This document shows positions 1 to 64,000 of a stretch of DNA of 64,000 nucleotides, one piece after another. The position numbers were made by a program, and so were the translations under genes. Source of the DNA: a virus. Lineage: Duplodnaviria > Caudoviricetes. The DNA is taken from positions 64,001-128,000 of IMG/VR virus record IMGVR_UViG_2974666281_000001; one strand, given 5' to 3'. Position 1 is the stretch's first letter. Each line of letters begins with the position of its first letter. The notes beneath the pieces are model-generated. The model searched no databases. It had not been told where the DNA came from and saw only the letters and a program-made list of their open reading frames with translations.

Positions 1-128
1 TTAGCTACTGACAGAGAAGGGTTTTTGGTCAAAAGATGACCGATTCCGATAGTCCAATAACCTTCGGTATCTTTATAAATTTTAGAATCGTATCCTTCGT
101 CGATACGAAGCATTCCAAATATATCCAT
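1..128 (-). CDS. e: Endolysin / T4-type lysozyme (5' part only, truncated by window edge)
   Basis: Hand translation from ATG at 128 gives [42 protein letters not shown], matching the T4 lysozyme N-terminus with catalytic E11/D20/T26. Confidence 0.97.
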
Positions 129-132
129 AGAA

Positions 133-165
133 ACTCCTATACGTTAATATAGGAGTATTTATTAT
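133..165 (-). promoter_or_regulatory. Late promoter (AATAAATA) plus SD-sequestering hairpin of gene e
   Basis: ACTCCTATA (133-141) / TATAGGAGT (148-156) inverted repeat covers the GGAG SD; AATAAATA lies just upstream on the minus strand; same architecture as T4 e. Confidence 0.85.
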
Positions 166-635
166 TCGGGATATACCATAACAGAAGGCTTGCGAGTCAC
201 TTTTTGTATTACACTGAACAAAGATGGACCCATTACGTATACCCATTGTGTTTGTTTGATTAAAGCAAATGCATCAATCTCAGGGAAACTAGTTCCGTCT
301 TCGTCAGTATGGTATGCAGTACAAACGCAATCCTTGAACTGCTCGTGGCGCACTGGGAACGGATAATAGAACAGATGTATGTCTTTGTTGCTAGAGTAGT
401 CGTGTCTTCCTAGGTCTACCAGGGACGCAGGATTATAATCGGTGAAACCTGTTTCTTCAGTACATTCACGGACAGCAGCTTGAAGAGGGGTTTCGCCTTC
501 TTCTATATGGCCTTTAGGAATGTCCCAACGATAAGGGAAGCCTGGTTTTCCTGAACCTGTTACACGTCCCATAAATAGTTCTTGGTCTTCAGTGAAGAAC
601 AGAATACCTGCACTTAGTTCTTTTGTCTTACTCAT
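162..635 (-). CDS. nudE: Nudix hydrolase
   Basis: Nudix box PKGHIEEGETPLQAAVRECTEETG; start MSKTKELSAG at 635; T4 e.1 position. Confidence 0.92.
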   Translation of the reverse strand: MSKTKELSAGILFFTEDQELFMGRVTGSGKPGFPYRWDIPKGHIEEGETPLQAAVRECTEETGFTDYNPASLVDLGRHDYSSNKDIHLFYYPFPVRHEQFKDCVCTAYHTDEDGTSFPEIDAFALIKQTQWVYVMGPSLFSVIQKVTRKPSVMVYPE

Positions 636-864
636 CTCTAGATTCCCAAGACTCTGAATGAAGGTCTTCCATGATATCATCAATTTGAGATTCACGATCT
701 TCTTCTGCATTAGCAGAACCTTCAACTTTCCAATCACAGATAGGACCGTTGTACATCACGGTATCAACAATATCTTTACGCACTTCTTCTAAAGACCAAG
801 AATCTTCAAAGCACATCAGATAACTATCAGAGTTTTCCATTTTAACATGAACTGCTACAGCCAT
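628..864 (-). CDS. Hypothetical acidic protein
   Basis: 78-aa ORF with GAGG SD, tightly packed in operon. Confidence 0.75.
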   Translation of the reverse strand: MAVAVHVKMENSDSYLMCFEDSWSLEEVRKDIVDTVMYNGPICDWKVEGSANAEEDRESQIDDIMEDLHSESWESRDE

Positions 865-874
865 TTATTACCTC

Positions 875-1204
875 TTACGAGCGAATACCTCGAATAAAAT
901 CTAGAGCTTCATCTTTTTTAGAGATGACTTTTTCCTTTACTGGTTCTTTATCAAACGTTCCACGTTGATACTGGCTAACAAACATAAGCCATCTTGATAT
1001 AATAAACACTGGGCTTGTTATTGCGGCAGAGATAGCTAAGAACATCAGAGCTCCGCCATAAATTGGACTAAAGAAGAACAAAGTGAAATAAGTGCCAAAT
1101 CCTAAAATTGCTGAGCTCGCTGCAATAACACCGATCAGCAAGAAAATCCAGCCTTCTTCATTGTAAGAAGACTTCTTATACCCACGGTAAATAGTCTTAA
1201 TCAT
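875..1204 (-). CDS. Membrane protein, T4 e.2/e.3/e.4-like family (2 TM)
   Basis: Two hydrophobic segments; C-terminal DFIRGIR motif shared with neighbours. Confidence 0.75.
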   Translation of the reverse strand: MIKTIYRGYKKSSYNEEGWIFLLIGVIAASSAILGFGTYFTLFFFSPIYGGALMFLAISAAITSPVFIISRWLMFVSQYQRGTFDKEPVKEKVISKKDEALDFIRGIRS

Positions 1205-1740
1205 TTTCTACATCCTTTAATGAAGTCTGAGATGCTTTTCTGATGTTGATATTTCTTTTCTTTATGCTTCACAAAAGGAGCTTTGACGGCGTACCAAAGA
1301 CAGCCATCCAACCAAGTCGTAAAAATAGAAGCTATCAGACAAGTAAAGTTAATTAAAAGACCACCAAAAATAACTTCAAAAAGATTGCCTTTATCAGAAG
1401 CCAAATACAACCAATAGTTAGCTTGGAAAACCATACCTAAAGTGATAAAACCTACTACTCTATCAATTTTATTTTCTTTAGGCTTTTCAGTTCTTGGCTG
1501 ATAGCCGTTCACAATATAACCCATAGTATTTTCCTCATAAATGAACCCGTGTTCTTCAGCCAATTCCATTTCAGCCTGTTTTCTGCGAAGTTTAGCTTCT
1601 ATTTCAGCTTCAGTCGCAGAACGAACACTAACAAAGCCATATTTTTCTTCGAAGTGTCGAGTTTTTTCACAGCTTGTACAATCACAGTCGTCACTATAAC
1701 CAGGGCGACTTGGGTAGATGTCATGATACTGGACAACCAT
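1201..1740 (-). CDS. Membrane protein, e.2/e.3-like, with N-terminal CxCxxC extension; internal start likely at 1524
   Basis: Two TM segments; C-terminal DFIKGCRK; internal SD GAGGAAAATACT-ATG at 1524. Confidence 0.7.
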   Translation of the reverse strand: MVVQYHDIYPSRPGYSDDCDCTSCEKTRHFEEKYGFVSVRSATEAEIEAKLRRKQAEMELAEEHGFIYEENTMGYIVNGYQPRTEKPKENKIDRVVGFITLGMVFQANYWLYLASDKGNLFEVIFGGLLINFTCLIASIFTTWLDGCLWYAVKAPFVKHKEKKYQHQKSISDFIKGCRK

Positions 1741-2672
1741 TATTCACCTCGTACAAAAGGCTTAACTAGGTGTTGGTTCTTTTTAAAGCGGTTAATATAA
1801 TCGTTTACGCCAAGCTTTTTATACATCGCTACAACGGTGTGATAGTTTTCCCAGGCATATTCACGGAACCAACCTGAAGTGATTGATGTACACACTTTTT
1901 CAAGTGCAATCATGAAACTATGTTCGGAAGAAACGTTTTTAAAGTCGTTAGGAATCTGAGAACGTTCCAGAGCAAGTACACATGTTTCTTCGTATACACC
2001 AGCGAGCTTAATTTCTTCAGGTAAAGCAAAGAACTTCTCTTTAGAAGTCATTACTTGGCTACCGTCTTTCATGTAGAAAGTATAAGCAGGGCGACCAGTC
2101 AGAGCTACAGCTTCATGAATAGTATCATGGTCATATGTATAGATGTCGTCTTTAAAGAACTTGTCTTTAGACGTATCTAACACAGGATGAGAATAGCTCA
2201 ATGTCTCTTTTTCGCGTTGTTTCATAATCAACTCAAGACGTGAGTCCAGAGTTGCGCCCTTGTTGCGCAGGAAGCGGATGTGTTGCATTGTTTTACGGAA
2301 GAATAGATTATTCTTCTTGAAACGATGTGACATCTTAATCGCCAGACAGATGGCAGGTGAAGCCCAATAGAACCCGGTAAGATTGTCTTTCTTCAAAGAG
2401 TACTCAGCATAATTCAAAAGCATTGCATTCGAATTAGTATTATATCCTTCAGGCACAAGGTATGCTTCAAAATAAGTCTCGCGACCATTATGCATACATT
2501 TGAAAGCACTCACATCAGGAGTTTTGACTTCAACTTCTAAGCCACCCATACGGGACTTGAACTCATCCCAAGAACATTCATCAGCAATGAAGTCCCAGTC
2601 CGAATTTTTAATGTCACGTGATTCGATTAACCCAGCATTGTGGAGGGCTCGTGAACCAATAACTAACATCAT
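1740..2672 (-). CDS. Putative Pol-beta-superfamily nucleotidyltransferase with C-terminal HDxxH-containing helical domain
   Basis: N-terminal VIGSRAL...SDWDFI (hGS...DxD); YDHDTIHE motif; own early promoter and GAGG SD. Confidence 0.6.
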   Translation of the reverse strand: MMLVIGSRALHNAGLIESRDIKNSDWDFIADECSWDEFKSRMGGLEVEVKTPDVSAFKCMHNGRETYFEAYLVPEGYNTNSNAMLLNYAEYSLKKDNLTGFYWASPAICLAIKMSHRFKKNNLFFRKTMQHIRFLRNKGATLDSRLELIMKQREKETLSYSHPVLDTSKDKFFKDDIYTYDHDTIHEAVALTGRPAYTFYMKDGSQVMTSKEKFFALPEEIKLAGVYEETCVLALERSQIPNDFKNVSSEHSFMIALEKVCTSITSGWFREYAWENYHTVVAMYKKLGVNDYINRFKKNQHLVKPFVRGE

Positions 2673-2699
2673 AATATTTTCCTCATTAGGTTATCCCAT

Positions 2700-2738
2700 T
2701 AGGGTCACTATAACATGACCCTAGGTAGTTGTAAACAC
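2700..2738 (-). promoter_or_regulatory. Early promoter with stem-loop around -10
   Basis: Minus strand GTGTTTACA...TGTTATAGT; TAGGGTCA/TGACCCTA inverted repeat. Confidence 0.8.
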
Positions 2739-2963
2739 TTAGCAGGAAGATGGTTGCCAAATACTTCCATCGGCTTCTACATTGAATTCACGCCCAGCTT
2801 CTTCGCCGTAGCAAGAACTGTTCAGCCAGTCATCGAAACGCATAGAGCCGTCTGACGTATCGAATTCAAAACCAAAATTATCTTCAGAAGCCAGCTTACT
2901 TACTTTGTTGAACAGAAGAGCGAGTTCTTTAGCAGCCTGTTCTAGTTCGTTATGTTGAGACAT
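2739..2963 (-). CDS. Small acidic protein with internal WLNSSC and C-terminal WQPSSC
   Basis: 74 aa from ATG 2963 (SD GAAGGA). Confidence 0.75.
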   Translation of the reverse strand: MSQHNELEQAAKELALLFNKVSKLASEDNFGFEFDTSDGSMRFDDWLNSSCYGEEAGREFNVEADGSIWQPSSC

Positions 2964-3004
2964 TGTATTTCCTTCAGTTACAGTGTTGTTATGTGGGTAA
3001 GCCA

Positions 3005-3298
3005 TTAGCAAGTTTCGCTTGAAGAGACCCAATGGCCACTCAGTGATTTGCCTTCTTCGTCAAATCCATCATTGTAGCTGTAAATGTAGCTAAGCTCATT
3101 TTTTGGAGTACCTTTAGGGTTATATGTACGACCACTACCATAATCGCCCACGCTGAATTCTACACCAAATGCATCAGCAATACTAGTTGCTTCAACATCA
3201 ATAAGACGTTCACCTTCAGAAATCAGAGCTTGAATTGCAGCCGAAGCTTCTTTAGCATTAGTAATTTTGGTATTAGTTACTGGATTTACAAGTTTCAT
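3005..3298 (-). CDS. Small acidic protein ending WVSSSETC
   Basis: 97-aa ORF, coupled to upstream gene by TAATG overlap at 3298. Confidence 0.8.
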   Translation of the reverse strand: MKLVNPVTNTKITNAKEASAAIQALISEGERLIDVEATSIADAFGVEFSVGDYGSGRTYNPKGTPKNELSYIYSYNDGFDEEGKSLSGHWVSSSETC

Positions 3299-3672
3299 TA
3301 TCTACACTCTTTAATAAAATATTCAATTTCAAGACGAGTCTTTTTATTGATTTCGGCTTGTTCGTTGTCTTTTATAGCCTGACGTTTGGCTTTGTTTCTT
3401 CTTCGTGCTGGCATGAAATATACCAATCCAACTAAATGAGGACCAATATAAGTCAAAAGCATGCCTGCAGGCATAGCGCCAAAAACAATAGGAAGAACAG
3501 TTTTATCAGATAGTTGACCACCAAAAAACATAACATCTATAATGACCATGATGAGCGCAAAGCTCATCATCAAACCTAATCCAATCATCATAGAAAGAAT
3601 AAATTTTAAACCACCATCTTGTTCTGTGTTGAATTTAGTTTTCTCAAAGTCCCAAGAGCGATATCTAGCCAT
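3298..3672 (-). CDS. Membrane protein, e.2/e.4-like (2 TM)
   Basis: Two hydrophobic segments; basic cytoplasmic tail ending YFIKECR. Confidence 0.75.
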   Translation of the reverse strand: MARYRSWDFEKTKFNTEQDGGLKFILSMMIGLGLMMSFALIMVIIDVMFFGGQLSDKTVLPIVFGAMPAGMLLTYIGPHLVGLVYFMPARRRNKAKRQAIKDNEQAEINKKTRLEIEYFIKECR

Positions 3673-4486
3673 TGTTCACCTCGGTATGCTTAGTACGACA
3701 CATTTTAACAAACTCGTCGATAGCAAGAATGTTTACACCTTTGTCATGGTCACGAAAACTTTTCATTTTAGCACTTAAGTCGTCTATAAACCATACACGG
3801 TTTTTATCGCTGTAACTTCCACGGGCTGATTCGAAATCAAAGATGTTTACGCACATCGCAAAACGGAAAACTTTGTTGTCCATGCGGGCTTCAAACCATG
3901 CACCATACAGAGATTCAGAACTAAAGCTAGAAGCATCTTCTTTGATGAAATCTCTTGATGAATCGTTATATGCCATCAAAGAGTAATTATACGCTCTAAG
4001 ACCAAGGAATCGAATTCCTTCGGACATACTTGAAATTTCTTTAATAACCTTATAAAAAGTTTTAGTATTTTTTACAAATACAGGTGCAGGTATTTTATTT
4101 TCTTTTGCCCAAGGATGCATACGAACTTTATCTACACTCTGACTAGACAAATGTCCAGAAATATAATCTAAAAATGAATCAGGAGCACCGCATTCAATTA
4201 ACTGCTGCAACTGAAGAGTTTGTCCTGAACTCATGCGAGATGGAATCTTAAATTTATCCGTGCCAGACTCATCGTTCCAAACACCATCACCTTCATAAAA
4301 CATATTATCTCTCTCACTCAAAGGTAATTGATTTAATGTAACAAGTGCTTTCACTACTTCAGGACTTAAGGTGTCCAACTGTTGTTTATCATTCAACATG
4401 CTATCAATAAACCCAACACTTAACATATGGTCTTGGCTTATCTTGTTTGTGAAAAACACACAGTAATTTTTAGTGAAAATATTCAT
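3665..4486 (-). CDS. Conserved hypothetical protein, T4 e.5-like
   Basis: SPE...RMSSGQTLQLQQLIECG resembles recalled T4 e.5; synteny next to e.6. Confidence 0.55.
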   Translation of the reverse strand: MNIFTKNYCVFFTNKISQDHMLSVGFIDSMLNDKQQLDTLSPEVVKALVTLNQLPLSERDNMFYEGDGVWNDESGTDKFKIPSRMSSGQTLQLQQLIECGAPDSFLDYISGHLSSQSVDKVRMHPWAKENKIPAPVFVKNTKTFYKVIKEISSMSEGIRFLGLRAYNYSLMAYNDSSRDFIKEDASSFSSESLYGAWFEARMDNKVFRFAMCVNIFDFESARGSYSDKNRVWFIDDLSAKMKSFRDHDKGVNILAIDEFVKMCRTKHTEVNNG

Positions 4487-4499
4487 TACGTCTCCAAGT

Positions 4500-4520
4500 A
4501 AGAGGGCCGAAGCCCTCTTT
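4500..4520 (-). terminator. UUCG hairpin / probable terminator
   Basis: AAGAGGGC-TTCG-GCCCTCTT on the minus strand. Confidence 0.65.
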
Positions 4521-4523
4521 ATA

Positions 4524-5129
4524 TTATGCTTTCAGAGATTCGATGTACTCTGCAACATCAGCACTAGTGGTTTCTACACCAGTCGCATTGCTACCATTGA
4601 AGGTATCGATACGAGAGATAATGGTATCAACATCAACTTTAGCCAGTTCAGCGGTTTCTACGATATCTTCAGCAGTAGACAGACCCATAGAGTTAGCTGC
4701 ATTACTTTCACGGATGAACTCAAGCTTAACAGCCAGGTCAGCGCGCTGGTCATCAAGAGCCACTACAGTACGTTCGATTTCTTCCTGCATTGCTACAAGT
4801 TCAGTAGCTTTAACACGAAGAGCACCAGCAGTACGACGATACAGAAGACCCAGTTTAGCATGAGTAGTAACATCAGTAGAAGGTGAAGTAGTCAGAATAT
4901 GACGAATTTCACGTTCTTTAGTCGCTGCGTTCTGGTCTTTTTCTTCAGCCAGTTTGTTCAGACGAATAATTTCCTTCTTAGAAGTTACATGGCGCTTACG
5001 CAGCTGATCGATTTTATCGATGATACGGTTTGCAGCCACAGTGTACTGGTCTTCGATAGAAGTGTTGTGAGAGATGAAAGTACCCAGTTTAGCACGGATG
5101 AACTCAACAATTTTTTTCAGAATAGACAT
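4524..5129 (-). CDS. e.6: T4 e.6 homolog, PspA/IM30-like coiled-coil protein
   Basis: LKKIVEFIR..KLG, HAKLGLLYRRTA and GVETTSADV closely match T4 e.6. Confidence 0.85.
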   Translation of the reverse strand: MSILKKIVEFIRAKLGTFISHNTSIEDQYTVAANRIIDKIDQLRKRHVTSKKEIIRLNKLAEEKDQNAATKEREIRHILTTSPSTDVTTHAKLGLLYRRTAGALRVKATELVAMQEEIERTVVALDDQRADLAVKLEFIRESNAANSMGLSTAEDIVETAELAKVDVDTIISRIDTFNGSNATGVETTSADVAEYIESLKA

Positions 5130-5174
5130 GATATTTCCTTTTATGTGATTAGGGTTTTAATATAACTCCGTTTC

Positions 5175-5215
5175 GATGGAAGCATCATAACACGTTGCTT
5201 CCATCTTGTAAACAC
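5175..5215 (-). promoter_or_regulatory. Early promoter with stem-loop around -10
   Basis: GTGTTTACA...TGTTATGAT; GATGGAAGCA/TGCTTCCATC 10-bp inverted repeat. Confidence 0.8.
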
Positions 5216-5216
5216 T

Positions 5217-5612
5217 TTACTTATTTTTAACTCGGCAGATTCGACGAGCCTCATCTTCTGCTAGATTAATGATAGAACTCATTACCGGTACTTTTTGATA
5301 AAGAGATTCAACCCTAAGAACTACGAATTTCGTTTCACCATCATCATGCCAACCCCATGAAGTGTGACCATGAGAACCTTTAATGACGGCAGACACTTCC
5401 ACAGATCGGTTGTTTTCAGAAAGTTTAGTTTCGACAACCCAATCAGCCTGATCGATTGCTTCTTGTCTACGTCTAGCATCTGCGGCTGAGAGAGCAGCCC
5501 AATCGGTTTCATCAAATGCACCATGGAATGCTTTAATTACTTCGTCTGCTGCGCGTTTTTGCTCTTCAGTAAGTTTAGGACCAGTATATGGTTCAAGTTC
5601 AATTTTTTTCAT
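5217..5612 (-). CDS. Hypothetical early protein
   Basis: 131-aa ORF with GAGGAG SD and its own early promoter. Confidence 0.8.
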   Translation of the reverse strand: MKKIELEPYTGPKLTEEQKRAADEVIKAFHGAFDETDWAALSAADARRRQEAIDQADWVVETKLSENNRSVEVSAVIKGSHGHTSWGWHDDGETKFVVLRVESLYQKVPVMSSIINLAEDEARRICRVKNK

Positions 5613-5635
5613 AACGTTCTCCTCAGTAAGTGTAG

Positions 5636-5670
5636 GAACATACTATCATGTCTTTTCGACTGTGTAAACC
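5636..5670 (-). promoter_or_regulatory. Early promoter
   Basis: GGTTTACA...TGATAGTAT on the minus strand. Confidence 0.7.
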
Positions 5671-5675
5671 CCCGA

Positions 5676-5696
5676 AAGGGGACCTAAGTCCCCTCT
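5676..5696 (-). terminator. Intrinsic terminator-like hairpin
   Basis: AGGGGAC-TTAG-GTCCCCT-TT after the 5698 ORF. Confidence 0.6.
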
Positions 5697-5697
5697 T

Positions 5698-6303
5698 TTA
5701 TTTACGTGATTTTTCGTAACGAGCAGCGTCAGCAGCCAGAGTACCAGCGTTGCGAAGCTTATTGCTGATTTCTTTATGCAGAGGCTGAGTATAACGCAAA
5801 CTTTCAATTGTTAGATACAGATTGTAAAGGTCTGGAGTTTCAAGGTTGTTCATGTGTTGATTATTACGCAGCTTAGCATATTCACGAACCAGAACGTTAG
5901 TTTCACTTTCAATCTCATTAATCAGTGAAGATAACTGCTTATACTTTTTAACTAATGAAGAAGTATCAAAGTTAAACTTAGGTCCTGCAACTGGTTTAGG
6001 AGCTGGCTTCGATGGGGCAGCCTTCGGAGCTACAACTGCTTTAGCAACAGGAGCAGACTTAGGTGCTGGAGTCGCTTTTGGAGCAGATTTAGCAGTACCA
6101 CCACCAGCTATGATAGCTTTAAAAGCTTTAGATGCTTTATAATAGTCTTTTTGATTATCAGTACTAAACCCATACATGTCTTTCACTGCTTTAAAGAACT
6201 CAGTGGTGGTTTTAGTTCCTTTAATCGAATCATAAGCAGCTTGCCACTTGTCTTTAGTCATACGCTCAGTAGCTTCTGAGATGAATTCTTTGAATTTTAA
6301 CAT
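5698..6303 (-). CDS. Probable internal head protein (capsid-targeting sequence) with Pro/Ala/Lys linker
   Basis: N-terminus MLKFKEFISEA fits the T4 IP capsid-targeting pattern with a gp21 cleavage site; GATAAATA late-like promoter at about 6340-6347. Confidence 0.7.
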   Translation of the reverse strand: MLKFKEFISEATERMTKDKWQAAYDSIKGTKTTTEFFKAVKDMYGFSTDNQKDYYKASKAFKAIIAGGGTAKSAPKATPAPKSAPVAKAVVAPKAAPSKPAPKPVAGPKFNFDTSSLVKKYKQLSSLINEIESETNVLVREYAKLRNNQHMNNLETPDLYNLYLTIESLRYTQPLHKEISNKLRNAGTLAADAARYEKSRK

Positions 6304-6344
6304 TTTGGTTCCTTTAAATATGAATTAGGTTTATTTTTATATTT

Positions 6345-6492
6345 ATCATATTCGCCCAGTGCTCGCCGCTTGCTCAGATACCCTAAAGGGTCCTACCGAA
6401 GTAGAATCCTTTAAGATTTCGGCTCTGATGACGTAGTTACACCCAGAGGTCATTCGCCAGCCTTGCACCTTCATGTGTAATATCCGGTGCCA
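6345..6492 (-). ncRNA. Candidate structured ncRNA (two hairpins with complementary loops plus long UUCG hairpin)
   Basis: GC-rich non-coding 150 nt; stems GCACC/GGTGC, ATGAC/GTCAT and TTAAAGG..TTCTAC-TTCG-GTAGGA..CCTTTAG; loop TTACAC complementary to loop GTGTAA. Confidence 0.5.
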
Positions 6493-6496
6493 TTCT

Positions 6497-6859
6497 TTAT
6501 TCTTCGTACCATGGAGTTCTTAAGTGGTCGTCACTTTTTCGTGCTCGTATCCACCCATTGATGACTTCCTGAGCATGTTCGGAATTAATGATACGTTTAC
6601 ATTTATTAAGCATACTGCGTTTGTAGTACATTGAGTTCAACGGGATATCGTCAAGCAAATCTTTAAGCTCAAAGTACTCATCAGTTGTATTTACATCAGG
6701 ATGTCGTGATTTAATGAACTGCCAGTGACCGTAGTCATTTTTAGTCCAGATGAAATCACACATACGAGATAATTCGGAGACGTTCATAACATAGTTGTTT
6801 GCGTCAATATAGTAAGTGCGACCTAAAGTGCTAAAGTACATTAATTTTTGAGTGGCCAT
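6497..6859 (-). CDS. Hypothetical protein
   Basis: 120 aa from ATG 6859 (GAGGAAATTATA-ATG). Confidence 0.75.
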   Translation of the reverse strand: MATQKLMYFSTLGRTYYIDANNYVMNVSELSRMCDFIWTKNDYGHWQFIKSRHPDVNTTDEYFELKDLLDDIPLNSMYYKRSMLNKCKRIINSEHAQEVINGWIRARKSDDHLRTPWYEE

Positions 6860-6877
6860 TATAATTTCCTCAGAATT

Positions 6878-6943
6878 TGGCGAGGACCTTCTGCACCCCA
6901 CCACGCGTTGGAAGCCAAGGGGTGTTGTCAGCCAAGTACCTCA
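6878..6943 (-). ncRNA. Short CCA-terminated non-canonical RNA in tRNA array
   Basis: TGAGG...CCTCG-CCA acceptor-like stem and internal CACCCC/GGGGTG stem; no T-loop; same AAATT flank as true tRNAs. Confidence 0.45.
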
Positions 6944-6948
6944 TAATT

Positions 6949-7033
6949 TGGTGCACCGAGAGGGATTCGAACCCTCAATCCTTGCGGCGGGAGATTTTAA
7001 GTCTCCTGTGTATACCAGTTCCACCATCGATGC
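6949..7033 (-). tRNA. tRNA-Leu(TAA)
   Basis: Cloverleaf; GGAGA-CTTAAAA-TCTCC; long variable arm; encoded CCA. Confidence 0.96.
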
Positions 7034-7038
7034 AAATT

Positions 7039-7115
7039 TGGTCGAGACAGAAAGATTCGAACTTTCGACCGGTGGATTAGAAGTCCACTGCTCTATCCAA
7101 CTGAGCTATGCCTCG
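7039..7115 (-). tRNA. tRNA-Arg(TCT)
   Basis: GTGGA-CTTCTAA-TCCAC; T-loop TTCGAAT; CCA. Confidence 0.96.
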
Positions 7116-7118
7116 AAA

Positions 7119-7246
7119 ATGTTCAGGGAGGACTCGAACCTCCAAGATTGCAGCCTCTCGTCGGGTTACCTCTTACTCAGCTGGGTGCTTAAACCAGCGT
7201 TTCAAATAGAGTTCGCCAATATGTCTACCGATTTCATCACTGAACA
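7119..7246 (-). ncRNA. tRNA-like RNA with expanded anticodon domain (T4 rnaC/rnaD-like stable RNA?)
   Basis: 7-bp acceptor TGTTCAG/CTGAACA; D-arm ATGAAATCGGTAGACAT; T-arm GGAGG-TTCGAGT-CCTCC; about 75-nt structured insert; no encoded CCA. Confidence 0.7.
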
Positions 7247-7258
7247 ATTAATTTTATA

Positions 7259-7711
7259 TCATTGAGCTTGAAGCATTTCACGTACGCGATAAAGATTAGA
7301 ACAGAACTCTTGTTCTGTTAGAACAGTTTCATTCTTCTTATTTTTACCCATACTATGAGTTAGTGTTGAGTTACGCGTAGCCAGGATAGCTCTCTTGAAA
7401 CCTTCATTCAAAGCCATAGCATGATATGCACGAGATATTAAAGTTGCATAGGCTGGACTCTGGCGCTGCATAGGAACACCTTTCCAATACAATGTTTGAG
7501 TTCGCCGCCAGTTCTTTTTCTTACCTTTGAACTTAGCTTTCTTACCAACTAATGTACAAACATGTTCTTGCATTTCTATAGAAGAAAACTTCAAAGACTG
7601 AAGAAAACCTTCCATTGATGCACATTGTACACCATCAATTTCGAAAGCATGAGGAGCAAAGTTGCTTAATGCACAACTTGGGTACATCGAACCTGAGCCG
7701 ATATCCATCAA
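7259..7711 (-). CDS. NADAR-family ADP-ribosylglycohydrolase, T4 gp30.3-like
   Basis: YPSCALSNFA...DG...EGFLQSLK...TLYWKGVP...SMG...TVLTEQEF matches gp30.3/NADAR motifs. Confidence 0.8.
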   Translation of the reverse strand: MMDIGSGSMYPSCALSNFAPHAFEIDGVQCASMEGFLQSLKFSSIEMQEHVCTLVGKKAKFKGKKKNWRRTQTLYWKGVPMQRQSPAYATLISRAYHAMALNEGFKRAILATRNSTLTHSMGKNKKNETVLTEQEFCSNLYRVREMLQAQ

Positions 7712-7932
7712 TAGTCTCCATTAGCAAGAAACATGTGAATATCATCAATATCTGTGATAATGTTTTCGATTTGGTCTTCAAAATTACAAAGCCAATTCAT
7801 TTCATTTGGAGATGAAATCCAATTAGCACATTGAATGCACTGATTACCAATTGAGTCTTGGTAAATCACTGCTTCAGAGTGTCCACCAGTTTTCCATTTG
7901 ATAATAGCAAAGCCTAAAGGATATTTTTTCAT
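7708..7932 (-). CDS. Hypothetical protein
   Basis: 74-aa ORF with ATGA overlaps to both neighbours. Confidence 0.7.
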   Translation of the reverse strand: MKKYPLGFAIIKWKTGGHSEAVIYQDSIGNQCIQCANWISSPNEMNWLCNFEDQIENIITDIDDIHMFLANGDY

Positions 7933-8180
7933 ATGTCCTCTACTTGAGCCATAACAGTGCGTTTACGAACGACACATCCATCGAACCTTGGGTCTTTCTT
8001 ACGAACTACAAAACCCGAAGGGAGAACGAATCCATTAACAGTTCGTAAGGCTTCTTCTAAATCATTAAAGCCTGTGGCCTCAATGAGTTCGTCAAAGGCC
8101 CAACCTGGGAATTCAGTACAATCAACGTACTGCGCATAGGCTTTTTTAACTGGACAATAGATAACAAAATCTTGTTGCAT
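7929..8180 (-). CDS. Hypothetical protein
   Basis: 83 aa from ATG 8180 (GAGGAAAATATA-ATG); a longer start would overlap a tRNA. Confidence 0.7.
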   Translation of the reverse strand: MQQDFVIYCPVKKAYAQYVDCTEFPGWAFDELIEATGFNDLEEALRTVNGFVLPSGFVVRKKDPRFDGCVVRKRTVMAQVEDI

Positions 8181-8199
8181 TATATTTTCCTCATGTATT

Positions 8200-8275
8200 T
8201 GGTGACCCTGACTGAGATTCGAACCAGTGACCAATCCCTTATGAGGGGAGCGCTCTACCGCTGAGCTACAGGGCC
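8200..8275 (-). tRNA. tRNA-CAT, probably Ile2 (lysidine type) or elongator Met
   Basis: CTCCC-CTCATAA-GGGAT; GGCCC acceptor resembles Ile2 tRNAs; extra base in T-stem. Confidence 0.85.
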
Positions 8276-8298
8276 ATTGTCAAAACATTGTTGCTTTG

Positions 8299-8324
8299 AA
8301 AATAGCCCTCTCCGAAGAGAGGAC
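8299..8324 (-). terminator. Intrinsic terminator
   Basis: GTCCTCTC-TTCG-GAGAGGGC-TATTTT. Confidence 0.75.
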
Positions 8325-8332
8325 AGAGGGTA

Positions 8333-8560
8333 TTAGCTACACATAAATTCTGCAACTTCATCGAAGCTATTCAGAATGTAATATAACTTAGGCTCACTCG
8401 TAGGAGTTGCCTTAATAGTGATACGTACACGACCGAACAGGTCTTCAGTCAGACCAACGATTGCACTTGAACGAACCACTGCTCGTCCGATTGGCAGGAT
8501 TTCGCCGGTAGCCAGAGCTTGCAGTTCAGTGTTGATTTCGATTACGATACGTTCAGACAT
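8333..8560 (-). CDS. Hypothetical protein
   Basis: 75 aa from ATG 8560 (MSERIVIEIN); flanked by its own promoter and terminator. Confidence 0.75.
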   Translation of the reverse strand: MSERIVIEINTELQALATGEILPIGRAVVRSSAIVGLTEDLFGRVRITIKATPTSEPKLYYILNSFDEVAEFMCS

Positions 8561-8589
8561 TTTGATTTCCATTTGTTGTTTCGATGTAG

Positions 8590-8622
8590 TAATAATAACA
8601 CGATTATTTTGAAGCGTAAACC
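8590..8622 (-). promoter_or_regulatory. Early (possibly early/middle) promoter
   Basis: GGTTTACGCTTCA...TGTTATTAT. Confidence 0.7.
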
Positions 8623-8633
8623 GTTCAGAGACT

Positions 8634-8655
8634 AAAAAGCCATCCGAAGATGGCT
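8634..8655 (-). terminator. Intrinsic terminator
   Basis: AGCCATC-TTCG-GATGGCT-TTTT. Confidence 0.85.
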
Positions 8656-8661
8656 GAAATT

Positions 8662-8736
8662 TGGAGCATCCAGAGAGAATCGAACTCTCATCTACTGGGT
8701 GGAAGCCAGTCATAATAGCCGCTATACGATGGATGC
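8662..8736 (-). tRNA. tRNA-Gly(TCC)
   Basis: ACTGG-CTTCCAC-CCAGT; U73; CCA. Confidence 0.95.
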
Positions 8737-8737
8737 T

Positions 8738-8811
8738 TGGCAGGCCCCGTAGGAATTGAACCCACGTCACTGAGGTTGGAGCTCAGGGTAATACCACTAT
8801 ACGAGAGACCT
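8738..8811 (-). tRNA. tRNA-Trp(CCA)
   Basis: CTGAG-CTCCAAC-CTCAG; G73; CCA. Confidence 0.95.
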
Positions 8812-8817
8812 ATTGTT

Positions 8818-8892
8818 TGGTGGGAGCTGTTGGTAACGATCCAACCTCTCGAGCTCTTCAGGCAAGCGCTAATCCATCTCAGCTAAACTCCC
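8818..8892 (-). tRNA. tRNA-Phe(GAA), atypical
   Basis: Intact acceptor and D-arm; anticodon stem CTTGC/GCTCG has two mismatches; T-loop lacks TTC. Confidence 0.7.
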
Positions 8893-8972
8893 AGATCCAC
8901 GAGAACTTTACTGGCATCGCGCCAAACCATTGCTGGAAGTTAGGGTACTATTTCTAGTCCGTGGTTGTCCCT
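8893..8972 (-). ncRNA. Candidate compact multibranched RNA with GNRA tetraloops
   Basis: CCACG/CGTGG closing stem; ACTA-GAAA-TAGT, CCA-GCAA-TGG and TGGC..GCCA hairpins; AACTT/AAGTT stem. Confidence 0.45.
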
Positions 8973-8979
8973 ATTTTTT

Positions 8980-9055
8980 TGGTGCGAATACCTGGGCTCG
9001 AACCAGGGACCTACCGCTTATCGGGCGGTTGCTCTACCAACTGAGCTATATTCGC
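8980..9055 (-). tRNA. tRNA-Ile(GAT)
   Basis: ACCGC-CCGATAA-GCGGT (C33 instead of U33); CCA. Confidence 0.92.
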
Positions 9056-9059
9056 GAAT

Positions 9060-9137
9060 TGGTCTCCATGCAAGGATTTGAACCTTGGACCTCCTGGTCC
9101 CAAACCAGGCGCTGCTACCAAACTGAGCTACACGGAG
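9060..9137 (-). tRNA. tRNA-Pro(TGG)
   Basis: CCTGG-TTTGGGA-CCAGG; CCA. Confidence 0.95.
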
Positions 9138-9138
9138 A

Positions 9139-9384
9139 TTAATTTATATCAAATATGGTGTTGTCTTTCCACATTTTAGCAAAAAGAGGAGAAACTTTTG
9201 TTAAACGATGAGCAACTTTAACACGATTATAATTGCCTTCAATTAAAGCACCATAGCCATTAATATCAGTTACCTTGGAAACAAGGACTTCGCCTACATC
9301 ACCCATGCTATTACATTTTAAGCCAATCATTACGAAATCGCCTACTGTAATAACTTTACCGTATTTGTCTAACAATGTCTTCAT
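9139..9384 (-). CDS. Hypothetical protein within tRNA array
   Basis: 81-aa ORF filling the Pro-Ser spacer. Confidence 0.7.
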   Translation of the reverse strand: MKTLLDKYGKVITVGDFVMIGLKCNSMGDVGEVLVSKVTDINGYGALIEGNYNRVKVAHRLTKVSPLFAKMWKDNTIFDIN

Positions 9385-9409
9385 AATTATTTATTCACCA
9401 TATTTTAAT

Positions 9410-9503
9410 TGGAGGAAGATGTGAGATTCGAACTCACGGGACCTGTCACCAGGACCTCCGCATTTCAAGTGTGGTGCAATTAGCCAGACTCTGCCAATCT
9501 TCC
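9410..9503 (-). tRNA. tRNA-Ser(TGA)
   Basis: CCACA-CTTGAAA-TGCGG; long variable arm; CCA. Confidence 0.93.
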
Positions 9504-9507
9504 GAAT

Positions 9508-9583
9508 TGGGGTGACCGGTGGAACTCGAATCCACGACATCCTGAATCACAATTAGGGGTTCTACCAACTGAACTACGGCCAC
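9508..9583 (-). tRNA. tRNA-His(GTG)
   Basis: CCTAA-TTGTGAT-TCAGG; C73; CCA. Confidence 0.92.
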
Positions 9584-9586
9584 ATC

Positions 9587-9676
9587 AATATTCTCTCTTG
9601 CAATCAAGATGCGTTGTCAGAATGTATTAGAATGAATCGCGTATTCAAACCATTTACACACTCAGAGAAAATATTA
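9587..9676 (-). ncRNA. Candidate structured spacer RNA between His and Gln tRNAs
   Basis: 12-bp closing stem AATATTTTCTCT/AGAGAGAATATT plus internal hairpins. Confidence 0.35.
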
Positions 9677-9679
9677 ATT

Positions 9680-9755
9680 TGGCTAGGGTATCTGGACTCG
9701 AACCAGAGCATGGGAGAATCAAAATCTCCTGCCTTACCAACTTGGCTATACCCTA
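9680..9755 (-). tRNA. tRNA-Gln(TTG)
   Basis: GGAGA-TTTTGAT-TCTCC; U1-A72; G73; CCA. Confidence 0.95.
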
Positions 9756-9761
9756 ATTATT

Positions 9762-10139
9762 TTAGAAACCGAAGCCCACACCTACACCGAATACAGCTTC
9801 TTCAGAAGTTGCTGCAACAGAAGCTTTAAAAGCAGCAGGAGCATCGTTTGGAACAAAATTAATACCAGCAGCTAATGCTTGTTCACTGTCAAAACCACCA
9901 AAGGCTACACCACCAGATAGTTGATGACCTGGAACTACTGGAATATTAGTCATGGCTGCTACACCAGCTACACCAGCAGCGGCATATTCGCGGGCTTTAG
10001 TTACTTGTGCATTTGTATTTAAAGCACCAGCTCGATAAGAGTTATCTTTTGAAGCTGCGTCGAAATCAATTGGAGGCAGAGCTGCAAAAGAAGAAGCACT
10101 CATTACCAGGGTCATAACTGCGATAGTATGTTTCATCAT
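9762..10139 (-). CDS. Secreted YadA-like trimeric autotransporter anchor protein (minimal passenger)
   Basis: Sec signal peptide MKHTIAVMTLVMSASSFA; AAAGVAGVAAMTNIP helix then four beta-strands ending in BAM signal GVGVGFGF. Confidence 0.8.
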   Translation of the reverse strand: MMKHTIAVMTLVMSASSFAALPPIDFDAASKDNSYRAGALNTNAQVTKAREYAAAGVAGVAAMTNIPVVPGHQLSGGVAFGGFDSEQALAAGINFVPNDAPAAFKASVAATSEEAVFGVGVGFGF

Positions 10140-10167
10140 TTTTCATTTCTCTTGTTGTTGGAGTTTA

Positions 10168-10194
10168 CATAATAACATATTATTTTAAAGCAAT
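10168..10194 (-). promoter_or_regulatory. MotA-dependent middle promoter for the YadA-like gene and downstream tRNAs
   Basis: ATTGCTTTA-N11-TATTAT. Confidence 0.75.
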
Positions 10195-10195
10195 T

Positions 10196-10272
10196 TGGAG
10201 GCGGGTGATGGACTCGAACCATCGCGTAACGGGATATGAACCCGTCATTCTACCAACTGAAGTTAACCCGCA
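10196..10272 (-). tRNA. tRNA-Met(CAT), initiator-like
   Basis: ACGGG-TTCATAT-CCCGT with three consecutive G-C pairs; 1:72 mismatch. Confidence 0.88.
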
Positions 10273-10397
10273 TCTATCCGGATTCCTGAAGTACAAACAA
10301 GTAGCTCGATGTAGAACACATAAAGTGGGAACAACTTACTTCGTCCTCGGCATTTACTTACAGGACTCTAACTCATCTTCAAGAACTGCCTCGTATT
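10273..10397 (-). ncRNA. Candidate structured RNA between fMet and Asn tRNAs
   Basis: 125-nt non-coding spacer; TCCTG-T-AAGTA ... TACTT-CAGGA long stem with inner stem. Confidence 0.35.
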
Positions 10398-10481
10398 TGG
10401 CGGGTAGTGTAGGATTCGAACCTACGTTGTCTTTCGACACGGATTAACAGTCCGCCGCTTAAACCGCTCAGCCAACTACCC
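10398..10481 (-). tRNA. tRNA-Asn(GTT) with long variable arm
   Basis: GCGGA-CTGTTAA-TCCGT; variable stem GTC-GAAA-GAC; G73. Confidence 0.9.
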
Positions 10482-10488
10482 ATTTATT

Positions 10489-10565
10489 TGGTGGGACATC
10501 ATGGACTCGAACCATGGACACCCGGATTAAAAGTCCGGTGCTCTAACCAACTGAGCTAATATCCC
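10489..10565 (-). tRNA. tRNA-Lys(TTT)
   Basis: CCGGA-CTTTTAA-TCCGG; CCA. Confidence 0.96.
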
Positions 10566-10570
10566 GAATT

Positions 10571-10645
10571 TGGTACTCTGTAGGAGAATTGAACTCCTCT
10601 TTCCTGCGTGAAAGGCAGGCGTCCTAACCGATAGACGAACAGAGC
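10571..10645 (-). tRNA. tRNA-Glu(TTC)
   Basis: CCTGC-CTTTCAC-GCAGG; CCA. Confidence 0.95.
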
Positions 10646-10649
10646 AATT

Positions 10650-10725
10650 TGGCGGACCTAACGAGATTCGAACTCGTGACGCTCCCGTGACAGGGGAGTA
10701 TTTTAACCGCTGAAACTATAGGTCC
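10650..10725 (-). tRNA. tRNA-Asp(GTC)
   Basis: CTCCC-CTGTCAC-GGGAG; G73; CCA. Confidence 0.95.
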
Positions 10726-10731
10726 TGAATT

Positions 10732-10820
10732 TGGTGCGCCGAGAAGGACTCGAACCTACGAAGCTCATTACAAGCAGAAGATTTACAGTCTCCACCCTTT
10801 GCCACTCGGGTCATCAACGC
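10732..10820 (-). tRNA. tRNA-Tyr(GTA)
   Basis: GGAGA-CTGTAAA-TCTTC; long variable arm; CCA. Confidence 0.93.
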
Positions 10821-10834
10821 AAAGAAGACGTTAA

Positions 10835-10842
10835 TATTTATA
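10835..10842 (-). promoter_or_regulatory. Late promoter of tRNA operon
   Basis: Perfect TATAAATA 14 nt upstream of tRNA-Tyr. Confidence 0.75.
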
Positions 10843-10895
10843 TCGATATTCTCGACATCGTCTTCGGCATGACTTGTTAAGCAAGTCCATGTATT

Positions 10896-10923
10896 AATAA
10901 TAACACTTAAAACTTAAAGCAAA
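10896..10923 (-). promoter_or_regulatory. Middle promoter of tRNA operon
   Basis: TTTGCTTTA-N12-TATTAT. Confidence 0.8.
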
Positions 10924-11112
10924 TTACCAATAGCCTTTTTGAATAATTTTGAATGAAGAATCAACAATTTGATACCCACCGCCGCATCCATAGCGCTCAT
11001 TTTGTTTAGCTTCAACAGGTTTCATAGCTTCTTCAATAGAATCGTATTCACCTTCAAGATCGTTTAACCCACCTGCTGGATAATAGGAATCCCACAAAAA
11101 TAATTTATACAT
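10924..11112 (-). CDS. Hypothetical protein
   Basis: 62 aa from ATG 11112 (MYKLFLWDSYYPAGG). Confidence 0.7.
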   Translation of the reverse strand: MYKLFLWDSYYPAGGLNDLEGEYDSIEEAMKPVEAKQNERYGCGGGYQIVDSSFKIIQKGYW

Positions 11113-11308
11113 CTTTTCGTTCCCATGCTTTATGAAGCATAAACAGTCCAACCAGCACAGATAAGATAAAGCTATTGATAACCAATAAAACAGAACCTGT
11201 AGCCATACCTAAAATAGCGTAGTCCCACTTACCAAGTTCATCTGGGATTTCATAGTTTTTGTTGAACCAGGTTTTGGCTTTCAGGAACAGTTCATTAATT
11301 TTTTGCAT
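11105..11308 (-). CDS. Small membrane protein
   Basis: 67 aa from ATG 11308; hydrophobic C-terminal half. Confidence 0.65.
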   Translation of the reverse strand: MQKINELFLKAKTWFNKNYEIPDELGKWDYAILGMATGSVLLVINSFILSVLVGLFMLHKAWERKDV

Positions 11309-11480
11309 TTGCGATTTTATCCATAATGAATGATACAACACCAGATGTAAATGCTACACCTAGAACGAGGATTGTTTCTTTAGTATCGATAACTCCAAGG
11401 CTTCCAGCGAAGATTGCAGTACCGACAGCTCCCAATGTTACTGCACTTGCAATGTTACGAATCAGTTCACAGCGTTTCAT
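11295..11480 (-). CDS. trna.4: Small 2-TM membrane protein, T4 tRNA.4 homolog
   Basis: MKRCELIRN...MDKI matches T4 tRNA.4; synteny. Confidence 0.8.
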   Translation of the reverse strand: MKRCELIRNIASAVTLGAVGTAIFAGSLGVIDTKETILVLGVAFTSGVVSFIMDKIANAKN

Positions 11481-11541
11481 TTTACATCTCCATTTGTTGG
11501 TGTAGGAGTACTATACCATGTTCAAATGGAGATGTAAACAC
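11481..11541 (-). promoter_or_regulatory. Early promoter whose -35/spacer is a 16-bp inverted repeat of the downstream RBS
   Basis: GTTTACA...TGGTATAGT; TTTACATCTCCATTTG (11481-11496) / CAAATGGAGATGTAAA (11523-11538). Confidence 0.8.
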
Positions 11542-11542
11542 T

Positions 11543-12595
<1,053 letters not shown>

Positions 12596-12596
<1 letters not shown>

Positions 12597-13288
12597 TATA
12601 TTACCTTTTTAATTTGTTCAAATAGTTGTTCTAAAGTACCAGTGTTCATTATAACACTGTCACCAGGAGAAATTGGAAGACCTGCTTCAGTTATGTGCGA
12701 GTCTTTGTTAGATTGATCGGTTTCAGGACGAACCACATGAACTATCGTAGCACCCATCGCCCTGAGCGTATCAATTTCGTGCACTTGACGAACATCTGGA
12801 ATGATATAGTAATCGTACCCAGAATAGAAATTGTCAAGATAATTTTCTGCAAATAATTTAACCCAATACATACAGTCGAGTTTATTGACAACCACATCTG
12901 TCCCAAGGGTCTGCATGAGACGTCGGATTGACCATTCCTCTACATTATTATTTAATACAGAAGAAATGGCGTCTTGGACTTTACTGTCATATTTGCTATG
13001 TCTGAAGTTGAAAACTTCGTGAAGAACTTCAATTGATTCACAAAGAATATCAAAGACATCTTCATTATTTACAGGGAGAATCATTTCTCGATCTATACCT
13101 TGACCTTCCCAATCTTCACCACGCAATTCATAGAGTTCATTCATATGAGTACGTTGCCAAGCAATATAGAGGGCATACTTAATAGGCATAGCGAGTTGCC
13201 ATTTTAAAGTTTTGTAATGTTCATTGATGTAATCAGCAGTAGTATCTTTACCACTACGCTTTTTACCTACAATCACTAAGAGTTTCAT
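12596..13288 (-). CDS. 1: dNMP kinase
   Basis: P-loop GKKRSGKDT; RRLMQTLGTD; PDVRQ. Confidence 0.95.
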
Positions 13289-13289
13289 A

Positions 13290-13877
13290 TTACCTCATTG
13301 ATGGATGCATAGACATTTTAGAAGCGATGTTCGCTTGAGCCGCAGAGTCAATCTGTGGCCGGCCTTGTACTATTTTACCATCAATTTCAACTTCGAAATA
13401 TTTGTACTGGAATGTTGCTGTTGAAGTTATAGCTGGGTCGCCATCTTCAGCATAGTTAAACTCTATTTCTGTTAAATCTGAAGGCCAAGCACCGTAATAA
13501 TGAATAGACATCATTATGTCAGTTTTCTTGTTGTTCAAGATATGAAGGGTTACCGCTTCTGGCTGTCCCTTTGGATGCCAGGCTTTGCTCTCGTGTGTAG
13601 AATAGTTGTTTAATGATAACATCCATTTGTAGATGTCGAGCCAACTGGTGAGCTCCCTGTCCACTAGGAATCGAACTACTAAAGGGTCAAATTCTAAAGT
13701 GGAACCGGGAAGATTTGCTCTACCTATGCCTTGAGTCCCAGATGGAAGATTGCTTGGTGGAATATGAATACCAGGGATTATTGCCATCTGGACGTTCATT
13801 TTAAACGTCTCTGTTAAGCCAGAATCGGCTATCTCGAGAATGAAGTTAGTAGTGTTAGTTTGGTTATGTAATGACAT
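13290..13877 (-). CDS. 3: Tail tube terminator / sheath stabilizer gp3
   Basis: NQTNTTNF, LPGSTLEFDPL, HYYGAWPSDL. Confidence 0.93.
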   Translation of the reverse strand: MSLHNQTNTTNFILEIADSGLTETFKMNVQMAIIPGIHIPPSNLPSGTQGIGRANLPGSTLEFDPLVVRFLVDRELTSWLDIYKWMLSLNNYSTHESKAWHPKGQPEAVTLHILNNKKTDIMMSIHYYGAWPSDLTEIEFNYAEDGDPAITSTATFQYKYFEVEIDGKIVQGRPQIDSAAQANIASKMSMHPSMR

Positions 13878-13966
13878 GAGTCCTCCAGGGCCTTACGACC
13901 CTGTTTGCTAAAATTGAAAGTCTGGTATAATGGTTTCAGGTCCTTTAGTTCAGGGTAATGATTAAG

Positions 13967-14797
13967 TTAAGAACTATAGACTTTGGTAGCAGAATAACGC
14001 TTACCTTTAGACATAAATTGTTGCAGAGGTAACATAACCACATTAGCCCAATCAGATGGCTTAATCTCTACAATCTTTCCTTTTATATTGCCTGGAATAT
14101 AGGCTTTAATCATCTTGTCCGCGCCAGCGAATCCTTTTACCTTAGACCAATCAATTTTTAACCTGGTTTTGTTAGTTATAGTCGGAGTGTTAGCGTATTG
14201 CTTAAGTAATTCTTCTAAAAATTGCTGTCTTGCTTTAGGTGGAATATAGTGCAAGTTTAAGCCATACATTAAATGACTTGTGTTACCAGAACCTCGTCCT
14301 AGATAAATGATTAACGGATACTTATCCCAGAAAGGAAGAGTGTCTTTATGTTTGGCATCATAGATGTAAGCATATAACTTACCAGGGGTAGGTTTGGTTA
14401 CTTGATGACCACGTACATTTTTCTTAATTGTTTCAGCGAACCATCGTGCTGATTTATTATTGACTGCTGCCCCTTCATTCCTAAGTTTTTCTCGAATTGA
14501 AGTTCGGAAACTGTTAATCAGTATCAATTGACGTTCTTGTTTGGTTAATTTAGATGCAGATTTCTTTTCTAAATCAGAAACCTGCAATGCAACTTTTATT
14601 CGCGAAGCGTATCGAGACATCGATTTGGTGAATGTAGCATAATTGATACCACGTTCATCAGCAAACTGTTTAGCTGTTTTGCCTTTACGTTTTTCTTTAT
14701 GATATTCTACACCTATCTTAACCCATTGCTGCTCTGATTTAGTAGCAGGTCTCATAGGTTTGGCTACAGATTCATTTACTAATTGAAATATGCCCAT
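13967..14797 (-). CDS. 2: DNA end protector gp2
   Basis: [38 protein letters not shown]; start MGIFQ at 14797. Confidence 0.95.
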
Positions 14798-15246
14798 TAT
14801 CCTCTCCAACCTAATTTCTTCAATCCATCTTCAGTTAGAACTCTGAAAATGATACCCATTTTATTTGCTGTGGCTTGTGCAGCTTTCCATTTATCCTGAT
14901 TCACACTCCAGGTGTAAACTTCATTAATGTACCGTTTTTTAGCTGCAGTAGTAAGCTTACTCGGTTTAGGTGGAGCCATAGTTTCTTTTTTAGGCTTAAC
15001 CTCGATAAAGAACTGTTTACCGTCTTGTGTTTTAAACCAAAAATCCATAAAGTACCGACGCTTTTTACCTTCGGCATTGCAAAAATACGGGATGACAACT
15101 TCTTCACTGTTCCATTGAACTACTTCATTATTGTTATCTAACCATTTCATAAAAAAGTGTTCCCAAGAAGATCGATAAGTGATTTTGCGAGGGTCACCTT
15201 TGTATTTTTCTAATTTATTTGGCATGAAGCGACCACTATACGCCAT
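14797..15246 (-). CDS. 4: Head completion nuclease gp4
   Basis: [22 protein letters not shown]. Confidence 0.95.
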
Positions 15247-15256
15247 ATGTCCTCCT

Positions 15257-15281
15257 TATAAATATTCATATACTATTTATA
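15257..15281. promoter_or_regulatory. Pair of opposed late promoters for genes 53 (+) and 4 (-)
   Basis: TATAAATA at 15257-15264 (+) and TATTTATA at 15274-15281. Confidence 0.85.
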
Positions 15282-15293
15282 AATGGAGGCCTT

Positions 15294-15869
15294 ATGCTCT
15301 TTTCATTTTACGAGCCGGTCAAATACCAGGCAAAAACGATTGATAAGAATGCATCGTCAGTCCAATTGACAGACATTTTCAAAAATTACAAAGAATACTT
15401 TGATAGAGTTGCAGCTAAATACAAGCTCAAAACATATTATATCAGTGGGGCCCCAAGACCTGAAGAATTAGCATATATTTTATACGACAATACACAGCTT
15501 TATTGGATTCTTCTGATGTGTAATAATAATTATGACCCTTTCCATGGTTGGATTAAATCACAAGAAGCTTCATACCAATCAGCAATCCAAAGATATAAGG
15601 ATGTTGGTGGTGAACAAGTTTTATACCATATAGACAAAGACGGTGAAATCTGGTATAATTTAGTTGAGGACCCTAATAATCCTGGAAGTTGGTACGATAA
15701 AGGCGACAAGCTTATGAAGCATAAACAATATGAAGGGGCTTTAGCGGCAGTAGATACTTATGAAGATGCTATTCGTAAGAATGAAGTTGCTCGTGAGATT
15801 AAAATCATTGACCCAAGAGATATTGAGTCTTTTCTTTCAGCATTAATTAGAGAAATGGAAAAAGCATAA
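15294..15869 (+). CDS. 53: Baseplate wedge subunit gp53
   Basis: LysM-like GAPRPEELAYILY...YWILLM; synteny. Confidence 0.93.
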   Translation: MLFSFYEPVKYQAKTIDKNASSVQLTDIFKNYKEYFDRVAAKYKLKTYYISGAPRPEELAYILYDNTQLYWILLMCNNNYDPFHGWIKSQEASYQSAIQRYKDVGGEQVLYHIDKDGEIWYNLVEDPNNPGSWYDKGDKLMKHKQYEGALAAVDTYEDAIRKNEVAREIKIIDPRDIESFLSALIREMEKA

Positions 15870-17596
15870 TGATAAACATGAACACTAATGTCGATTGGTT
15901 TGTTGGCGTAGTAGAAGACAGAATGGACCCACTTGAACAAGGTCGTGTTAGAGTTCGAGTTTACGGACTCCACCCATACCAAAAAACTCAAGGAAGTGTA
16001 TCTGGTATTCCTACTAATGAATTGCCGTGGATGTCTATATTACAACCAACTTCATCAGCAGCCGTTTCAGGTGTAAGCCAAGCCGTAACTGGAATGGTAG
16101 AAGGAACTCATGTATATGGACACTGGCTTGATTCTTATCGTTTGAATGGTCTTGTTATAGGGACTTATTCAGCTAATACTAAAGTTCGTCCTAACCCTAA
16201 TGAAGGTTTTTGTGACCCAACAGGTCAATATCCTCGTTATCTTGGAAATGATACAAACCCATTAAACCGTGGCGGAGAATCAGGTTCTGATTCAACAGCA
16301 AACGTTATTCAGGATTCTAATTTAGATACAGGTATTAATCCTGATGATACTGATTTATCTGATATCCCAGAAGATGATAATCCAAATTACACTATTGAAG
16401 CAATGCTTCGACGTGATGAAGGGCTTCGATTAAAAGTTTATTGGGATTCTGAAGGCTTCCCTACAATAGGTATAGGGCATTTGATTATTGCGTCTAAAAC
16501 GCGTAATATGGATGAAATCAATAAAGCATTGAGTAATCAAATCAAGCGTGAAGTCCGTGGTAATCCTGGTTCTATTACAATGGATGAAGCTGCTGCATTA
16601 TTCCAACAAGATTTGAAGAAAATGCAGGAAGACATTAAGAAAAATAGTACAGTTGGACCAGTTTACAATAAGATGAATACATCTCGTAAAATGGCTCTTG
16701 AAAATATGAGCTTCCAAATGGGTGTAGGAGGCGTAGCTAAATTCGGTAAGATGCTGTCAGCTATGTTTATTGGTGATTGGCAGACTGCATATAAAGAAGC
16801 AAGGGATTCTACTTGGTTTAATCAAACTAAAGGTAGGGCATCAAGAGTTTCAATGATTATTCTTACCGGTAATATGGAATCTTACGGTATTCCTGTTTCT
16901 ACATCTAAGCCTAAATCATTGTCTGCGGCTGCCACCCAAAGAGCTGGAACAGACCCTAGTGACCCTTGGACCCCAGAAGATTCTCGCATTTTATTTAAAG
17001 AACCTACAAGTTCATATAAAGGACAATATCCTTATGTCCAAAGTATGGAAACTGAAGGTGGACATATCCAAGAATTTGATAATACCCCAGGACAAGAAAG
17101 ATATCGTTTAAGTCATCCTACAGGAAGTTATGAAGAAGTAGCCCCTGATGGCAGAAGAACAATTAAAACTGTTTCTGATGGCTATTTCATTACAAATGGT
17201 GATGGGAATACTCTTGTTTCTGGCGACAATAAGGTTAACGTTGGCGGAGATGAAGTTTATTATAATATGGCCAATAGACGTCAACAAATTGACGGAAACC
17301 AAGAAATCTTTATTAGAGGAAATGATACTTGTACAGTCGAAGGTGATGGAACCCTTTTAGTTAAGGGTAACGTTAAAATTGTTGTTGAAGGAAATGCTGA
17401 AATAGAAGTTCAAGGTGATGCAACCACTCATGTAGTAGGAAACCAAGACCTCACAGTTGATGGAAACCTTTCATGGAAAGTTGCTGGTACTGTGAATATG
17501 GAAGTTGGCGGTGATTGGACCCAAACAATGGCTTCTATGTCTTCTAAAGCATCAGGTCAATATACAATCGATGGTTCACGTATCGATATCGGCTAA
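15869..17596 (+). CDS. 5: Baseplate hub / tail lysozyme / needle gp5
   Basis: OB fold GVVEDRMDPL; lysozyme MLRRDEG; VxGxxxxx beta-helix; ends IDGSRIDIG. Confidence 0.97.
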   Translation: MINMNTNVDWFVGVVEDRMDPLEQGRVRVRVYGLHPYQKTQGSVSGIPTNELPWMSILQPTSSAAVSGVSQAVTGMVEGTHVYGHWLDSYRLNGLVIGTYSANTKVRPNPNEGFCDPTGQYPRYLGNDTNPLNRGGESGSDSTANVIQDSNLDTGINPDDTDLSDIPEDDNPNYTIEAMLRRDEGLRLKVYWDSEGFPTIGIGHLIIASKTRNMDEINKALSNQIKREVRGNPGSITMDEAAALFQQDLKKMQEDIKKNSTVGPVYNKMNTSRKMALENMSFQMGVGGVAKFGKMLSAMFIGDWQTAYKEARDSTWFNQTKGRASRVSMIILTGNMESYGIPVSTSKPKSLSAAATQRAGTDPSDPWTPEDSRILFKEPTSSYKGQYPYVQSMETEGGHIQEFDNTPGQERYRLSHPTGSYEEVAPDGRRTIKTVSDGYFITNGDGNTLVSGDNKVNVGGDEVYYNMANRRQQIDGNQEIFIRGNDTCTVEGDGTLLVKGNVKIVVEGNAEIEVQGDATTHVVGNQDLTVDGNLSWKVAGTVNMEVGGDWTQTMASMSSKASGQYTIDGSRIDIG

Positions 17597-18102
17597 TGGC
17601 TCAAATACTCCCAACAAATACTACCCTTGAAGAAGATATCGAGGGTAGTACAATAGACGTGACATTTTCTGCACAGTTTGAGACCGGAGAAACTTTAGTC
17701 TCAATAAATATAGTAGACTATCAACCTACTCTAGGAATAATTGTAGATGGAGCCAGAGTTCATGGAACATATCAAAGTGTATTTTCTTTCTCTGGTGATG
17801 CCTTAAAATATCGCGAAGGAGATGAAATAAAATCTGCTTCTGCTTGGGAACAACTTCCTAACCCTAATCAAGCCGATTTATTTCTTTGGAAAGCCCCCTC
17901 TTCACTCGAGAGGACTTTTACTTATACGGTTGAGTTAATCTATATGTATCAGGCTCCTAGTGAACCAGGCGGAGCAGAGGGTGGAACTACCACGCCTCCT
18001 GCAGTTGAAAAGAGACTAACAAAGGTTTATTCAAAGCGTATTGTTGGTAATTGGTCTAAATGGGCTGAACAACTTAGGGCTTATGTCAAGGCAGGTAATT
18101 AA
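17596..18102 (+). CDS. 5.1: gp5.1
   Basis: MAQILP...IVGNWSKWA; synteny. Confidence 0.85.
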
Positions 18103-18395
18103 TGGCTGGATTAAGTTTTGATAAATGTGTGACTGCTGGGCATAGTGCTTATCCTCCTACAGCAGTTAATGCATCGCAAAGTAAAGTATTTACAGGCGGT
18201 ATTCCCGTCTTAGTAGATGGTGACCAAATTACACCTCATACTAAAACAGTTAAGCCATATGACACACATGGTGGTTCTGTTCAACCAAGTACGTCTAAAG
18301 TGTATGTGACAGGGAAAAAGGCAGTTCAAATGGCTGACCCTATTTCTTGTGGTGACACTGTAGCTCAATCATCAAGTAAGGTTTTTATAAAATAA
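18102..18395 (+). CDS. 5.4: PAAR spike tip protein gp5.4
   Basis: [25 protein letters not shown]. Confidence 0.93.
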
Positions 18396-20347
18396 TGGCT
18401 AATCAACCAGTAAACTACCAACTGACACGTACAGTGAACGCTATCCCAGAAGCATTTGTGGGTGCAACGTTCGATGAAATTAAAAAGAATTTAACAGACT
18501 GGCTACGTGGTCAGAAAGAATTCCAGGACTATGATTTCCAAGGAGCCAGAATTAACGTTCTTTTAGACCTTCTGGCTTATAACACTCTTTACATGCAGCA
18601 ATTTGCTAACACTGCGATTTATGAAAGTTTTATCGGAACTGCAAACCAACGGTCTTCAGTAGTTCAAGCTGCTCAGGATAATGGATATCTTCCTAGTTCT
18701 CGTTCGTCAGCTCAAACTAGCTTGTTACTGACTTGTTCGCATGCAACTAATCCATCAAATATTAAAATCCCTCGAGGGACTAGATTCTTAGCTTATGCAC
18801 GTGATACGTCGGCTGATCCATATTCATTTGTTGTTTTAGAAGATGTTATCGCAATCAAAGATTCAAAAAATCAATATAAGCCTATTGTTAAATTGGCTCA
18901 GGGTAGATTAATTCGTACTGAATTGCTTTATGACCCAACTCAGCCTATTTTAATTCGAGATGCTAATATTGATCGTAAACAGGTTAAGTTGTCTGTTAAC
19001 GGCGCTGAATGGACCGATTGGACTAATAAATCAATGGTTCACGCTGGTTCTACTTCTACAATTTTTTATATGCGAGAAACCGTGGATGGACACACCGAAT
19101 TCTTCTTTGGTGAAGGTGTTCAATCTAAAGCTGTTGCCGGTGGTGTTTTAGAAGCCAATTATGTTGGAGGTTTAAAACCAACTACTAACTCAAGCATTGT
19201 TATTGAATATCTTCGTACTGACGGCGCTAAAGCTAATGGTGCAACCGAATTCAGTTATGCCGATACATTGCAATACGTCACAGTTGATAAAATTACTGAA
19301 AACTACGATGAGAATCCTGATTACGTCGGAGCCGATGGCGGTGGTGACCCTGAAGATATCGAACGTATTCGAGAATTAGCAGTAGTTAAGCGTGAAGCGC
19401 AGATGCGATGTGTAACTGCAAGTGACTATGATACCTTCGTTTCAGAACGTTTTGGTTCTATTGTTCAGGCGGTTCAAACATTTACAGATATTGAAAAACC
19501 AGGTTATGCATTTATTGCAATTAAACCTAAGTCCGGACTATATCTTACGGCTGTTCAGCGTGAAGACATTCAGAACTATTTGAATGATTACAACCTTGCT
19601 CCTATTACTCCTTCTGTAATTTCACCAAATTATTTGTTCTTGAAACATAATATCAAAGTGTCGTATGCTTTGAATAAACTCCAAGAATCTGAACAGTGGT
19701 TGAGAAGTCAAGTTATTAATCAAATAGACAGATATTACACCGAAGAAGTAGAAATCTTTAATCATGGGTTTGCAAAATCTAAAATGCTTACTTATGTTGA
19801 TGATTCAGACCATAGTATCTTAGGTTCTACAGCGTCAATTAGCATGGTTCGTGAAGTTATGAACTTTGCAGCCACGCCAGATGCAGGTATTAAATACTAT
19901 AATCAATATAAACCTAGAACTGTGGTTTCTAGTCAATTCGAATTTGTTCCTACTACCGGCGATTCATATATGGTTCGCATTGCTTCTACTGATAAAGATG
20001 AACGCGGTGCAGGTCTAATGATTATTGGACCGTTTAAAGATGGTGATGTTAAAGAAAATGCTAATATCAAACCATATGTTGGAACCGATTTTGACAAAAT
20101 GCCTGGCGCACTTCCTGCTCAGACAAAATATTATGTCATTGGCGAATTGAACTATTTCTCTGACTATATCTATTGGAACATCGGTAAAATCGATTTGACT
20201 TCTGCTCAATTTGAAGTCCAGACGATTGATTTAGCTGCTGACCCTACAGAAGATAATATCTTTACAAAAGATGGTTCACTTATCGTATTTGAAGATGATC
20301 TTCGTCCTCAATACACATCTATCACTATGGAGCCAATTGCTCAATGA
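18395..20347 (+). CDS. 6: Baseplate wedge gp6
   Basis: LLDLLAYNTLY; GGGDPEDIERIRE. Confidence 0.96.
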   Translation: MANQPVNYQLTRTVNAIPEAFVGATFDEIKKNLTDWLRGQKEFQDYDFQGARINVLLDLLAYNTLYMQQFANTAIYESFIGTANQRSSVVQAAQDNGYLPSSRSSAQTSLLLTCSHATNPSNIKIPRGTRFLAYARDTSADPYSFVVLEDVIAIKDSKNQYKPIVKLAQGRLIRTELLYDPTQPILIRDANIDRKQVKLSVNGAEWTDWTNKSMVHAGSTSTIFYMRETVDGHTEFFFGEGVQSKAVAGGVLEANYVGGLKPTTNSSIVIEYLRTDGAKANGATEFSYADTLQYVTVDKITENYDENPDYVGADGGGDPEDIERIRELAVVKREAQMRCVTASDYDTFVSERFGSIVQAVQTFTDIEKPGYAFIAIKPKSGLYLTAVQREDIQNYLNDYNLAPITPSVISPNYLFLKHNIKVSYALNKLQESEQWLRSQVINQIDRYYTEEVEIFNHGFAKSKMLTYVDDSDHSILGSTASISMVREVMNFAATPDAGIKYYNQYKPRTVVSSQFEFVPTTGDSYMVRIASTDKDERGAGLMIIGPFKDGDVKENANIKPYVGTDFDKMPGALPAQTKYYVIGELNYFSDYIYWNIGKIDLTSAQFEVQTIDLAADPTEDNIFTKDGSLIVFEDDLRPQYTSITMEPIAQ

Positions 20348-23300
20348 CTGTAAAAGCACCTATCGTTACCAGTTTACGAATTGATAAACTGTCTGCGAAC
20401 CAGGTTCACATTCGTTGGGATGACGTTGGTGCTAATTTCTACTATTTTGTAGAACTCGCTGAAACACATGACGTGAATGGGGTCCCTATGGACCCTTCTC
20501 GTTATCAGTGGAGAGCACTGGGTTATACCTCGGATAATGACTGGTTTGAAGATACGTATATTCGTCCTCTTTCATTCTATAAAATGCGCGTAGGCGTAGC
20601 TGCCAAAGGGTTCGAACAATCTGATTGGGTTTATACAGAAGAATTCCAATCATTCGAAAATAACGCATATACTTTTGAACATATGCGTGAATTTACTTTA
20701 GTCAATAAATTCATTAATGAAAAGTTTGTTAAAAACAATACTTACATAGACTTTAACCGTGATTCTATAGAAGCTTCGTTAATGAGCGAAGACTTCCAAT
20801 TTAGCCCTTCGTTTGAAGATCTTTCATCAGTTAAAAACTTTATTCTTAATGAAGACCAATATCACGAAATCCAAGGGCCTATAGTAAACGTTTGTAACCC
20901 TGATTTAGAACGTATTATGTTAGCCGAAATAGATGGAGTTCTTTATCTGTTTGAAAGATTCCAGCCTATGGTTAAAGTGTCTAATGATAAAGGACAGAAC
21001 TGGAAATATGTTCAACTGTTTAATGATCGTGTAGGTAATCCTGTTTCAAGAATTCCTCATTATCAATCTAAAAACACGACTTATGTTTTAGGTTATGACA
21101 GAATTTTTTATGGTCGTCGTTCTACCGACCTTCGTTGGTCTGCTGACGATGTTAAATTCAGTACTCAAGATTATACTTTCGCTAAAATTGGCGACCAGTT
21201 GAAATTAGGATTTGACGTAGAAATCTTTGGTACTTACGCCAGACTGCCAGGGGACGTCTCTCGTATCGCAGAAGCGATTACATGTAATGACGAATATGTT
21301 TATGTGGTAGCTAGAGATAAAGTCCGCTACGCGAAGCTTAAGGATGCTCCTATTGATTTAGACCCGGCTTCTCCAACCTTCGGCGAAAAATTGTTTGAAA
21401 AAGAAGTTCAGACAATCACAGGTAATCCTAAAGCTGTTTGTTTTAAAATGGATTCAGTTGGTGGACGTGTATTTGCTTTAATTACAGGCGAAGTGAAAGA
21501 AGAAAAACAAGACCCTACAGACCCTAATAATGTCATTGATTCAGAATCTAAAGGTATATACGTTTTAGAAGAAGATACTTGGCGTAGAGTGTTTGGTAAT
21601 ACTGAAGAAGAAAGACGTCGTATTGAACACACTTACACAAGTATGTCTACTGATGGAATTGAATTATTCTTTAGTTCAAGTAATTTCAAATATCTGGAAT
21701 TCGAAAAAGATACTGCTCTTTTAGACCAACATCCTACTTTAAATGATGCATTAAAATATATCCCACAAAATGAGTTCCATCATGATAAACACTATCACAT
21801 GATGAGTTTCCGTTCGGATGAATTGAGTAATTGGGAATCATTTAAACCTAGACGTATGCGGTATTATGCCGAACCTTGGTTTGCTTGGATGCGCCGTTCT
21901 GGGAACAGAAACTGGATTACAACAGAAAATAAATGCATGGTTGTTTATGCAGATAAGTTGTACACTCAAGTGGTAGACCGCTTTGGTTCTGGGTCTCCTG
22001 AACGTATTATGCATGAATTTTGGAACAAAGGTGAATGTACTGTTACTTCCCCTAATATAGAATTCTCTGGGTTCAAAAAATATGCTGGCGGTGTATTAGT
22101 ACACAAAAATACAGGTGAGCTTGTTGGATATTTTGAATTCGACTATAGAGTTCGAGATGAAGCCCGTATTATTTGGAAACCAAAAGAGATTATGCTCAAA
22201 GCATATCTCCAAAATCAGACACGTGAAGTCCCTTGGTCTCCAGAAGAGAATAACAAAGAACGCGACCCTGATTTACGGCCATTAATCACACGTATGGTTC
22301 CTGACACATATTTGCTTCAAGATTCTAATTTTGAAAAGTTTGGTGAATATTACCTCCAATTCATCTCTGATGGATATGGCACCCATTATAACAATCTGTT
22401 GAATCTTATTCGTAACAAATATCCTCGTGAAGAACATGCTTGGGAATATTTGTGGTCCGAAATCTTTAAGCGTAACATTTATCTTGATAAAGAAAAACGA
22501 GATGAAGTGACTCGATTCTTTGAAGCTCGTAAATCAGACTTCTTCAAAACAAAAGGTATCGAAGAATCTTATAAGTTCTTGTTTAAAGTTCTTTATAACG
22601 AAGATGTTGAAATAGATATCGAATCTAAAAATACTACTGAGTATGGTGTTATTGTTGAATCTGAAAACATCAGTGAAGATTTAGCTGGACGAACAGTTTA
22701 CACTCCTACAGGTCGTAGTAATGTCACTTATATAGAACGCGTTTACTCTGAAGGTAAATTGCAGTGGCGTCTGATGATTCATAACCTTTTAGGCAGATTT
22801 ATTGTAGGCCAAGAAATCAAGTCAGAAATGACAGGATTTAAAGGTATGATTGTCCAAGGTGTCAGAGGTAAAGAATTGCTCTCTAACAACATAGATTATA
22901 TTAATCGTAGTCGTTCTTACTACGTGATGAAGATTAAGTCTAACTTACCTACTTCACGTTATCGTAATGATGTTTTACGATTCGTCCACCCAGTCGGATT
23001 TGGATTTGTTGGTATAACTTTGTTGACAATGTTCATTAACGTGGGTCTTACGTTGAAGCATTCTGAAACCATTATTAATACATTAAAGACTTATCGTTGG
23101 TCTGATGGATTACCTAATGTTTGGCCTGACCGAGTTGCAGTTTTAGATTCGAATGAAAATATTGAATTCGATTCAGTGACGGGTGAAGCTAAATATGCAG
23201 ACCATCCTAATGCAGGACAGGAATTCCCATTACCTCCTGAATACAACGATGAGAATGATAATAGTATTTTCGGTGGCCAATCTCCAGATGAAAGACGTAA

Positions 23301-23430
23301 AGCATTGAGTCCTACGATGGACCAATCTGCAGTTACTTTCTCTAAATTTAGAGCCTTGGTAGATAAGCGCCTTAAAGACGATATCGGCCATCCTCGAGAC
23401 CCTAAAAACCCGACACAGGCAAAAGTATAA
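20344..23430 (+). CDS. 7: Baseplate wedge initiator gp7
   Basis: MTVKAP..TSLRI.KLSANQV; RFVHPVGFGF; 1028 aa. Confidence 0.96.
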   Translation: MTVKAPIVTSLRIDKLSANQVHIRWDDVGANFYYFVELAETHDVNGVPMDPSRYQWRALGYTSDNDWFEDTYIRPLSFYKMRVGVAAKGFEQSDWVYTEEFQSFENNAYTFEHMREFTLVNKFINEKFVKNNTYIDFNRDSIEASLMSEDFQFSPSFEDLSSVKNFILNEDQYHEIQGPIVNVCNPDLERIMLAEIDGVLYLFERFQPMVKVSNDKGQNWKYVQLFNDRVGNPVSRIPHYQSKNTTYVLGYDRIFYGRRSTDLRWSADDVKFSTQDYTFAKIGDQLKLGFDVEIFGTYARLPGDVSRIAEAITCNDEYVYVVARDKVRYAKLKDAPIDLDPASPTFGEKLFEKEVQTITGNPKAVCFKMDSVGGRVFALITGEVKEEKQDPTDPNNVIDSESKGIYVLEEDTWRRVFGNTEEERRRIEHTYTSMSTDGIELFFSSSNFKYLEFEKDTALLDQHPTLNDALKYIPQNEFHHDKHYHMMSFRSDELSNWESFKPRRMRYYAEPWFAWMRRSGNRNWITTENKCMVVYADKLYTQVVDRFGSGSPERIMHEFWNKGECTVTSPNIEFSGFKKYAGGVLVHKNTGELVGYFEFDYRVRDEARIIWKPKEIMLKAYLQNQTREVPWSPEENNKERDPDLRPLITRMVPDTYLLQDSNFEKFGEYYLQFISDGYGTHYNNLLNLIRNKYPREEHAWEYLWSEIFKRNIYLDKEKRDEVTRFFEARKSDFFKTKGIEESYKFLFKVLYNEDVEIDIESKNTTEYGVIVESENISEDLAGRTVYTPTGRSNVTYIERVYSEGKLQWRLMIHNLLGRFIVGQEIKSEMTGFKGMIVQGVRGKELLSNNIDYINRSRSYYVMKIKSNLPTSRYRNDVLRFVHPVGFGFVGITLLTMFINVGLTLKHSETIINTLKTYRWSDGLPNVWPDRVAVLDSNENIEFDSVTGEAKYADHPNAGQEFPLPPEYNDENDNSIFGGQSPDERRKALSPTMDQSAVTFSKFRALVDKRLKDDIGHPRDPKNPTQAKV

Positions 23431-24434
23431 TGTTAAACTCAAGTGTAATTTATCGTGCTATTGTGACATCTAAATTCCGTACAGAAAAGATGCACAACTT
23501 TTATCAAACCATTGGTGATGATAAAAACCAAAACACACTGTTTATTACATTTGGACGTTCCGAGCCATGGTCGGAAAACGAAACAGAGCCGGGGTTCGCC
23601 CCGCCTTATCCTAATGACAGCGTAGAAGGTGTAGTTGATATGTGGACCCATATGATGGGTTCTGTTAAAGTTATGCCTTCTATGCTTGATGCTGTTACTC
23701 CACGTAAAGATTGGGGTGATATTCGTTTTCCAAATCCTCGTAATTTCCAAATTGATGAAATAGTTGTTTCTAACACAGCCCCTTATAATAGAACCGATGT
23801 TGGTTCTGGATGGATGGTTTACCGTTGTGTAGATATCCCAGAAATTGGTACATGTTCTATTGCTTCAATAGACAATAAAGAAGAATGTATTAAATTAGGT
23901 GGGGTTTGGACCGCTACGGCTGAATCAGTTTACCCTCCTCGTGGTCGTGGTGACACAGAGGGAATGATAGATTTAGGTGATGGATATCTATGGGAATATC
24001 TTTATGAAATCCCTGCCGACGTTTCTATCAACAGATGTACTAATGAATATATTGTTGTTCCATGGCCAGACGAAGTTGAAGAAGACCCAGAACGTTGGGG
24101 ATATCAAAACAACCTATCATGGCAGCACAATGATTTCGGAATCATTTATCGAGTAAAAGCATATACTATTCGATTTAAAGCTTATTTGGATTCTGTTTAT
24201 TTCCCAGAAGCTTCTCTTCCAGGTAATAAAGGTTTCCGTCAAATTTCGTTAATCATTAACCCGTTAGAAAAGAAAGTGCATCCTAGCGACCCTAATGTCA
24301 AAGCCGTTAAAGAATACTACAATGTAGTAGATATGGAAAGACATTCAGGTGAAATGGTGTATATGGAAAACCGTCCACCGATTATTCGTTCTATGGACCA
24401 AACAGAAGAAATCAACTTAATCTTCGAATTCTAA
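23430..24434 (+). CDS. 8: Baseplate wedge gp8
   Basis: SSVIYRAIVTSKFRTEKM; ENRPPIIRSMDQTEE. Confidence 0.96.
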   Translation: MLNSSVIYRAIVTSKFRTEKMHNFYQTIGDDKNQNTLFITFGRSEPWSENETEPGFAPPYPNDSVEGVVDMWTHMMGSVKVMPSMLDAVTPRKDWGDIRFPNPRNFQIDEIVVSNTAPYNRTDVGSGWMVYRCVDIPEIGTCSIASIDNKEECIKLGGVWTATAESVYPPRGRGDTEGMIDLGDGYLWEYLYEIPADVSINRCTNEYIVVPWPDEVEEDPERWGYQNNLSWQHNDFGIIYRVKAYTIRFKAYLDSVYFPEASLPGNKGFRQISLIINPLEKKVHPSDPNVKAVKEYYNVVDMERHSGEMVYMENRPPIIRSMDQTEEINLIFEF

Positions 24435-24436
24435 TT

Positions 24437-24470
24437 AAAGGGCCGAAAGGCCCTTTCGGGGGTATAAATA
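24437..24470 (+). promoter_or_regulatory. Terminator hairpin followed by late promoter of gene 9
   Basis: AAAGGGCC-GAAA-GGCCCTTT then TATAAATA at 24463-24470. Confidence 0.85.
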
Positions 24471-24498
24471 TAACTATAAACTAATATGAGGCTAAATT

Positions 24499-25371
24499 AT
24501 GCTCGTTCAAAACACAAAGACCGTAATCGATACTGGTGAAATTGGTAACGCCTCAACCGGCGATATCATTTTCGACGGTGGTAACAAAATCAACTCTAAC
24601 TTTAATTCCATTTATAATGCTTTCGGAGACCAACGCCTTTTTAGTACTAATGAAGGTGAAGAAAGACAGACTATTCATGCTACTGGATATTACCAAAAAG
24701 TAACAGAACAAAGTCAATTTGGTGCTGAAGTTCCTATGGGTTCTTTAGTTGACGTTGATTCAAATTCAGGCCCTATGCTAGCCCGTTTACCAAGAGGTAA
24801 AATGGGTGAAGGTATGGTATTCATTAACTCTAATGGGTCGTTTAACCAAACAAATCCATTAATCATTCAGCCAACTGGTTCATTTGTTAACGTCGGCGGT
24901 GATGGTACTCTGAGAGTCACAGACCCATATACTAGAGTTTTGGTTTGGTGTATTAGTGATACTGATGGGATTTATCGTTGGGACCATTCAATTGAAAATC
25001 TTTTTGGTCATAAAGTTACTCCAATTGATAAAACATACTCATTAAATAGTACAGTACAAGAAATTCGTATTGCTTTTCGTGATGAATTTAATACAGTTAA
25101 ACTTCTTTTAACAGCTGCAAGTACAGATGATTCTAAAGTCAAAGTTTCAGAAACAATGATTTCTGCTGATTGGAAAAATAAAAAAGTCTATAGCACAGAA
25201 TATGCTGTCATCCGTCGTGGAAATGTTAGTGAAGAAGATGAAATTTATGACATTGAGTTTAAATACGACTCTGAAGATTATCTGATTGCTGCGGTTAAAT
25301 CAGACACTAGCAACTTGCGGTTTGCAATCAAAGCAATCGCAACTCAAAAGTTTGGGGTAGGCTCTAGATGA
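24499..25371 (+). CDS. 9: Baseplate tail fiber connector gp9
   Basis: IDTGEIGNASTGDIIFDGGNKIN; IHATGYYQ. Confidence 0.95.
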   Translation: MLVQNTKTVIDTGEIGNASTGDIIFDGGNKINSNFNSIYNAFGDQRLFSTNEGEERQTIHATGYYQKVTEQSQFGAEVPMGSLVDVDSNSGPMLARLPRGKMGEGMVFINSNGSFNQTNPLIIQPTGSFVNVGGDGTLRVTDPYTRVLVWCISDTDGIYRWDHSIENLFGHKVTPIDKTYSLNSTVQEIRIAFRDEFNTVKLLLTAASTDDSKVKVSETMISADWKNKKVYSTEYAVIRRGNVSEEDEIYDIEFKYDSEDYLIAAVKSDTSNLRFAIKAIATQKFGVGSR

Positions 25372-27197
25372 AACAGAATTTAAAAATTGGACAAATGGTC
25401 GATGATGGTACAGGCGACTATCTTCGCGCTGGTGGTAAAAAAATCAATGATAACTTTGATGAACTTTACTACCAATTAGGTGATGGTGATATCCCTCATT
25501 CTGCTGGTGCCTGGAAGACTCATAAAACTTCTGATGGTAATACAGTAGATGCTGTATTCGGTAAGTCATACACTCTTGACACCACAGATGGAAGAATTAA
25601 CTTCAAACTACCAAAAGGTTCTATTGAAGATTATAACAAAGTTATTCGTATTCGCGATGTTTTTAGTACATGGCAACGTCAACCTGTTACTTTAATTCCT
25701 GCTACCGGTGATACAATTAAAGGCTCTGGTGCTGCAGTAGAAATCAATCGTAATTTTGCAGACCTTGAATTAGTTTATTGCTCTCCTGGGCGTTGGGAAT
25801 ATATCGATAACAAACAAATTGATAAAATTTCTAATAACGACCTAGCTACAGTAGTTCGTCAAGATTTTATTGCTACTGAAGGCCAAATCGATTTTATGGA
25901 TGTGTTTTCAGGGTATGACTATAATACTGTAAGCCTTCAGGTCTATCATCGTGGTAACTTGCTGTTTTATACGGCAAAGGGTAAAGATTTCGATAAAACT
26001 ACTGCTGAATTTGGCTCTCCTGTTCAGGGTGACCCAACTGATATCAAAGCTTTAGATGGAAGAAATATTCGTTTAAAAATGTCTTGTAAAGCTGGTGATA
26101 CTGTTTCTGTCGTGTCCTTTATGGACGGCATCAGTCAATGGCGTAGTTCATATAATCGTCGTGAAATCCGCCTCCTGGATTCGTCTCTGACTACAAGAAA
26201 GACTATTAACGGGTCTATTGTTGTTGATGATCTTTCTATTCGTGAAGGTGTATCAATGACTGAACTTGGCATTGATGCTTCTTCACCAGTTAACCCACAG
26301 TCTCTTCAAGTTTTCTTAAATAGCACTTTGCTTTACGAAGCGGGCACTGCAGGTTTGCCTACTTTCCGTTGTGAAGGTTTTGATGAAGTAGAATCAGCAG
26401 AAATTTGTAGTGAAATTGGTGGTGCGTGGACAGAATCTGCAACCGATTATTTGTTTACTACTATAGATGAAGAGGGCGATATACCAGGAATTAAATTTGA
26501 TCGTAAATTCGAACATAATGATGTGTTATCTATTGTTTGGTACAACAACGACATAGGAACAACTCTTGAATTAGATGAGATTCTTGATGCAACTGACGAA
26601 CGATATGTTGCTACTGGTGCGGCTCTAAACATCACTGGCCGCGTAAACATCACAGATTACGATAATCCAGGTTGGCCTAATGTTGAACCTGCACAAGCTT
26701 CAGAAATCAAACCTTCTGCTGTTGCTTCTATTTTTGATTTAGTTTATCCAATAGGAACAATTTACGAAAACGCAGTGAATCCTAATAACCCGGTTACTTA
26801 TATGGGATTTGGTACATGGAAACGTTGGGGTGAAGGTAAATTTTTAGCAGGTTGGTCATCTGATGCAGGTGATTCCAAGTTCGGCTTAAATAATAATGAT
26901 ATTGACATTTCTGGAAACCCATCTCATACTGCCGGCGGCACCGGTGGTCATGATAGCGTTTATATCAGAGAAAATAATATCCCTAAAATTAAAACCGACG
27001 AAAAGGTTCTAATAACAGATGATAATGGTCCAATTGTAATTGGTGGGTGCCAATTTGACCCTGATGACGAAGGTCCGGCTTATACAAAATATCGTGAAGA
27101 CTATGCAACGATTAATAAGCAAAACGACCCTAATGCCGTTCCTCTTGATACTCTTCCACCTTATATAACCGTTTATCGTTGGTTAAGGATTTCATAA
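25368..27197 (+). CDS. 10: Baseplate wedge / tail pin gp10
   Basis: DDGTGDYLRAGGKKIN; PPYITVYRWLRI. Confidence 0.96.
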   Translation: MKQNLKIGQMVDDGTGDYLRAGGKKINDNFDELYYQLGDGDIPHSAGAWKTHKTSDGNTVDAVFGKSYTLDTTDGRINFKLPKGSIEDYNKVIRIRDVFSTWQRQPVTLIPATGDTIKGSGAAVEINRNFADLELVYCSPGRWEYIDNKQIDKISNNDLATVVRQDFIATEGQIDFMDVFSGYDYNTVSLQVYHRGNLLFYTAKGKDFDKTTAEFGSPVQGDPTDIKALDGRNIRLKMSCKAGDTVSVVSFMDGISQWRSSYNRREIRLLDSSLTTRKTINGSIVVDDLSIREGVSMTELGIDASSPVNPQSLQVFLNSTLLYEAGTAGLPTFRCEGFDEVESAEICSEIGGAWTESATDYLFTTIDEEGDIPGIKFDRKFEHNDVLSIVWYNNDIGTTLELDEILDATDERYVATGAALNITGRVNITDYDNPGWPNVEPAQASEIKPSAVASIFDLVYPIGTIYENAVNPNNPVTYMGFGTWKRWGEGKFLAGWSSDAGDSKFGLNNNDIDISGNPSHTAGGTGGHDSVYIRENNIPKIKTDEKVLITDDNGPIVIGGCQFDPDDEGPAYTKYREDYATINKQNDPNAVPLDTLPPYITVYRWLRIS

Positions 27198-27880
27198 TGA
27201 TTAAAAGTAAAACTATTTCAAAAGCGGGTGTAACATCCCGCTTAGCCGATACCCTTGAATTCAGACAAGATGGGTCTAAAGGAGATGTAGTCGCAGGGAA
27301 CGGTGGTTTTGGTGGTGTAACAGTTTCGCAATTAGCTCGTGGTGTTAATTATCCAACAGTTCAAAGTGTTCTGAACGATTTAGAGTTCAGATGCGAAGTC
27401 CCTGTAGATGGGGTTGTAATGAATACCTCAGGTAATATTCCTGGATTCATTAGACAAAATGACCAGTGGAAAATTGAAGGTGAAATTAAAACTACTGGGG
27501 ATTCGGTTAATATTGGTGACCCAGTAATGATTTATTTCCTTGGATTCCCAGTAATGGTTAAGGTTGGCGACCAACCAACGCAAATTGCTTCTGATATTTT
27601 TGCCGTGTTAAATGAAGCTTCTATTAACCAGATAGCTATAGATACAGTAAGTATAGATGCTGCGGATGAAACCATCCTAAATGTTCAATATAAAGATTAT
27701 CAACATCACGTTTTTCAGCCTATTTCTTTAAATGGGGCTACTGCCACACAAACTACGGTTGTTGAGCCTCGCGCAGGATATGGTACTTGGGAATATCTTG
27801 GGTCGCAAGAAATAACTCTTGCAGGTGGTACTACAGATGGTACCCCATTCACCATGTCGTACTTTAAGAGAACAGCATAA
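27197..27880 (+). CDS. 11: Baseplate wedge / short fiber connector gp11
   Basis: KAGVTSRLAD, GYGTWEYLG, YFKRTA; start at TAATG overlap. Confidence 0.9.
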   Translation: MIKSKTISKAGVTSRLADTLEFRQDGSKGDVVAGNGGFGGVTVSQLARGVNYPTVQSVLNDLEFRCEVPVDGVVMNTSGNIPGFIRQNDQWKIEGEIKTTGDSVNIGDPVMIYFLGFPVMVKVGDQPTQIASDIFAVLNEASINQIAIDTVSIDAADETILNVQYKDYQHHVFQPISLNGATATQTTVVEPRAGYGTWEYLGSQEITLAGGTTDGTPFTMSYFKRTA

Positions 27881-29424
27881 TGGCAACAAATACTATTGCT
27901 CACATTAGTGACGATTCAAAATATAAAACGTTTGACCCAACAGGAACAAGTTTTCCTGCTAATATCAAAGACGTTCAGGCCGCATTAGCGGCCATTAAAC
28001 CTATTGCCGTTGACGGTATCCCAGATGCGACAGCAACAGTTAAAGGCATTATCAGATTAGCAACACAACAAGAAGTTGATGATGGAATTAATAGCAATAC
28101 AGCAATAACTCCTGCTACTTTAGCTATTCGTTTAGCTAAACCTGCTGCTACTGAAACTGTCGCTGGGATTACTCGATATGCTACTTTAGCCGAAGCTAAA
28201 ACAGGTACAATTAATAATGCCGCTATTGTTCCAACTACTTTAAAAGGAACTTTAGATGAAGCTTTTACTGTAAGAACTTCTACAGAAAGTAGATTAGGTG
28301 TTATTAAAATTTCTACTCAAGCAGCAGCTTTAGCCGGAACAGATGATACCACGGCTATGACCCCTAAAAAGGTTTTAGCCGCTATTAACGCAGCAACTGC
28401 TAAAATACCTACTCCTCAAACTTCTACCGAAACTGTTTCAGGTATCTCAAGACTTGCTACGGCAGCTGAAACCGCTGCAGGAACTTCTCGTTCTGGGTTA
28501 GCTGTTTCGCCATTTGGCTTAGCTTCTATGCGTTCAAGCCCTTCAGCATTCGGTATCGTTAAAGGCACTACAAATGCCGAAGTATTAGCTGGGACTATTA
28601 ATAACCAGTATGTTTCTCCTGCTTCTTTGTTAGGCCGCACTGGTGCTGTTAACCGTCTTGGTCTTGTTAAATTAACTACTACAGCTGGTTCTGGCGACGG
28701 AAATACAGCTTTAGCGTATAATGCTGATGTTGTCCATCTTCGTGGTGGACAGACAATTAATGGAGCTTTATCTATTTCTGGTAATTTTAGAGCGGCTAGA
28801 ATTGATATGTCTTCAGGCTTTATCAATAACCAACAAATAGTAACAGCTAACATGTTAGTTGATGATGTTCCTGTCGGATGCATTATGATGTGGCCTACAG
28901 ATTCACTCCCTAACAATAAATGGCGCTTCTGTCATGGCGGTTCATTACCAAAGGCCTCATATCCGACTTATCATGCTACCGTAGGTACTCGTTTTGGTGG
29001 AGATGCCAATAATGCAGGTGTTCCTGATATGCGTGGGCTATTTGTTAGAGGTTCTGGTCGTTCTAGTCATATGTCTGCTAGAGACGGTAAGGATTCTAAA
29101 GGTAAAGAAGGCCTTGGGTACGGGTGTGCTGGTGCAGGAACTGGACAAGTACAAACTCAACAAAATAGATTCCATAAACACGAATCTGGGTGGGGCGAAC
29201 GGCGCGAACGTAATTGGGCAAGAAATGGGGCTACAGTAGGTGTAGGACATTTTGGTTCGCACTCTGCAGACTGGGACAACTATAAGTACTTTACAAATGA
29301 TGGCCGTGAAGTAGAAGCTGTTAACGCACGAGATTCTTTCGCAACAATGAATACTGAAGGACTTATGGGTTGGGAAAACCGTCCTTGGAATATGTCATTA
29401 AACTATATTATTAAAGTAGCATAA
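27880..29424 (+). CDS. 12: Short tail fiber gp12
   Basis: AT...G..RLAT repeats; collar PDMRGLFVRG; HKH Zn site; ENRPWNMSLNYIIKV. Confidence 0.95.
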   Translation: MATNTIAHISDDSKYKTFDPTGTSFPANIKDVQAALAAIKPIAVDGIPDATATVKGIIRLATQQEVDDGINSNTAITPATLAIRLAKPAATETVAGITRYATLAEAKTGTINNAAIVPTTLKGTLDEAFTVRTSTESRLGVIKISTQAAALAGTDDTTAMTPKKVLAAINAATAKIPTPQTSTETVSGISRLATAAETAAGTSRSGLAVSPFGLASMRSSPSAFGIVKGTTNAEVLAGTINNQYVSPASLLGRTGAVNRLGLVKLTTTAGSGDGNTALAYNADVVHLRGGQTINGALSISGNFRAARIDMSSGFINNQQIVTANMLVDDVPVGCIMMWPTDSLPNNKWRFCHGGSLPKASYPTYHATVGTRFGGDANNAGVPDMRGLFVRGSGRSSHMSARDGKDSKGKEGLGYGCAGAGTGQVQTQQNRFHKHESGWGERRERNWARNGATVGVGHFGSHSADWDNYKYFTNDGREVEAVNARDSFATMNTEGLMGWENRPWNMSLNYIIKVA

Positions 29425-29433
29425 GGAAACTAA

Positions 29434-31188
29434 ATGATTAACGACCTGGAATTAAAAGACATTCCTTTCGTTGACGGACTTCCTGATGATGGTCAGCAGC
29501 GCATCCGTTGGGTGCGCACTGGCGATTGTTTGAGCGCCGCGGAAACGAAAAATGGTAATGAAGGATTCCTCAACGTAGTGGGTGTTCAACTCCAGAAGAA
29601 CATTGTTCTTTTAGACGAGAATGCAAAAACTACAGAGAAATCTGTCAACGAATTAGTTGCCAATGTTAATAACATCAATGAAGCTCTCTCTATGGGTTCT
29701 GATACTGAAGTTATTAAACAAGTTGGCATTAACAAAGAAAATATAGAAGTTCTCCAGGTTCACACTCAGAATGCTGAAGACGATATTGGAGAGCTTCAGA
29801 CAAATTTAGATTCTTTAACTGAAGATGTAGGAGTATTTGATCCAGCAGCGGATTCTCTTTACAGAACTGTTCGAGATAATCTGGTTTGGATTAAAAAGGA
29901 AATGGGCCAATATCCTGGTCAAGATTTCAACGGACAATCTGTTGTAGGTAATCTTGCTTCAGGTATGAAACGTCGTATTATGGATAATACCGGCGAAATC
30001 ACTAAACAAGAAGTTAGAATCAAGACTCTTGAAGACAATTATCAGAATTCCGATATAGGTTCTTTAACTCTTGAAGTAAATAAACTTCGTAAAGAAGTAG
30101 GGCCATCTTCTAGTGCTAAAGTTGATAATATCTACAAACGTACAGATTCATTAGAACTTAGAACCTCTAGTATGGATCGTTCTATTGATGACATTGAAGT
30201 TGCTATTGGCTTGGGTGGAATTCCTATTATTGAAAAAGTTAATTCAAACACTCAAAGTATTTCTAATTTATCAGCTCAAATTAATACTCCTGTTACTGGT
30301 ATTTCTCCAAGATTAATTTCTTTAGAAAATGTTATTGGTAATGAGAATAAACCTACATCTGTTTCAGGTAAAGTGTTTATTTTACGTCGTGATTTAGATG
30401 TGTTGACTTCTGTAGTTGGTAATGATACTTCTTCTGGATTACGTGGGGATGTTGCTTGGTTGAATAAACGTGTTGGTATTGTTCCTGTTGGCGAACAGCC
30501 TGCAGAAGATACTGCATTTGGCCAAATTATTACCTTAAATGCTATTATGAATGAGAATGCTTCAGCTATTCAAGACCTTCAGGTAGAAATTGGTAACAAT
30601 AACGAAGGTATTAAAGGCCAGGTTATTAGACTTACTACTTTAGTTAATGGAACTAACCCTAATGGTAGTACCGTTGAAGAACGTGGTCTGCTGAATACCG
30701 CTAAGCAACATGATACTGCAATTAAAAATTCTGTTCAAGAAGCGCCTAAAAATAACCAAATTTACGGAAGAAAAAATGGTGAATGGGCTGTAGTTGAAGG
30801 AACAGATGTTAGCAGATTTATCGTGGATGCTCCGGATGATGGCGCAGAATATGTCCGTAAAAACAAAGAATGGGTAGAACCTACTCCTATTGATTTGACT
30901 GGTTATTTAAAAGACGCTCCTGCTGATACTAAATTATATGGACGTTCTGATAATAGTTGGGAAGAAGTAGTTATTCCAACTATTCCTGACGTTTCTGAAT
31001 TTATTACTGATGCTCCTTCTGATACTAAGCTGTATGGTCGTAAAGACGAATCTTGGGAAGAGGTAATAATTCCAGATGTACCGGATATTAGTGATTTGAT
31101 TCCTGAAGCACCTAAAGACGGTAAAGCTTATGTTCGTAAGGATGGGGTTTGGGTTGATTTAGACACAATTCTGAATCCAGTCGCATAA
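29434..31188 (+). CDS. wac: Fibritin (collar/whiskers) with five C-terminal foldon-like repeats
   Basis: [20 protein letters not shown]; coiled coil; [12 protein letters not shown]; terminal [19 protein letters not shown]. Confidence 0.95.
30727..31170 (+). repeat. Five tandem foldon-like protein repeats in wac
   Basis: [ED]AP-x(5)-Y-[GV]-R-x(4)-W occurs five times. Confidence 0.85.
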
Positions 31189-31190
31189 TT

Positions 31191-31224
31191 AAAGGGAGCT
31201 TCGGCTCCCTTTCGGGCATAAATA
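31191..31224 (+). promoter_or_regulatory. Terminator plus late promoter of gene 13
   Basis: AAAGGGAGC-TTCG-GCTCCCTTT then CATAAATA at 31217-31224. Confidence 0.8.
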
Positions 31225-31247
31225 CGATTATTAATAGAGGACAAATT

Positions 31248-32186
31248 ATGGCCGGATATAACGCATATAACCCTAAGGAGCTCAAGGACGTAATCTTACG
31301 ACGCCTAGGGGCTCCTATAGTAAATGTTGAAGTAACTACAGAACAAATATACGATTGCATCCAGCGCGCCCTGGAGCTATTTGGTGAGTATCATTTTGAT
31401 GGTCTTAACAAAGGATATCAAGTATTCACAATTGGTAAAGATGATGAAGAACTTTATCGTACCGGCGTGTTCAATCTTTCAGGTAAAAATATTTTTGCAA
31501 TAACTCAAATCGTTAGAACTAATGTTGGCTCGATTACATCTATGGATGGTAATGCCACTTACCCATGGTTCACTGACTTTATGTTAGGAATGGCTGGTAT
31601 TAATGGTGGGATGGGTTCAAGTTGTAATAAATTTTATGGACCTAATGCATTTGGTGCAGATCTTGGTTATTTCACTCAATTAATGCAATACCGCACTATG
31701 ATGCAAGATATGCTTTCTCCTTTACCTGATTATTGGTATAACGATGCAACAGGTCAATTGAAAGTAATGGGCAACTTCACTAAAGGCGACATTATTATTT
31801 GTGAAGTATTTGTCAAATCTTATGTAGACGTAGAAAAGGCTGTTGGCAATACGGCTGGATATGGCTTTGCTAGTTCGTGTTCTACTAATCCATATTCTCC
31901 TGGCGAAATTTATGATAACCCAGACAGAGCTTTAAGTGGTATGAGAGCTGGTCAAGATGACCCTATTAAACAAGGTTCATATAATAACCGTTGGGTTAAA
32001 GATTACGCTACTGCATTAGTTAAAGAACTCAATGGACAAATCCTGGCCAAACATCAAGGTATGTCTTTACCTGGTGGTGTAACGGTTGATGGTGTTCGTC
32101 TAATTGAAGAAGCTCGTCTTGAAAAAGAAGCATTACGACAAGAGCTTGATTTACTGGACCCGCCATTTGGTATTTTAGTAGGTTAA
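31248..32186 (+). CDS. 13: Neck protein gp13
   Basis: [16 protein letters not shown]; [12 protein letters not shown]. Confidence 0.96.
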
Positions 32187-32187
32187 T

Positions 32188-32964
32188 ATGTCTACATACG
32201 ACAAATCCCTTTTTGCTAAATTAGAAAATAGATCAGGATATTCTAAAACTAATGAGCAAGAAATATTGAACCCGTTCGTTAACTTTCATCACTATGAGAA
32301 TACCCAGACATTAGCAGATGTATTAGTGGCTGAAAGTATTCAGATGCGTGGGATAGAGCTTTATTATATCCCACGTGAATTCGTCAAGCCTGATATGATA
32401 TTTGGTGAAGACCTTCAATCTAAGTTCACTAAAGCTTGGAAATTTGCTGGCTATCTTGATTCGTTTGATGGGTATTCTGGTGATAACATATTCTTCAGCA
32501 AGTTTGGCATGTCTGTTAATGATGAAGTGAATATCAGCATAAACCCCGGACTTTTCAAACATCAATGCAATGGAACTGAGCCTATTTCAGGTGACTTAAT
32601 TTATTTCCCAATGGACAATAGTCTGTTTGAAATAAATTGGGTCCAACCATATGACCCATTCTACCAAGTAGGTCAGAACGCCATACGTAAAATTACTGCT
32701 CAGAAATTTGTTTATTCGGGTGAACAACTTCAGCCTGAACTTCAACGTAATGATGGGATTAATATTCCTGAATTCAGTGAACTCGACCTTGAACCTGTTC
32801 ATAATATCGATGGTTTAGCCGATATTAACGATGACCAATACGCCGAAAGTAATCAATTTAATGCTGAAGCTGCTGAATACGTTGAACCATATACGGTTAT
32901 TAATGGACGAGGCAATCAAGCTCCACCTAAACCTGAAGCATTTGACGACAGCTTCTTTAACTAA
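32188..32964 (+). CDS. 14: Neck protein gp14
   Basis: [14 protein letters not shown]; [17 protein letters not shown]. Confidence 0.96.
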
Positions 32965-33006
32965 TAAATAAACATATTACGGGCCGCAAGGCCCTTTGGA
33001 GAGAAA

Positions 33007-33836
33007 ATGTTTGGTCATTGGTACAATTCATCACTGCGTCGCTATATAGTTTTAATGGGTGATTTGTTTTCCCATGTCCAAGTAGCGCGTACTAGAGAAG
33101 ACACAGGTATAAAATTTATTAAGGTGCCTATTACTTATGCATCAAAAGAAAAATTCATGTCTCAACTTGGTAAAATCACCGCTATTCAAAGTACTCAAGA
33201 TAAAGCTAAGGTTGAGACTATCCTACCACGTATGAATCTTCATATGGTAGACCTTCAATATAACGCACAATATAAAACAGCTTTACAGAACAGAAGTGCA
33301 GCACGTTATCAAGATGGTGACCCGAGAAAATCTGTTTCTCAATTTAGTCCTACTCCAGTTAAAATGATTTTTGAGCTTGGAATCTACACTCGTCATCAAG
33401 ATGATATGTATCAAATTATAGAACAGATTTTACCTTATTTCCAACCTCATTTTAATACGACTATCACTGAGCTTTATACTAACGATATTAAGTTTGAGCG
33501 AGACATCAGGATTGTTTTCCAGTCAGCTGCAATGGATGAACAATTTGAAGGTGATAACATCACTAGACGTCGTCTGGAATGGTCTATTATGTTTGAAGTT
33601 AATGGATGGATTTATCCACCTGTTGCAGATATTTCAGGTGAAATTAGAACCATTTATATTGACTTCTTTGCCAACACTAAAGAATTAACCCCTGAAGGTA
33701 TTTTCGAATCTGTTGATAGCGAAGTTGTTCCACGTCATATAGAAGCAGCCGAATGGGATGGCTCGTATGAACAAACTTATTCAAAAGATACGCCAATTCC
33801 TGTTCCACCACAAGAACCTGGCCCGAGGACTAATAA

Positions 33837-33840
<4 letters not shown>
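33007..33840 (+). CDS. 15: Tail sheath stabilizer / completion gp15
   Basis: [13 protein letters not shown]; [12 protein letters not shown]. Confidence 0.96.
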
Positions 33841-36159
<2,319 letters not shown>

Positions 36160-36191
36160 AAAGTAAAGCAAAACAATATTGAGGATTCAAA

Positions 36192-38174
36192 ATGGCTTTA
36201 TTATCCCCGGGCATTGAGCTCAAAGAAACTAGTGTACAAAGCACCGTCGTTCGTAATGCTACCGGTCGTGCTGCGCTGGTAGGGAAGTTCCAGTGGGGTC
36301 CTGCATTTCAGGTTACTCAAATCACTAACGAAGTTGAATTAGTAGAACGTTTCGGTGGTCCTAATAACGAAACTGCTGACTATTTCATGTCTGGTATGAA
36401 CTTCCTCCAGTATGGTAATGACTTACGTGTTGTTCGTGTAGTTAATCGTGAAACAGCTAAAAACGCATCTCCTGTTGCCGGTAACATTAGTTCAACTATT
36501 ACTACTGCAGGTTCTAACTATGCTGTAGGCGATAAAATTACAGTTAAATATTTGCAGACAGTTGTTGAAACTGAAGGTAAAATTACCGCTGTTGATGCGG
36601 ATGGCAAAATTCTGAGTGTGTATATTCCTTCAGAAAAAATTATTGCATACGCTAAATCAGTAAACCAATATCCATCACTTGGGTCTGCTTGGACGGCTGA
36701 AATTTCTTCTGCTTCATCTGGTGTTTCAGGTACTCTTTCTATCCAAAGTGTAGTTACTGATTCTGGTATTCTTCTGACTGAACCAGAAAGTGCTATCGAA
36801 GAAATTACTTCAGTAGATTTCCAAGCCCTGATTAAGAAATACAATATGCCAGGTATTGTGGCTATTTACCCAGGTGAAATTGGCTCTCAAATCGAAGTAG
36901 AAATTATTTCTAAAACTACTTTTGATAAGGCTTCTTCTCCTGATTTAGACATTTTCCCAGGCGGTGGTAAGCGCGCTTCTACTGCTCGTGCGGTATTTGG
37001 TTATGGTCCACAGACTGAAGATCAATATGGTATTATCGTTCGTCGTGACGGTGCTATCATGGAATCTGTGATTCTGTCTACTAAATATGGCGATAAAGAC
37101 GTTTACGGTAATAACATCTTTATGGATGATTATTTCTCTAAAGGAACTTCTAACTACATCTTTGGTACTACTCAAGGATGGCCAAAAGGCTTCTCAGGTA
37201 TTATTAAATTATCAGGTGGTGTTTCTTCAAGCGAAACTGTTACTGCTGGCGATTTGATGCAAGGGTGGGATCTGTTTGGTGATCGTGAAGCTCTGCATAT
37301 TAACCTGTTGATTGCTGGTGCTTGTGCTGGTGAAGGCGACGAGGTGGCTTCTACAGTTCAGAAACACGTTGTTTCTATTGCTGACGAACGCCAAGATTGC
37401 CTTGCTTTTATTTCTCCTCCTAAAGGCACTTTAGTTAACGTTCCACTGACACGTGCAGTAGATAACTTAATTAATTGGCGTACTGCTCAAGAAGGTTTTG
37501 ATACTAATAACATGAATATCAGCACGACTTATGCTGCTATTGATGGTAACTACAAATACCAATATGACAAATACAACGACGTAAACCGTTGGGTTCCATT
37601 GGCTGCTGATATGGCAGGTCTGTGTGCTCGTACTGACGATGTTTCTCAACCTTGGATGTCTCCAGCTGGTTATAACCGTGGTCAGATTCTGAACGTCATT
37701 AAATTGGCTATCGAACCTCGCCAGGCGCATCGTGACCGTATGTATCAAGAAGCTATTAACCCAGTTACTGGTTTCGCAGGTGGTGATGGATTCGTTCTGT
37801 ACGGTGATAAAACCGCTACTAAAGTGCCTACGCCATTTGACCATATTAACGTTCGTCGTCTCTTCAACATGTTGAAGAAAAATATCGGTGATGCGTCTAA
37901 ATATCGTCTGTTCGAAAACAACGACAACTTTACTCGTTCAAGCTTCCGTATGGAAACTTCACAATACCTGAGTGGTATCAAAGCGCTAGGTGGTGTATAC
38001 GAGTTCCGTGTTGTTTGTGATACGACTAATAACACCCCAGGTGTTATTGACCGTAACGAATTTGTAGCGAGCATCTACGTTAAACCAGCCCGATCAATTA
38101 ACTACATCACTCTGAACTTTGTTGCTACAAGCACTGGTGCAGATTTCGATGAGCTGATTGGTCCTGCTCAATAA
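36192..38174 (+). CDS. 18: Tail sheath protein gp18
   Basis: LLSPGIELKET; WMSPAGYNRG; KPARSINYITLNF. Confidence 0.98.
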   Translation: MALLSPGIELKETSVQSTVVRNATGRAALVGKFQWGPAFQVTQITNEVELVERFGGPNNETADYFMSGMNFLQYGNDLRVVRVVNRETAKNASPVAGNISSTITTAGSNYAVGDKITVKYLQTVVETEGKITAVDADGKILSVYIPSEKIIAYAKSVNQYPSLGSAWTAEISSASSGVSGTLSIQSVVTDSGILLTEPESAIEEITSVDFQALIKKYNMPGIVAIYPGEIGSQIEVEIISKTTFDKASSPDLDIFPGGGKRASTARAVFGYGPQTEDQYGIIVRRDGAIMESVILSTKYGDKDVYGNNIFMDDYFSKGTSNYIFGTTQGWPKGFSGIIKLSGGVSSSETVTAGDLMQGWDLFGDREALHINLLIAGACAGEGDEVASTVQKHVVSIADERQDCLAFISPPKGTLVNVPLTRAVDNLINWRTAQEGFDTNNMNISTTYAAIDGNYKYQYDKYNDVNRWVPLAADMAGLCARTDDVSQPWMSPAGYNRGQILNVIKLAIEPRQAHRDRMYQEAINPVTGFAGGDGFVLYGDKTATKVPTPFDHINVRRLFNMLKKNIGDASKYRLFENNDNFTRSSFRMETSQYLSGIKALGGVYEFRVVCDTTNNTPGVIDRNEFVASIYVKPARSINYITLNFVATSTGADFDELIGPAQ

Positions 38175-38178
38175 TAGG

Positions 38179-38210
38179 ATGGCGCCTAGGACGTTTACTC
38201 TAGGCGCCAT
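38179..38210 (+). terminator. Stable hairpin after gene 18 (terminator or processing stem)
   Basis: ATGGCGCCTAG / CTAGGCGCCAT 11-bp stem. Confidence 0.6.
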
Positions 38211-38260
38211 ATATTCTATTAGGTTAATAGAAATTCTTTCCCTGGCTGTCCCTGACACTA

Positions 38261-38268
38261 TATAAATA
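38261..38268 (+). promoter_or_regulatory. Late promoter (gene 19 position) now directly ahead of the HNH gene
   Basis: TATAAATA 6 nt before ATG 38275. Confidence 0.8.
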
Positions 38269-38274
38269 AGTTAT

Positions 38275-38958
38275 ATGATTACTAATACACATTTTGTAGT
38301 TCCAATAACTAATAGAAACGTTACTGCTTTTAAATCACTAGGATATGAAGTTAAAAGTGGGGTTCCTCATTTAATAGAATTCGATGACTGTCCTGGAAAA
38401 ACTGTTATTACTTGTCGTTGTGACACTTGCTCAGAAGAGTATACAATCACAAAGGCTAAGTTAAATGAAACAAATACAAAATTTTGTATGAAACACCGTT
38501 GGGAAGTTTATTCTGAAGACCGCAAAGATTTCTGGAATTCCGAACAAGGATTAGAAATAAGAAAGGTCAAAGGCCCTAAGATTTCTAAATCTAAGAAAGG
38601 AGTTCGTATAGAAGCCTGTTGTGGGTCTAATAATGGTAGATGGAATCCTAACAAAGATGCTAAAAGAAAATATTACTCAAAAGTTCGTGGTTATTCTCTA
38701 AAACACTTTAGACGTGAAATAGAAAAGCTTCCTAATTTTGAGTTAAGTGGTAAGTGTGGTATTGAAAATGCTTACCAATTAGACCATAAGGTATCTATCA
38801 AATATGGGTTTGAAAATAATGTTCCTCCTGAGATTATAGGACATATTTGCAACCTAGAAATGATTCCTTGGGAACAGAATCGCCAAAAAGATTCTAGAAA
38901 CAGTGTTGACCTAGAAACACTTAACCTTTTAATCGAAAAACATGATAGGAAACAATAA
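38275..38958 (+). mobile_element. Free-standing HNH-type homing endonuclease between genes 18 and 19
   Basis: CxCxxC Zn motif; NUMOD3-like KISKSKKG..GSNNGRW; HNH core YQLDHKVS...NLEMIPWEQNRQK; absent from T4 at this site; AGA/AAA-rich codons. Confidence 0.8.
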
Positions 38959-38961
38959 CTT

Positions 38962-39453
38962 ATGGAGCTAACGGATATCACGAGAGCATTTGAGTCAGGT
39001 GACTTTGCTCGCCCTAACCTTTTCGAAGTCGAAATCCCATTCCTTGGTAAAAACTTCAGCTTCAAATGTAAAGCTGCTCCGATGCCAGCAGGCATTGTAG
39101 AGAAAGTACCAGTCGGTTATATGAACCGTAAAATCAACGTTGCAGGCGACCGTACGTTTGATGACTGGACTATCACCATCTATAATGATGACGCGCATAA
39201 AACTCGTCAGGCTATTGTTGATTGGCAGAATCTGTGCCACGGCATGACCAACGAAATTACTGGTGCTGCTCCAGCAGAATATAAGAAAACTGCTATCGTA
39301 CGTCAATTCCATCGTGATGGTAAAACTGTAACTAAAGAGCACACTATTACTGGTCTGTGGCCAACTAACGTTGGTGAAGTGCAAATGGACTGGGACAGCA
39401 ATAACGAAGTAGAAACATTCGAAACTACTTTCGCCATCGATTGGTGGGAATAA
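38962..39453 (+). CDS. 19: Tail tube protein gp19
   Basis: AFESGDFARPNLF; NRKINVAGDRTFDDW. Confidence 0.97.
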   Translation: MELTDITRAFESGDFARPNLFEVEIPFLGKNFSFKCKAAPMPAGIVEKVPVGYMNRKINVAGDRTFDDWTITIYNDDAHKTRQAIVDWQNLCHGMTNEITGAAPAEYKKTAIVRQFHRDGKTVTKEHTITGLWPTNVGEVQMDWDSNNEVETFETTFAIDWWE

Positions 39454-39459
39454 ATACTT

Positions 39460-39484
39460 ATGGAGCTTCGGCTCCATAGTTTTG
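39460..39484 (+). terminator. Intrinsic terminator after gene 19
   Basis: TATGGAGC-TTCG-GCTCCATA-GTTTT. Confidence 0.8.
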
Positions 39485-39521
39485 AAAAGTATTTTGCTTT
39501 AAAATACTTCTTAAAGCTCGG

Positions 39522-39529
39522 TATAAATA
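39522..39529 (+). promoter_or_regulatory. Late promoter of gene 20
   Basis: TATAAATA. Confidence 0.85.
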
Positions 39530-39570
39530 TTATCAGAAGAGCAACGCTCTGTTAACTTTGGAGACTCTAA

Positions 39571-41139
39571 ATGGCTTTCGACTTATTAAGTATCTTTGCT
39601 CCTTGGGCCAAACAAGATGAGCAAGAATACAACCAAAATATAAAAAATGATTTAGAGTCGGTTACAGCACCTAAATTTGACGATGGTGCTCGTGAAATCG
39701 AAGCTAATGAGAACGACCGTCCTGGTAATGGATTCTTACAACAAATGTTCGGCACACAAGAACCGGGCATGAAATCTACTAGAGAGCTTATCGACACTTA
39801 TCGTAGTTTAATGAATAACTATGAAGTTGATAATGCTGTTCAGGAAATCGTTTCAGATGCTGTGGTTTATGAAGACAACCATGATGTGGTTGCTCTTGAC
39901 CTAGACTCTACCGAATTTAGTCAATCTATCAAAGAACGAATTCATGAAGAATTCGGCGATGTTTTGACAAGTTTAAATTTCCAGCGCAAAGGTACAGACC
40001 ATTTCCGTCGTTGGTATGTTGATTCACGAATTTTCTTCCATAAAATTATTAGTCCTAATAAACCTAAAGAAGGCATCCAAGAACTACGCCGGTTGGACCC
40101 TAGAAATATTGAATTTGTCCGTGAAGTAATAACTAAAGATGAATCAGGCGCGAAAATCGTTAAAGGATATCGTGATTATTTCATTTATGATACAGGCAAT
40201 GAATCCTATTCTGCCGATGGTCGGGTTTATGCCGCTGGCACTAAAATTAAAATCCCTCGAGCAGCTGTTGTTTATGCCCATTCTGGATTAGTTGACTGCT
40301 CAGGCAAAAACATTATCGGTTATCTCCATCGAGCGGTTAAGCCTGCAAACCAATTAAAATTAATGGAAGACGCGCTAGTCATCTACCGTATTACCCGTGC
40401 TCCAGACCGCCGTGTGTTTTATATCGACACAGGGAATATGCCTTCACGTAAGGCAGCCCAGCATATGCAACATATTATGAATACGATGAAAAACCGTGTT
40501 GTATATGATGCTTCGACCGGCAAGATTAAAAACCAACAGCACAATATGTCTATGACAGAAGATTATTGGTTGCAACGTCGTGACGGTAAAGCGGTAACAG
40601 AAGTTGATACCATGCCAGGTGCTACTGGTATGAGCGATATGGATGATGTCCGTTATTTTCGTACTAATCTCTATCGCGCTCTTCGAATCCCTGAATCACG
40701 TATCCCTAATGACCAAGGTGGTGGCGGTGTACAATTCGAATCAGGTATGGCTATTACTCGTGACGAATTAAAATTTGCTAAATTTATTCGTGACCTCCAA
40801 CATAAATTCGAAGAAATTCTGTTGGACCCACTAAAAACAAACTTAATCCTTCGTAAAGTTATTACAGAAGATGAGTGGGAACGCGAAATAAATAATATTA
40901 AAGTTGTGTTCCACCGTGATTCATACTTCACTGAAATGAAGGATGCTGAAATCATGGAACGTAGAATCAATATGCTGACTATGGCCGAACCGTTCATTGG
41001 TAAGTATTTGTCTCATCAGACTGCTATGAAAGATTTCTTGCAGATGACTGAAGAACAAATTGAACAAGAAGCTAAGCAGATTGAACTTGAGTCTAAAGAG
41101 GCTCGTTTCCAAGACCCTGAAAATGAAGAGGATTTCTAA
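39571..41139 (+). CDS. 20: Portal protein gp20
   Basis: [21 protein letters not shown]; [11 protein letters not shown]. Confidence 0.98.
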
Positions 41140-41390
41140 TGGAAGATTTCGTTTCCGCAGTTAAATCCAACGACCTCATCAAAGCTAAAAAAGCGTTTAA
41201 CGCTATTATGCTTGAAAGGACCGCTGGTTTAATCGAAGAGCAGCGTAAGCTTATTGCTCAGTCTATTGTTATCGAAGGTGAAGAACCTAAAGATGACGAG
41301 GAAGAAGATAAAGACGATAAAGAAAAGTCTGAAAAATTCCCTCCTAAAAAAGACGAAAAAGAAAAACCCGAAGACGAGAAGGAAGACTAA
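41139..41390 (+). CDS. 67: Prohead core protein gp67
   Basis: AVKSNDL...IEGEE plus acidic tail. Confidence 0.9.
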   Translation: MEDFVSAVKSNDLIKAKKAFNAIMLERTAGLIEEQRKLIAQSIVIEGEEPKDDEEEDKDDKEKSEKFPPKKDEKEKPEDEKED

Positions 41391-41816
41391 ATGTTAATGC
41401 TCCCTGAAAGCCATGAATTAGTAATCGATAATGTCGAAGCCCTGATTCCTGAAGCACAGGGTCGTCTTGATGTTTTGTCGAAAGCTCTTGATAAGGCAGA
41501 TATAAATAAAATTGTAGAGAACATGCTAAGTGACAATGCCGATTTGGCTATTGCACTTGGTTCTCTCAATGAAGGTATGCAATTAAACGAGTTTATTGTT
41601 AAACACGTTTCTTCTCGTGGTGAAATTACGCGTACTAAAGACCGTAAAACACGTCAGCGCAATGCATATCAAACTACTGGATTATCTAAAGCAGCTCGTC
41701 GTCAAATCGCTCGTAAGGCGACCAAAACTAAACGTGCTAATCCGTCTATTACCACGCGGGCCCAACGTAAAAAGAAAAAAGCGATGGCCAAGCGTAAAGC
41801 ATTTGGACTAAGCTAA
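41391..41816 (+). CDS. 68: Prohead core protein gp68
   Basis: [10 protein letters not shown]; [18 protein letters not shown]. Confidence 0.95.
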
Positions 41817-42463
41817 TGAATGAACCCCAATTATTAATTGAAAATTGGGGTCAACCAGGCGAAGTGATTGATGGAAAACCTATGCTTGAATCCTTTGAAA
41901 GTAATGAAGATTCTGGATTAAAACCAGGTCTTTATATCGAAGGTGTATTCATGCAAGCTGAAGTTGTTAACCGTAATAAACGTCTTTATCCTAAAAGAAT
42001 TTTAGAAAAAGCCGTTTCTAATTACATCAAGGAACAAGTTCAAACCAAACAAGCATTAGGAGAATTAAACCATCCACCTCGCGCTAACGTTGACCCTATG
42101 CAAGCTGCCATTATTATCGAAGATATGTGGTGGAAAGGTAACGACGTATATGGACGTGCTCGTATTATCGAAGGCGACCATGGTCCAGGAGATAAACTAG
42201 CCGCTAATATTCGTGCAGGATGGATTCCTGGTGTGTCTAGTCGTGGTCTAGGAGCTCTTAAACCTTCAGGTAAAGGTTATAACATCGTTCAGGAAGGATT
42301 TCGCCTGACGGTAGGCGTAGACGCTGTGTGGGGACCTAGTGCTCCAGACGCATGGGTAACGCCAAAACAAATTTCTGAAAGTGTTCAGGAAACGGCGCAA
42401 GTCGCCAATACAAGTGCTGATGATGCTTTTAATGCACTAGCCGAGCGCTTAAAAGCGTTATAA
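41816..42463 (+). CDS. 21: Prohead protease gp21
   Basis: GELNHP; GVSSRG; DAVWGPSAPDA. Confidence 0.97.
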   Translation: MNEPQLLIENWGQPGEVIDGKPMLESFESNEDSGLKPGLYIEGVFMQAEVVNRNKRLYPKRILEKAVSNYIKEQVQTKQALGELNHPPRANVDPMQAAIIIEDMWWKGNDVYGRARIIEGDHGPGDKLAANIRAGWIPGVSSRGLGALKPSGKGYNIVQEGFRLTVGVDAVWGPSAPDAWVTPKQISESVQETAQVANTSADDAFNALAERLKAL

Positions 42464-42466
42464 ATA
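42459..42466 (+). promoter_or_regulatory. Late promoter of gene 22
   Basis: TATAAATA. Confidence 0.85.
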
Positions 42467-42495
42467 ATTATGTAACTTAACAACAGGACTACAAA

Positions 42496-43311
42496 ATGCT
42501 GAAAGAACTACTGATTAGTGAAGCTAAAGAAATTGATGCTTCCGTAGAACTTGACAGTGTTTTCGAATCAGTTAATCTGTCTGATGAAGCAAAAGCTAAT
42601 TTCAGCACTGTATTCGAAGCGACCGTCAAAAAACACGCCATTCAACTGGCAGAATCTCACATTACTAAAATCGCTGAACTGGCTGAAACTCAGGTTCAGG
42701 AAGGTATTGAAACGGCAAAAGACGAAGCTGAAAAAGCTCTGACTGAATCTGCTTCTAAATTCTTTGACCATATCGCTAAAGAATGGCTCGCTGAAAACAA
42801 ATTAGCAATTGATAAAGGTATTAAAGCCGATCTGTTTGAATCAATGCTGGTAGGCATGAAAGAACTGTTCGTAGAACACAACGTAGTTATTCCAGAAGAA
42901 TCTGTAGATGTGGTTGCAGAAATGGAAGAAGAACTGGCTGAATCCACTGCCGAAGTTGCTAAGCTGTTCGAAACTAATGGTGCTCTGGAAAGCGAAATTG
43001 CTTCTCTGAAACGTGGCATTGCTATTTCTGAAGCAACCCGTGATTTAACTGAATCTCAGAAAGAGAGCGTTGCATCTCTAACTGAAGGAATGGATTATTC
43101 CGAAGCTTTCACCGGTAAGTTGACCGCTATCGTCGAAATGGTTAAAACTTCCAAAGAAAAAGATAATACCATTACTGAAGGTGTAATAAATACTCCTGAA
43201 GATGACGCTGTGAACCTGAACTACGTTTCAGAAGCAGTCGAAGATGAAAAATCAACTAAAGCACCTTCAATCATGGATTCTTACATCCGCGGTGCAGCAC
43301 GTCTTTCTTAA
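42496..43311 (+). CDS. 22: Prohead scaffold gp22
   Basis: MLKE.L..EA; GIKADLFESM; FVEHNV. Confidence 0.95.
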   Translation: MLKELLISEAKEIDASVELDSVFESVNLSDEAKANFSTVFEATVKKHAIQLAESHITKIAELAETQVQEGIETAKDEAEKALTESASKFFDHIAKEWLAENKLAIDKGIKADLFESMLVGMKELFVEHNVVIPEESVDVVAEMEEELAESTAEVAKLFETNGALESEIASLKRGIAISEATRDLTESQKESVASLTEGMDYSEAFTGKLTAIVEMVKTSKEKDNTITEGVINTPEDDAVNLNYVSEAVEDEKSTKAPSIMDSYIRGAARLS

Positions 43312-43332
43312 TTTAACAAGGTTATACAACAC

Positions 43333-44892
43333 ATGAAAAAGAACGCTCTCTTAGAAAAATGGCAGCCACTGCTGGAAAATGAAGCCCTGCCAGAAATTGT
43401 TGGTGCTTCCAAACAACGCCTGATTGCTAAAATTCTGGAAACCCAGGAAAAAGATTTTAGTGAATCTCCTGAATATCGCGATGAAAAAATCGCTGAAGCT
43501 TTTGGTTCATTCCTGAGCGAAGCTGAAGTTGGTGGTGACCATGGTTACGACGCAACTAATATCGCTGCTGGCCAGACCTCTGGTGCTGTGACCCACATCG
43601 GTCCTGCTGTTATGGGTATGGTTCGTCGTGCGATTCCTAACCTGATTGCTTTTGACATCTGTGGTGTTCAGCCTATGAACAACCCAACTGGTCAGGTATT
43701 TGCTCTGCGTGCCGTTTACGGTAAAGACCCAATCGCTGATGGTGCTAAAGAAGCATTCCATCCTAAATTCGCTCCAGATGCAATGTTCTCTGGTCGTGGT
43801 GCTGCTGAGAAATTCGCAGTTGTTAAAGCTGGTGATTCTCTGACAGTTGGTGATATCGTGGTTCACGATTTCGTAGAAACTGGTCGTGCTCATCTGCAGG
43901 TTGTAGTTGCATTCACTGTTGATGCTGCCGCTACTGATGCTGGTAAACTGGACGCAGAAATCACTAAACGTCTGGAAGCTGGTGAAGTTGCAGAAATCGC
44001 TGAAGGTATGGCTACCTCTATCGCCGAACTGCAGGAAGGCTTCAATGGTTCTCAAGATAATGCTTGGAACGAAATGGGCTTCCGTATCGATAAACAAGTT
44101 ATCGAAGCTAAATCTCGTCAGCTGAAAGCTGCATATTCTATCGAACTGGCACAGGACCTGCGCGCTGTTCATGGTATGGATGCTGATGCCGAACTGAGTG
44201 GTATTCTGGCTACTGAAATCATGCTGGAAATTAACCGTGAAGTTATCGACTGGATTAACTACTCTGCTCAGGTTGGTAAAACCGGTATGACGCAGACCGT
44301 TGGTTCTAAAGCTGGTGTGTTTGACTTCCAGGACCCAATCGATACTCGTGGTGCTCGTTGGGCTGGTGAAAGCTTTAAAGCTCTGTTGTTCCAGATTGAC
44401 AAAGAAGCAGCTGAAATCGCTCGTCAGACTGGTCGTGGTGCTGGTAACTTCCTGATTGCTTCTCGTAACGTTGTTAACGTTCTGGCTGCAGTTGATACCA
44501 ACATTTCTCCTGCTGCACAGGGCCTGGGTAAAGGTTTCGAAACTGATACTACTAAAGCTGTATTCGCTGGTGTACTGGGTGGTCGCTACCGTGTCTATAT
44601 TGACCAGTATGCTCGCCAGGACTACTTCACCATCGGTTACAAAGGTGCTAACGAAATGGATGCTGGTATCTACTACGCTCCTTACGTTGCTCTGACCCCA
44701 CTGCGTGGTTCCGATCCGAAGAACTTCCAGCCAGTAATGGGCTTCAAAACTCGTTACGGTATCGGTATTAACCCGTTCGCTGACCCAGATGCTCAACAGC
44801 CTAAAGGTCGTATCCAATCTGGTATGCCTTCACTGGCTAACAGCGTTGGTAAAAACGGTTACTTCCGTCGTGTATTCGTTAAAGGTATCTAA
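43333..44892 (+). CDS. 23: Major capsid protein gp23
   Basis: EAEVGGDHGY; CGVQPM; YSIELAQDLRAVHGMDADAEL. Confidence 0.99.
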   Translation: MKKNALLEKWQPLLENEALPEIVGASKQRLIAKILETQEKDFSESPEYRDEKIAEAFGSFLSEAEVGGDHGYDATNIAAGQTSGAVTHIGPAVMGMVRRAIPNLIAFDICGVQPMNNPTGQVFALRAVYGKDPIADGAKEAFHPKFAPDAMFSGRGAAEKFAVVKAGDSLTVGDIVVHDFVETGRAHLQVVVAFTVDAAATDAGKLDAEITKRLEAGEVAEIAEGMATSIAELQEGFNGSQDNAWNEMGFRIDKQVIEAKSRQLKAAYSIELAQDLRAVHGMDADAELSGILATEIMLEINREVIDWINYSAQVGKTGMTQTVGSKAGVFDFQDPIDTRGARWAGESFKALLFQIDKEAAEIARQTGRGAGNFLIASRNVVNVLAAVDTNISPAAQGLGKGFETDTTKAVFAGVLGGRYRVYIDQYARQDYFTIGYKGANEMDAGIYYAPYVALTPLRGSDPKNFQPVMGFKTRYGIGINPFADPDAQQPKGRIQSGMPSLANSVGKNGYFRRVFVKGI

Positions 44893-44906
44893 TACCTACC
44901 AAAATT

Positions 44907-44953
44907 ATGGGAGACTTCGGTCTCCCATTCTTGTTTCTATGGCTTTATAAATA
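44907..44953 (+). promoter_or_regulatory. Gene 23 terminator plus late promoter of gene 24
   Basis: ATGGGAGAC-TTCG-GTCTCCCAT-TCTTGTTT; TATAAATA at 44946-44953. Confidence 0.85.
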
Positions 44954-44980
44954 AACTTATAAACCAAAGAGGAATGTGCA

Positions 44981-46234
44981 ATGAGCAAAATTCATAACCT
45001 GTTGCGCGAATCTACAACTACTGGGACTTCATCAATCGGACGTCCAGATCTCGTTGCATTGACTCGCGCTACAACTAATTTAATCTATACTGACCTTGTA
45101 GCATCACAACGTACTAGACAGCCAGAAGCAACTCTTTATGGCGTTAAATACCTTAACCATGACAAAGTAATGTCATTTATGAGTGCAGCTACTTATGCTG
45201 GCGCTATTAGTTCGCGTGACGGTATCCCTGAATTCGAAAATAAAGCTTGGTCCAAAGGCGATTTATTCCAAAACGAAAAAGTCGTATATAAAGTTCTGAA
45301 AGACAATCCTTTTGAAGGGACCTCTGAAACAGAACCATTTGATATTATCAGCGAAGCTATTGTGGATTCTTCTATTAGATTAGTGGCAGAAGCTGCTGAT
45401 ACCTCTAAATTTGAATCAGCAGATAGTGATGTTTCTGACGCAAGTTTCCGTATGGACCGTTGGAAAATCCCTGTTAAGTCTCGTAAACTGCGTACTGATT
45501 TAACGGTTGAATTAGCCCAAGATATGGAAGCTAATGGATTTGACGCTGCGGTAACTGTCGAAGACGTATTAGCTACTGTTATGGCGGAAGAAGTTAACAA
45601 AGACATTGTTCAATCTCTGATTACCGTATCTTCTCGTTTCCGTGTTGAAGGTATTTCTGATAAAGGTATGTTAGATTTGACTGGTGTGGATGAAGCTCCT
45701 GAAATGGGACGTCGTCTGTATCGATATATTTGTGAAATGAACGCTAATATCCAACGTCAAACTTCTTATTCTGGAACTTACGTTTTAGCTTCGTCACGTG
45801 TAGCAGCAATGCTTGATGCATCTGGTTGGGTTAAAGAAGACGAAGATTCAGAACTGTCTTATGGTAAGTTGAACAATGGTCTGAAACTTTATGTAGATGC
45901 TGTTACGCCTGTGGATTATGTCATTGTTGGTGTTAAGGCTACTTTCGGTGAACTCGAATCAGTTGGTTCTTTATTCTACGCCCCTTATACCGAAGGCTTA
46001 GATTTAGAAGACCCAGAACATGTTGGCGCTTTTAAAGTAATCGTTGACCCAGATTCATTACAGCCTACTGTGTGTCTGCTTGTTCGTTATGGGTTGTCTG
46101 TGAATCCGTATACTTTAGGTATTGCTGACAAAGAGGCTCGGGTTATTGATGGGTCTGATATGGACAATCTGGCTGGATTAAGTAAAATGTCTGTATTACT
46201 TGGTGTTAAGTTACCTAAGCTAATAGAAGACTAA
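44981..46234 (+). CDS. 24: Head vertex protein gp24
   Basis: LLRESTTT; GRP.LVALTRAT; TVELAQDMEANGF. Confidence 0.96.
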   Translation: MSKIHNLLRESTTTGTSSIGRPDLVALTRATTNLIYTDLVASQRTRQPEATLYGVKYLNHDKVMSFMSAATYAGAISSRDGIPEFENKAWSKGDLFQNEKVVYKVLKDNPFEGTSETEPFDIISEAIVDSSIRLVAEAADTSKFESADSDVSDASFRMDRWKIPVKSRKLRTDLTVELAQDMEANGFDAAVTVEDVLATVMAEEVNKDIVQSLITVSSRFRVEGISDKGMLDLTGVDEAPEMGRRLYRYICEMNANIQRQTSYSGTYVLASSRVAAMLDASGWVKEDEDSELSYGKLNNGLKLYVDAVTPVDYVIVGVKATFGELESVGSLFYAPYTEGLDLEDPEHVGAFKVIVDPDSLQPTVCLLVRYGLSVNPYTLGIADKEARVIDGSDMDNLAGLSKMSVLLGVKLPKLIED

Positions 46235-46237
46235 AAG

Positions 46238-46263
46238 AAAAGGGAACCCAATGGGTTCCCTTT
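46238..46263. terminator. Bidirectional terminator between convergent genes
   Basis: AAAAGGGAACCC-AAT-GGGTTCCCTTT. Confidence 0.85.
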
Positions 46264-46813
46264 ATAGTTTGAAAATATCAAATGGCTCTGGTTCATACTT
46301 ACTTTTGAAGTTTTCAAGCACATTTCTAAAAGCTAAATTAAATGTAGCAATACCGAATTTACGAGCTATATAAACAGCTACTCTAGTTCCACCTTTAATC
46401 TTTCCGTGTTGTTCTGGCGCCCAATAGAACACTGCATCTACTGGATTATCACACTTCTCGCCTAGCACTTGATTAGCATCCCTTGCTAGCAATATTTGAA
46501 CCGTTTTACTCCGGTCTTCATAATCAGGTACAAATTCACGCGCATGTACTACAGATTTAATCTTCCCTTCATTAGGTAAATCCTGCCACAATATCACCCC
46601 TTGCATTTTATTCGTCAATCCGTTGAATCCGTTATGTGGAATAATAATTTGTTTATTACTTCCATATGAAGCTAGCCACGCAGTATCTGCCCCAGGGGCG
46701 CCGCCTGAGATACCGAAACAGCCGGAGGAACTTAATCCATAACCGGCTTTCGACATAAGCCTCAGGATGTGCTGAGGCGTTTCTCGTGACCCAATTAGAG
46801 CCACTCGTTTCAT
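46262..46813 (-). CDS. SLOG-superfamily (DprA/Smf/YspA-like Rossmannoid) protein
   Basis: VALIGSRETP; SGGAPGADTAW; LARDANQVLG; GGTRVAV...GIATFNL. Confidence 0.75.
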   Translation of the reverse strand: MKRVALIGSRETPQHILRLMSKAGYGLSSSGCFGISGGAPGADTAWLASYGSNKQIIIPHNGFNGLTNKMQGVILWQDLPNEGKIKSVVHAREFVPDYEDRSKTVQILLARDANQVLGEKCDNPVDAVFYWAPEQHGKIKGGTRVAVYIARKFGIATFNLAFRNVLENFKSKYEPEPFDIFKL

Positions 46814-47820
46814 TAACTCACCACTTCATGCCATTTTTCACGGATAGTGGCCATCACTACTTGCTGAAGTTCTTTCTTAACAGCGGTCGGGTTTTCAGCA
46901 TCAGTTAATACGATACCTTCACGTTCTGCTTCAACGAAAATATCTTGCATCGTTAGACCCATAACTTTACCGAAGTCTTTAGCACCGACTTCACCGATAT
47001 GAGAAATAACGTTAGATACACGGTTCCAAGTACTATAATCAGCGAAGGTAGATAATACTACTTTATCTGAAGCACTCAGTTCGACTTTGGCTTTAATAGG
47101 CTTATCAGATTTAGCCTTTTCACTGAACTTAGAGTTCTTACACTTAATAGCCACACGATTACCATTCGCTAGGAACTCAGGATAACAAGGTTTCAGAACA
47201 TAACCTTCTGCAATATTCTTTTCACCACTAGGTGGATGACCAAAACAATGTGTATTAGCATGGTCTAAATCGGTCATGCGAATCAGCTCGTTATAGTAAT
47301 TGACTTCTGTGTCAAAATCATTAACGATTTTAGACAGTTCTTCAAAAGAACCACGATCTAGAAGTGGGGCTGTTTTAAAACCAAAAGTACAGCACATATT
47401 AGTCATCATAAAATCGTCAACAAATGAGCCTGTAGTATCGTTTTCAGTTTTAACTAAGATGTCGAATACGTAGAAGTCTTTCTCGCCGTAATCCATACCT
47501 TTCTGAATTCCGCCACCAGCAAATTCGCCAAATATCTGATAAGACGAAGCCACACCAGTAATTGCAGACTGTAGAGCCTTAATAGACTTATCGTATTTCT
47601 TCAGAATAATTTCATGTCCAAAGAAACTTTCACCAGGAAGAATAGGACCTGTCCGCTTACACGGAGTGACTGCGTCACGACTAATAATTAGAGAGAAGTT
47701 TGTACCGTGAATCTTTTCACGTGCTACCCATACACCAGAATCTTTACCAGAGAAGCGAATCTTCTCGATGAATTTACCGTTGTAGTGGTTCTCTAGGGAG
47801 GAGTACTTCTGGAATGTCAT
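46813..47820 (-). CDS. rnlB: RNA ligase 2
   Basis: [11 protein letters not shown]; motif I EKIHGTNF; EGYVLKP; [11 protein letters not shown]. Confidence 0.97.
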
Positions 47821-47894
47821 AATGTCACCATATTATAAAAGATTAATTCTTCTATCCCCAGCCGTATAAATAAGGGCTGGAAACCATTATATCG

Positions 47895-47923
47895 AATATA
47901 TCACACTTTCGACTTAAAGCAAA
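47895..47923 (-). promoter_or_regulatory. Middle promoter of rnlB
   Basis: TTTGCTTTA-N13-TATATT. Confidence 0.7.
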
Positions 47924-48217
47924 TTAGAACTTAATTACTACTAAATGACCATCACGTTGATCATGATTCCATTTGACTTCACATCCATTATCTTGGAGCC
48001 ATTTTGTAATAGCAGCTTCTTCTCGAACAGAATTAGTAGAAGGATACCAAAGTATAGATTTCAAACCTTTAGCAGCGTTTTTTGCTAAAGATTCTTCGAT
48101 CTCTCGTTTGGCGGTAGTAATAATATTATTGCGAGCTTGTTCAGCAATTTCACCATAATGCGCTGACAGAGTCTTCGTTCTAGGTTTACCACCTACCCAA
48201 CCATCTGGAATAATCAT
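47924..48217 (-). CDS. 24.2: gp24.2 homolog
   Basis: YP...EEAAITKWL...DQRDG..L.I.F. Confidence 0.8.
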   Translation of the reverse strand: MIIPDGWVGGKPRTKTLSAHYGEIAEQARNNIITTAKREIEESLAKNAAKGLKSILWYPSTNSVREEAAITKWLQDNGCEVKWNHDQRDGHLVVIKF

Positions 48218-48441
48218 AATGTTCTCATTTTCTTAACTAATTGTTTTTGATGTGAAGTTGACGTAGTCATTCGCTTGCGATAAACTACCCTTTCACGATT
48301 CATGAACTTTTCTTTAAGTTTTTCACCTTCAGCCCAATGCTTCGCTGCTTCAAAAGCAGTAATTGAAAACTTCTCAGCTACTTCACCAAAAGACATTTTA
48401 AAGTCTTCAACCATTGTATAAACCTGAACAGCAATATTCAT
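48214..48441 (-). CDS. 24.3: gp24.3 homolog (HTH-like)
   Basis: SF.EVA..F.ITA.EAA; RERVVYRKR. Confidence 0.8.
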   Translation of the reverse strand: MNIAVQVYTMVEDFKMSFGEVAEKFSITAFEAAKHWAEGEKLKEKFMNRERVVYRKRMTTSTSHQKQLVKKMRTL

Positions 48442-48489
48442 TTGTCACCTCATGTTTGTATGGCTAATTTAATATGTCTTTTAGAAAGC

Positions 48490-48515
48490 AAAAAAGGACT
48501 CCCGAAGGAGTCCTT
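48490..48515 (-). terminator. Terminator after hoc
   Basis: AAGGACTCC-TTCG-GGAGTCCTT-TTTT. Confidence 0.9.
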
Positions 48516-48518
48516 AAC

Positions 48519-49058
48519 TTAGTAGATGTAGCCAGCTTCGATAGCTTCTTTATTCAAGATATACCCATGACGTGATTCTTGAACTTCAACATTAGGATAA
48601 GTTTCAAGCATATATGCAAGAGTCTTAAGGTCTACTTTGTATTTTAATTCAGTATCATCTGGATTTTTCCAATCGATATCTTCTTTAGAAGCTTTTTCGA
48701 TCTCGTCCATAACCCACCAACCACACCAAAGATATGCAGATTGACGATGGTCTAATGGATGGATATATTTGAGATTTTTAGTGTCGATGATTTTGTTTTC
48801 AATAGTCAAAATGGTGGTATCTTCTATTTCTACTGGGTCTCCTTCTTCAGGAGTTAAAGTAACTACAACTCGAACAGTTGTAGTTCTTGCGACTAATCCA
48901 GGGACTTCTAAAGTAGAATCGGAACCAGAAGATACCCCATCCACTTCCCAGTCATATTTAACTGTATCAGTTCCACTATCAGTTACGGTTGCTGTGAAAG
49001 TGGTGACATCTCCAACTGTTACTTTTGGGTTCACTGGAGTAATTTTTACACTAGCCAT
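48519..49058 (-). CDS. hoc: Highly immunogenic outer capsid protein, single Ig-like domain
   Basis: One Ig/PKD-like domain (TFTATV..Y.W.VDG) plus capsid-binding domain YIHPL.HR.SAY.W.GWWV...QESRHG. Confidence 0.88.
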   Translation of the reverse strand: MASVKITPVNPKVTVGDVTTFTATVTDSGTDTVKYDWEVDGVSSGSDSTLEVPGLVARTTTVRVVVTLTPEEGDPVEIEDTTILTIENKIIDTKNLKYIHPLDHRQSAYLWCGWWVMDEIEKASKEDIDWKNPDDTELKYKVDLKTLAYMLETYPNVEVQESRHGYILNKEAIEAGYIY

Positions 49059-49088
49059 TATTTTTCCTCTAGGGGCCTTCGGCCCTTA

Positions 49089-49799
49089 TTAATTAAGAAT
49101 GAAAAATCGAGAGTTACGGGTCTCACGAATACGGACCTGTCCATCACGTTTGATGTAATAAATCAAACTTAACAGGGTATCAATACCATAATGATGAGGG
49201 AAGGAATGAGGGTTAGATTTCCATTCAGGATTTTCTATAATCCACTGATAAATCCACCAAGGAAGAGTTACATAGCCTGGGGCTTTACCCATAGACATTA
49301 ACGTCGGACTAAATCCTTTTGGCAATTCAAATAACTCTGATTCGATAATATCTTTGATAGCCTGTTCTAGAACAGGAACATCTTCTTGGGATAAAGGAGA
49401 AGCTTCAACGGTCTCAATACCTTCATTACGAACTACTGTGATGGTTTCACCAATCGGCTCTTCAATTGAAGTAACCATTACAGGTGAAACTGTAGGTTCG
49501 CCAATAGAATCAATAAGTAAAGATTTAGCTTCTTCTTTAGCTTCATCTTTGAAAATAGAAGCACCTGTCAATTCATCATCTGCTTGAATTAAATCAGTGA
49601 TGCTCATGCCACCTTCATCTTCAGGCATCGGCTCGTTAGCAAGTTCAGCCATTTCAGTTTCAAGATCAATCAACATATTGTCAAATGACTTTGTTTTCTT
49701 AAGAGTGATGTTGAACCCGGCTGCATATTCGGCTAATTTATCTTTAGCTTCTTTTTTATCAAGCCCACGGAGTTCGTCAACGTAAATTTTGTCAATCAT
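49089..49799 (-). CDS. inh: Inhibitor of prohead protease
   Basis: KKEAK.KL.EYA..F.I.LKK.KSFDN; TLPWWIYQWI; YYIKRDG.V.IRETRNS. Confidence 0.93.
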   Translation of the reverse strand: MIDKIYVDELRGLDKKEAKDKLAEYAAGFNITLKKTKSFDNMLIDLETEMAELANEPMPEDEGGMSITDLIQADDELTGASIFKDEAKEEAKSLLIDSIGEPTVSPVMVTSIEEPIGETITVVRNEGIETVEASPLSQEDVPVLEQAIKDIIESELFELPKGFSPTLMSMGKAPGYVTLPWWIYQWIIENPEWKSNPHSFPHHYGIDTLLSLIYYIKRDGQVRIRETRNSRFFILN

Positions 49800-49818
49800 G
49801 TTATAGCCTCAGTGTATG

Positions 49819-49840
49819 TATAAATATAGATGTATTTATA
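49819..49840. promoter_or_regulatory. Opposed late promoters for uvsW (+) and inh (-)
   Basis: TATAAATA at 49819-49826 and TATTTATA at 49833-49840. Confidence 0.85.
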
Positions 49841-49855
49841 ACTGAGGATTATTCC

Positions 49856-51358
49856 GTGTACGACATAACTGTAAATTTTGAAGATTATAGTCATGTGAGA
49901 ATTGAATGCTCTGAGAGTGTTTTCTTCGAACTAAGAGACTACTTTAGCTTTGAAGCTGATGGCTATAAATTTAACCCGAAATACAAATATGGTCATTGGG
50001 ATGGACGTATTCGTCTACTTGATTATGACCGTCGTTTACCTTTTGGGCTTTACTCATTCATTTCTAAATTCGCGACTAATATGGATTATAAAGTCTATAT
50101 TGACCCTAAGATTGCAGAAAAAGAAGATATAACCCGAGCTGATTTCGATAAATGGCTGAGTGCTCTTGAGATTTATTCCGGGTCTACTAAGATTGACCCA
50201 CATTGGTATCAGAAAGACGCCGTCTATGAAGGTCTAGTAAATCGTAGAAACATTCTTAATTTACCAACTTCCGCAGGTAAATCATTGATTCAGGCACTCC
50301 TGGCTCGTTATTACGTTGAGAACTATGTAGGCAAAATTTTAATCATTGTTCCTACTACAGCTCTGGTTGACCAGATGATTGATGACTTCTGCGATTATCG
50401 TTTATTTGGTCGCAACAATATGCTAGGAATCCGTGGTGGTACTGCTCGTGATTCTGACGCAGAAATTTATGTTGCTACTTGGCAGACTGCGGTAAAACAA
50501 CCTAAAGAATGGTTTAGTCAGTTTGGTATGATGATGAACGACGAATGTCATTTAGCCACAGGCAAAAGTATTTCATCTATTATTTCAGGTCTTAATAACT
50601 GTGCCTTTAAATTTGGTCTTTCCGGTTCTTTAAAGGATGGCAAAGCTAATGTCATGCAATATATCGGCATGTTTGGCAACATCTTTAAACCAGTATCGAC
50701 TGCCCAGCTTATGGAAGATGGTCAAGTAACTGATTTGAAAATTAACTCTATTTTCTTACGCTATCCTGATAATGTTTGTGCTGCTATGAAAGGTAAAGAT
50801 TACCAAGCAGAGATTAAATATATTACATCAGTGAAGAAACGAAATAAATGGATTGCTTCATTAGCTGTTAAACTGGCCAAGCGCGATGAGAATGCGTTCG
50901 TCATGTTTAAAAATATTGCTCATGGCAAAGAGCTCTTTGAAATGATTAAAGAGACAGGCCATAAGGAAGTTTATTACGTATCAGGTGAAGTAAATACTGA
51001 AGCACGCAATGCCTTAAAGGTTATGGCTGAAAACGGTAAAGGCATCATTATAGTCGCTTCTTACGGTGTGTTCTCTACTGGTATTAGTGTTAAGAACTTA
51101 CATCACGTTATTTTGGCTCACCCAGTTAAATCAAAAATCATTGTGCTTCAGACAATTGGTCGTGTTCTCCGTAAACACACCTCTAAATCTATTGCTACTG
51201 TCTGGGACGTTATCGATGATATGGGTGTTAAACCAAAATCTGCTAATGCTAAAAAGAAATATGTTCATTTGAACTATGCATTGAAACATGCTCTTGAACG
51301 TATTCAGCGTTATGCAGAAGAAAAATTCAATTATGTAATGAAACAGGTAGACTTATGA
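49856..51358 (+). CDS. uvsW: SF2 DNA helicase UvsW
   Basis: LPTSAGKS; DECH; LSGS; QTIGRVLR; GTG start. Confidence 0.97.
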   Translation: MYDITVNFEDYSHVRIECSESVFFELRDYFSFEADGYKFNPKYKYGHWDGRIRLLDYDRRLPFGLYSFISKFATNMDYKVYIDPKIAEKEDITRADFDKWLSALEIYSGSTKIDPHWYQKDAVYEGLVNRRNILNLPTSAGKSLIQALLARYYVENYVGKILIIVPTTALVDQMIDDFCDYRLFGRNNMLGIRGGTARDSDAEIYVATWQTAVKQPKEWFSQFGMMMNDECHLATGKSISSIISGLNNCAFKFGLSGSLKDGKANVMQYIGMFGNIFKPVSTAQLMEDGQVTDLKINSIFLRYPDNVCAAMKGKDYQAEIKYITSVKKRNKWIASLAVKLAKRDENAFVMFKNIAHGKELFEMIKETGHKEVYYVSGEVNTEARNALKVMAENGKGIIIVASYGVFSTGISVKNLHHVILAHPVKSKIIVLQTIGRVLRKHTSKSIATVWDVIDDMGVKPKSANAKKKYVHLNYALKHALERIQRYAEEKFNYVMKQVDL

Positions 51359-51582
51359 TTGACTTCAAAGAATTTATATACGAAGCTGCAATTGAAGGGT
51401 TTATGAACAAGATAGCGTCGTGTCAGACGCTTGATGGTCTTAAAGAACTCGAAGGGTATTACAAGAAACGTTCTAAAGAAGCAGAACTTAAAGATACAGA
51501 TGATATTAGTGTTCGTGATGCATTAGCAGGTAAACGTACCGAACTTGAGTCAATGAATGACGAAGATGACGAAGACTTCTAA
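51355..51582 (+). CDS. uvsW.1: UvsW.1
   Basis: KIASCQTLDGLKELE.YYKKR; DDISVRDALAGKR. Confidence 0.93.
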   Translation: MIDFKEFIYEAAIEGFMNKIASCQTLDGLKELEGYYKKRSKEAELKDTDDISVRDALAGKRTELESMNDEDDEDF

Positions 51583-51645
51583 TACAAAAAAGCCCCAACC
51601 ATAAGGAAGGGGCAAAAACCAACAAGTGGCTACATCAACACTAGA

Positions 51646-51810
51646 CTAAATTAAAAGCTGCGTTTCATTTAACTGCTCTTGTGTGTCTTCAGTGACAGGC
51701 AGTTCACACGCATAATTATAGCACGGCCCAGGATGAACAGGGCCTTTGTCTGATTGAACAACCAATGCTGAATCGATTGGTGTTTTACAGACGACACAAA
51801 TCTCAGACAT
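51646..51810 (-). CDS. uvsY.-2: UvsY.-2 small Zn-finger-like protein (below ORF track cutoff)
   Basis: Hand translation MSEICVVCKTPIDSALVVQSDKGPVHPGPCYNYACELPVTEDTQEQLNETQLLI. Confidence 0.9.
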   Translation of the reverse strand: MSEICVVCKTPIDSALVVQSDKGPVHPGPCYNYACELPVTEDTQEQLNETQLLI

Positions 51811-51845
51811 GATTGTCTCCTTAGTTGTCGTTACATATCTATTTA

Positions 51846-52280
51846 TTACTTGCCACCAGCTTCAAATACACGGATATCAAGGATGTGTTTAATACTGAAT
51901 CCACGTGCTTTAACAGCATCCATAGCACTTGAACAAAATTCAAGCAAAATACCCCAGTACTGAAGTTGAGTTTCAACTTTAAGTACATTACTGTCTGCCG
52001 ACAGGACCATTTTCATTTCAGACTTCTCATAAGTGTCCATACACACTTCTTCGCCAGGCTCGCCGCGCCCAGTGTAGTAGTCTAATCTTCTTTTAAGTGC
52101 AGTCTTTTTCTGTGCTTCTATTCTTAAAATCTCTTTTCGACAAGTCGAATGCAGACGCAACCATTTTCCGTATAAAACAGGATTGTTTGCTGCTTCATAT
52201 TGCAACTTGGTTGAATCTATTCTTAAATCTTTATCCAACTCATCTTGAAAAGCTTCTAATTTAAATTCTAAATCACTCAT
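51846..52280 (-). CDS. uvsY: Recombination mediator UvsY
   Basis: KLQYEAANNPVLY.KWL; DYYTGR; YEKSEMK; FEAG. Confidence 0.96.
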   Translation of the reverse strand: MSDLEFKLEAFQDELDKDLRIDSTKLQYEAANNPVLYGKWLRLHSTCRKEILRIEAQKKTALKRRLDYYTGRGEPGEEVCMDTYEKSEMKMVLSADSNVLKVETQLQYWGILLEFCSSAMDAVKARGFSIKHILDIRVFEAGGK

Positions 52281-52310
52281 TAATGTTCCTTAGCAATAAC
52301 CCGTAAACCC

Positions 52311-52338
52311 ATTATACACATCATGAAAAGAAAGCATC
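52311..52338 (-). promoter_or_regulatory. Middle promoter PuvsY (ori(uvsY) equivalent in T4)
   Basis: ATGCTTTC-N13-TATAAT. Confidence 0.85.
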
Positions 52339-52732
52339 AACGGCTGTTACTTAACTGTAGCTTGATTTGCTCTATTGTGTCAGGGTTATCTATGATACTG
52401 AATTGGACAGTAACGATAAGAGTGTAACTGTCATAAAGAGGTGTGACATCGACTAGTAGTTTATCTATTCGTGGTTCAAAGTTTCTTATGGCAGCAGTGA
52501 TGTTTCGCTGAGTTGTGTCTGCTGTTAAAGGGGTCATGTTTTCAAAAAGCTGGTCTGATAATTCGCACCCGAATTCTGGGTTAAAGGGTCTCGACCCTTT
52601 ACGAGTTGTGATTATTCCTAATAGGCTGTTTTTAACAGCTCTTGACCCGGCAGCTTTTGCTATATCTTTATCCCAAGATTTATTCATCTCAGGGTCAATA
52701 TCTGTATAAAGTGTGTTTATGTTTTGAATCAT
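52337..52732 (-). CDS. 25: Baseplate wedge gp25
   Basis: KNSLLGIITTRKGSRPF.PEFGC; EPRI. Confidence 0.96.
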   Translation of the reverse strand: MIQNINTLYTDIDPEMNKSWDKDIAKAAGSRAVKNSLLGIITTRKGSRPFNPEFGCELSDQLFENMTPLTADTTQRNITAAIRNFEPRIDKLLVDVTPLYDSYTLIVTVQFSIIDNPDTIEQIKLQLSNSR

Positions 52733-53361
52733 TATAATAGCTTAAAGAATTCTTTAAGTCCTTCGATTACGTGAATATTTGATTCGCCGCATTCACATGA
52801 AATAGGCACTGCTAATACGACTTTAGGCTTCAGAAGCATAGCGGCAATATCTTTTAAAGCTTCACTAGAAATGGCTGAATACAAATCATCTAATTCTGCA
52901 TCAGATAAATCATCCACTTTAATAAGTGAACCATCGACATCAATGAATTCTATACATTTAGCAACCAGCATAGCTATGTTAGAATCATCGAATAATTCTG
53001 GATATTTGAACTTAACTTTAAAGTTCTCGAATTCCCACACTAGTGGCGCTGAGGGCTCATCTATTTGTGCGTGTGTAAAGTTAAGTGGTACTTCTTGCTC
53101 CCGCCCACAGGAACAAACCCAGGTGTGCTCATGGTTAACTTCACCTAACGAGTATGCCCAAAGTTTGATGAGCAAGAGTTCTGATTCTTGTCTGTTGAGA
53201 CCTTGTGCATCAGTACATTTTTTAATCAAATCTTTGATAGCCTGGTCAATAGTCCCTTTAAGTTTTGCTTCCATTAAATTCTTGTATTCACGTAAAGTAA
53301 AAGCTCTACAGTTGACCACTTTATCAGAGACATGTACGGTAAATTTATATTCAAAGTTCAT
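52732..53361 (-). CDS. 26: Baseplate hub assembly protein gp26
   Basis: CRAFTL.EY; QESELLL; CECG...I.GLKEFF; start MNFEYKF. Confidence 0.92.
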   Translation of the reverse strand: MNFEYKFTVHVSDKVVNCRAFTLREYKNLMEAKLKGTIDQAIKDLIKKCTDAQGLNRQESELLLIKLWAYSLGEVNHEHTWVCSCGREQEVPLNFTHAQIDEPSAPLVWEFENFKVKFKYPELFDDSNIAMLVAKCIEFIDVDGSLIKVDDLSDAELDDLYSAISSEALKDIAAMLLKPKVVLAVPISCECGESNIHVIEGLKEFFKLL

Positions 53362-53383
53362 AAAATGGCTCCTCTTGTATGAG

Positions 53384-53395
53384 TATTTATAAATA
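53384..53395. promoter_or_regulatory. Palindromic bidirectional late promoter for 26 and 51
   Basis: TATTTATAAATA reads TATAAATA on both strands. Confidence 0.85.
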
Positions 53396-53412
53396 GATAA
53401 AAGGAGATACTC

Positions 53413-54165
53413 ATGGCTAATATTGTTCGTTGTAAATTGCCTGACGGTGTCCATCGTTTCAAACCGTTCACAGTCGCCGATTATCGAGATTTCTTGTTAG
53501 TGCGCAATGACATGAACACTAAATCAAAAGAAGAACAAATAGAACTTATCGATGAACTTCTTGCTGATTATTTCGATGAATATCCTAAGTCATGGCGCCC
53601 ATACATTTTTATATCAGTTTTTACCTCGTCTATAGGTAAGACAAAAATACCCGTTTCTTTTGAATGCCCAACTTGTGGTGCTAAGAAACGGTTTATGCTT
53701 AACTTATCACAAGAACCTTTAGTGGCTCCTGTTATCGAAACATCAGGTATAAAAATAAAGTTCAAATATCCTGATGAAATAAATGAGGACCTTGTTGAAC
53801 TTATTAGTAAAAATATAGACACAGTTCAAGACTCGGATTCTGAGTACAAATGGTCTGAACTCGATGATGAAACTAAAGTCCAAGTAATAGATTCTATTGA
53901 TTACAAAGCATTTGAATCTTTGGTTAAAAAATTAAAACCTCTTCATATTGAAGTTTCATTTAAATGCTGCTCAGAATATAAATTTGTGTATGATTCTTTA
54001 ATCGACATTTTTAAAATATTGTTGAACCCTGACGAGGTGTTTAGTTTCTATCAAGTAAATCATTTATTAGTCAAAAGTCATTACGACTTAAATTCTGTCA
54101 TGGCTATGATTCCTATTGAAAGAAGTATTGCTTTGTCATTGGTTGAAAAGGACCTTAAGAAATGA
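53413..54165 (+). CDS. 51: Baseplate hub assembly catalyst gp51
   Basis: [30 protein letters not shown]. Confidence 0.95.
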
Positions 54166-55382
54166 GTAAATCAGTCCAACGTGCTGGATATCCTAACGTT
54201 TCTATTAAGCTTTATCAAGATTATGACGCTTGGCTTCAGAACCGTTTTGTTGAACTTGCAGCCACATTCACAACACTAACAATGCGAGATGGTCTTTACG
54301 GTAATAACGAAGGACTTCTCCAGTTTTATGATAACAAAAATTTGCATACTAAAATGGATGGAGAACAAATTATCCAGATTTCTGTTGCAAATGCTAATAC
54401 ACAACGTACTATTTCAAGAATTTATGGAAGTAAGCACTTCAGTGTTGGCGTCGACTCTAAAGGGGATAACATCATCACTATTCAATTAGCCCCAATCCAT
54501 ATTCTTGAAAATTTAAAGTTCTCTCGTACTTTCTTTGCAAACGCATCTCAAAGTATAGCTGAAATGATTAACGTAATATATCAAGATAGACCTTTGATTT
54601 CGCCTGTGGTTGAATCATTGAACGTTTATGTTCCTAAGGTTCCTTGGTGTGACAATATTTCTAAATACTTTAACTTTGTTAGAGATACCGGATTAGCTGT
54701 CGATTCAGACCAATTTGTATTTGTTTGGGAAGATATTCAAGGTATAAGATTCATGGATTACCAACAAATGATAGCTCAAGAAGCTAAACCATTTATTATT
54801 GGTGAACCAAGATTGGTCGGGCAATTTGTTAACCAATTAGAAAATCCTATAGCTTTTGATTTTGAATGGCTTACTAAAGCTAATCAACATACACGCAATC
54901 CAATGACTAACGTGACAATTTACGCCCACTCTTTTGTTGATAAAGACGTAACTCGCATTGTTGTTGGTGAAGGACAGAACAGTGTATTAGTTTCTAGAAG
55001 TGGGGCTTACGCTGAACAAGTATACCGTAATGGGTATGAAGAAGCTTTACGTTTAGGGACTATGGCTCAGTACGATGGGTACGCACACGTAAAAACATAC
55101 GGTGATTTTGAATTGTGTCCAGGTCAAAAACTTAATTTTTATGACCAGAAAAACCAATTTGGAACCGATTTTTATATCGATGAAGTGATTCATGAAATAA
55201 GCAACAATCACTCAATCACTAATATCTACGCATTTACAAATGGTAAGCCGATTATTCCGGTAGAACCAATTAAGGTGAAAAATGAACTTAAAACTTATAA
55301 TCCCGATGAAAATATTGAAGATGAATGGGAAGGAAGTGAAGATACCGAAACTGGGACTGAAACACCACAAACTGATTCGTGA
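54162..55382 (+). CDS. 27: Baseplate hub gp27
   Basis: [28 protein letters not shown]. Confidence 0.95.
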
Positions 55383-55821
55383 TGTCAGGTCTCCGGATGA
55401 AAATCTTAAAATCCTTATGGATTCTATTTACCAGGGTTTAACGGCTGCTGAAACAGATTTAGTAGCTTTACATCTTTTAGCTTTTAACCACAAATTAAAA
55501 GAAGAGGTCATAAAAGATGGCTTCACTTATAAACTATCCGAAGTTTATATCTGCCAACGCTTAGAACAACAATACAACGGGCATACTTTTTACTTCCGTT
55601 CTAATAAGCCGTTTGAGCAATTTGGCGCTGTTGACGATGTTTTAAAAACGTGCTTTATTAAAGTAGACGAATCTACAGAGTATCCTGATTTTATGGACAT
55701 GCCAGCGTTTGTTACTAAATGGGCAGACGATATTACTTCAACTGTCGCTATTCCTGGGCCTAATGGCCCTATCAAAGGAATAGGTCATATCATGGACATA
55801 TTAAATGAAAAAGCCAAGTAA
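55282..55821 (+). CDS. 28: Baseplate hub distal subunit gp28
   Basis: IPKLGLKH; YICQRL; MPAFV.KWA. Confidence 0.92.
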
Positions 55822-57562
55822 TATGAGTACAATGCGACGTAAACAGATTGAAGATTCAGCGCCTGAGCGAAAAGCTCAGGCAACTGCCGATTCTCAAGTC
55901 GCATCATTAAACGATCTTAATTCAGGCTTAGGGGACCTCCAAGCCTCAAGTGAATTAATTGCTGATACCGTAGAAAATAAAGGTAATCAGATTCTAGGGA
56001 GTATCAGCGAATTAGGAAGTGGAATCCAAGAAGTTGCTGCTGCTTCTGAATTAGCTGCTGAAGCCTCTGAAAAAACCACTGAAGAAACTAGAAAATTAAA
56101 TGATGTTGCAGCTACCATCTCTGATAAACTTTCTAAGTTATCTCAGATGTTTGAACAAAAAATTAGTGGAACAGGAACAGATGTACCAGCATCTTCTCAG
56201 TCTAATGAATCAACTACATTAGCTGCTATTAAAGATGCTATGCCTCTTCAAGTAGAACAGCCTTCATTAAAAGAGCTTTTAGAAAAATTAATTCCAGATA
56301 ACCACCCTCTTCCTCCTGCTGACCCATTCCCAGAAGAACCTCAGGCTGAAGATAAACCTTCTAAACAAAAGAAAGATGGTGGCGATGGTCTTAAATTGGA
56401 AGACCTTTTAAAAGTAACTAAATCTGGGTTCAAAGCTACTATTGGTATAACCGATAAAATAGCAGGAATGTTATTTAAATTTTCTATAGCTGCTGCCGCA
56501 GAAGCAGCTAAAATGGCTGGTATGATATTTGCTGTTATTCTTGGTATAGACTTAATTAAAATTCATTTCAAATATTGGAGCGATTTATTCAATAAAAGTT
56601 TTGAAGAATTTTTTGAAAAGGCTGAAGAGTGGGGTCCTTTAATACAATCCGTAGTAGAAATGGCTGGTGAAATTTCTAATATGTGGAGCGAAAAGAACTG
56701 GTCTGGATTAGCTATGGCCATTATTAAAGGTATTGGTGATATCACGGTATCATTAGCTGATTTGATGTTTTTAGGTATCACTAAAATTACTGCGGCTATC
56801 CTCAGAGCAATAGGTATGGATGATAAGGCATTGACTGTAGAAGGTTATGGCTTAGAAAAATTCCAAGAATCTGGTGCAGCTCTTGACGATAAAGACCAAG
56901 AAACTCTGGCCCGCTATCAAGATCGTAATATGCTTGAAGATTCTAAAAAACGCCTTGAGTTCGCTGAAAAAATGAAAGACAAAACAGTACGAACCGTTGC
57001 TTTACAATACGGTTCTATTACTCAAGAAGAAGCAGACCAAATCGAAGCTGGGACTTATGTTAGACCTTCTGATAAAATGGCTGAACTTCCTGAAGATCAA
57101 CGTATTAATATTCTTAAGGCTCGTAACGAAGCTAAAGCTGCGATTAAACGTACTGAAGATTTAGCAGCTAAAACAAAACCTGATGATAAATCTAGAATTG
57201 AAAATTTAGACAAATCTATTGGTTCTATTTCAGATAGACTGAATGACCCTGCATTAGCAAATGCTCCTGAAGTCCGTAAAGAACTTCAAGAAGATTTATC
57301 TAAACTCACAGGCGAAGTTGAAAAGATTAAAGCTCCTATCAAAGTTGCTCCTGCTCCTGTTGAAGAACAAGAAGACGTTCAGAAAACTAAACGAATTGAA
57401 GAACAACAAAGAGCTATATCCGCTCCTACAGGCGCAGGCACTGGTGCAGCAAATATAGTGTCTAATACAGTTTTAAATAAGACTAATAAGACATCATATA
57501 ATATGCCGCCGCAAAGTTCTACTCCTGCGCCGGGTATGGGTGCATCAGCCCGTGTTAATTAA
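55805..57562 (+). CDS. 29: Baseplate hub / tail length determinator gp29
   Basis: ITDKIAGMLFK; DLIKIHFKYW; C-terminal TPAPGM; synteny. Confidence 0.92.
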   Translation: MKKPSNMSTMRRKQIEDSAPERKAQATADSQVASLNDLNSGLGDLQASSELIADTVENKGNQILGSISELGSGIQEVAAASELAAEASEKTTEETRKLNDVAATISDKLSKLSQMFEQKISGTGTDVPASSQSNESTTLAAIKDAMPLQVEQPSLKELLEKLIPDNHPLPPADPFPEEPQAEDKPSKQKKDGGDGLKLEDLLKVTKSGFKATIGITDKIAGMLFKFSIAAAAEAAKMAGMIFAVILGIDLIKIHFKYWSDLFNKSFEEFFEKAEEWGPLIQSVVEMAGEISNMWSEKNWSGLAMAIIKGIGDITVSLADLMFLGITKITAAILRAIGMDDKALTVEGYGLEKFQESGAALDDKDQETLARYQDRNMLEDSKKRLEFAEKMKDKTVRTVALQYGSITQEEADQIEAGTYVRPSDKMAELPEDQRINILKARNEAKAAIKRTEDLAAKTKPDDKSRIENLDKSIGSISDRLNDPALANAPEVRKELQEDLSKLTGEVEKIKAPIKVAPAPVEEQEDVQKTKRIEEQQRAISAPTGAGTGAANIVSNTVLNKTNKTSYNMPPQSSTPAPGMGASARVN

Positions 57563-57570
57563 GGAATTTT

Positions 57571-58671
57571 ATGAACGTAACATTATTAGATAATCCAGGA
57601 GCGGTGAGTTTTACTAAAGCTGCTCCAAGAGATTTAATCCCTGACATTCCTAAATTTGTTAAGGGCGAAACAACCTCAGCGGGACAGAGTAAACTGTCCC
57701 CTATTCGCAAAACTATTACTGCTCAATATCCAGCAGAACGTGCTTCAGGTAATGATGGTATTAATGACTTAAGGATTAACGACCTCTATAAAAATGGGCT
57801 GTTATTTACAGCCTATGATTATAAATCAAGAACTACTCCTGATATGCGTTCTTTACGAGCGTCAGAAATTGATAAAGCTCTTGGGTCTTTTAATCCAGTA
57901 AAAGGGACTTCTATAGAAAGTGCTAAAACATTTGATAAAAGCCCTATAGCTAATATACTTTTACCACGTTCTAAATCTGATGTTGATTCGGTTTCACACA
58001 AATTTAATGATGTTGGCGAATCGCTTATTACTCGTGGTGGAGGGACTGCCACTGGAGTATTGAGTAATATCGCATCTACTACTGTATTTGGTGCAATTGA
58101 ATCAATGACCCAAGGTTGGATGTCCGACCACGGTGAACAGATTTATAACACTGCTCGTAGTATGTACGCTGGTCCAGATAACCGTACGAAGGTATTTACT
58201 TGGGATTTAACCCCTCGTAACGTCCAGGATTTAATTCAAATTGTCAACATCTACGAGACTTTTAACTATTTCTCGTATGGTGAAACAGGCAATAGTAATT
58301 TCGCTGCTGAGTTAAAAGAGCAAATCGATACATGGTATAAAACGACCTTTATTGATAAATTAACTCCTGACGGAGCTGACACAAGCAATACAATGATGGA
58401 GCAAGTAACTTCATTCTTGAGTAATGTTATCGTTGTAAGTAACCCTACGGTGTGGTTTATTCGTAACTTTGGTAAGACTTCTTCATTTGATGGAAGACCA
58501 GATGTATTTGGTCCTTGTCAAATCCAAAGTATTCGTTTTGATAAATCGCCTAATGGTAACTTTAATGGATTAGCTGTTGCTCCTAACCTTCCAAGTTCAT
58601 TTGTTCTCGAAATCACTTTCCGTGAAATCTTGACCTTGAACCGTGGAACTCTTTATAATGGAGCTTTATAA
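57571..58671 (+). CDS. 48: Baseplate tail tube cap gp48
   Basis: AQYPAERASGND; NILLPRSKSDVD; GPCQIQSIRFDK. Confidence 0.95.
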   Translation: MNVTLLDNPGAVSFTKAAPRDLIPDIPKFVKGETTSAGQSKLSPIRKTITAQYPAERASGNDGINDLRINDLYKNGLLFTAYDYKSRTTPDMRSLRASEIDKALGSFNPVKGTSIESAKTFDKSPIANILLPRSKSDVDSVSHKFNDVGESLITRGGGTATGVLSNIASTTVFGAIESMTQGWMSDHGEQIYNTARSMYAGPDNRTKVFTWDLTPRNVQDLIQIVNIYETFNYFSYGETGNSNFAAELKEQIDTWYKTTFIDKLTPDGADTSNTMMEQVTSFLSNVIVVSNPTVWFIRNFGKTSSFDGRPDVFGPCQIQSIRFDKSPNGNFNGLAVAPNLPSSFVLEITFREILTLNRGTLYNGAL

Positions 58672-59636
58672 TGTTTACATTAGAAGAATTTAAAAACCAA
58701 GCTGGTAATATTGACTTCCAACGCACTAACCTTTTTAGTGTTGTATTTGCAACAACTCCATCTAGCAAATCGCAACAACTTTTAGACCAATTTGGTGGTA
58801 CGTTATTCAATAATATTGCAGTGGATTCTGACTGGTTAGGATTAAAGCCTGGGGATATCACCCAGGCAGTAACCGCTGTGGCCGTAGCTGGCGGCCAGCA
58901 GTTAATTCGAAAGTCAGGTATAAGTAAATATCTGATTGGCGCCATGTCTAACAGGGTTGTGCAGAGCTTACTAGGTGAGTTCGAAGTAGGAACATATTTG
59001 TTAGACTTTTTTAATATGGCATTTCCAACTTCAGGTTTAATGGTCTCTGCAGTTAAGATTCCAGAAAACCAATTACAACACGAAATGGATTTAAACCATA
59101 ACGCACCAAACATTAGAATCACTGGGCGTGATTATACCCCATTAATTCTTACTTTCCGAATAGACCCTGAAGCAAGTAATTTCCGTGCAATGCATGATTG
59201 GGTTAACTCTGTTCAAGACCCGGTAACAGGATTAAGAGCATTACCTGAAGATGTTGAAGCTGACATCCAAGTTAACCTCCATGCTCGTAATGGATTACCA
59301 CATACCGTAATGATGTTCCAAGGATGTGTCCCTGTGGGCGTCAGTGCACCTGAATTATCTTATGATGGTGATAATCAGATTGCAACATTTGATGTCTCTT
59401 TCGCCTACAGGGTTATGTCTGTTGGTGCTGTAGGACGTCAGGCGGCTATGGATTGGTTAGAAGATAAAGCTATAAACGTTATCAGTGGAATTAGTTCTGA
59501 AATGAGCTTAAACTCTAGTCTTTCTAGATTAAGTCGACTTTCAGGAGCAGGCGGTGGGTTGAGTAGTGTTCTTACTGGCGCTGGAAGAAAGACCGGATTA
59601 TGGTCATCGCAATCGAAGATTTTGGGTGGGATATAA
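58671..59636 (+). CDS. 54: Baseplate tail tube initiator gp54
   Basis: NIDFQRTNLFSVVFAT; DVEADIQVNLHARNG. Confidence 0.95.
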   Translation: MFTLEEFKNQAGNIDFQRTNLFSVVFATTPSSKSQQLLDQFGGTLFNNIAVDSDWLGLKPGDITQAVTAVAVAGGQQLIRKSGISKYLIGAMSNRVVQSLLGEFEVGTYLLDFFNMAFPTSGLMVSAVKIPENQLQHEMDLNHNAPNIRITGRDYTPLILTFRIDPEASNFRAMHDWVNSVQDPVTGLRALPEDVEADIQVNLHARNGLPHTVMMFQGCVPVGVSAPELSYDGDNQIATFDVSFAYRVMSVGAVGRQAAMDWLEDKAINVISGISSEMSLNSSLSRLSRLSGAGGGLSSVLTGAGRKTGLWSSQSKILGGI

Positions 59637-59664
59637 AAAAAGGGAGAGCGAAAGCTCTCCCTTT
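59635..59664. terminator. Bidirectional terminator
   Basis: AAAAAAAGGGAGAGC-GAAA-GCTCTCCCTTT. Confidence 0.88.
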
Positions 59665-59669
59665 AGGGT

Positions 59670-59981
59670 TTATTTACGGAAGCCGATGAAAGCTGGGAGT
59701 TCAAGGAACAGACTAACAAATGAAGTCTCTTCAGACGAACCTTTATGGAAGAACTGTACTGAAACCGGGAATTCACCTTCGATATTTCCGTGGAGGATTC
59801 CATTTACAATGCTATCAGTTTGGTCTTCTTTACCAAAGACCTCTTGTGGAACCATTACTACATCGTAGAGTTCAGGATTCTTTAGAATCAAAGCAGTAGC
59901 TTTAGTTGCAAACTCTTCTGAGATAGGAGTAACATTTTCAACAGTAAGTTCAGTTTGGTTCAGACGTAAGATAGATTTCAT
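59670..59981 (-). CDS. alt.-3: Alt.-3 homolog
   Basis: MKSILR...EL.VE.V.P; QT.SI..G...G..E.E.PV; AFI.FRK; start ATG 59981. Confidence 0.8.
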   Translation of the reverse strand: MKSILRLNQTELTVENVTPISEEFATKATALILKNPELYDVVMVPQEVFGKEDQTDSIVNGILHGNIEGEFPVSVQFFHKGSSEETSFVSLFLELPAFIGFRK

Positions 59982-60007
59982 ATTAAGTTCCTCATGTTTG
60001 TGTAGGA

Positions 60008-60040
60008 ACATAGTACCACGTCCTTGTGGTGTTGTAAACT
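60008..60040 (-). promoter_or_regulatory. Early promoter
   Basis: AGTTTACA...TGGTACTAT. Confidence 0.8.
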
Positions 60041-62141
60041 ATCCTTGGATAAATTTCTCAGGAATATCTGAAAGGTCAATAAATGAAGCTAAAAGGCCAA
60101 GTGATTCATTAGCTTTCTTACGTACGTTAGAAGAAGCGAAAGATGCAAATGATACCAGACCTTCCGGTTCATCCATAGCAACCAACTCGCCAGATTCTAT
60201 CAAAGCATCACCGTCATATACTACTGCTTCATCGAGTTGTTCTGAAGTCATGACTTCTGCTTGGATGAATTTTTGGTTGCTGTATTCAATGCCATCATTA
60301 TATGAAGCATCGGTGATTTTGTTAATCTTAAGCATAGTACCACGTGGGAGAATGATTTCCATTTCATGAGGCATATGACTTACATCACCAGGATAAACCA
60401 CATTGATTTTATGAGCACCTTCAATAGCCCAACCAACAGAAACTTTAACTTCAGTTTCACCTTTTTCTTGGCTTAATCTAATGTTATGACCTTTGATTAC
60501 AGCGTCTTCAGTACCGCCATCTATATTCAATACGTCTCGAGTATTATCCGAAGTCATCGCTACACCTAAGTTACCTTTCCAACCACCAAAGATGATAGGC
60601 ATCAAAGACGTAGAAACATAATTTCGGAAATAGAAAACTCTGTTTTTAACTAACGAATCGTAAATAGGCTTTCTGATAGTTTGTGCTCGCCATAAGGTCA
60701 AACCTTCTGGAATACGGTCACCCTTTTTAAAAGCGTCATCAAGATTTTTAATTGCAGTAGTGACTTCTTTTGCTTCCATAGTTTCTCTAGAAGTCTCATC
60801 ATATCTGCCTAAAAGCATATTGTTAATATCATAATAGCCAGAACCACAATATTCTTTTATACCACGTTTTTCTGCTGGGGTATATTGTTTAGGGGTACGC
60901 ATCATAGTAATATGATGAATATTCTGAGATACGTTTTTAGCATAACCTTGAAGAGCATCTTTAATAAGCTTAACTCGACTTATATTCCACATTTTCAATG
61001 CCATAGCTTCTTTATCTTCACGACTAAAATGCATAGGCGCATCATTAAGATGCTTTTCAACAAAGTTGTGTTTATACTCTTCAACTTTATCAAGAATCGT
61101 TTGGGTAAAGGCTTGCATACTTTCAACTGAAGTTAAATTGGCATCACCAATTCGTTTTTCTAGCTCTTTTTGAATAGTTGGTTCTAGTTTTTCTGCTTGG
61201 GATGGTTTAAGACCTGTCAATTCACTGATTCGCCAAGAAATAGAACTAGCCGCTAATGCAGAAGAATGAGATTTGGCTGCTTTAGACGTCAAATTAATGA
61301 CAATTTCTTCAGCTTCTGGAATTACTTCAGCCGATGCTGGTCGACTGAATTCGGCAGCTGTAGTTTCGTATTCTTCAAATTTTGAAGGGTCTAAAATTAC
61401 ATCAGTCGGTAAAGATTGTGAACTAGCAATAGCTCGTCGTGAAACCTTAGTACGATTAATGATTGCACGGTCAGTACGATCTTTTTCAATCTCAGCGATA
61501 GAACCGGCAATAGCTTCTTCTTTAGTTACGTTATTGCCTGTTTTCTTGGAAACAAACACATCGCCAACTTGGGATTCAACTTTAGTATATAAATCAGTAT
61601 TGATTTCAGGGATGCCAGAGATATCCTCTAGACCACGAGCCTTACGATAGATGAATACATATGCATGCTTAGCTGTAAAGTTATACAGAGCGTCTAGCAC
61701 TTTAAATTGTCCACCAGTACGAGCCATCACTAAACGGTTCATGATACGTTGGACTGTTTTCTCTTGCCCTTTCATTTTCTTAGCTGGGAATCGGAACATC
61801 ACAGCATCCATACGATTCTTTTTAACAACTGCATAAACAGTATCGAAAATCGTATTTAACGCACCAACAGGGTCAGAACCTAAACCACCTTTGAGTTCAG
61901 CAGGAGTTCCTTTATCGCTTAATGACATCAGGATAACGTGAGCGTATTTATCACCTTGTTTAACCTGTTTAATAGCATCGCCTTGGGATAGATATGAAAC
62001 CATACGTGCAACGAGCTTATCGTTACCTGGAACTTTAACAGCCCATAGCTGTGGTACTTTAGCCTTAGGGTTCAAGTTAATGACAGGATAATTCTTTTCT
62101 GAATCACTATCAAAAACTTCAACCAATAAATTATCAGTCAT
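60039..62141 (-). CDS. alt: Virion-borne RNA polymerase ADP-ribosyltransferase Alt
   Basis: R-S-E motifs LWRAQ, YVSTS, EMEIILPRG; EYCGSGY.DIN; 700 aa intact. Confidence 0.95.
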   Translation of the reverse strand: MTDNLLVEVFDSDSEKNYPVINLNPKAKVPQLWAVKVPGNDKLVARMVSYLSQGDAIKQVKQGDKYAHVILMSLSDKGTPAELKGGLGSDPVGALNTIFDTVYAVVKKNRMDAVMFRFPAKKMKGQEKTVQRIMNRLVMARTGGQFKVLDALYNFTAKHAYVFIYRKARGLEDISGIPEINTDLYTKVESQVGDVFVSKKTGNNVTKEEAIAGSIAEIEKDRTDRAIINRTKVSRRAIASSQSLPTDVILDPSKFEEYETTAAEFSRPASAEVIPEAEEIVINLTSKAAKSHSSALAASSISWRISELTGLKPSQAEKLEPTIQKELEKRIGDANLTSVESMQAFTQTILDKVEEYKHNFVEKHLNDAPMHFSREDKEAMALKMWNISRVKLIKDALQGYAKNVSQNIHHITMMRTPKQYTPAEKRGIKEYCGSGYYDINNMLLGRYDETSRETMEAKEVTTAIKNLDDAFKKGDRIPEGLTLWRAQTIRKPIYDSLVKNRVFYFRNYVSTSLMPIIFGGWKGNLGVAMTSDNTRDVLNIDGGTEDAVIKGHNIRLSQEKGETEVKVSVGWAIEGAHKINVVYPGDVSHMPHEMEIILPRGTMLKINKITDASYNDGIEYSNQKFIQAEVMTSEQLDEAVVYDGDALIESGELVAMDEPEGLVSFASFASSNVRKKANESLGLLASFIDLSDIPEKFIQG

Positions 62142-62173
62142 AGTGTTACCTTTAGCAGTTTATTATGTACTCG

Positions 62174-62205
62174 TATTTATGCCCGAAAGGAGCCCGAAGG
62201 CTCCT
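62174..62205 (-). promoter_or_regulatory. Terminator hairpin plus late promoter of alt
   Basis: AGGAGCC-TTCG-GGCTCCT-TTCGGG then CATAAATA. Confidence 0.8.
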
Positions 62206-62206
62206 A

Positions 62207-62389
62207 TTACATTGGCATTAAAGTTCGATAAACTTCAAAATACATTGTTTTTTCGTATGTATCTAATCGGTCGCTAAAAGTAATATAAGCATTATAGTCT
62301 TTAAAATCTAGAACTATTTGAGAACAAGAGGTGGAAACATCTCCACCTGCTTTACGAGCAACAACAATTGTTTCTAAGTAAGCTTTCAT
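62207..62389 (-). CDS. alt.1: Alt.1 homolog
   Basis: MKAYLETIVVA...GGDVSTS.SQI...FEVYRTL. Confidence 0.88.
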   Translation of the reverse strand: MKAYLETIVVARKAGGDVSTSCSQIVLDFKDYNAYITFSDRLDTYEKTMYFEVYRTLMPM

Positions 62390-63882
62390 TTGATACCTGT
62401 CGTTTCAGTAAAGTCGCCAAACACTTCGTCGAAGGTATCAGCTTTAGTTTTATCAAAACGCCAGCCTTTAATAATCGGCAAGAAGATACCAACAGTACCA
62501 TCTTTACGACCTTCAGACGTTACCCAACCATTACACTCACAGTCAGCAATACGTCCTACTAATTTACCTTCGCGAGCTAATTTCATTAGATATTCACGGT
62601 CCATTTCATCACGAGCTGAAATAGGAATATCTACCCATTTTTTGGTTTTCTTATCGCGAACACGAGTTGTGTCTGTGAAACCAGAACCACAGTCAGTAGT
62701 AATACGGCCACAAGATGAACGAAGTCGGACACCACCTATTTTGTTAGGGTCTTTGGAATGAGCATAATAATCCACTACTTCAAGAGCAATATCGATTACT
62801 TCTTTAAACTTAACTAAGTTCTTAGAACGCTTGTTTTCCCAATAAGAAGCCATGTTCTTCAGGATAATACCTTCAAGCTTCATGTCTACATATTTTTTGT
62901 AAACTGCAGCAGCTTCTTCGAGGTTATTAACCCAATGGTTTTCAATCAAGATAACAGAATCATAGCCTTCAATTATTAATTCAAGAGCTTTGAATCGAAC
63001 GTCGTATTTGAAGCCTTTAATTGTTCCTTCAGAATAAACTTCATCAAGAGGAACCAAGTCCCAAACCTGGAACTTCATACCAGCAGCTTCTTCTTTAGAA
63101 ATAGTGCCTTTCAGAGACTTATTAGCCAGCCCGTTTGAAGTACTACGGTCGACAACAGCTTCTTCAGTTTCTTCTTCCTCGCCAAACAAGAAGTCTAACG
63201 CAGCATCTGATGTTTTTTTAGCAGGAGCATGATAAACCAATTCACCATCTACCATAACACCACTAGGATGTTTCAGACGTTCTTCTTTAGTCATTTCCAT
63301 AAGCTCAGAAGCTAACAGATCAAGACCTTGGTATTCATTACCAGCTCGACTATAGAAAGTTACCCCATCATCAGTTACTTCAGCAAAACAACGTGCGCCA
63401 TCGGCTTTAAGTTGGGCAAATGCCGGGAACTTGATATGTTTCTTGATGAGCTTTTCATCATAAGCAGAAGCCAACATCTGAGGCTGCTGTGGAATCAAGT
63501 TCTTCCATACACGGTTAGGTAAGGTAACACCTGCACCACACTCAAGGTCACGCATCATTACACGACGCAAGACTTCAGTGTCGCCTTCTTCAGCATTATT
63601 CAGATCATAGATAACCATAGCTAAATGGTCAATAGCCTTTTGCCCAGACAGAGCACGTGTAGCTAATTTTTGTTCTAAGAAATCTAAAGCTGAAGTTAAT
63701 GTTTGAATACCACGAGTTGGTATAGCTTCAGGCCATTTCTTGATGCCATAATTGAAGCGTTTAGAATAAGCCATTAAGAAAACACGTTTCAGCAGTTCAT
63801 TATCTTTTTCGCGTTCTAAGATAGCTTGTTTTCCGTTAATGGAATCAGTTCCTGCGATTTCATTCAAAATTTGTAGAATCAT
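62386..63882 (-). CDS. 30: ATP-dependent DNA ligase
   Basis: AQLKADGAR; DGELV; EGIILKN; WENKRSKNL.KFKE. Confidence 0.98.
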   Translation of the reverse strand: MILQILNEIAGTDSINGKQAILEREKDNELLKRVFLMAYSKRFNYGIKKWPEAIPTRGIQTLTSALDFLEQKLATRALSGQKAIDHLAMVIYDLNNAEEGDTEVLRRVMMRDLECGAGVTLPNRVWKNLIPQQPQMLASAYDEKLIKKHIKFPAFAQLKADGARCFAEVTDDGVTFYSRAGNEYQGLDLLASELMEMTKEERLKHPSGVMVDGELVYHAPAKKTSDAALDFLFGEEEETEEAVVDRSTSNGLANKSLKGTISKEEAAGMKFQVWDLVPLDEVYSEGTIKGFKYDVRFKALELIIEGYDSVILIENHWVNNLEEAAAVYKKYVDMKLEGIILKNMASYWENKRSKNLVKFKEVIDIALEVVDYYAHSKDPNKIGGVRLRSSCGRITTDCGSGFTDTTRVRDKKTKKWVDIPISARDEMDREYLMKLAREGKLVGRIADCECNGWVTSEGRKDGTVGIFLPIIKGWRFDKTKADTFDEVFGDFTETTGIK

Positions 63883-63890
63883 AATATGTC

Positions 63891-63998
63891 CTATCGACCA
63901 GATTGATTTCTATTATAAGCCACTTCTTCGTTCAGCAAGTCTAACCGTTTGTGATATGAAATCAACAGTTGGTTGCCTTCGCGGAACAGTGTACGCTC
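63891..63998 (-). CDS. 30.1: gp30.1 homolog, 3' end only (truncated by window edge)
   Basis: Hand translation ...TLFREGNQLLISYHKRLDLLNEEVAYNRNQSGR*; synteny upstream of 30. Confidence 0.6.
   Translation of the reverse strand, partial: ERTLFREGNQLLISYHKRLDLLNEEVAYNRNQSGR
63912..63938 (-). promoter_or_regulatory. Middle promoter of gene 30
   Basis: TTGCTGAA-N13-TATAAT. Confidence 0.65.
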
Positions 63999-64000
63999 AT

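Follow-up and report, generated by a model that had tools for sequence, protein, structure and literature searches.

A predicted Pol-beta-type nucleotidyltransferase and its gene linkage with small cysteine-ended proteins in phages

In the 64-kb window of phage DNA considered here (the whole stretch that was analysed), a gene encoding a 310-aa protein with a nucleotidyltransferase (NTase) signature lies directly downstream of two genes for small acidic proteins, both of which end in a Trp/Ser/Cys motif. The question raised by this locus is whether the three genes belong to one system and, if so, what such an enzyme would do with its small neighbours. The sequence features that had been pointed out in an earlier, sequence-only reading of this DNA (the NTase signature, an HDTIHE motif, the two Trp/Ser/Cys-ended small proteins, and an internal WLNSSC) are all present at the coordinates given below.

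The locus and its small proteins

All three genes are located on the minus strand. The NTase-like gene occupies 1740..2672 and encodes the 310-aa protein with Pfam domains DUF7277 and DUF7275, while the ORF listing places the gene for a type 2 small acidic protein, protein A (74 aa, pI 4.1), at 2739..2963 and that for a type 1 small acidic protein, protein B (97 aa, pI 4.6), at 3005..3298. The ATG that gives the 74-aa form of protein A has a GAAGGAAA ribosome-binding site before it, and the homologues begin at this position; longer readings of the same frame start at ATG 3005 (88 aa, the form given in the annotation of Erwinia phage Vettismorki) or at TTG 3032 (97 aa). Protein A is laid out as an N-terminal helix plus two hairpin units, each closed by a copy of the motif (D-W-L-N-S-S-C-Y-G-E internally and W-Q-P-S-S-C at the terminus), with W46, S49, C51, W69, S72, and C74 invariant among 16 orthologues. 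The internal motif copy is retained in type 2 proteins, which indicates that a free C-terminus is not always needed. Protein B ends in G-H-W-V-S-S-S-E-T-C, in which W90, S93, S94, and C97 are invariant among 24 homologues, and its AF2 model (pLDDT 85) consists of a helix at residues 15-44 and strands at 48-50, 57-60, and 89-92. Relatives of protein A are present in 239 phage records and those of protein B in 389.

The minimal tail motif is W-x-x-S-[S/A]-x(0-3)-Cys-end; over all tail subfamilies, near-invariance is confined to the Trp, the Ser at W+3, and the terminal Cys, and the second Ser may be Ala. In the protein B model, a small domain of helix plus sheet, the tail Trp is predicted to belong to the final beta-strand, with 4-7 residues protruding from the domain as a knob. 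When the tail pattern (W.{1,3}S[ST].{0,3}C-end) was searched against the 392 ORFs of 35 aa or longer in the window, proteins A and B were the only two matches. The bodies of tail proteins range from 52 to 172 aa, and protein B orthologues are 35-45% identical where the companion NTases are 66-78% identical. The possibility that the tail is a portable tag carried by unrelated bodies was considered and rejected, as the tail subfamilies all have the helix, the small sheet, and the Trp-ended strand and interconnect by BLAST or HMM. No Pfam, NCBIfam or PADLOC family was found for the tail proteins, and the fold search with the protein B model brought up no persuasive match (best VIA Z 3.4, Foldseek E above 1). 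Both proteins match phrog_899, a family of unknown function (protein A, E 7e-9; protein B, E 1.4e-17), and align only to the C-terminal 75-85 of its 221 positions; they have the tail module in common with it and not the whole family profile.

Between the protein A and NTase genes, an early-promoter-like site and a 9-bp stem-loop are interleaved at 2700..2735 on the minus strand. The promoter scan gave TTTACA and TATAGT separated by 17 nt with a TG upstream (10/12 matches to the consensus), and RNA folding gave the 9-bp stem, the z-score of the 91-nt region being only -1.45. Promoter plus stem-loop elements (PeSLs) with ORFan cassettes have been described from the hyperplastic regions of T4-type genomes (Arbiol et al. 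2010, PMC2839356), and by consensus match 2700..2735 is a putative PeSL-type cassette boundary. The block is found in the nudE-to-tRNA variable region in the window and in other T4-likes, and is present in other Tequatroviruses, e.g. JK45; Serratia phage LC53 is a carrier too. T4 lacks it: e.2 abuts e.3 there, and the tail pattern has no match in T4 64-74 kb. In genomic context (location in the variable region, absence from T4, promoter and stem-loop between the genes) the block resembles other T4-type PeSL and ORFan cassettes.

The NTase family and its predicted fold

The 310-aa protein starts with M-M-L-V-I-G-S-R-A-L ... S-D-W-D-F-I and also holds Y-D-H-D-T-I-H-E. It is composed of a Pol-beta-type head (approximately residues 1-100, Pfam DUF7277) and a highly conserved helical C-terminal domain (approximately residues 105-300, Pfam DUF7275). 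The family matches are to PF23942 (DUF7277; E 7e-28, 97.5 bits, curated cut-off 27), PF23940 (DUF7275; E 2.5e-79, 266 bits, curated cut-off 27), and phrog_2141 (E 3e-144, 481 bits, covering residues 1-307). In a 25-sequence alignment reaching down to 46% identity, the residues G6, S7, D25, D27, E69, K113, H116, D181, H182, D183, H186, C231, and C261 are invariant. The active-site signature of the Pol-beta superfamily (hG[GS], [DE]-h-[DE]-h, and a third carboxylate) can be recognized in the sequence, the putative third carboxylate being the invariant E69 within predicted strand 64-73. Of the 144 family representatives obtained by clustering at 50% identity, 137 retain the G[SG]...DxD signature, which leads us to predict that the NTase family is catalytically competent.

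The family was detected in 727 of approximately 50,700 phage records and falls into over 2,200 clusters when its proteins are grouped at 90% identity; its carriers include T4-like, phAPEC8-like, Acinetobacter, Myxococcus, and jumbo phages. In bacterial genomes it is virtually nil, with five metagenome-assembled contigs among 185,579 GTDB species. A literature search retrieved no paper naming DUF7275, DUF7277, PF23940, PF23942 or phrog_2141, and nothing relevant on a phage nucleotidyltransferase with a terminal cysteine; a survey of jumbo phages (PMC7824862) makes no mention of the family.

The AF2 model of the NTase (pLDDT 92) gave MenT1 (8an4_A) as the best fold match, with a Foldseek probability of 1.0 and a VIA Z of 7.8 (rmsd 3.6, 153 aa aligned). 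The next VIA matches were ANT(2'') (4xje_A, Z 6.6, 140 aa aligned), MenT3/TglT (Z 6.5), and MenT4 (Z 5.7); LnuA (4wh5_A) superposes on the NTase head with Z 4.9. NTases fill the top of both lists, namely the best Foldseek rows and the first eight VIA rows (Z 7.8-5.3), and the CCA-adding enzymes show a weaker fold relation to the phage protein than the MenT enzymes do. The Z values are moderate, and the NTase assignment therefore leans on the fold matches together with the motifs. On this joint basis the 310-aa protein is predicted to be a Pol-beta-type NTase with intact catalytic residues; the nucleotidyltransferase call made from sequence is thus borne out by matches to NTases in both Foldseek and VIA and by the invariant catalytic residues.

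Searches against known sequence families were negative within the following limits. Pfam gave no match of the NTase to PF08843 (MenT/AbiEii, DUF1814) at E up to 1 and none to a CCA-adding-enzyme family; a profile search of the window's own genome for PF08843 was also without a match. PADLOC and NCBIfam (E up to 10) had no match for the NTase, protein A or protein B, and among the NTase, both small proteins, and four neighbouring proteins there was no Pfam match to NTP_transf_2/MNT or HEPN. The PDB sequence search with the NTase, as single sequence and as profile, returned a chance PsaB match only and no MenT chain. An HD phosphohydrolase was considered for the D-H-D-x-x-H region that holds the HDTIHE motif: no HD Pfam family matched the NTase, and no HD chain occurs among the listed fold matches, a list filled by the NTase head in which residues 160-310 are barely covered. 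For residues 100-310 the ESM Atlas pointed weakly, with scores of 0.84 or lower, to ANT(2'') and AbiEii clusters (PF10706 scoring 0.84), and these are taken as hints and not as evidence.

Linkage of the NTase and tail genes

In 83 NTase loci the tail pattern was found in 225 of 5,960 ORFs, all of them upstream of the NTase gene and on its strand. One to five tail genes are present at 75 of the 80 IMG/VR loci and in all 16 NTase lineages. When the search was started from the tail proteins (loci located by type 2 tail alignment plus identity look-ups), the NTase was present at 36/36 loci, some 0.1-2.5 kb downstream and on the strand of the tail genes. The tail-family HMM gave 190 matches upstream and four downstream at NTase loci, and all five GTDB metagenome-assembled contigs with the NTase also have tail genes. 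The linkage spans Straboviridae, Stephanstirmvirinae, Twarogvirinae, Myxococcus phage Mx1, and jumbo phages of 360-395 kb, and the module is widespread among phages. The pairing of the NTase with tail genes is far beyond chance and near-obligate. That NTase homologues should be linked to SS-C proteins had been set beforehand as a point on which the sequence-only proposal could fail, and the link was found in both search directions. Because almost every phage with one gene has the other, the NTase and the Cys-tailed proteins point to an undescribed two-part system, composed of an enzyme and its protein clients or regulators.

The tail clusters are the only neighbours conserved in three or more NTase lineages. 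No third conserved partner was detected in the neighbourhood across NTase lineages, and in particular no protease, transporter, dehydratase, cyclase or other maturation gene. This bears on a lanthipeptide-like scheme in which the small proteins would serve as precursors and their C-terminal residues would be modified and then released to give a small peptide or cofactor, e.g. by Ser activation, elimination, and Cys addition. The tandem arrays of would-be precursors upstream of a single modifying enzyme are in keeping with such a scheme, as are the two Cys and several His that are invariant in the NTase C-terminal domain. The Cys lies at +2 or +4 from the invariant Ser, a spacing that would allow a thioether ring to form. 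However, it is the putative core that is conserved and not the leader, variation falls on a folded domain, the tail Trp is predicted inside the last beta-strand, and the neighbourhood has no conserved family of proteases, transporters, dehydratases or cyclases; we know of no such chemistry for Pol-beta NTases and regard this scheme as very unlikely. The same evidence (a folded domain of 50-170 aa whose last beta-strand includes the Trp, 4-7 residues protruding, no conserved maturation gene) weakens the suggestions of the sequence-only reading that the tails are core peptides or give protein-primed products.

Ordinary ORFans of T4-type regions are shuffled, whereas the NTase and tail genes stay together across unrelated phage groups; the linkage persists despite shuffling of T4-type variable regions at PeSL boundaries, a putative one of which lies between the genes here. 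It could be argued that the two parts have no direct interplay, being separate early accessory functions that are co-inherited through a common host pathway or a mobile cassette, with the knob as the functional site of the small proteins themselves, for instance in metal or thiol chemistry or as a mimic of a host C-terminus. The genes indeed form separate PeSL-type cassettes in T4-likes, each with its own putative promoter, and exceptions to the linkage exist. In one T4-like phage (G001, 165.5 kb, 97% complete) the NTase is intact and directly follows the tRNA array, and tail genes are found nowhere in the genome, which indicates that the NTase can persist without tail-protein clients; in another phage (G002) the tail genes are 5-6 kb away on the strand opposite to the NTase. 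Against independence, adjacency, strand, and order are constant across phage groups with no other common neighbour gene, the NTase is present in every one of the tail-first loci, and PeSL shuffling should have parted functionally independent cassettes. We consider such independence improbable. A distant NTase branch (Streptomyces, Gordonia, and Vibrio phages) is without Cys-tailed proteins, and a different small protein adjoins the NTase there.

The position of the block between nudE and the tRNA genes in the window and other T4-likes, together with the NTase of G001 behind its tRNA array, also raises the possibility of tRNA maintenance, i.e. that the NTase repairs or completes the 3' ends of the phage's own tRNAs, with the small proteins as bystanders. 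In fold, the NTase has relatives in the tRNA-modifying MenT enzymes and, more weakly, in CCA-adding enzymes. Outside T4-type synteny, however, a tRNA gene occurs within 4-6 kb in only three of 28 diverse loci and tail genes occur in all 28, and Pfam gave no CCA-adding-enzyme match. Outside T4-likes, tRNA genes are not conserved neighbours of the module, and we hold tRNA maintenance to be highly improbable. The sequence-only reading had offered repair of tRNAs from the nearby array as its alternative; this distribution speaks against that part, while the MenT-like fold keeps RNA 3' ends possible as a substrate.

Possible roles of the enzyme and the small proteins

The fold relatives of the NTase put NMP on hydroxyl groups, MenT on the 3'-OH of tRNA and ANT(2'') and LnuA on an OH of antibiotics. 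In the tail proteins, an invariant hydroxyl near the predicted end of a folded domain would suit an acceptor site, and the arrangement of one enzyme versus one to five paralogues with differing bodies and a common knob fits 'one enzyme, many clients'. Of the readings considered we prefer, as a real but still tentative possibility, that the NTase covalently modifies the invariant Ser of small client proteins. A precedent is found in the HEPN-MNT (type VII toxin-antitoxin) systems, in which MntA, a minimal Pol-beta NTase, covalently (oligo)AMPylates the neighbouring partner protein HepT (PMC7641770, PMC13000451).

In a fuller form, which we put forward with more reserve, the Pol-beta NTase may install a new Ser-O-nucleotidylation or phosphorylation on the tail knob, possibly followed by chemistry at the terminal Cys, as part of an enzyme-tag system by which many large virulent phages would activate early effectors that evolve fast. 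Under the Ser-modification proposal itself, an NTase of the MenT/AbiEii/ANT(2'') structural neighbourhood would act on paralogous small acidic proteins (two here, one to five elsewhere). The Trp and the terminal Cys (thiol and/or carboxylate) would dock the knob in physical contact with the NTase, perhaps at the His/Asp/Cys-rich C-terminal domain (DHDxxH, H116, H162, C231, C261), and NMP, from whichever NTP is used, would be moved to the hydroxyl of the invariant Ser at W+3; alternatively a phosphate might be transferred, by analogy with MenT auto-phosphorylation. The modified small proteins would be the working products. Since their bodies are acidic and differ from one paralogue and one phage to the next, with the knob fixed, they would probably be effectors that are expressed early and directed at host functions.

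Several observations run against Ser modification. Simple Ser nucleotidylation leaves the invariant terminal Cys unexplained, and the internal motif copy of type 2 proteins does not sit easily with it; nor do the NTase of G001 without tail genes, the separated parts in G002, and the other small partner in the distant NTase branch. MenT1, the closest structural relative, targets tRNA and, instead of modifying its small upstream helical protein, is controlled by it (PMC11375011).

As the main alternative it is possible, although in our view doubtful, that the NTase instead acts on RNA in the manner of MenT (e.g. on tRNA 3' ends) and reprograms or stops host translation, with the small proteins bound non-covalently through the knob, whether to inhibit or time the enzyme in the way of MenA1 or to serve as exchangeable adaptors for specificity. 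MenT1 is the best fold match, MenT3 and MenT4 are also listed, and the G-[ST] and DxD active-site motifs are common to MenT1 and the phage enzyme. In MenAT1 a small partner gene is likewise directly upstream: MenA1 (68 aa, 7.4 kDa) is a helical protein whose N-terminal helix alone controls MenT1 (PMC11375011). The phage small proteins also open with a long helix (protein B model) and are encoded upstream of the NTase on the same strand; moreover, an NTase without tail genes (G001) is easier to accommodate if the true substrate lies elsewhere, and the distant branch has swapped to a different small partner. On the other side, one to five paralogues per enzyme would be unusual for an antitoxin, conservation falls on the Ser/Cys knob and not on the helix, the tail proteins have no known family, protein B has no fold match, and the NTase has no DUF1814 match. 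A toxin-antitoxin pair is no obvious asset to virulent phages, and the case of G001 speaks against the NTase being lethal to the phage when the small proteins are missing. The module differs from MenT/AbiEii in further respects: the NTase has no Pfam PF08843 or PADLOC AbiE match even at permissive E-values and contains an extra, strongly conserved helical elaboration with DHDxxH and two invariant Cys; its partners are one to five W-x-x-S-S-...-Cys-ended paralogues with no match to MenA or AbiEi (COG5340) in Pfam, NCBIfam or PADLOC; and the module occurs in virulent phages and hardly at all in bacterial genomes.

If the NTase marks Cys-ended proteins, as Ser modification would have it, the module would be a new phage protein-modification system with a short, genetically encodable tag and would give a handle on many 'hypothetical' early genes of therapeutic and model phages. 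Should the enzyme instead be a MenT-like modifier of RNA under the control of the small proteins, the module would be the first phage-borne version of the MenT toxin family, put to offensive use.

NTase-type enzymes such as CitX and MdcG place a prosthetic group on a Ser of small acidic carrier proteins. This analogy was dropped as evidence, CitX and MdcG being absent from the NTase classification paper (PMC2794190). The antibiotic enzymes ANT(2'')-Ia and LnuA resemble the phage enzyme in that the NTase head superposes and NMP is moved onto a substrate hydroxyl, but they act on small molecules, have no partner proteins, lack the 200-aa DUF7275 domain, and share no sequence-family membership with it. 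HepT/MntA offers a possible working model for the phage module. HepT, however, is a HEPN RNase, and the phage module is without a HEPN domain or an R-x(4-6)-H motif and its NTase without an NTP_transf_2/MNT Pfam match; the candidate acceptor of the phage module would be a Ser in a C-terminal knob, and its clients would be multiple paralogues.

The enzyme family and its fold

The sequence-only reading took the 310-aa protein encoded at 1740-2672 (- strand) for a nucleotidyltransferase (NTase), and this reading was borne out by fold matches, with MenT1 in first place, and by invariant catalytic motifs. Its profile matches are to Pfam DUF7277 over residues 2-89, to Pfam DUF7275 over residues 108-294 and to PHROG 2141. 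Its family comprises 2,236 clusters at 90% identity (1,239 representatives at 50% identity), is found in 727 phage records and is virtually absent from bacterial genomes, where 185,579 species genomes contained five matches, all on metagenome-assembled contigs. In an alignment of 25 sequences, down to 46% identity, G6, S7, D25, D27 and E69 are invariant in the NTase head, and K113, H116, R153, H162, D181, H182, D183, H186, E228, E229, C231, E236, R237, K259, C261, S263, T265 to G267 and R270 in the C-terminal domain. The G[SG]...DxD signature is present in 137/144 representatives (50% identity), the remainder being truncated or N-terminally divergent; at one locus (L059) the NTase gene is frameshifted.

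The AF2 model of the NTase is confident (pLDDT 92, pTM 0.86). The top Foldseek match was MenT1 (E 2e-3, prob 1.0), with other NTases ranked next. A second, Foldseek-independent aligner also gave MenT1 as the best match (Z 7.8 over 153 aa, model range 1-277), then ANT(2'') (Z 6.6), MenT3/TglT (Z 6.5), an H. pylori JHP933-type NTase (Z 6.4), MenT4 (Z 5.7), a giant-virus poly(A) polymerase (Z 5.4), TM1012 (Z 5.3) and LnuA (Z 4.9). These Z values are moderate; in combination with the invariant catalytic motifs they make the NTase assignment sound. Sequence-level searches did not place the protein in DUF1814, and residues ~160-310, a region barely covered by the structural comparison, had no structural relative among the matches listed.

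Small proteins with a Cys-ended tail

The open reading frames and motifs that had been described from the sequence are present in it, including two acidic small proteins encoded upstream of the NTase gene: A (pI 4.1, ending WQPSSC) and B (pI 4.6, ending WVSSSETC; 97 aa, 3005-3298, - strand). Small protein A is most likely a 74-aa product (2739-2963, - strand), a reading favoured by a good ribosome-binding site and by the homologues, which begin at the same position (2963); longer readings would start from ATG 3005 or TTG 3032. In the sequence TAATG at 3003-3007 (- strand), B's stop codon overlaps an ATG that is in frame with A; a start there would give an 88-aa form of A, the form annotated in Erwinia phage Vettismorki. 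Among the 392 ORFs of the window, A and B are the only two with the strict ending W.{1,3}S[ST].{0,3}C. Each matches only the C-terminal third of the PHROG 899 profile, and no family in Pfam, NCBIfam or PADLOC covers them.

We gathered 187 distinct tail proteins from related loci, which fall into a few BLAST-linked subfamilies. Type 1, ending W-x-S-S-S-x-x-C, accounts for 143/187 and includes B; type 2, ending W-x-x-S-S-C, accounts for 39/187, includes A, and carries an additional invariant internal copy, D-W-x-x-S-[S/D]-C-Y-G-E. HMM-detected members outside the strict pattern (W-Q-A-S-A-S-S-C, W-N-T-S-A-H-S-C and W-M-E-S-N-C) show which changes are tolerated. They reduce the minimal motif to a terminal W-x-x-S-[S/A]-x(0-3)-C, in which the Trp, the W+3 Ser and the final Cys are near-invariant. 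The proteins are 52-172 aa long (median pI 4.4, median net charge -8.5), and all subfamilies share one layout, an N-terminal helix followed by short strands and a Trp-ended strand. In the AF2 model of B (pLDDT 85; helix 15-44, strands 48-50, 57-60 and 89-92), which resembled no solved structure in structure searches, W90 belongs to the last strand, and the chain ends in a terminal turn of lower confidence (residues 93-97); as modelled, the motif is thus a short knob at the end of a folded domain and not a long free peptide.

Linkage and genomic setting

Linkage of NTase homologues to such small ORFs, which the sequence-only reading had named as a check, was found from both sides. Starting from the enzyme, 80 IMG/VR loci collected by NTase alignment and three GenBank loci were scanned with the tail pattern in six frames. 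It matched 225 of 5,960 ORFs, all upstream of the NTase gene on the NTase strand, with none elsewhere. One to five tail genes occur in 75/80 IMG/VR loci, and every one of the 16 NTase lineages that single linkage at 60% identity defines has tail genes. When all ORFs were clustered, tail families were the sole neighbours common to at least three lineages, except for a shadow ORF antisense to the NTase gene and within it. Tails also lie upstream in all five GTDB metagenome-assembled contigs, two Stephanstirmvirinae phages, Acinetobacter phage Berthold and Myxococcus phage Mx1. Starting from the tails (30 loci by the type 2 peptide pattern and 6 places by exact look-up of five diverse type 1 proteins), the NTase gene lay about 0.1-2.5 kb downstream of the tail genes, and on their strand, in 36/36.

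The window is part of a T4-type phage record of 171 kb, and its first 7 kb share 96.5% identity with Erwinia phage Vettismorki (Tevenvirinae, Winklervirus) and 95.7% with Serratia phage LC53. The NTase and small protein genes, all on the - strand, are situated in the variable early region between lysozyme e/nudE and the tRNA genes. T4 has no equivalent block: e.2 directly adjoins e.3, and no tail motif was matched within T4 64-74 kb. Tequatrovirus JK45 carries in the same place several tail genes, three of which fit the strict pattern, followed by a 318-aa gene.

The 66-nt gap between A and the NTase gene contains a PeSL-like element (2700-2735, - strand), in which a sigma-70-like early-promoter consensus (TTTACA, 17 nt, TATAGT, with TG) is interleaved with a 9-bp stem-loop overlapping the -10 box. 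PeSL cassettes, through which genes are shuffled in the variable regions of T4-type phages, are described with the same arrangement (PMC2839356). That NTase and tails remain together despite PeSL-type shuffling would argue for selection on their co-inheritance.

Four otherwise dissimilar early proteins flank the module (875-1204, 1201-1740, 3298-3672 and 3665-4486, all - strand) and have similar terminal peptides, with the pattern (D/E)-F-(I/V)-(K/R)-x-(C/I)-R, their endings being ALDFIRGIRS, SDFIKGCRK, EYFIKECR, and DEFVKMCRTKH followed by further residues; membrane segments are predicted in three of the four. A 201-aa protein (5698-6303, - strand) with an Ala/Pro/Lys-rich low-complexity middle begins M-L-K-F-K-E-F-I-S-E-A, a start that may resemble the sequence by which T4 internal proteins are targeted to the capsid. 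Elsewhere the module lies in contexts rich in accessory and counter-defence genes: phAPEC8-like phages have it amid Ser/Thr phosphatase and SIR2-family deacetylase genes (L002 1330-2067, 8715-9530; L003 1855-2598, 8515-9330), and one metagenomic phage has a Gad2-family (anti-Gabija NTase) gene 4.7 kb downstream (L136 11139-12071).

Proposed mechanism and exceptions

No paper naming the NTase or tail families was found in the searchable literature. Judged by its conserved residues the NTase looks active, and the sole universally conserved feature of the client or partner family is a C-terminal knob bearing hydroxyl and thiol groups. We favour covalent modification of the tail Ser at W+3, onto which the NTase would transfer an NMP or possibly, by analogy with MenT enzymes, which can phosphorylate a Ser or Thr of their own active site (PMC11375011), a phosphate; the Trp and terminal Cys would serve as docking or second-step elements, and the modified acidic proteins might act as early effectors.

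In the main rival explanation, the enzyme would be MenT-like and RNA-directed, and the small proteins would regulate or target it. Outside T4-type synteny, any tRNA gene lies within 4-6 kb in just 3/28 loci, so the proximity of the tRNA array in the window is lineage-specific synteny; this speaks against the earlier suggestion that the NTase serves the nearby array and is compatible with RNA as a possible substrate. The linkage has exceptions. G001, a 97%-complete T4-like genome, encodes an intact 305-aa NTase homologue (L090 9213-10130) with no detectable tail-protein gene anywhere in the genome; upstream of it, over ~1.1 kb, come one ORF of ~130 aa and then a dense tRNA array. In a second genome (G002), two tail genes lie on the opposite strand, 5-6 kb from the NTase. 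Cys-tailed neighbours are also missing from the most distant DUF7275 proteins, those of Streptomyces phage Limpid, Gordonia phage Yvonnetastic and Vibrio phage phi-ST2; the phi-ST2 protein lacks the NTase head. In this branch a different family of small proteins, ~100-120 aa, directly adjoins the enzyme gene (L145 4633-4971; L146 4579-4941; L147 3357-3653), with pairwise BLAST values of 6e-10 and 9e-5 and a common ending of the type F-V-E-V-x-P-x-x-x-T-I-T-x-Y.
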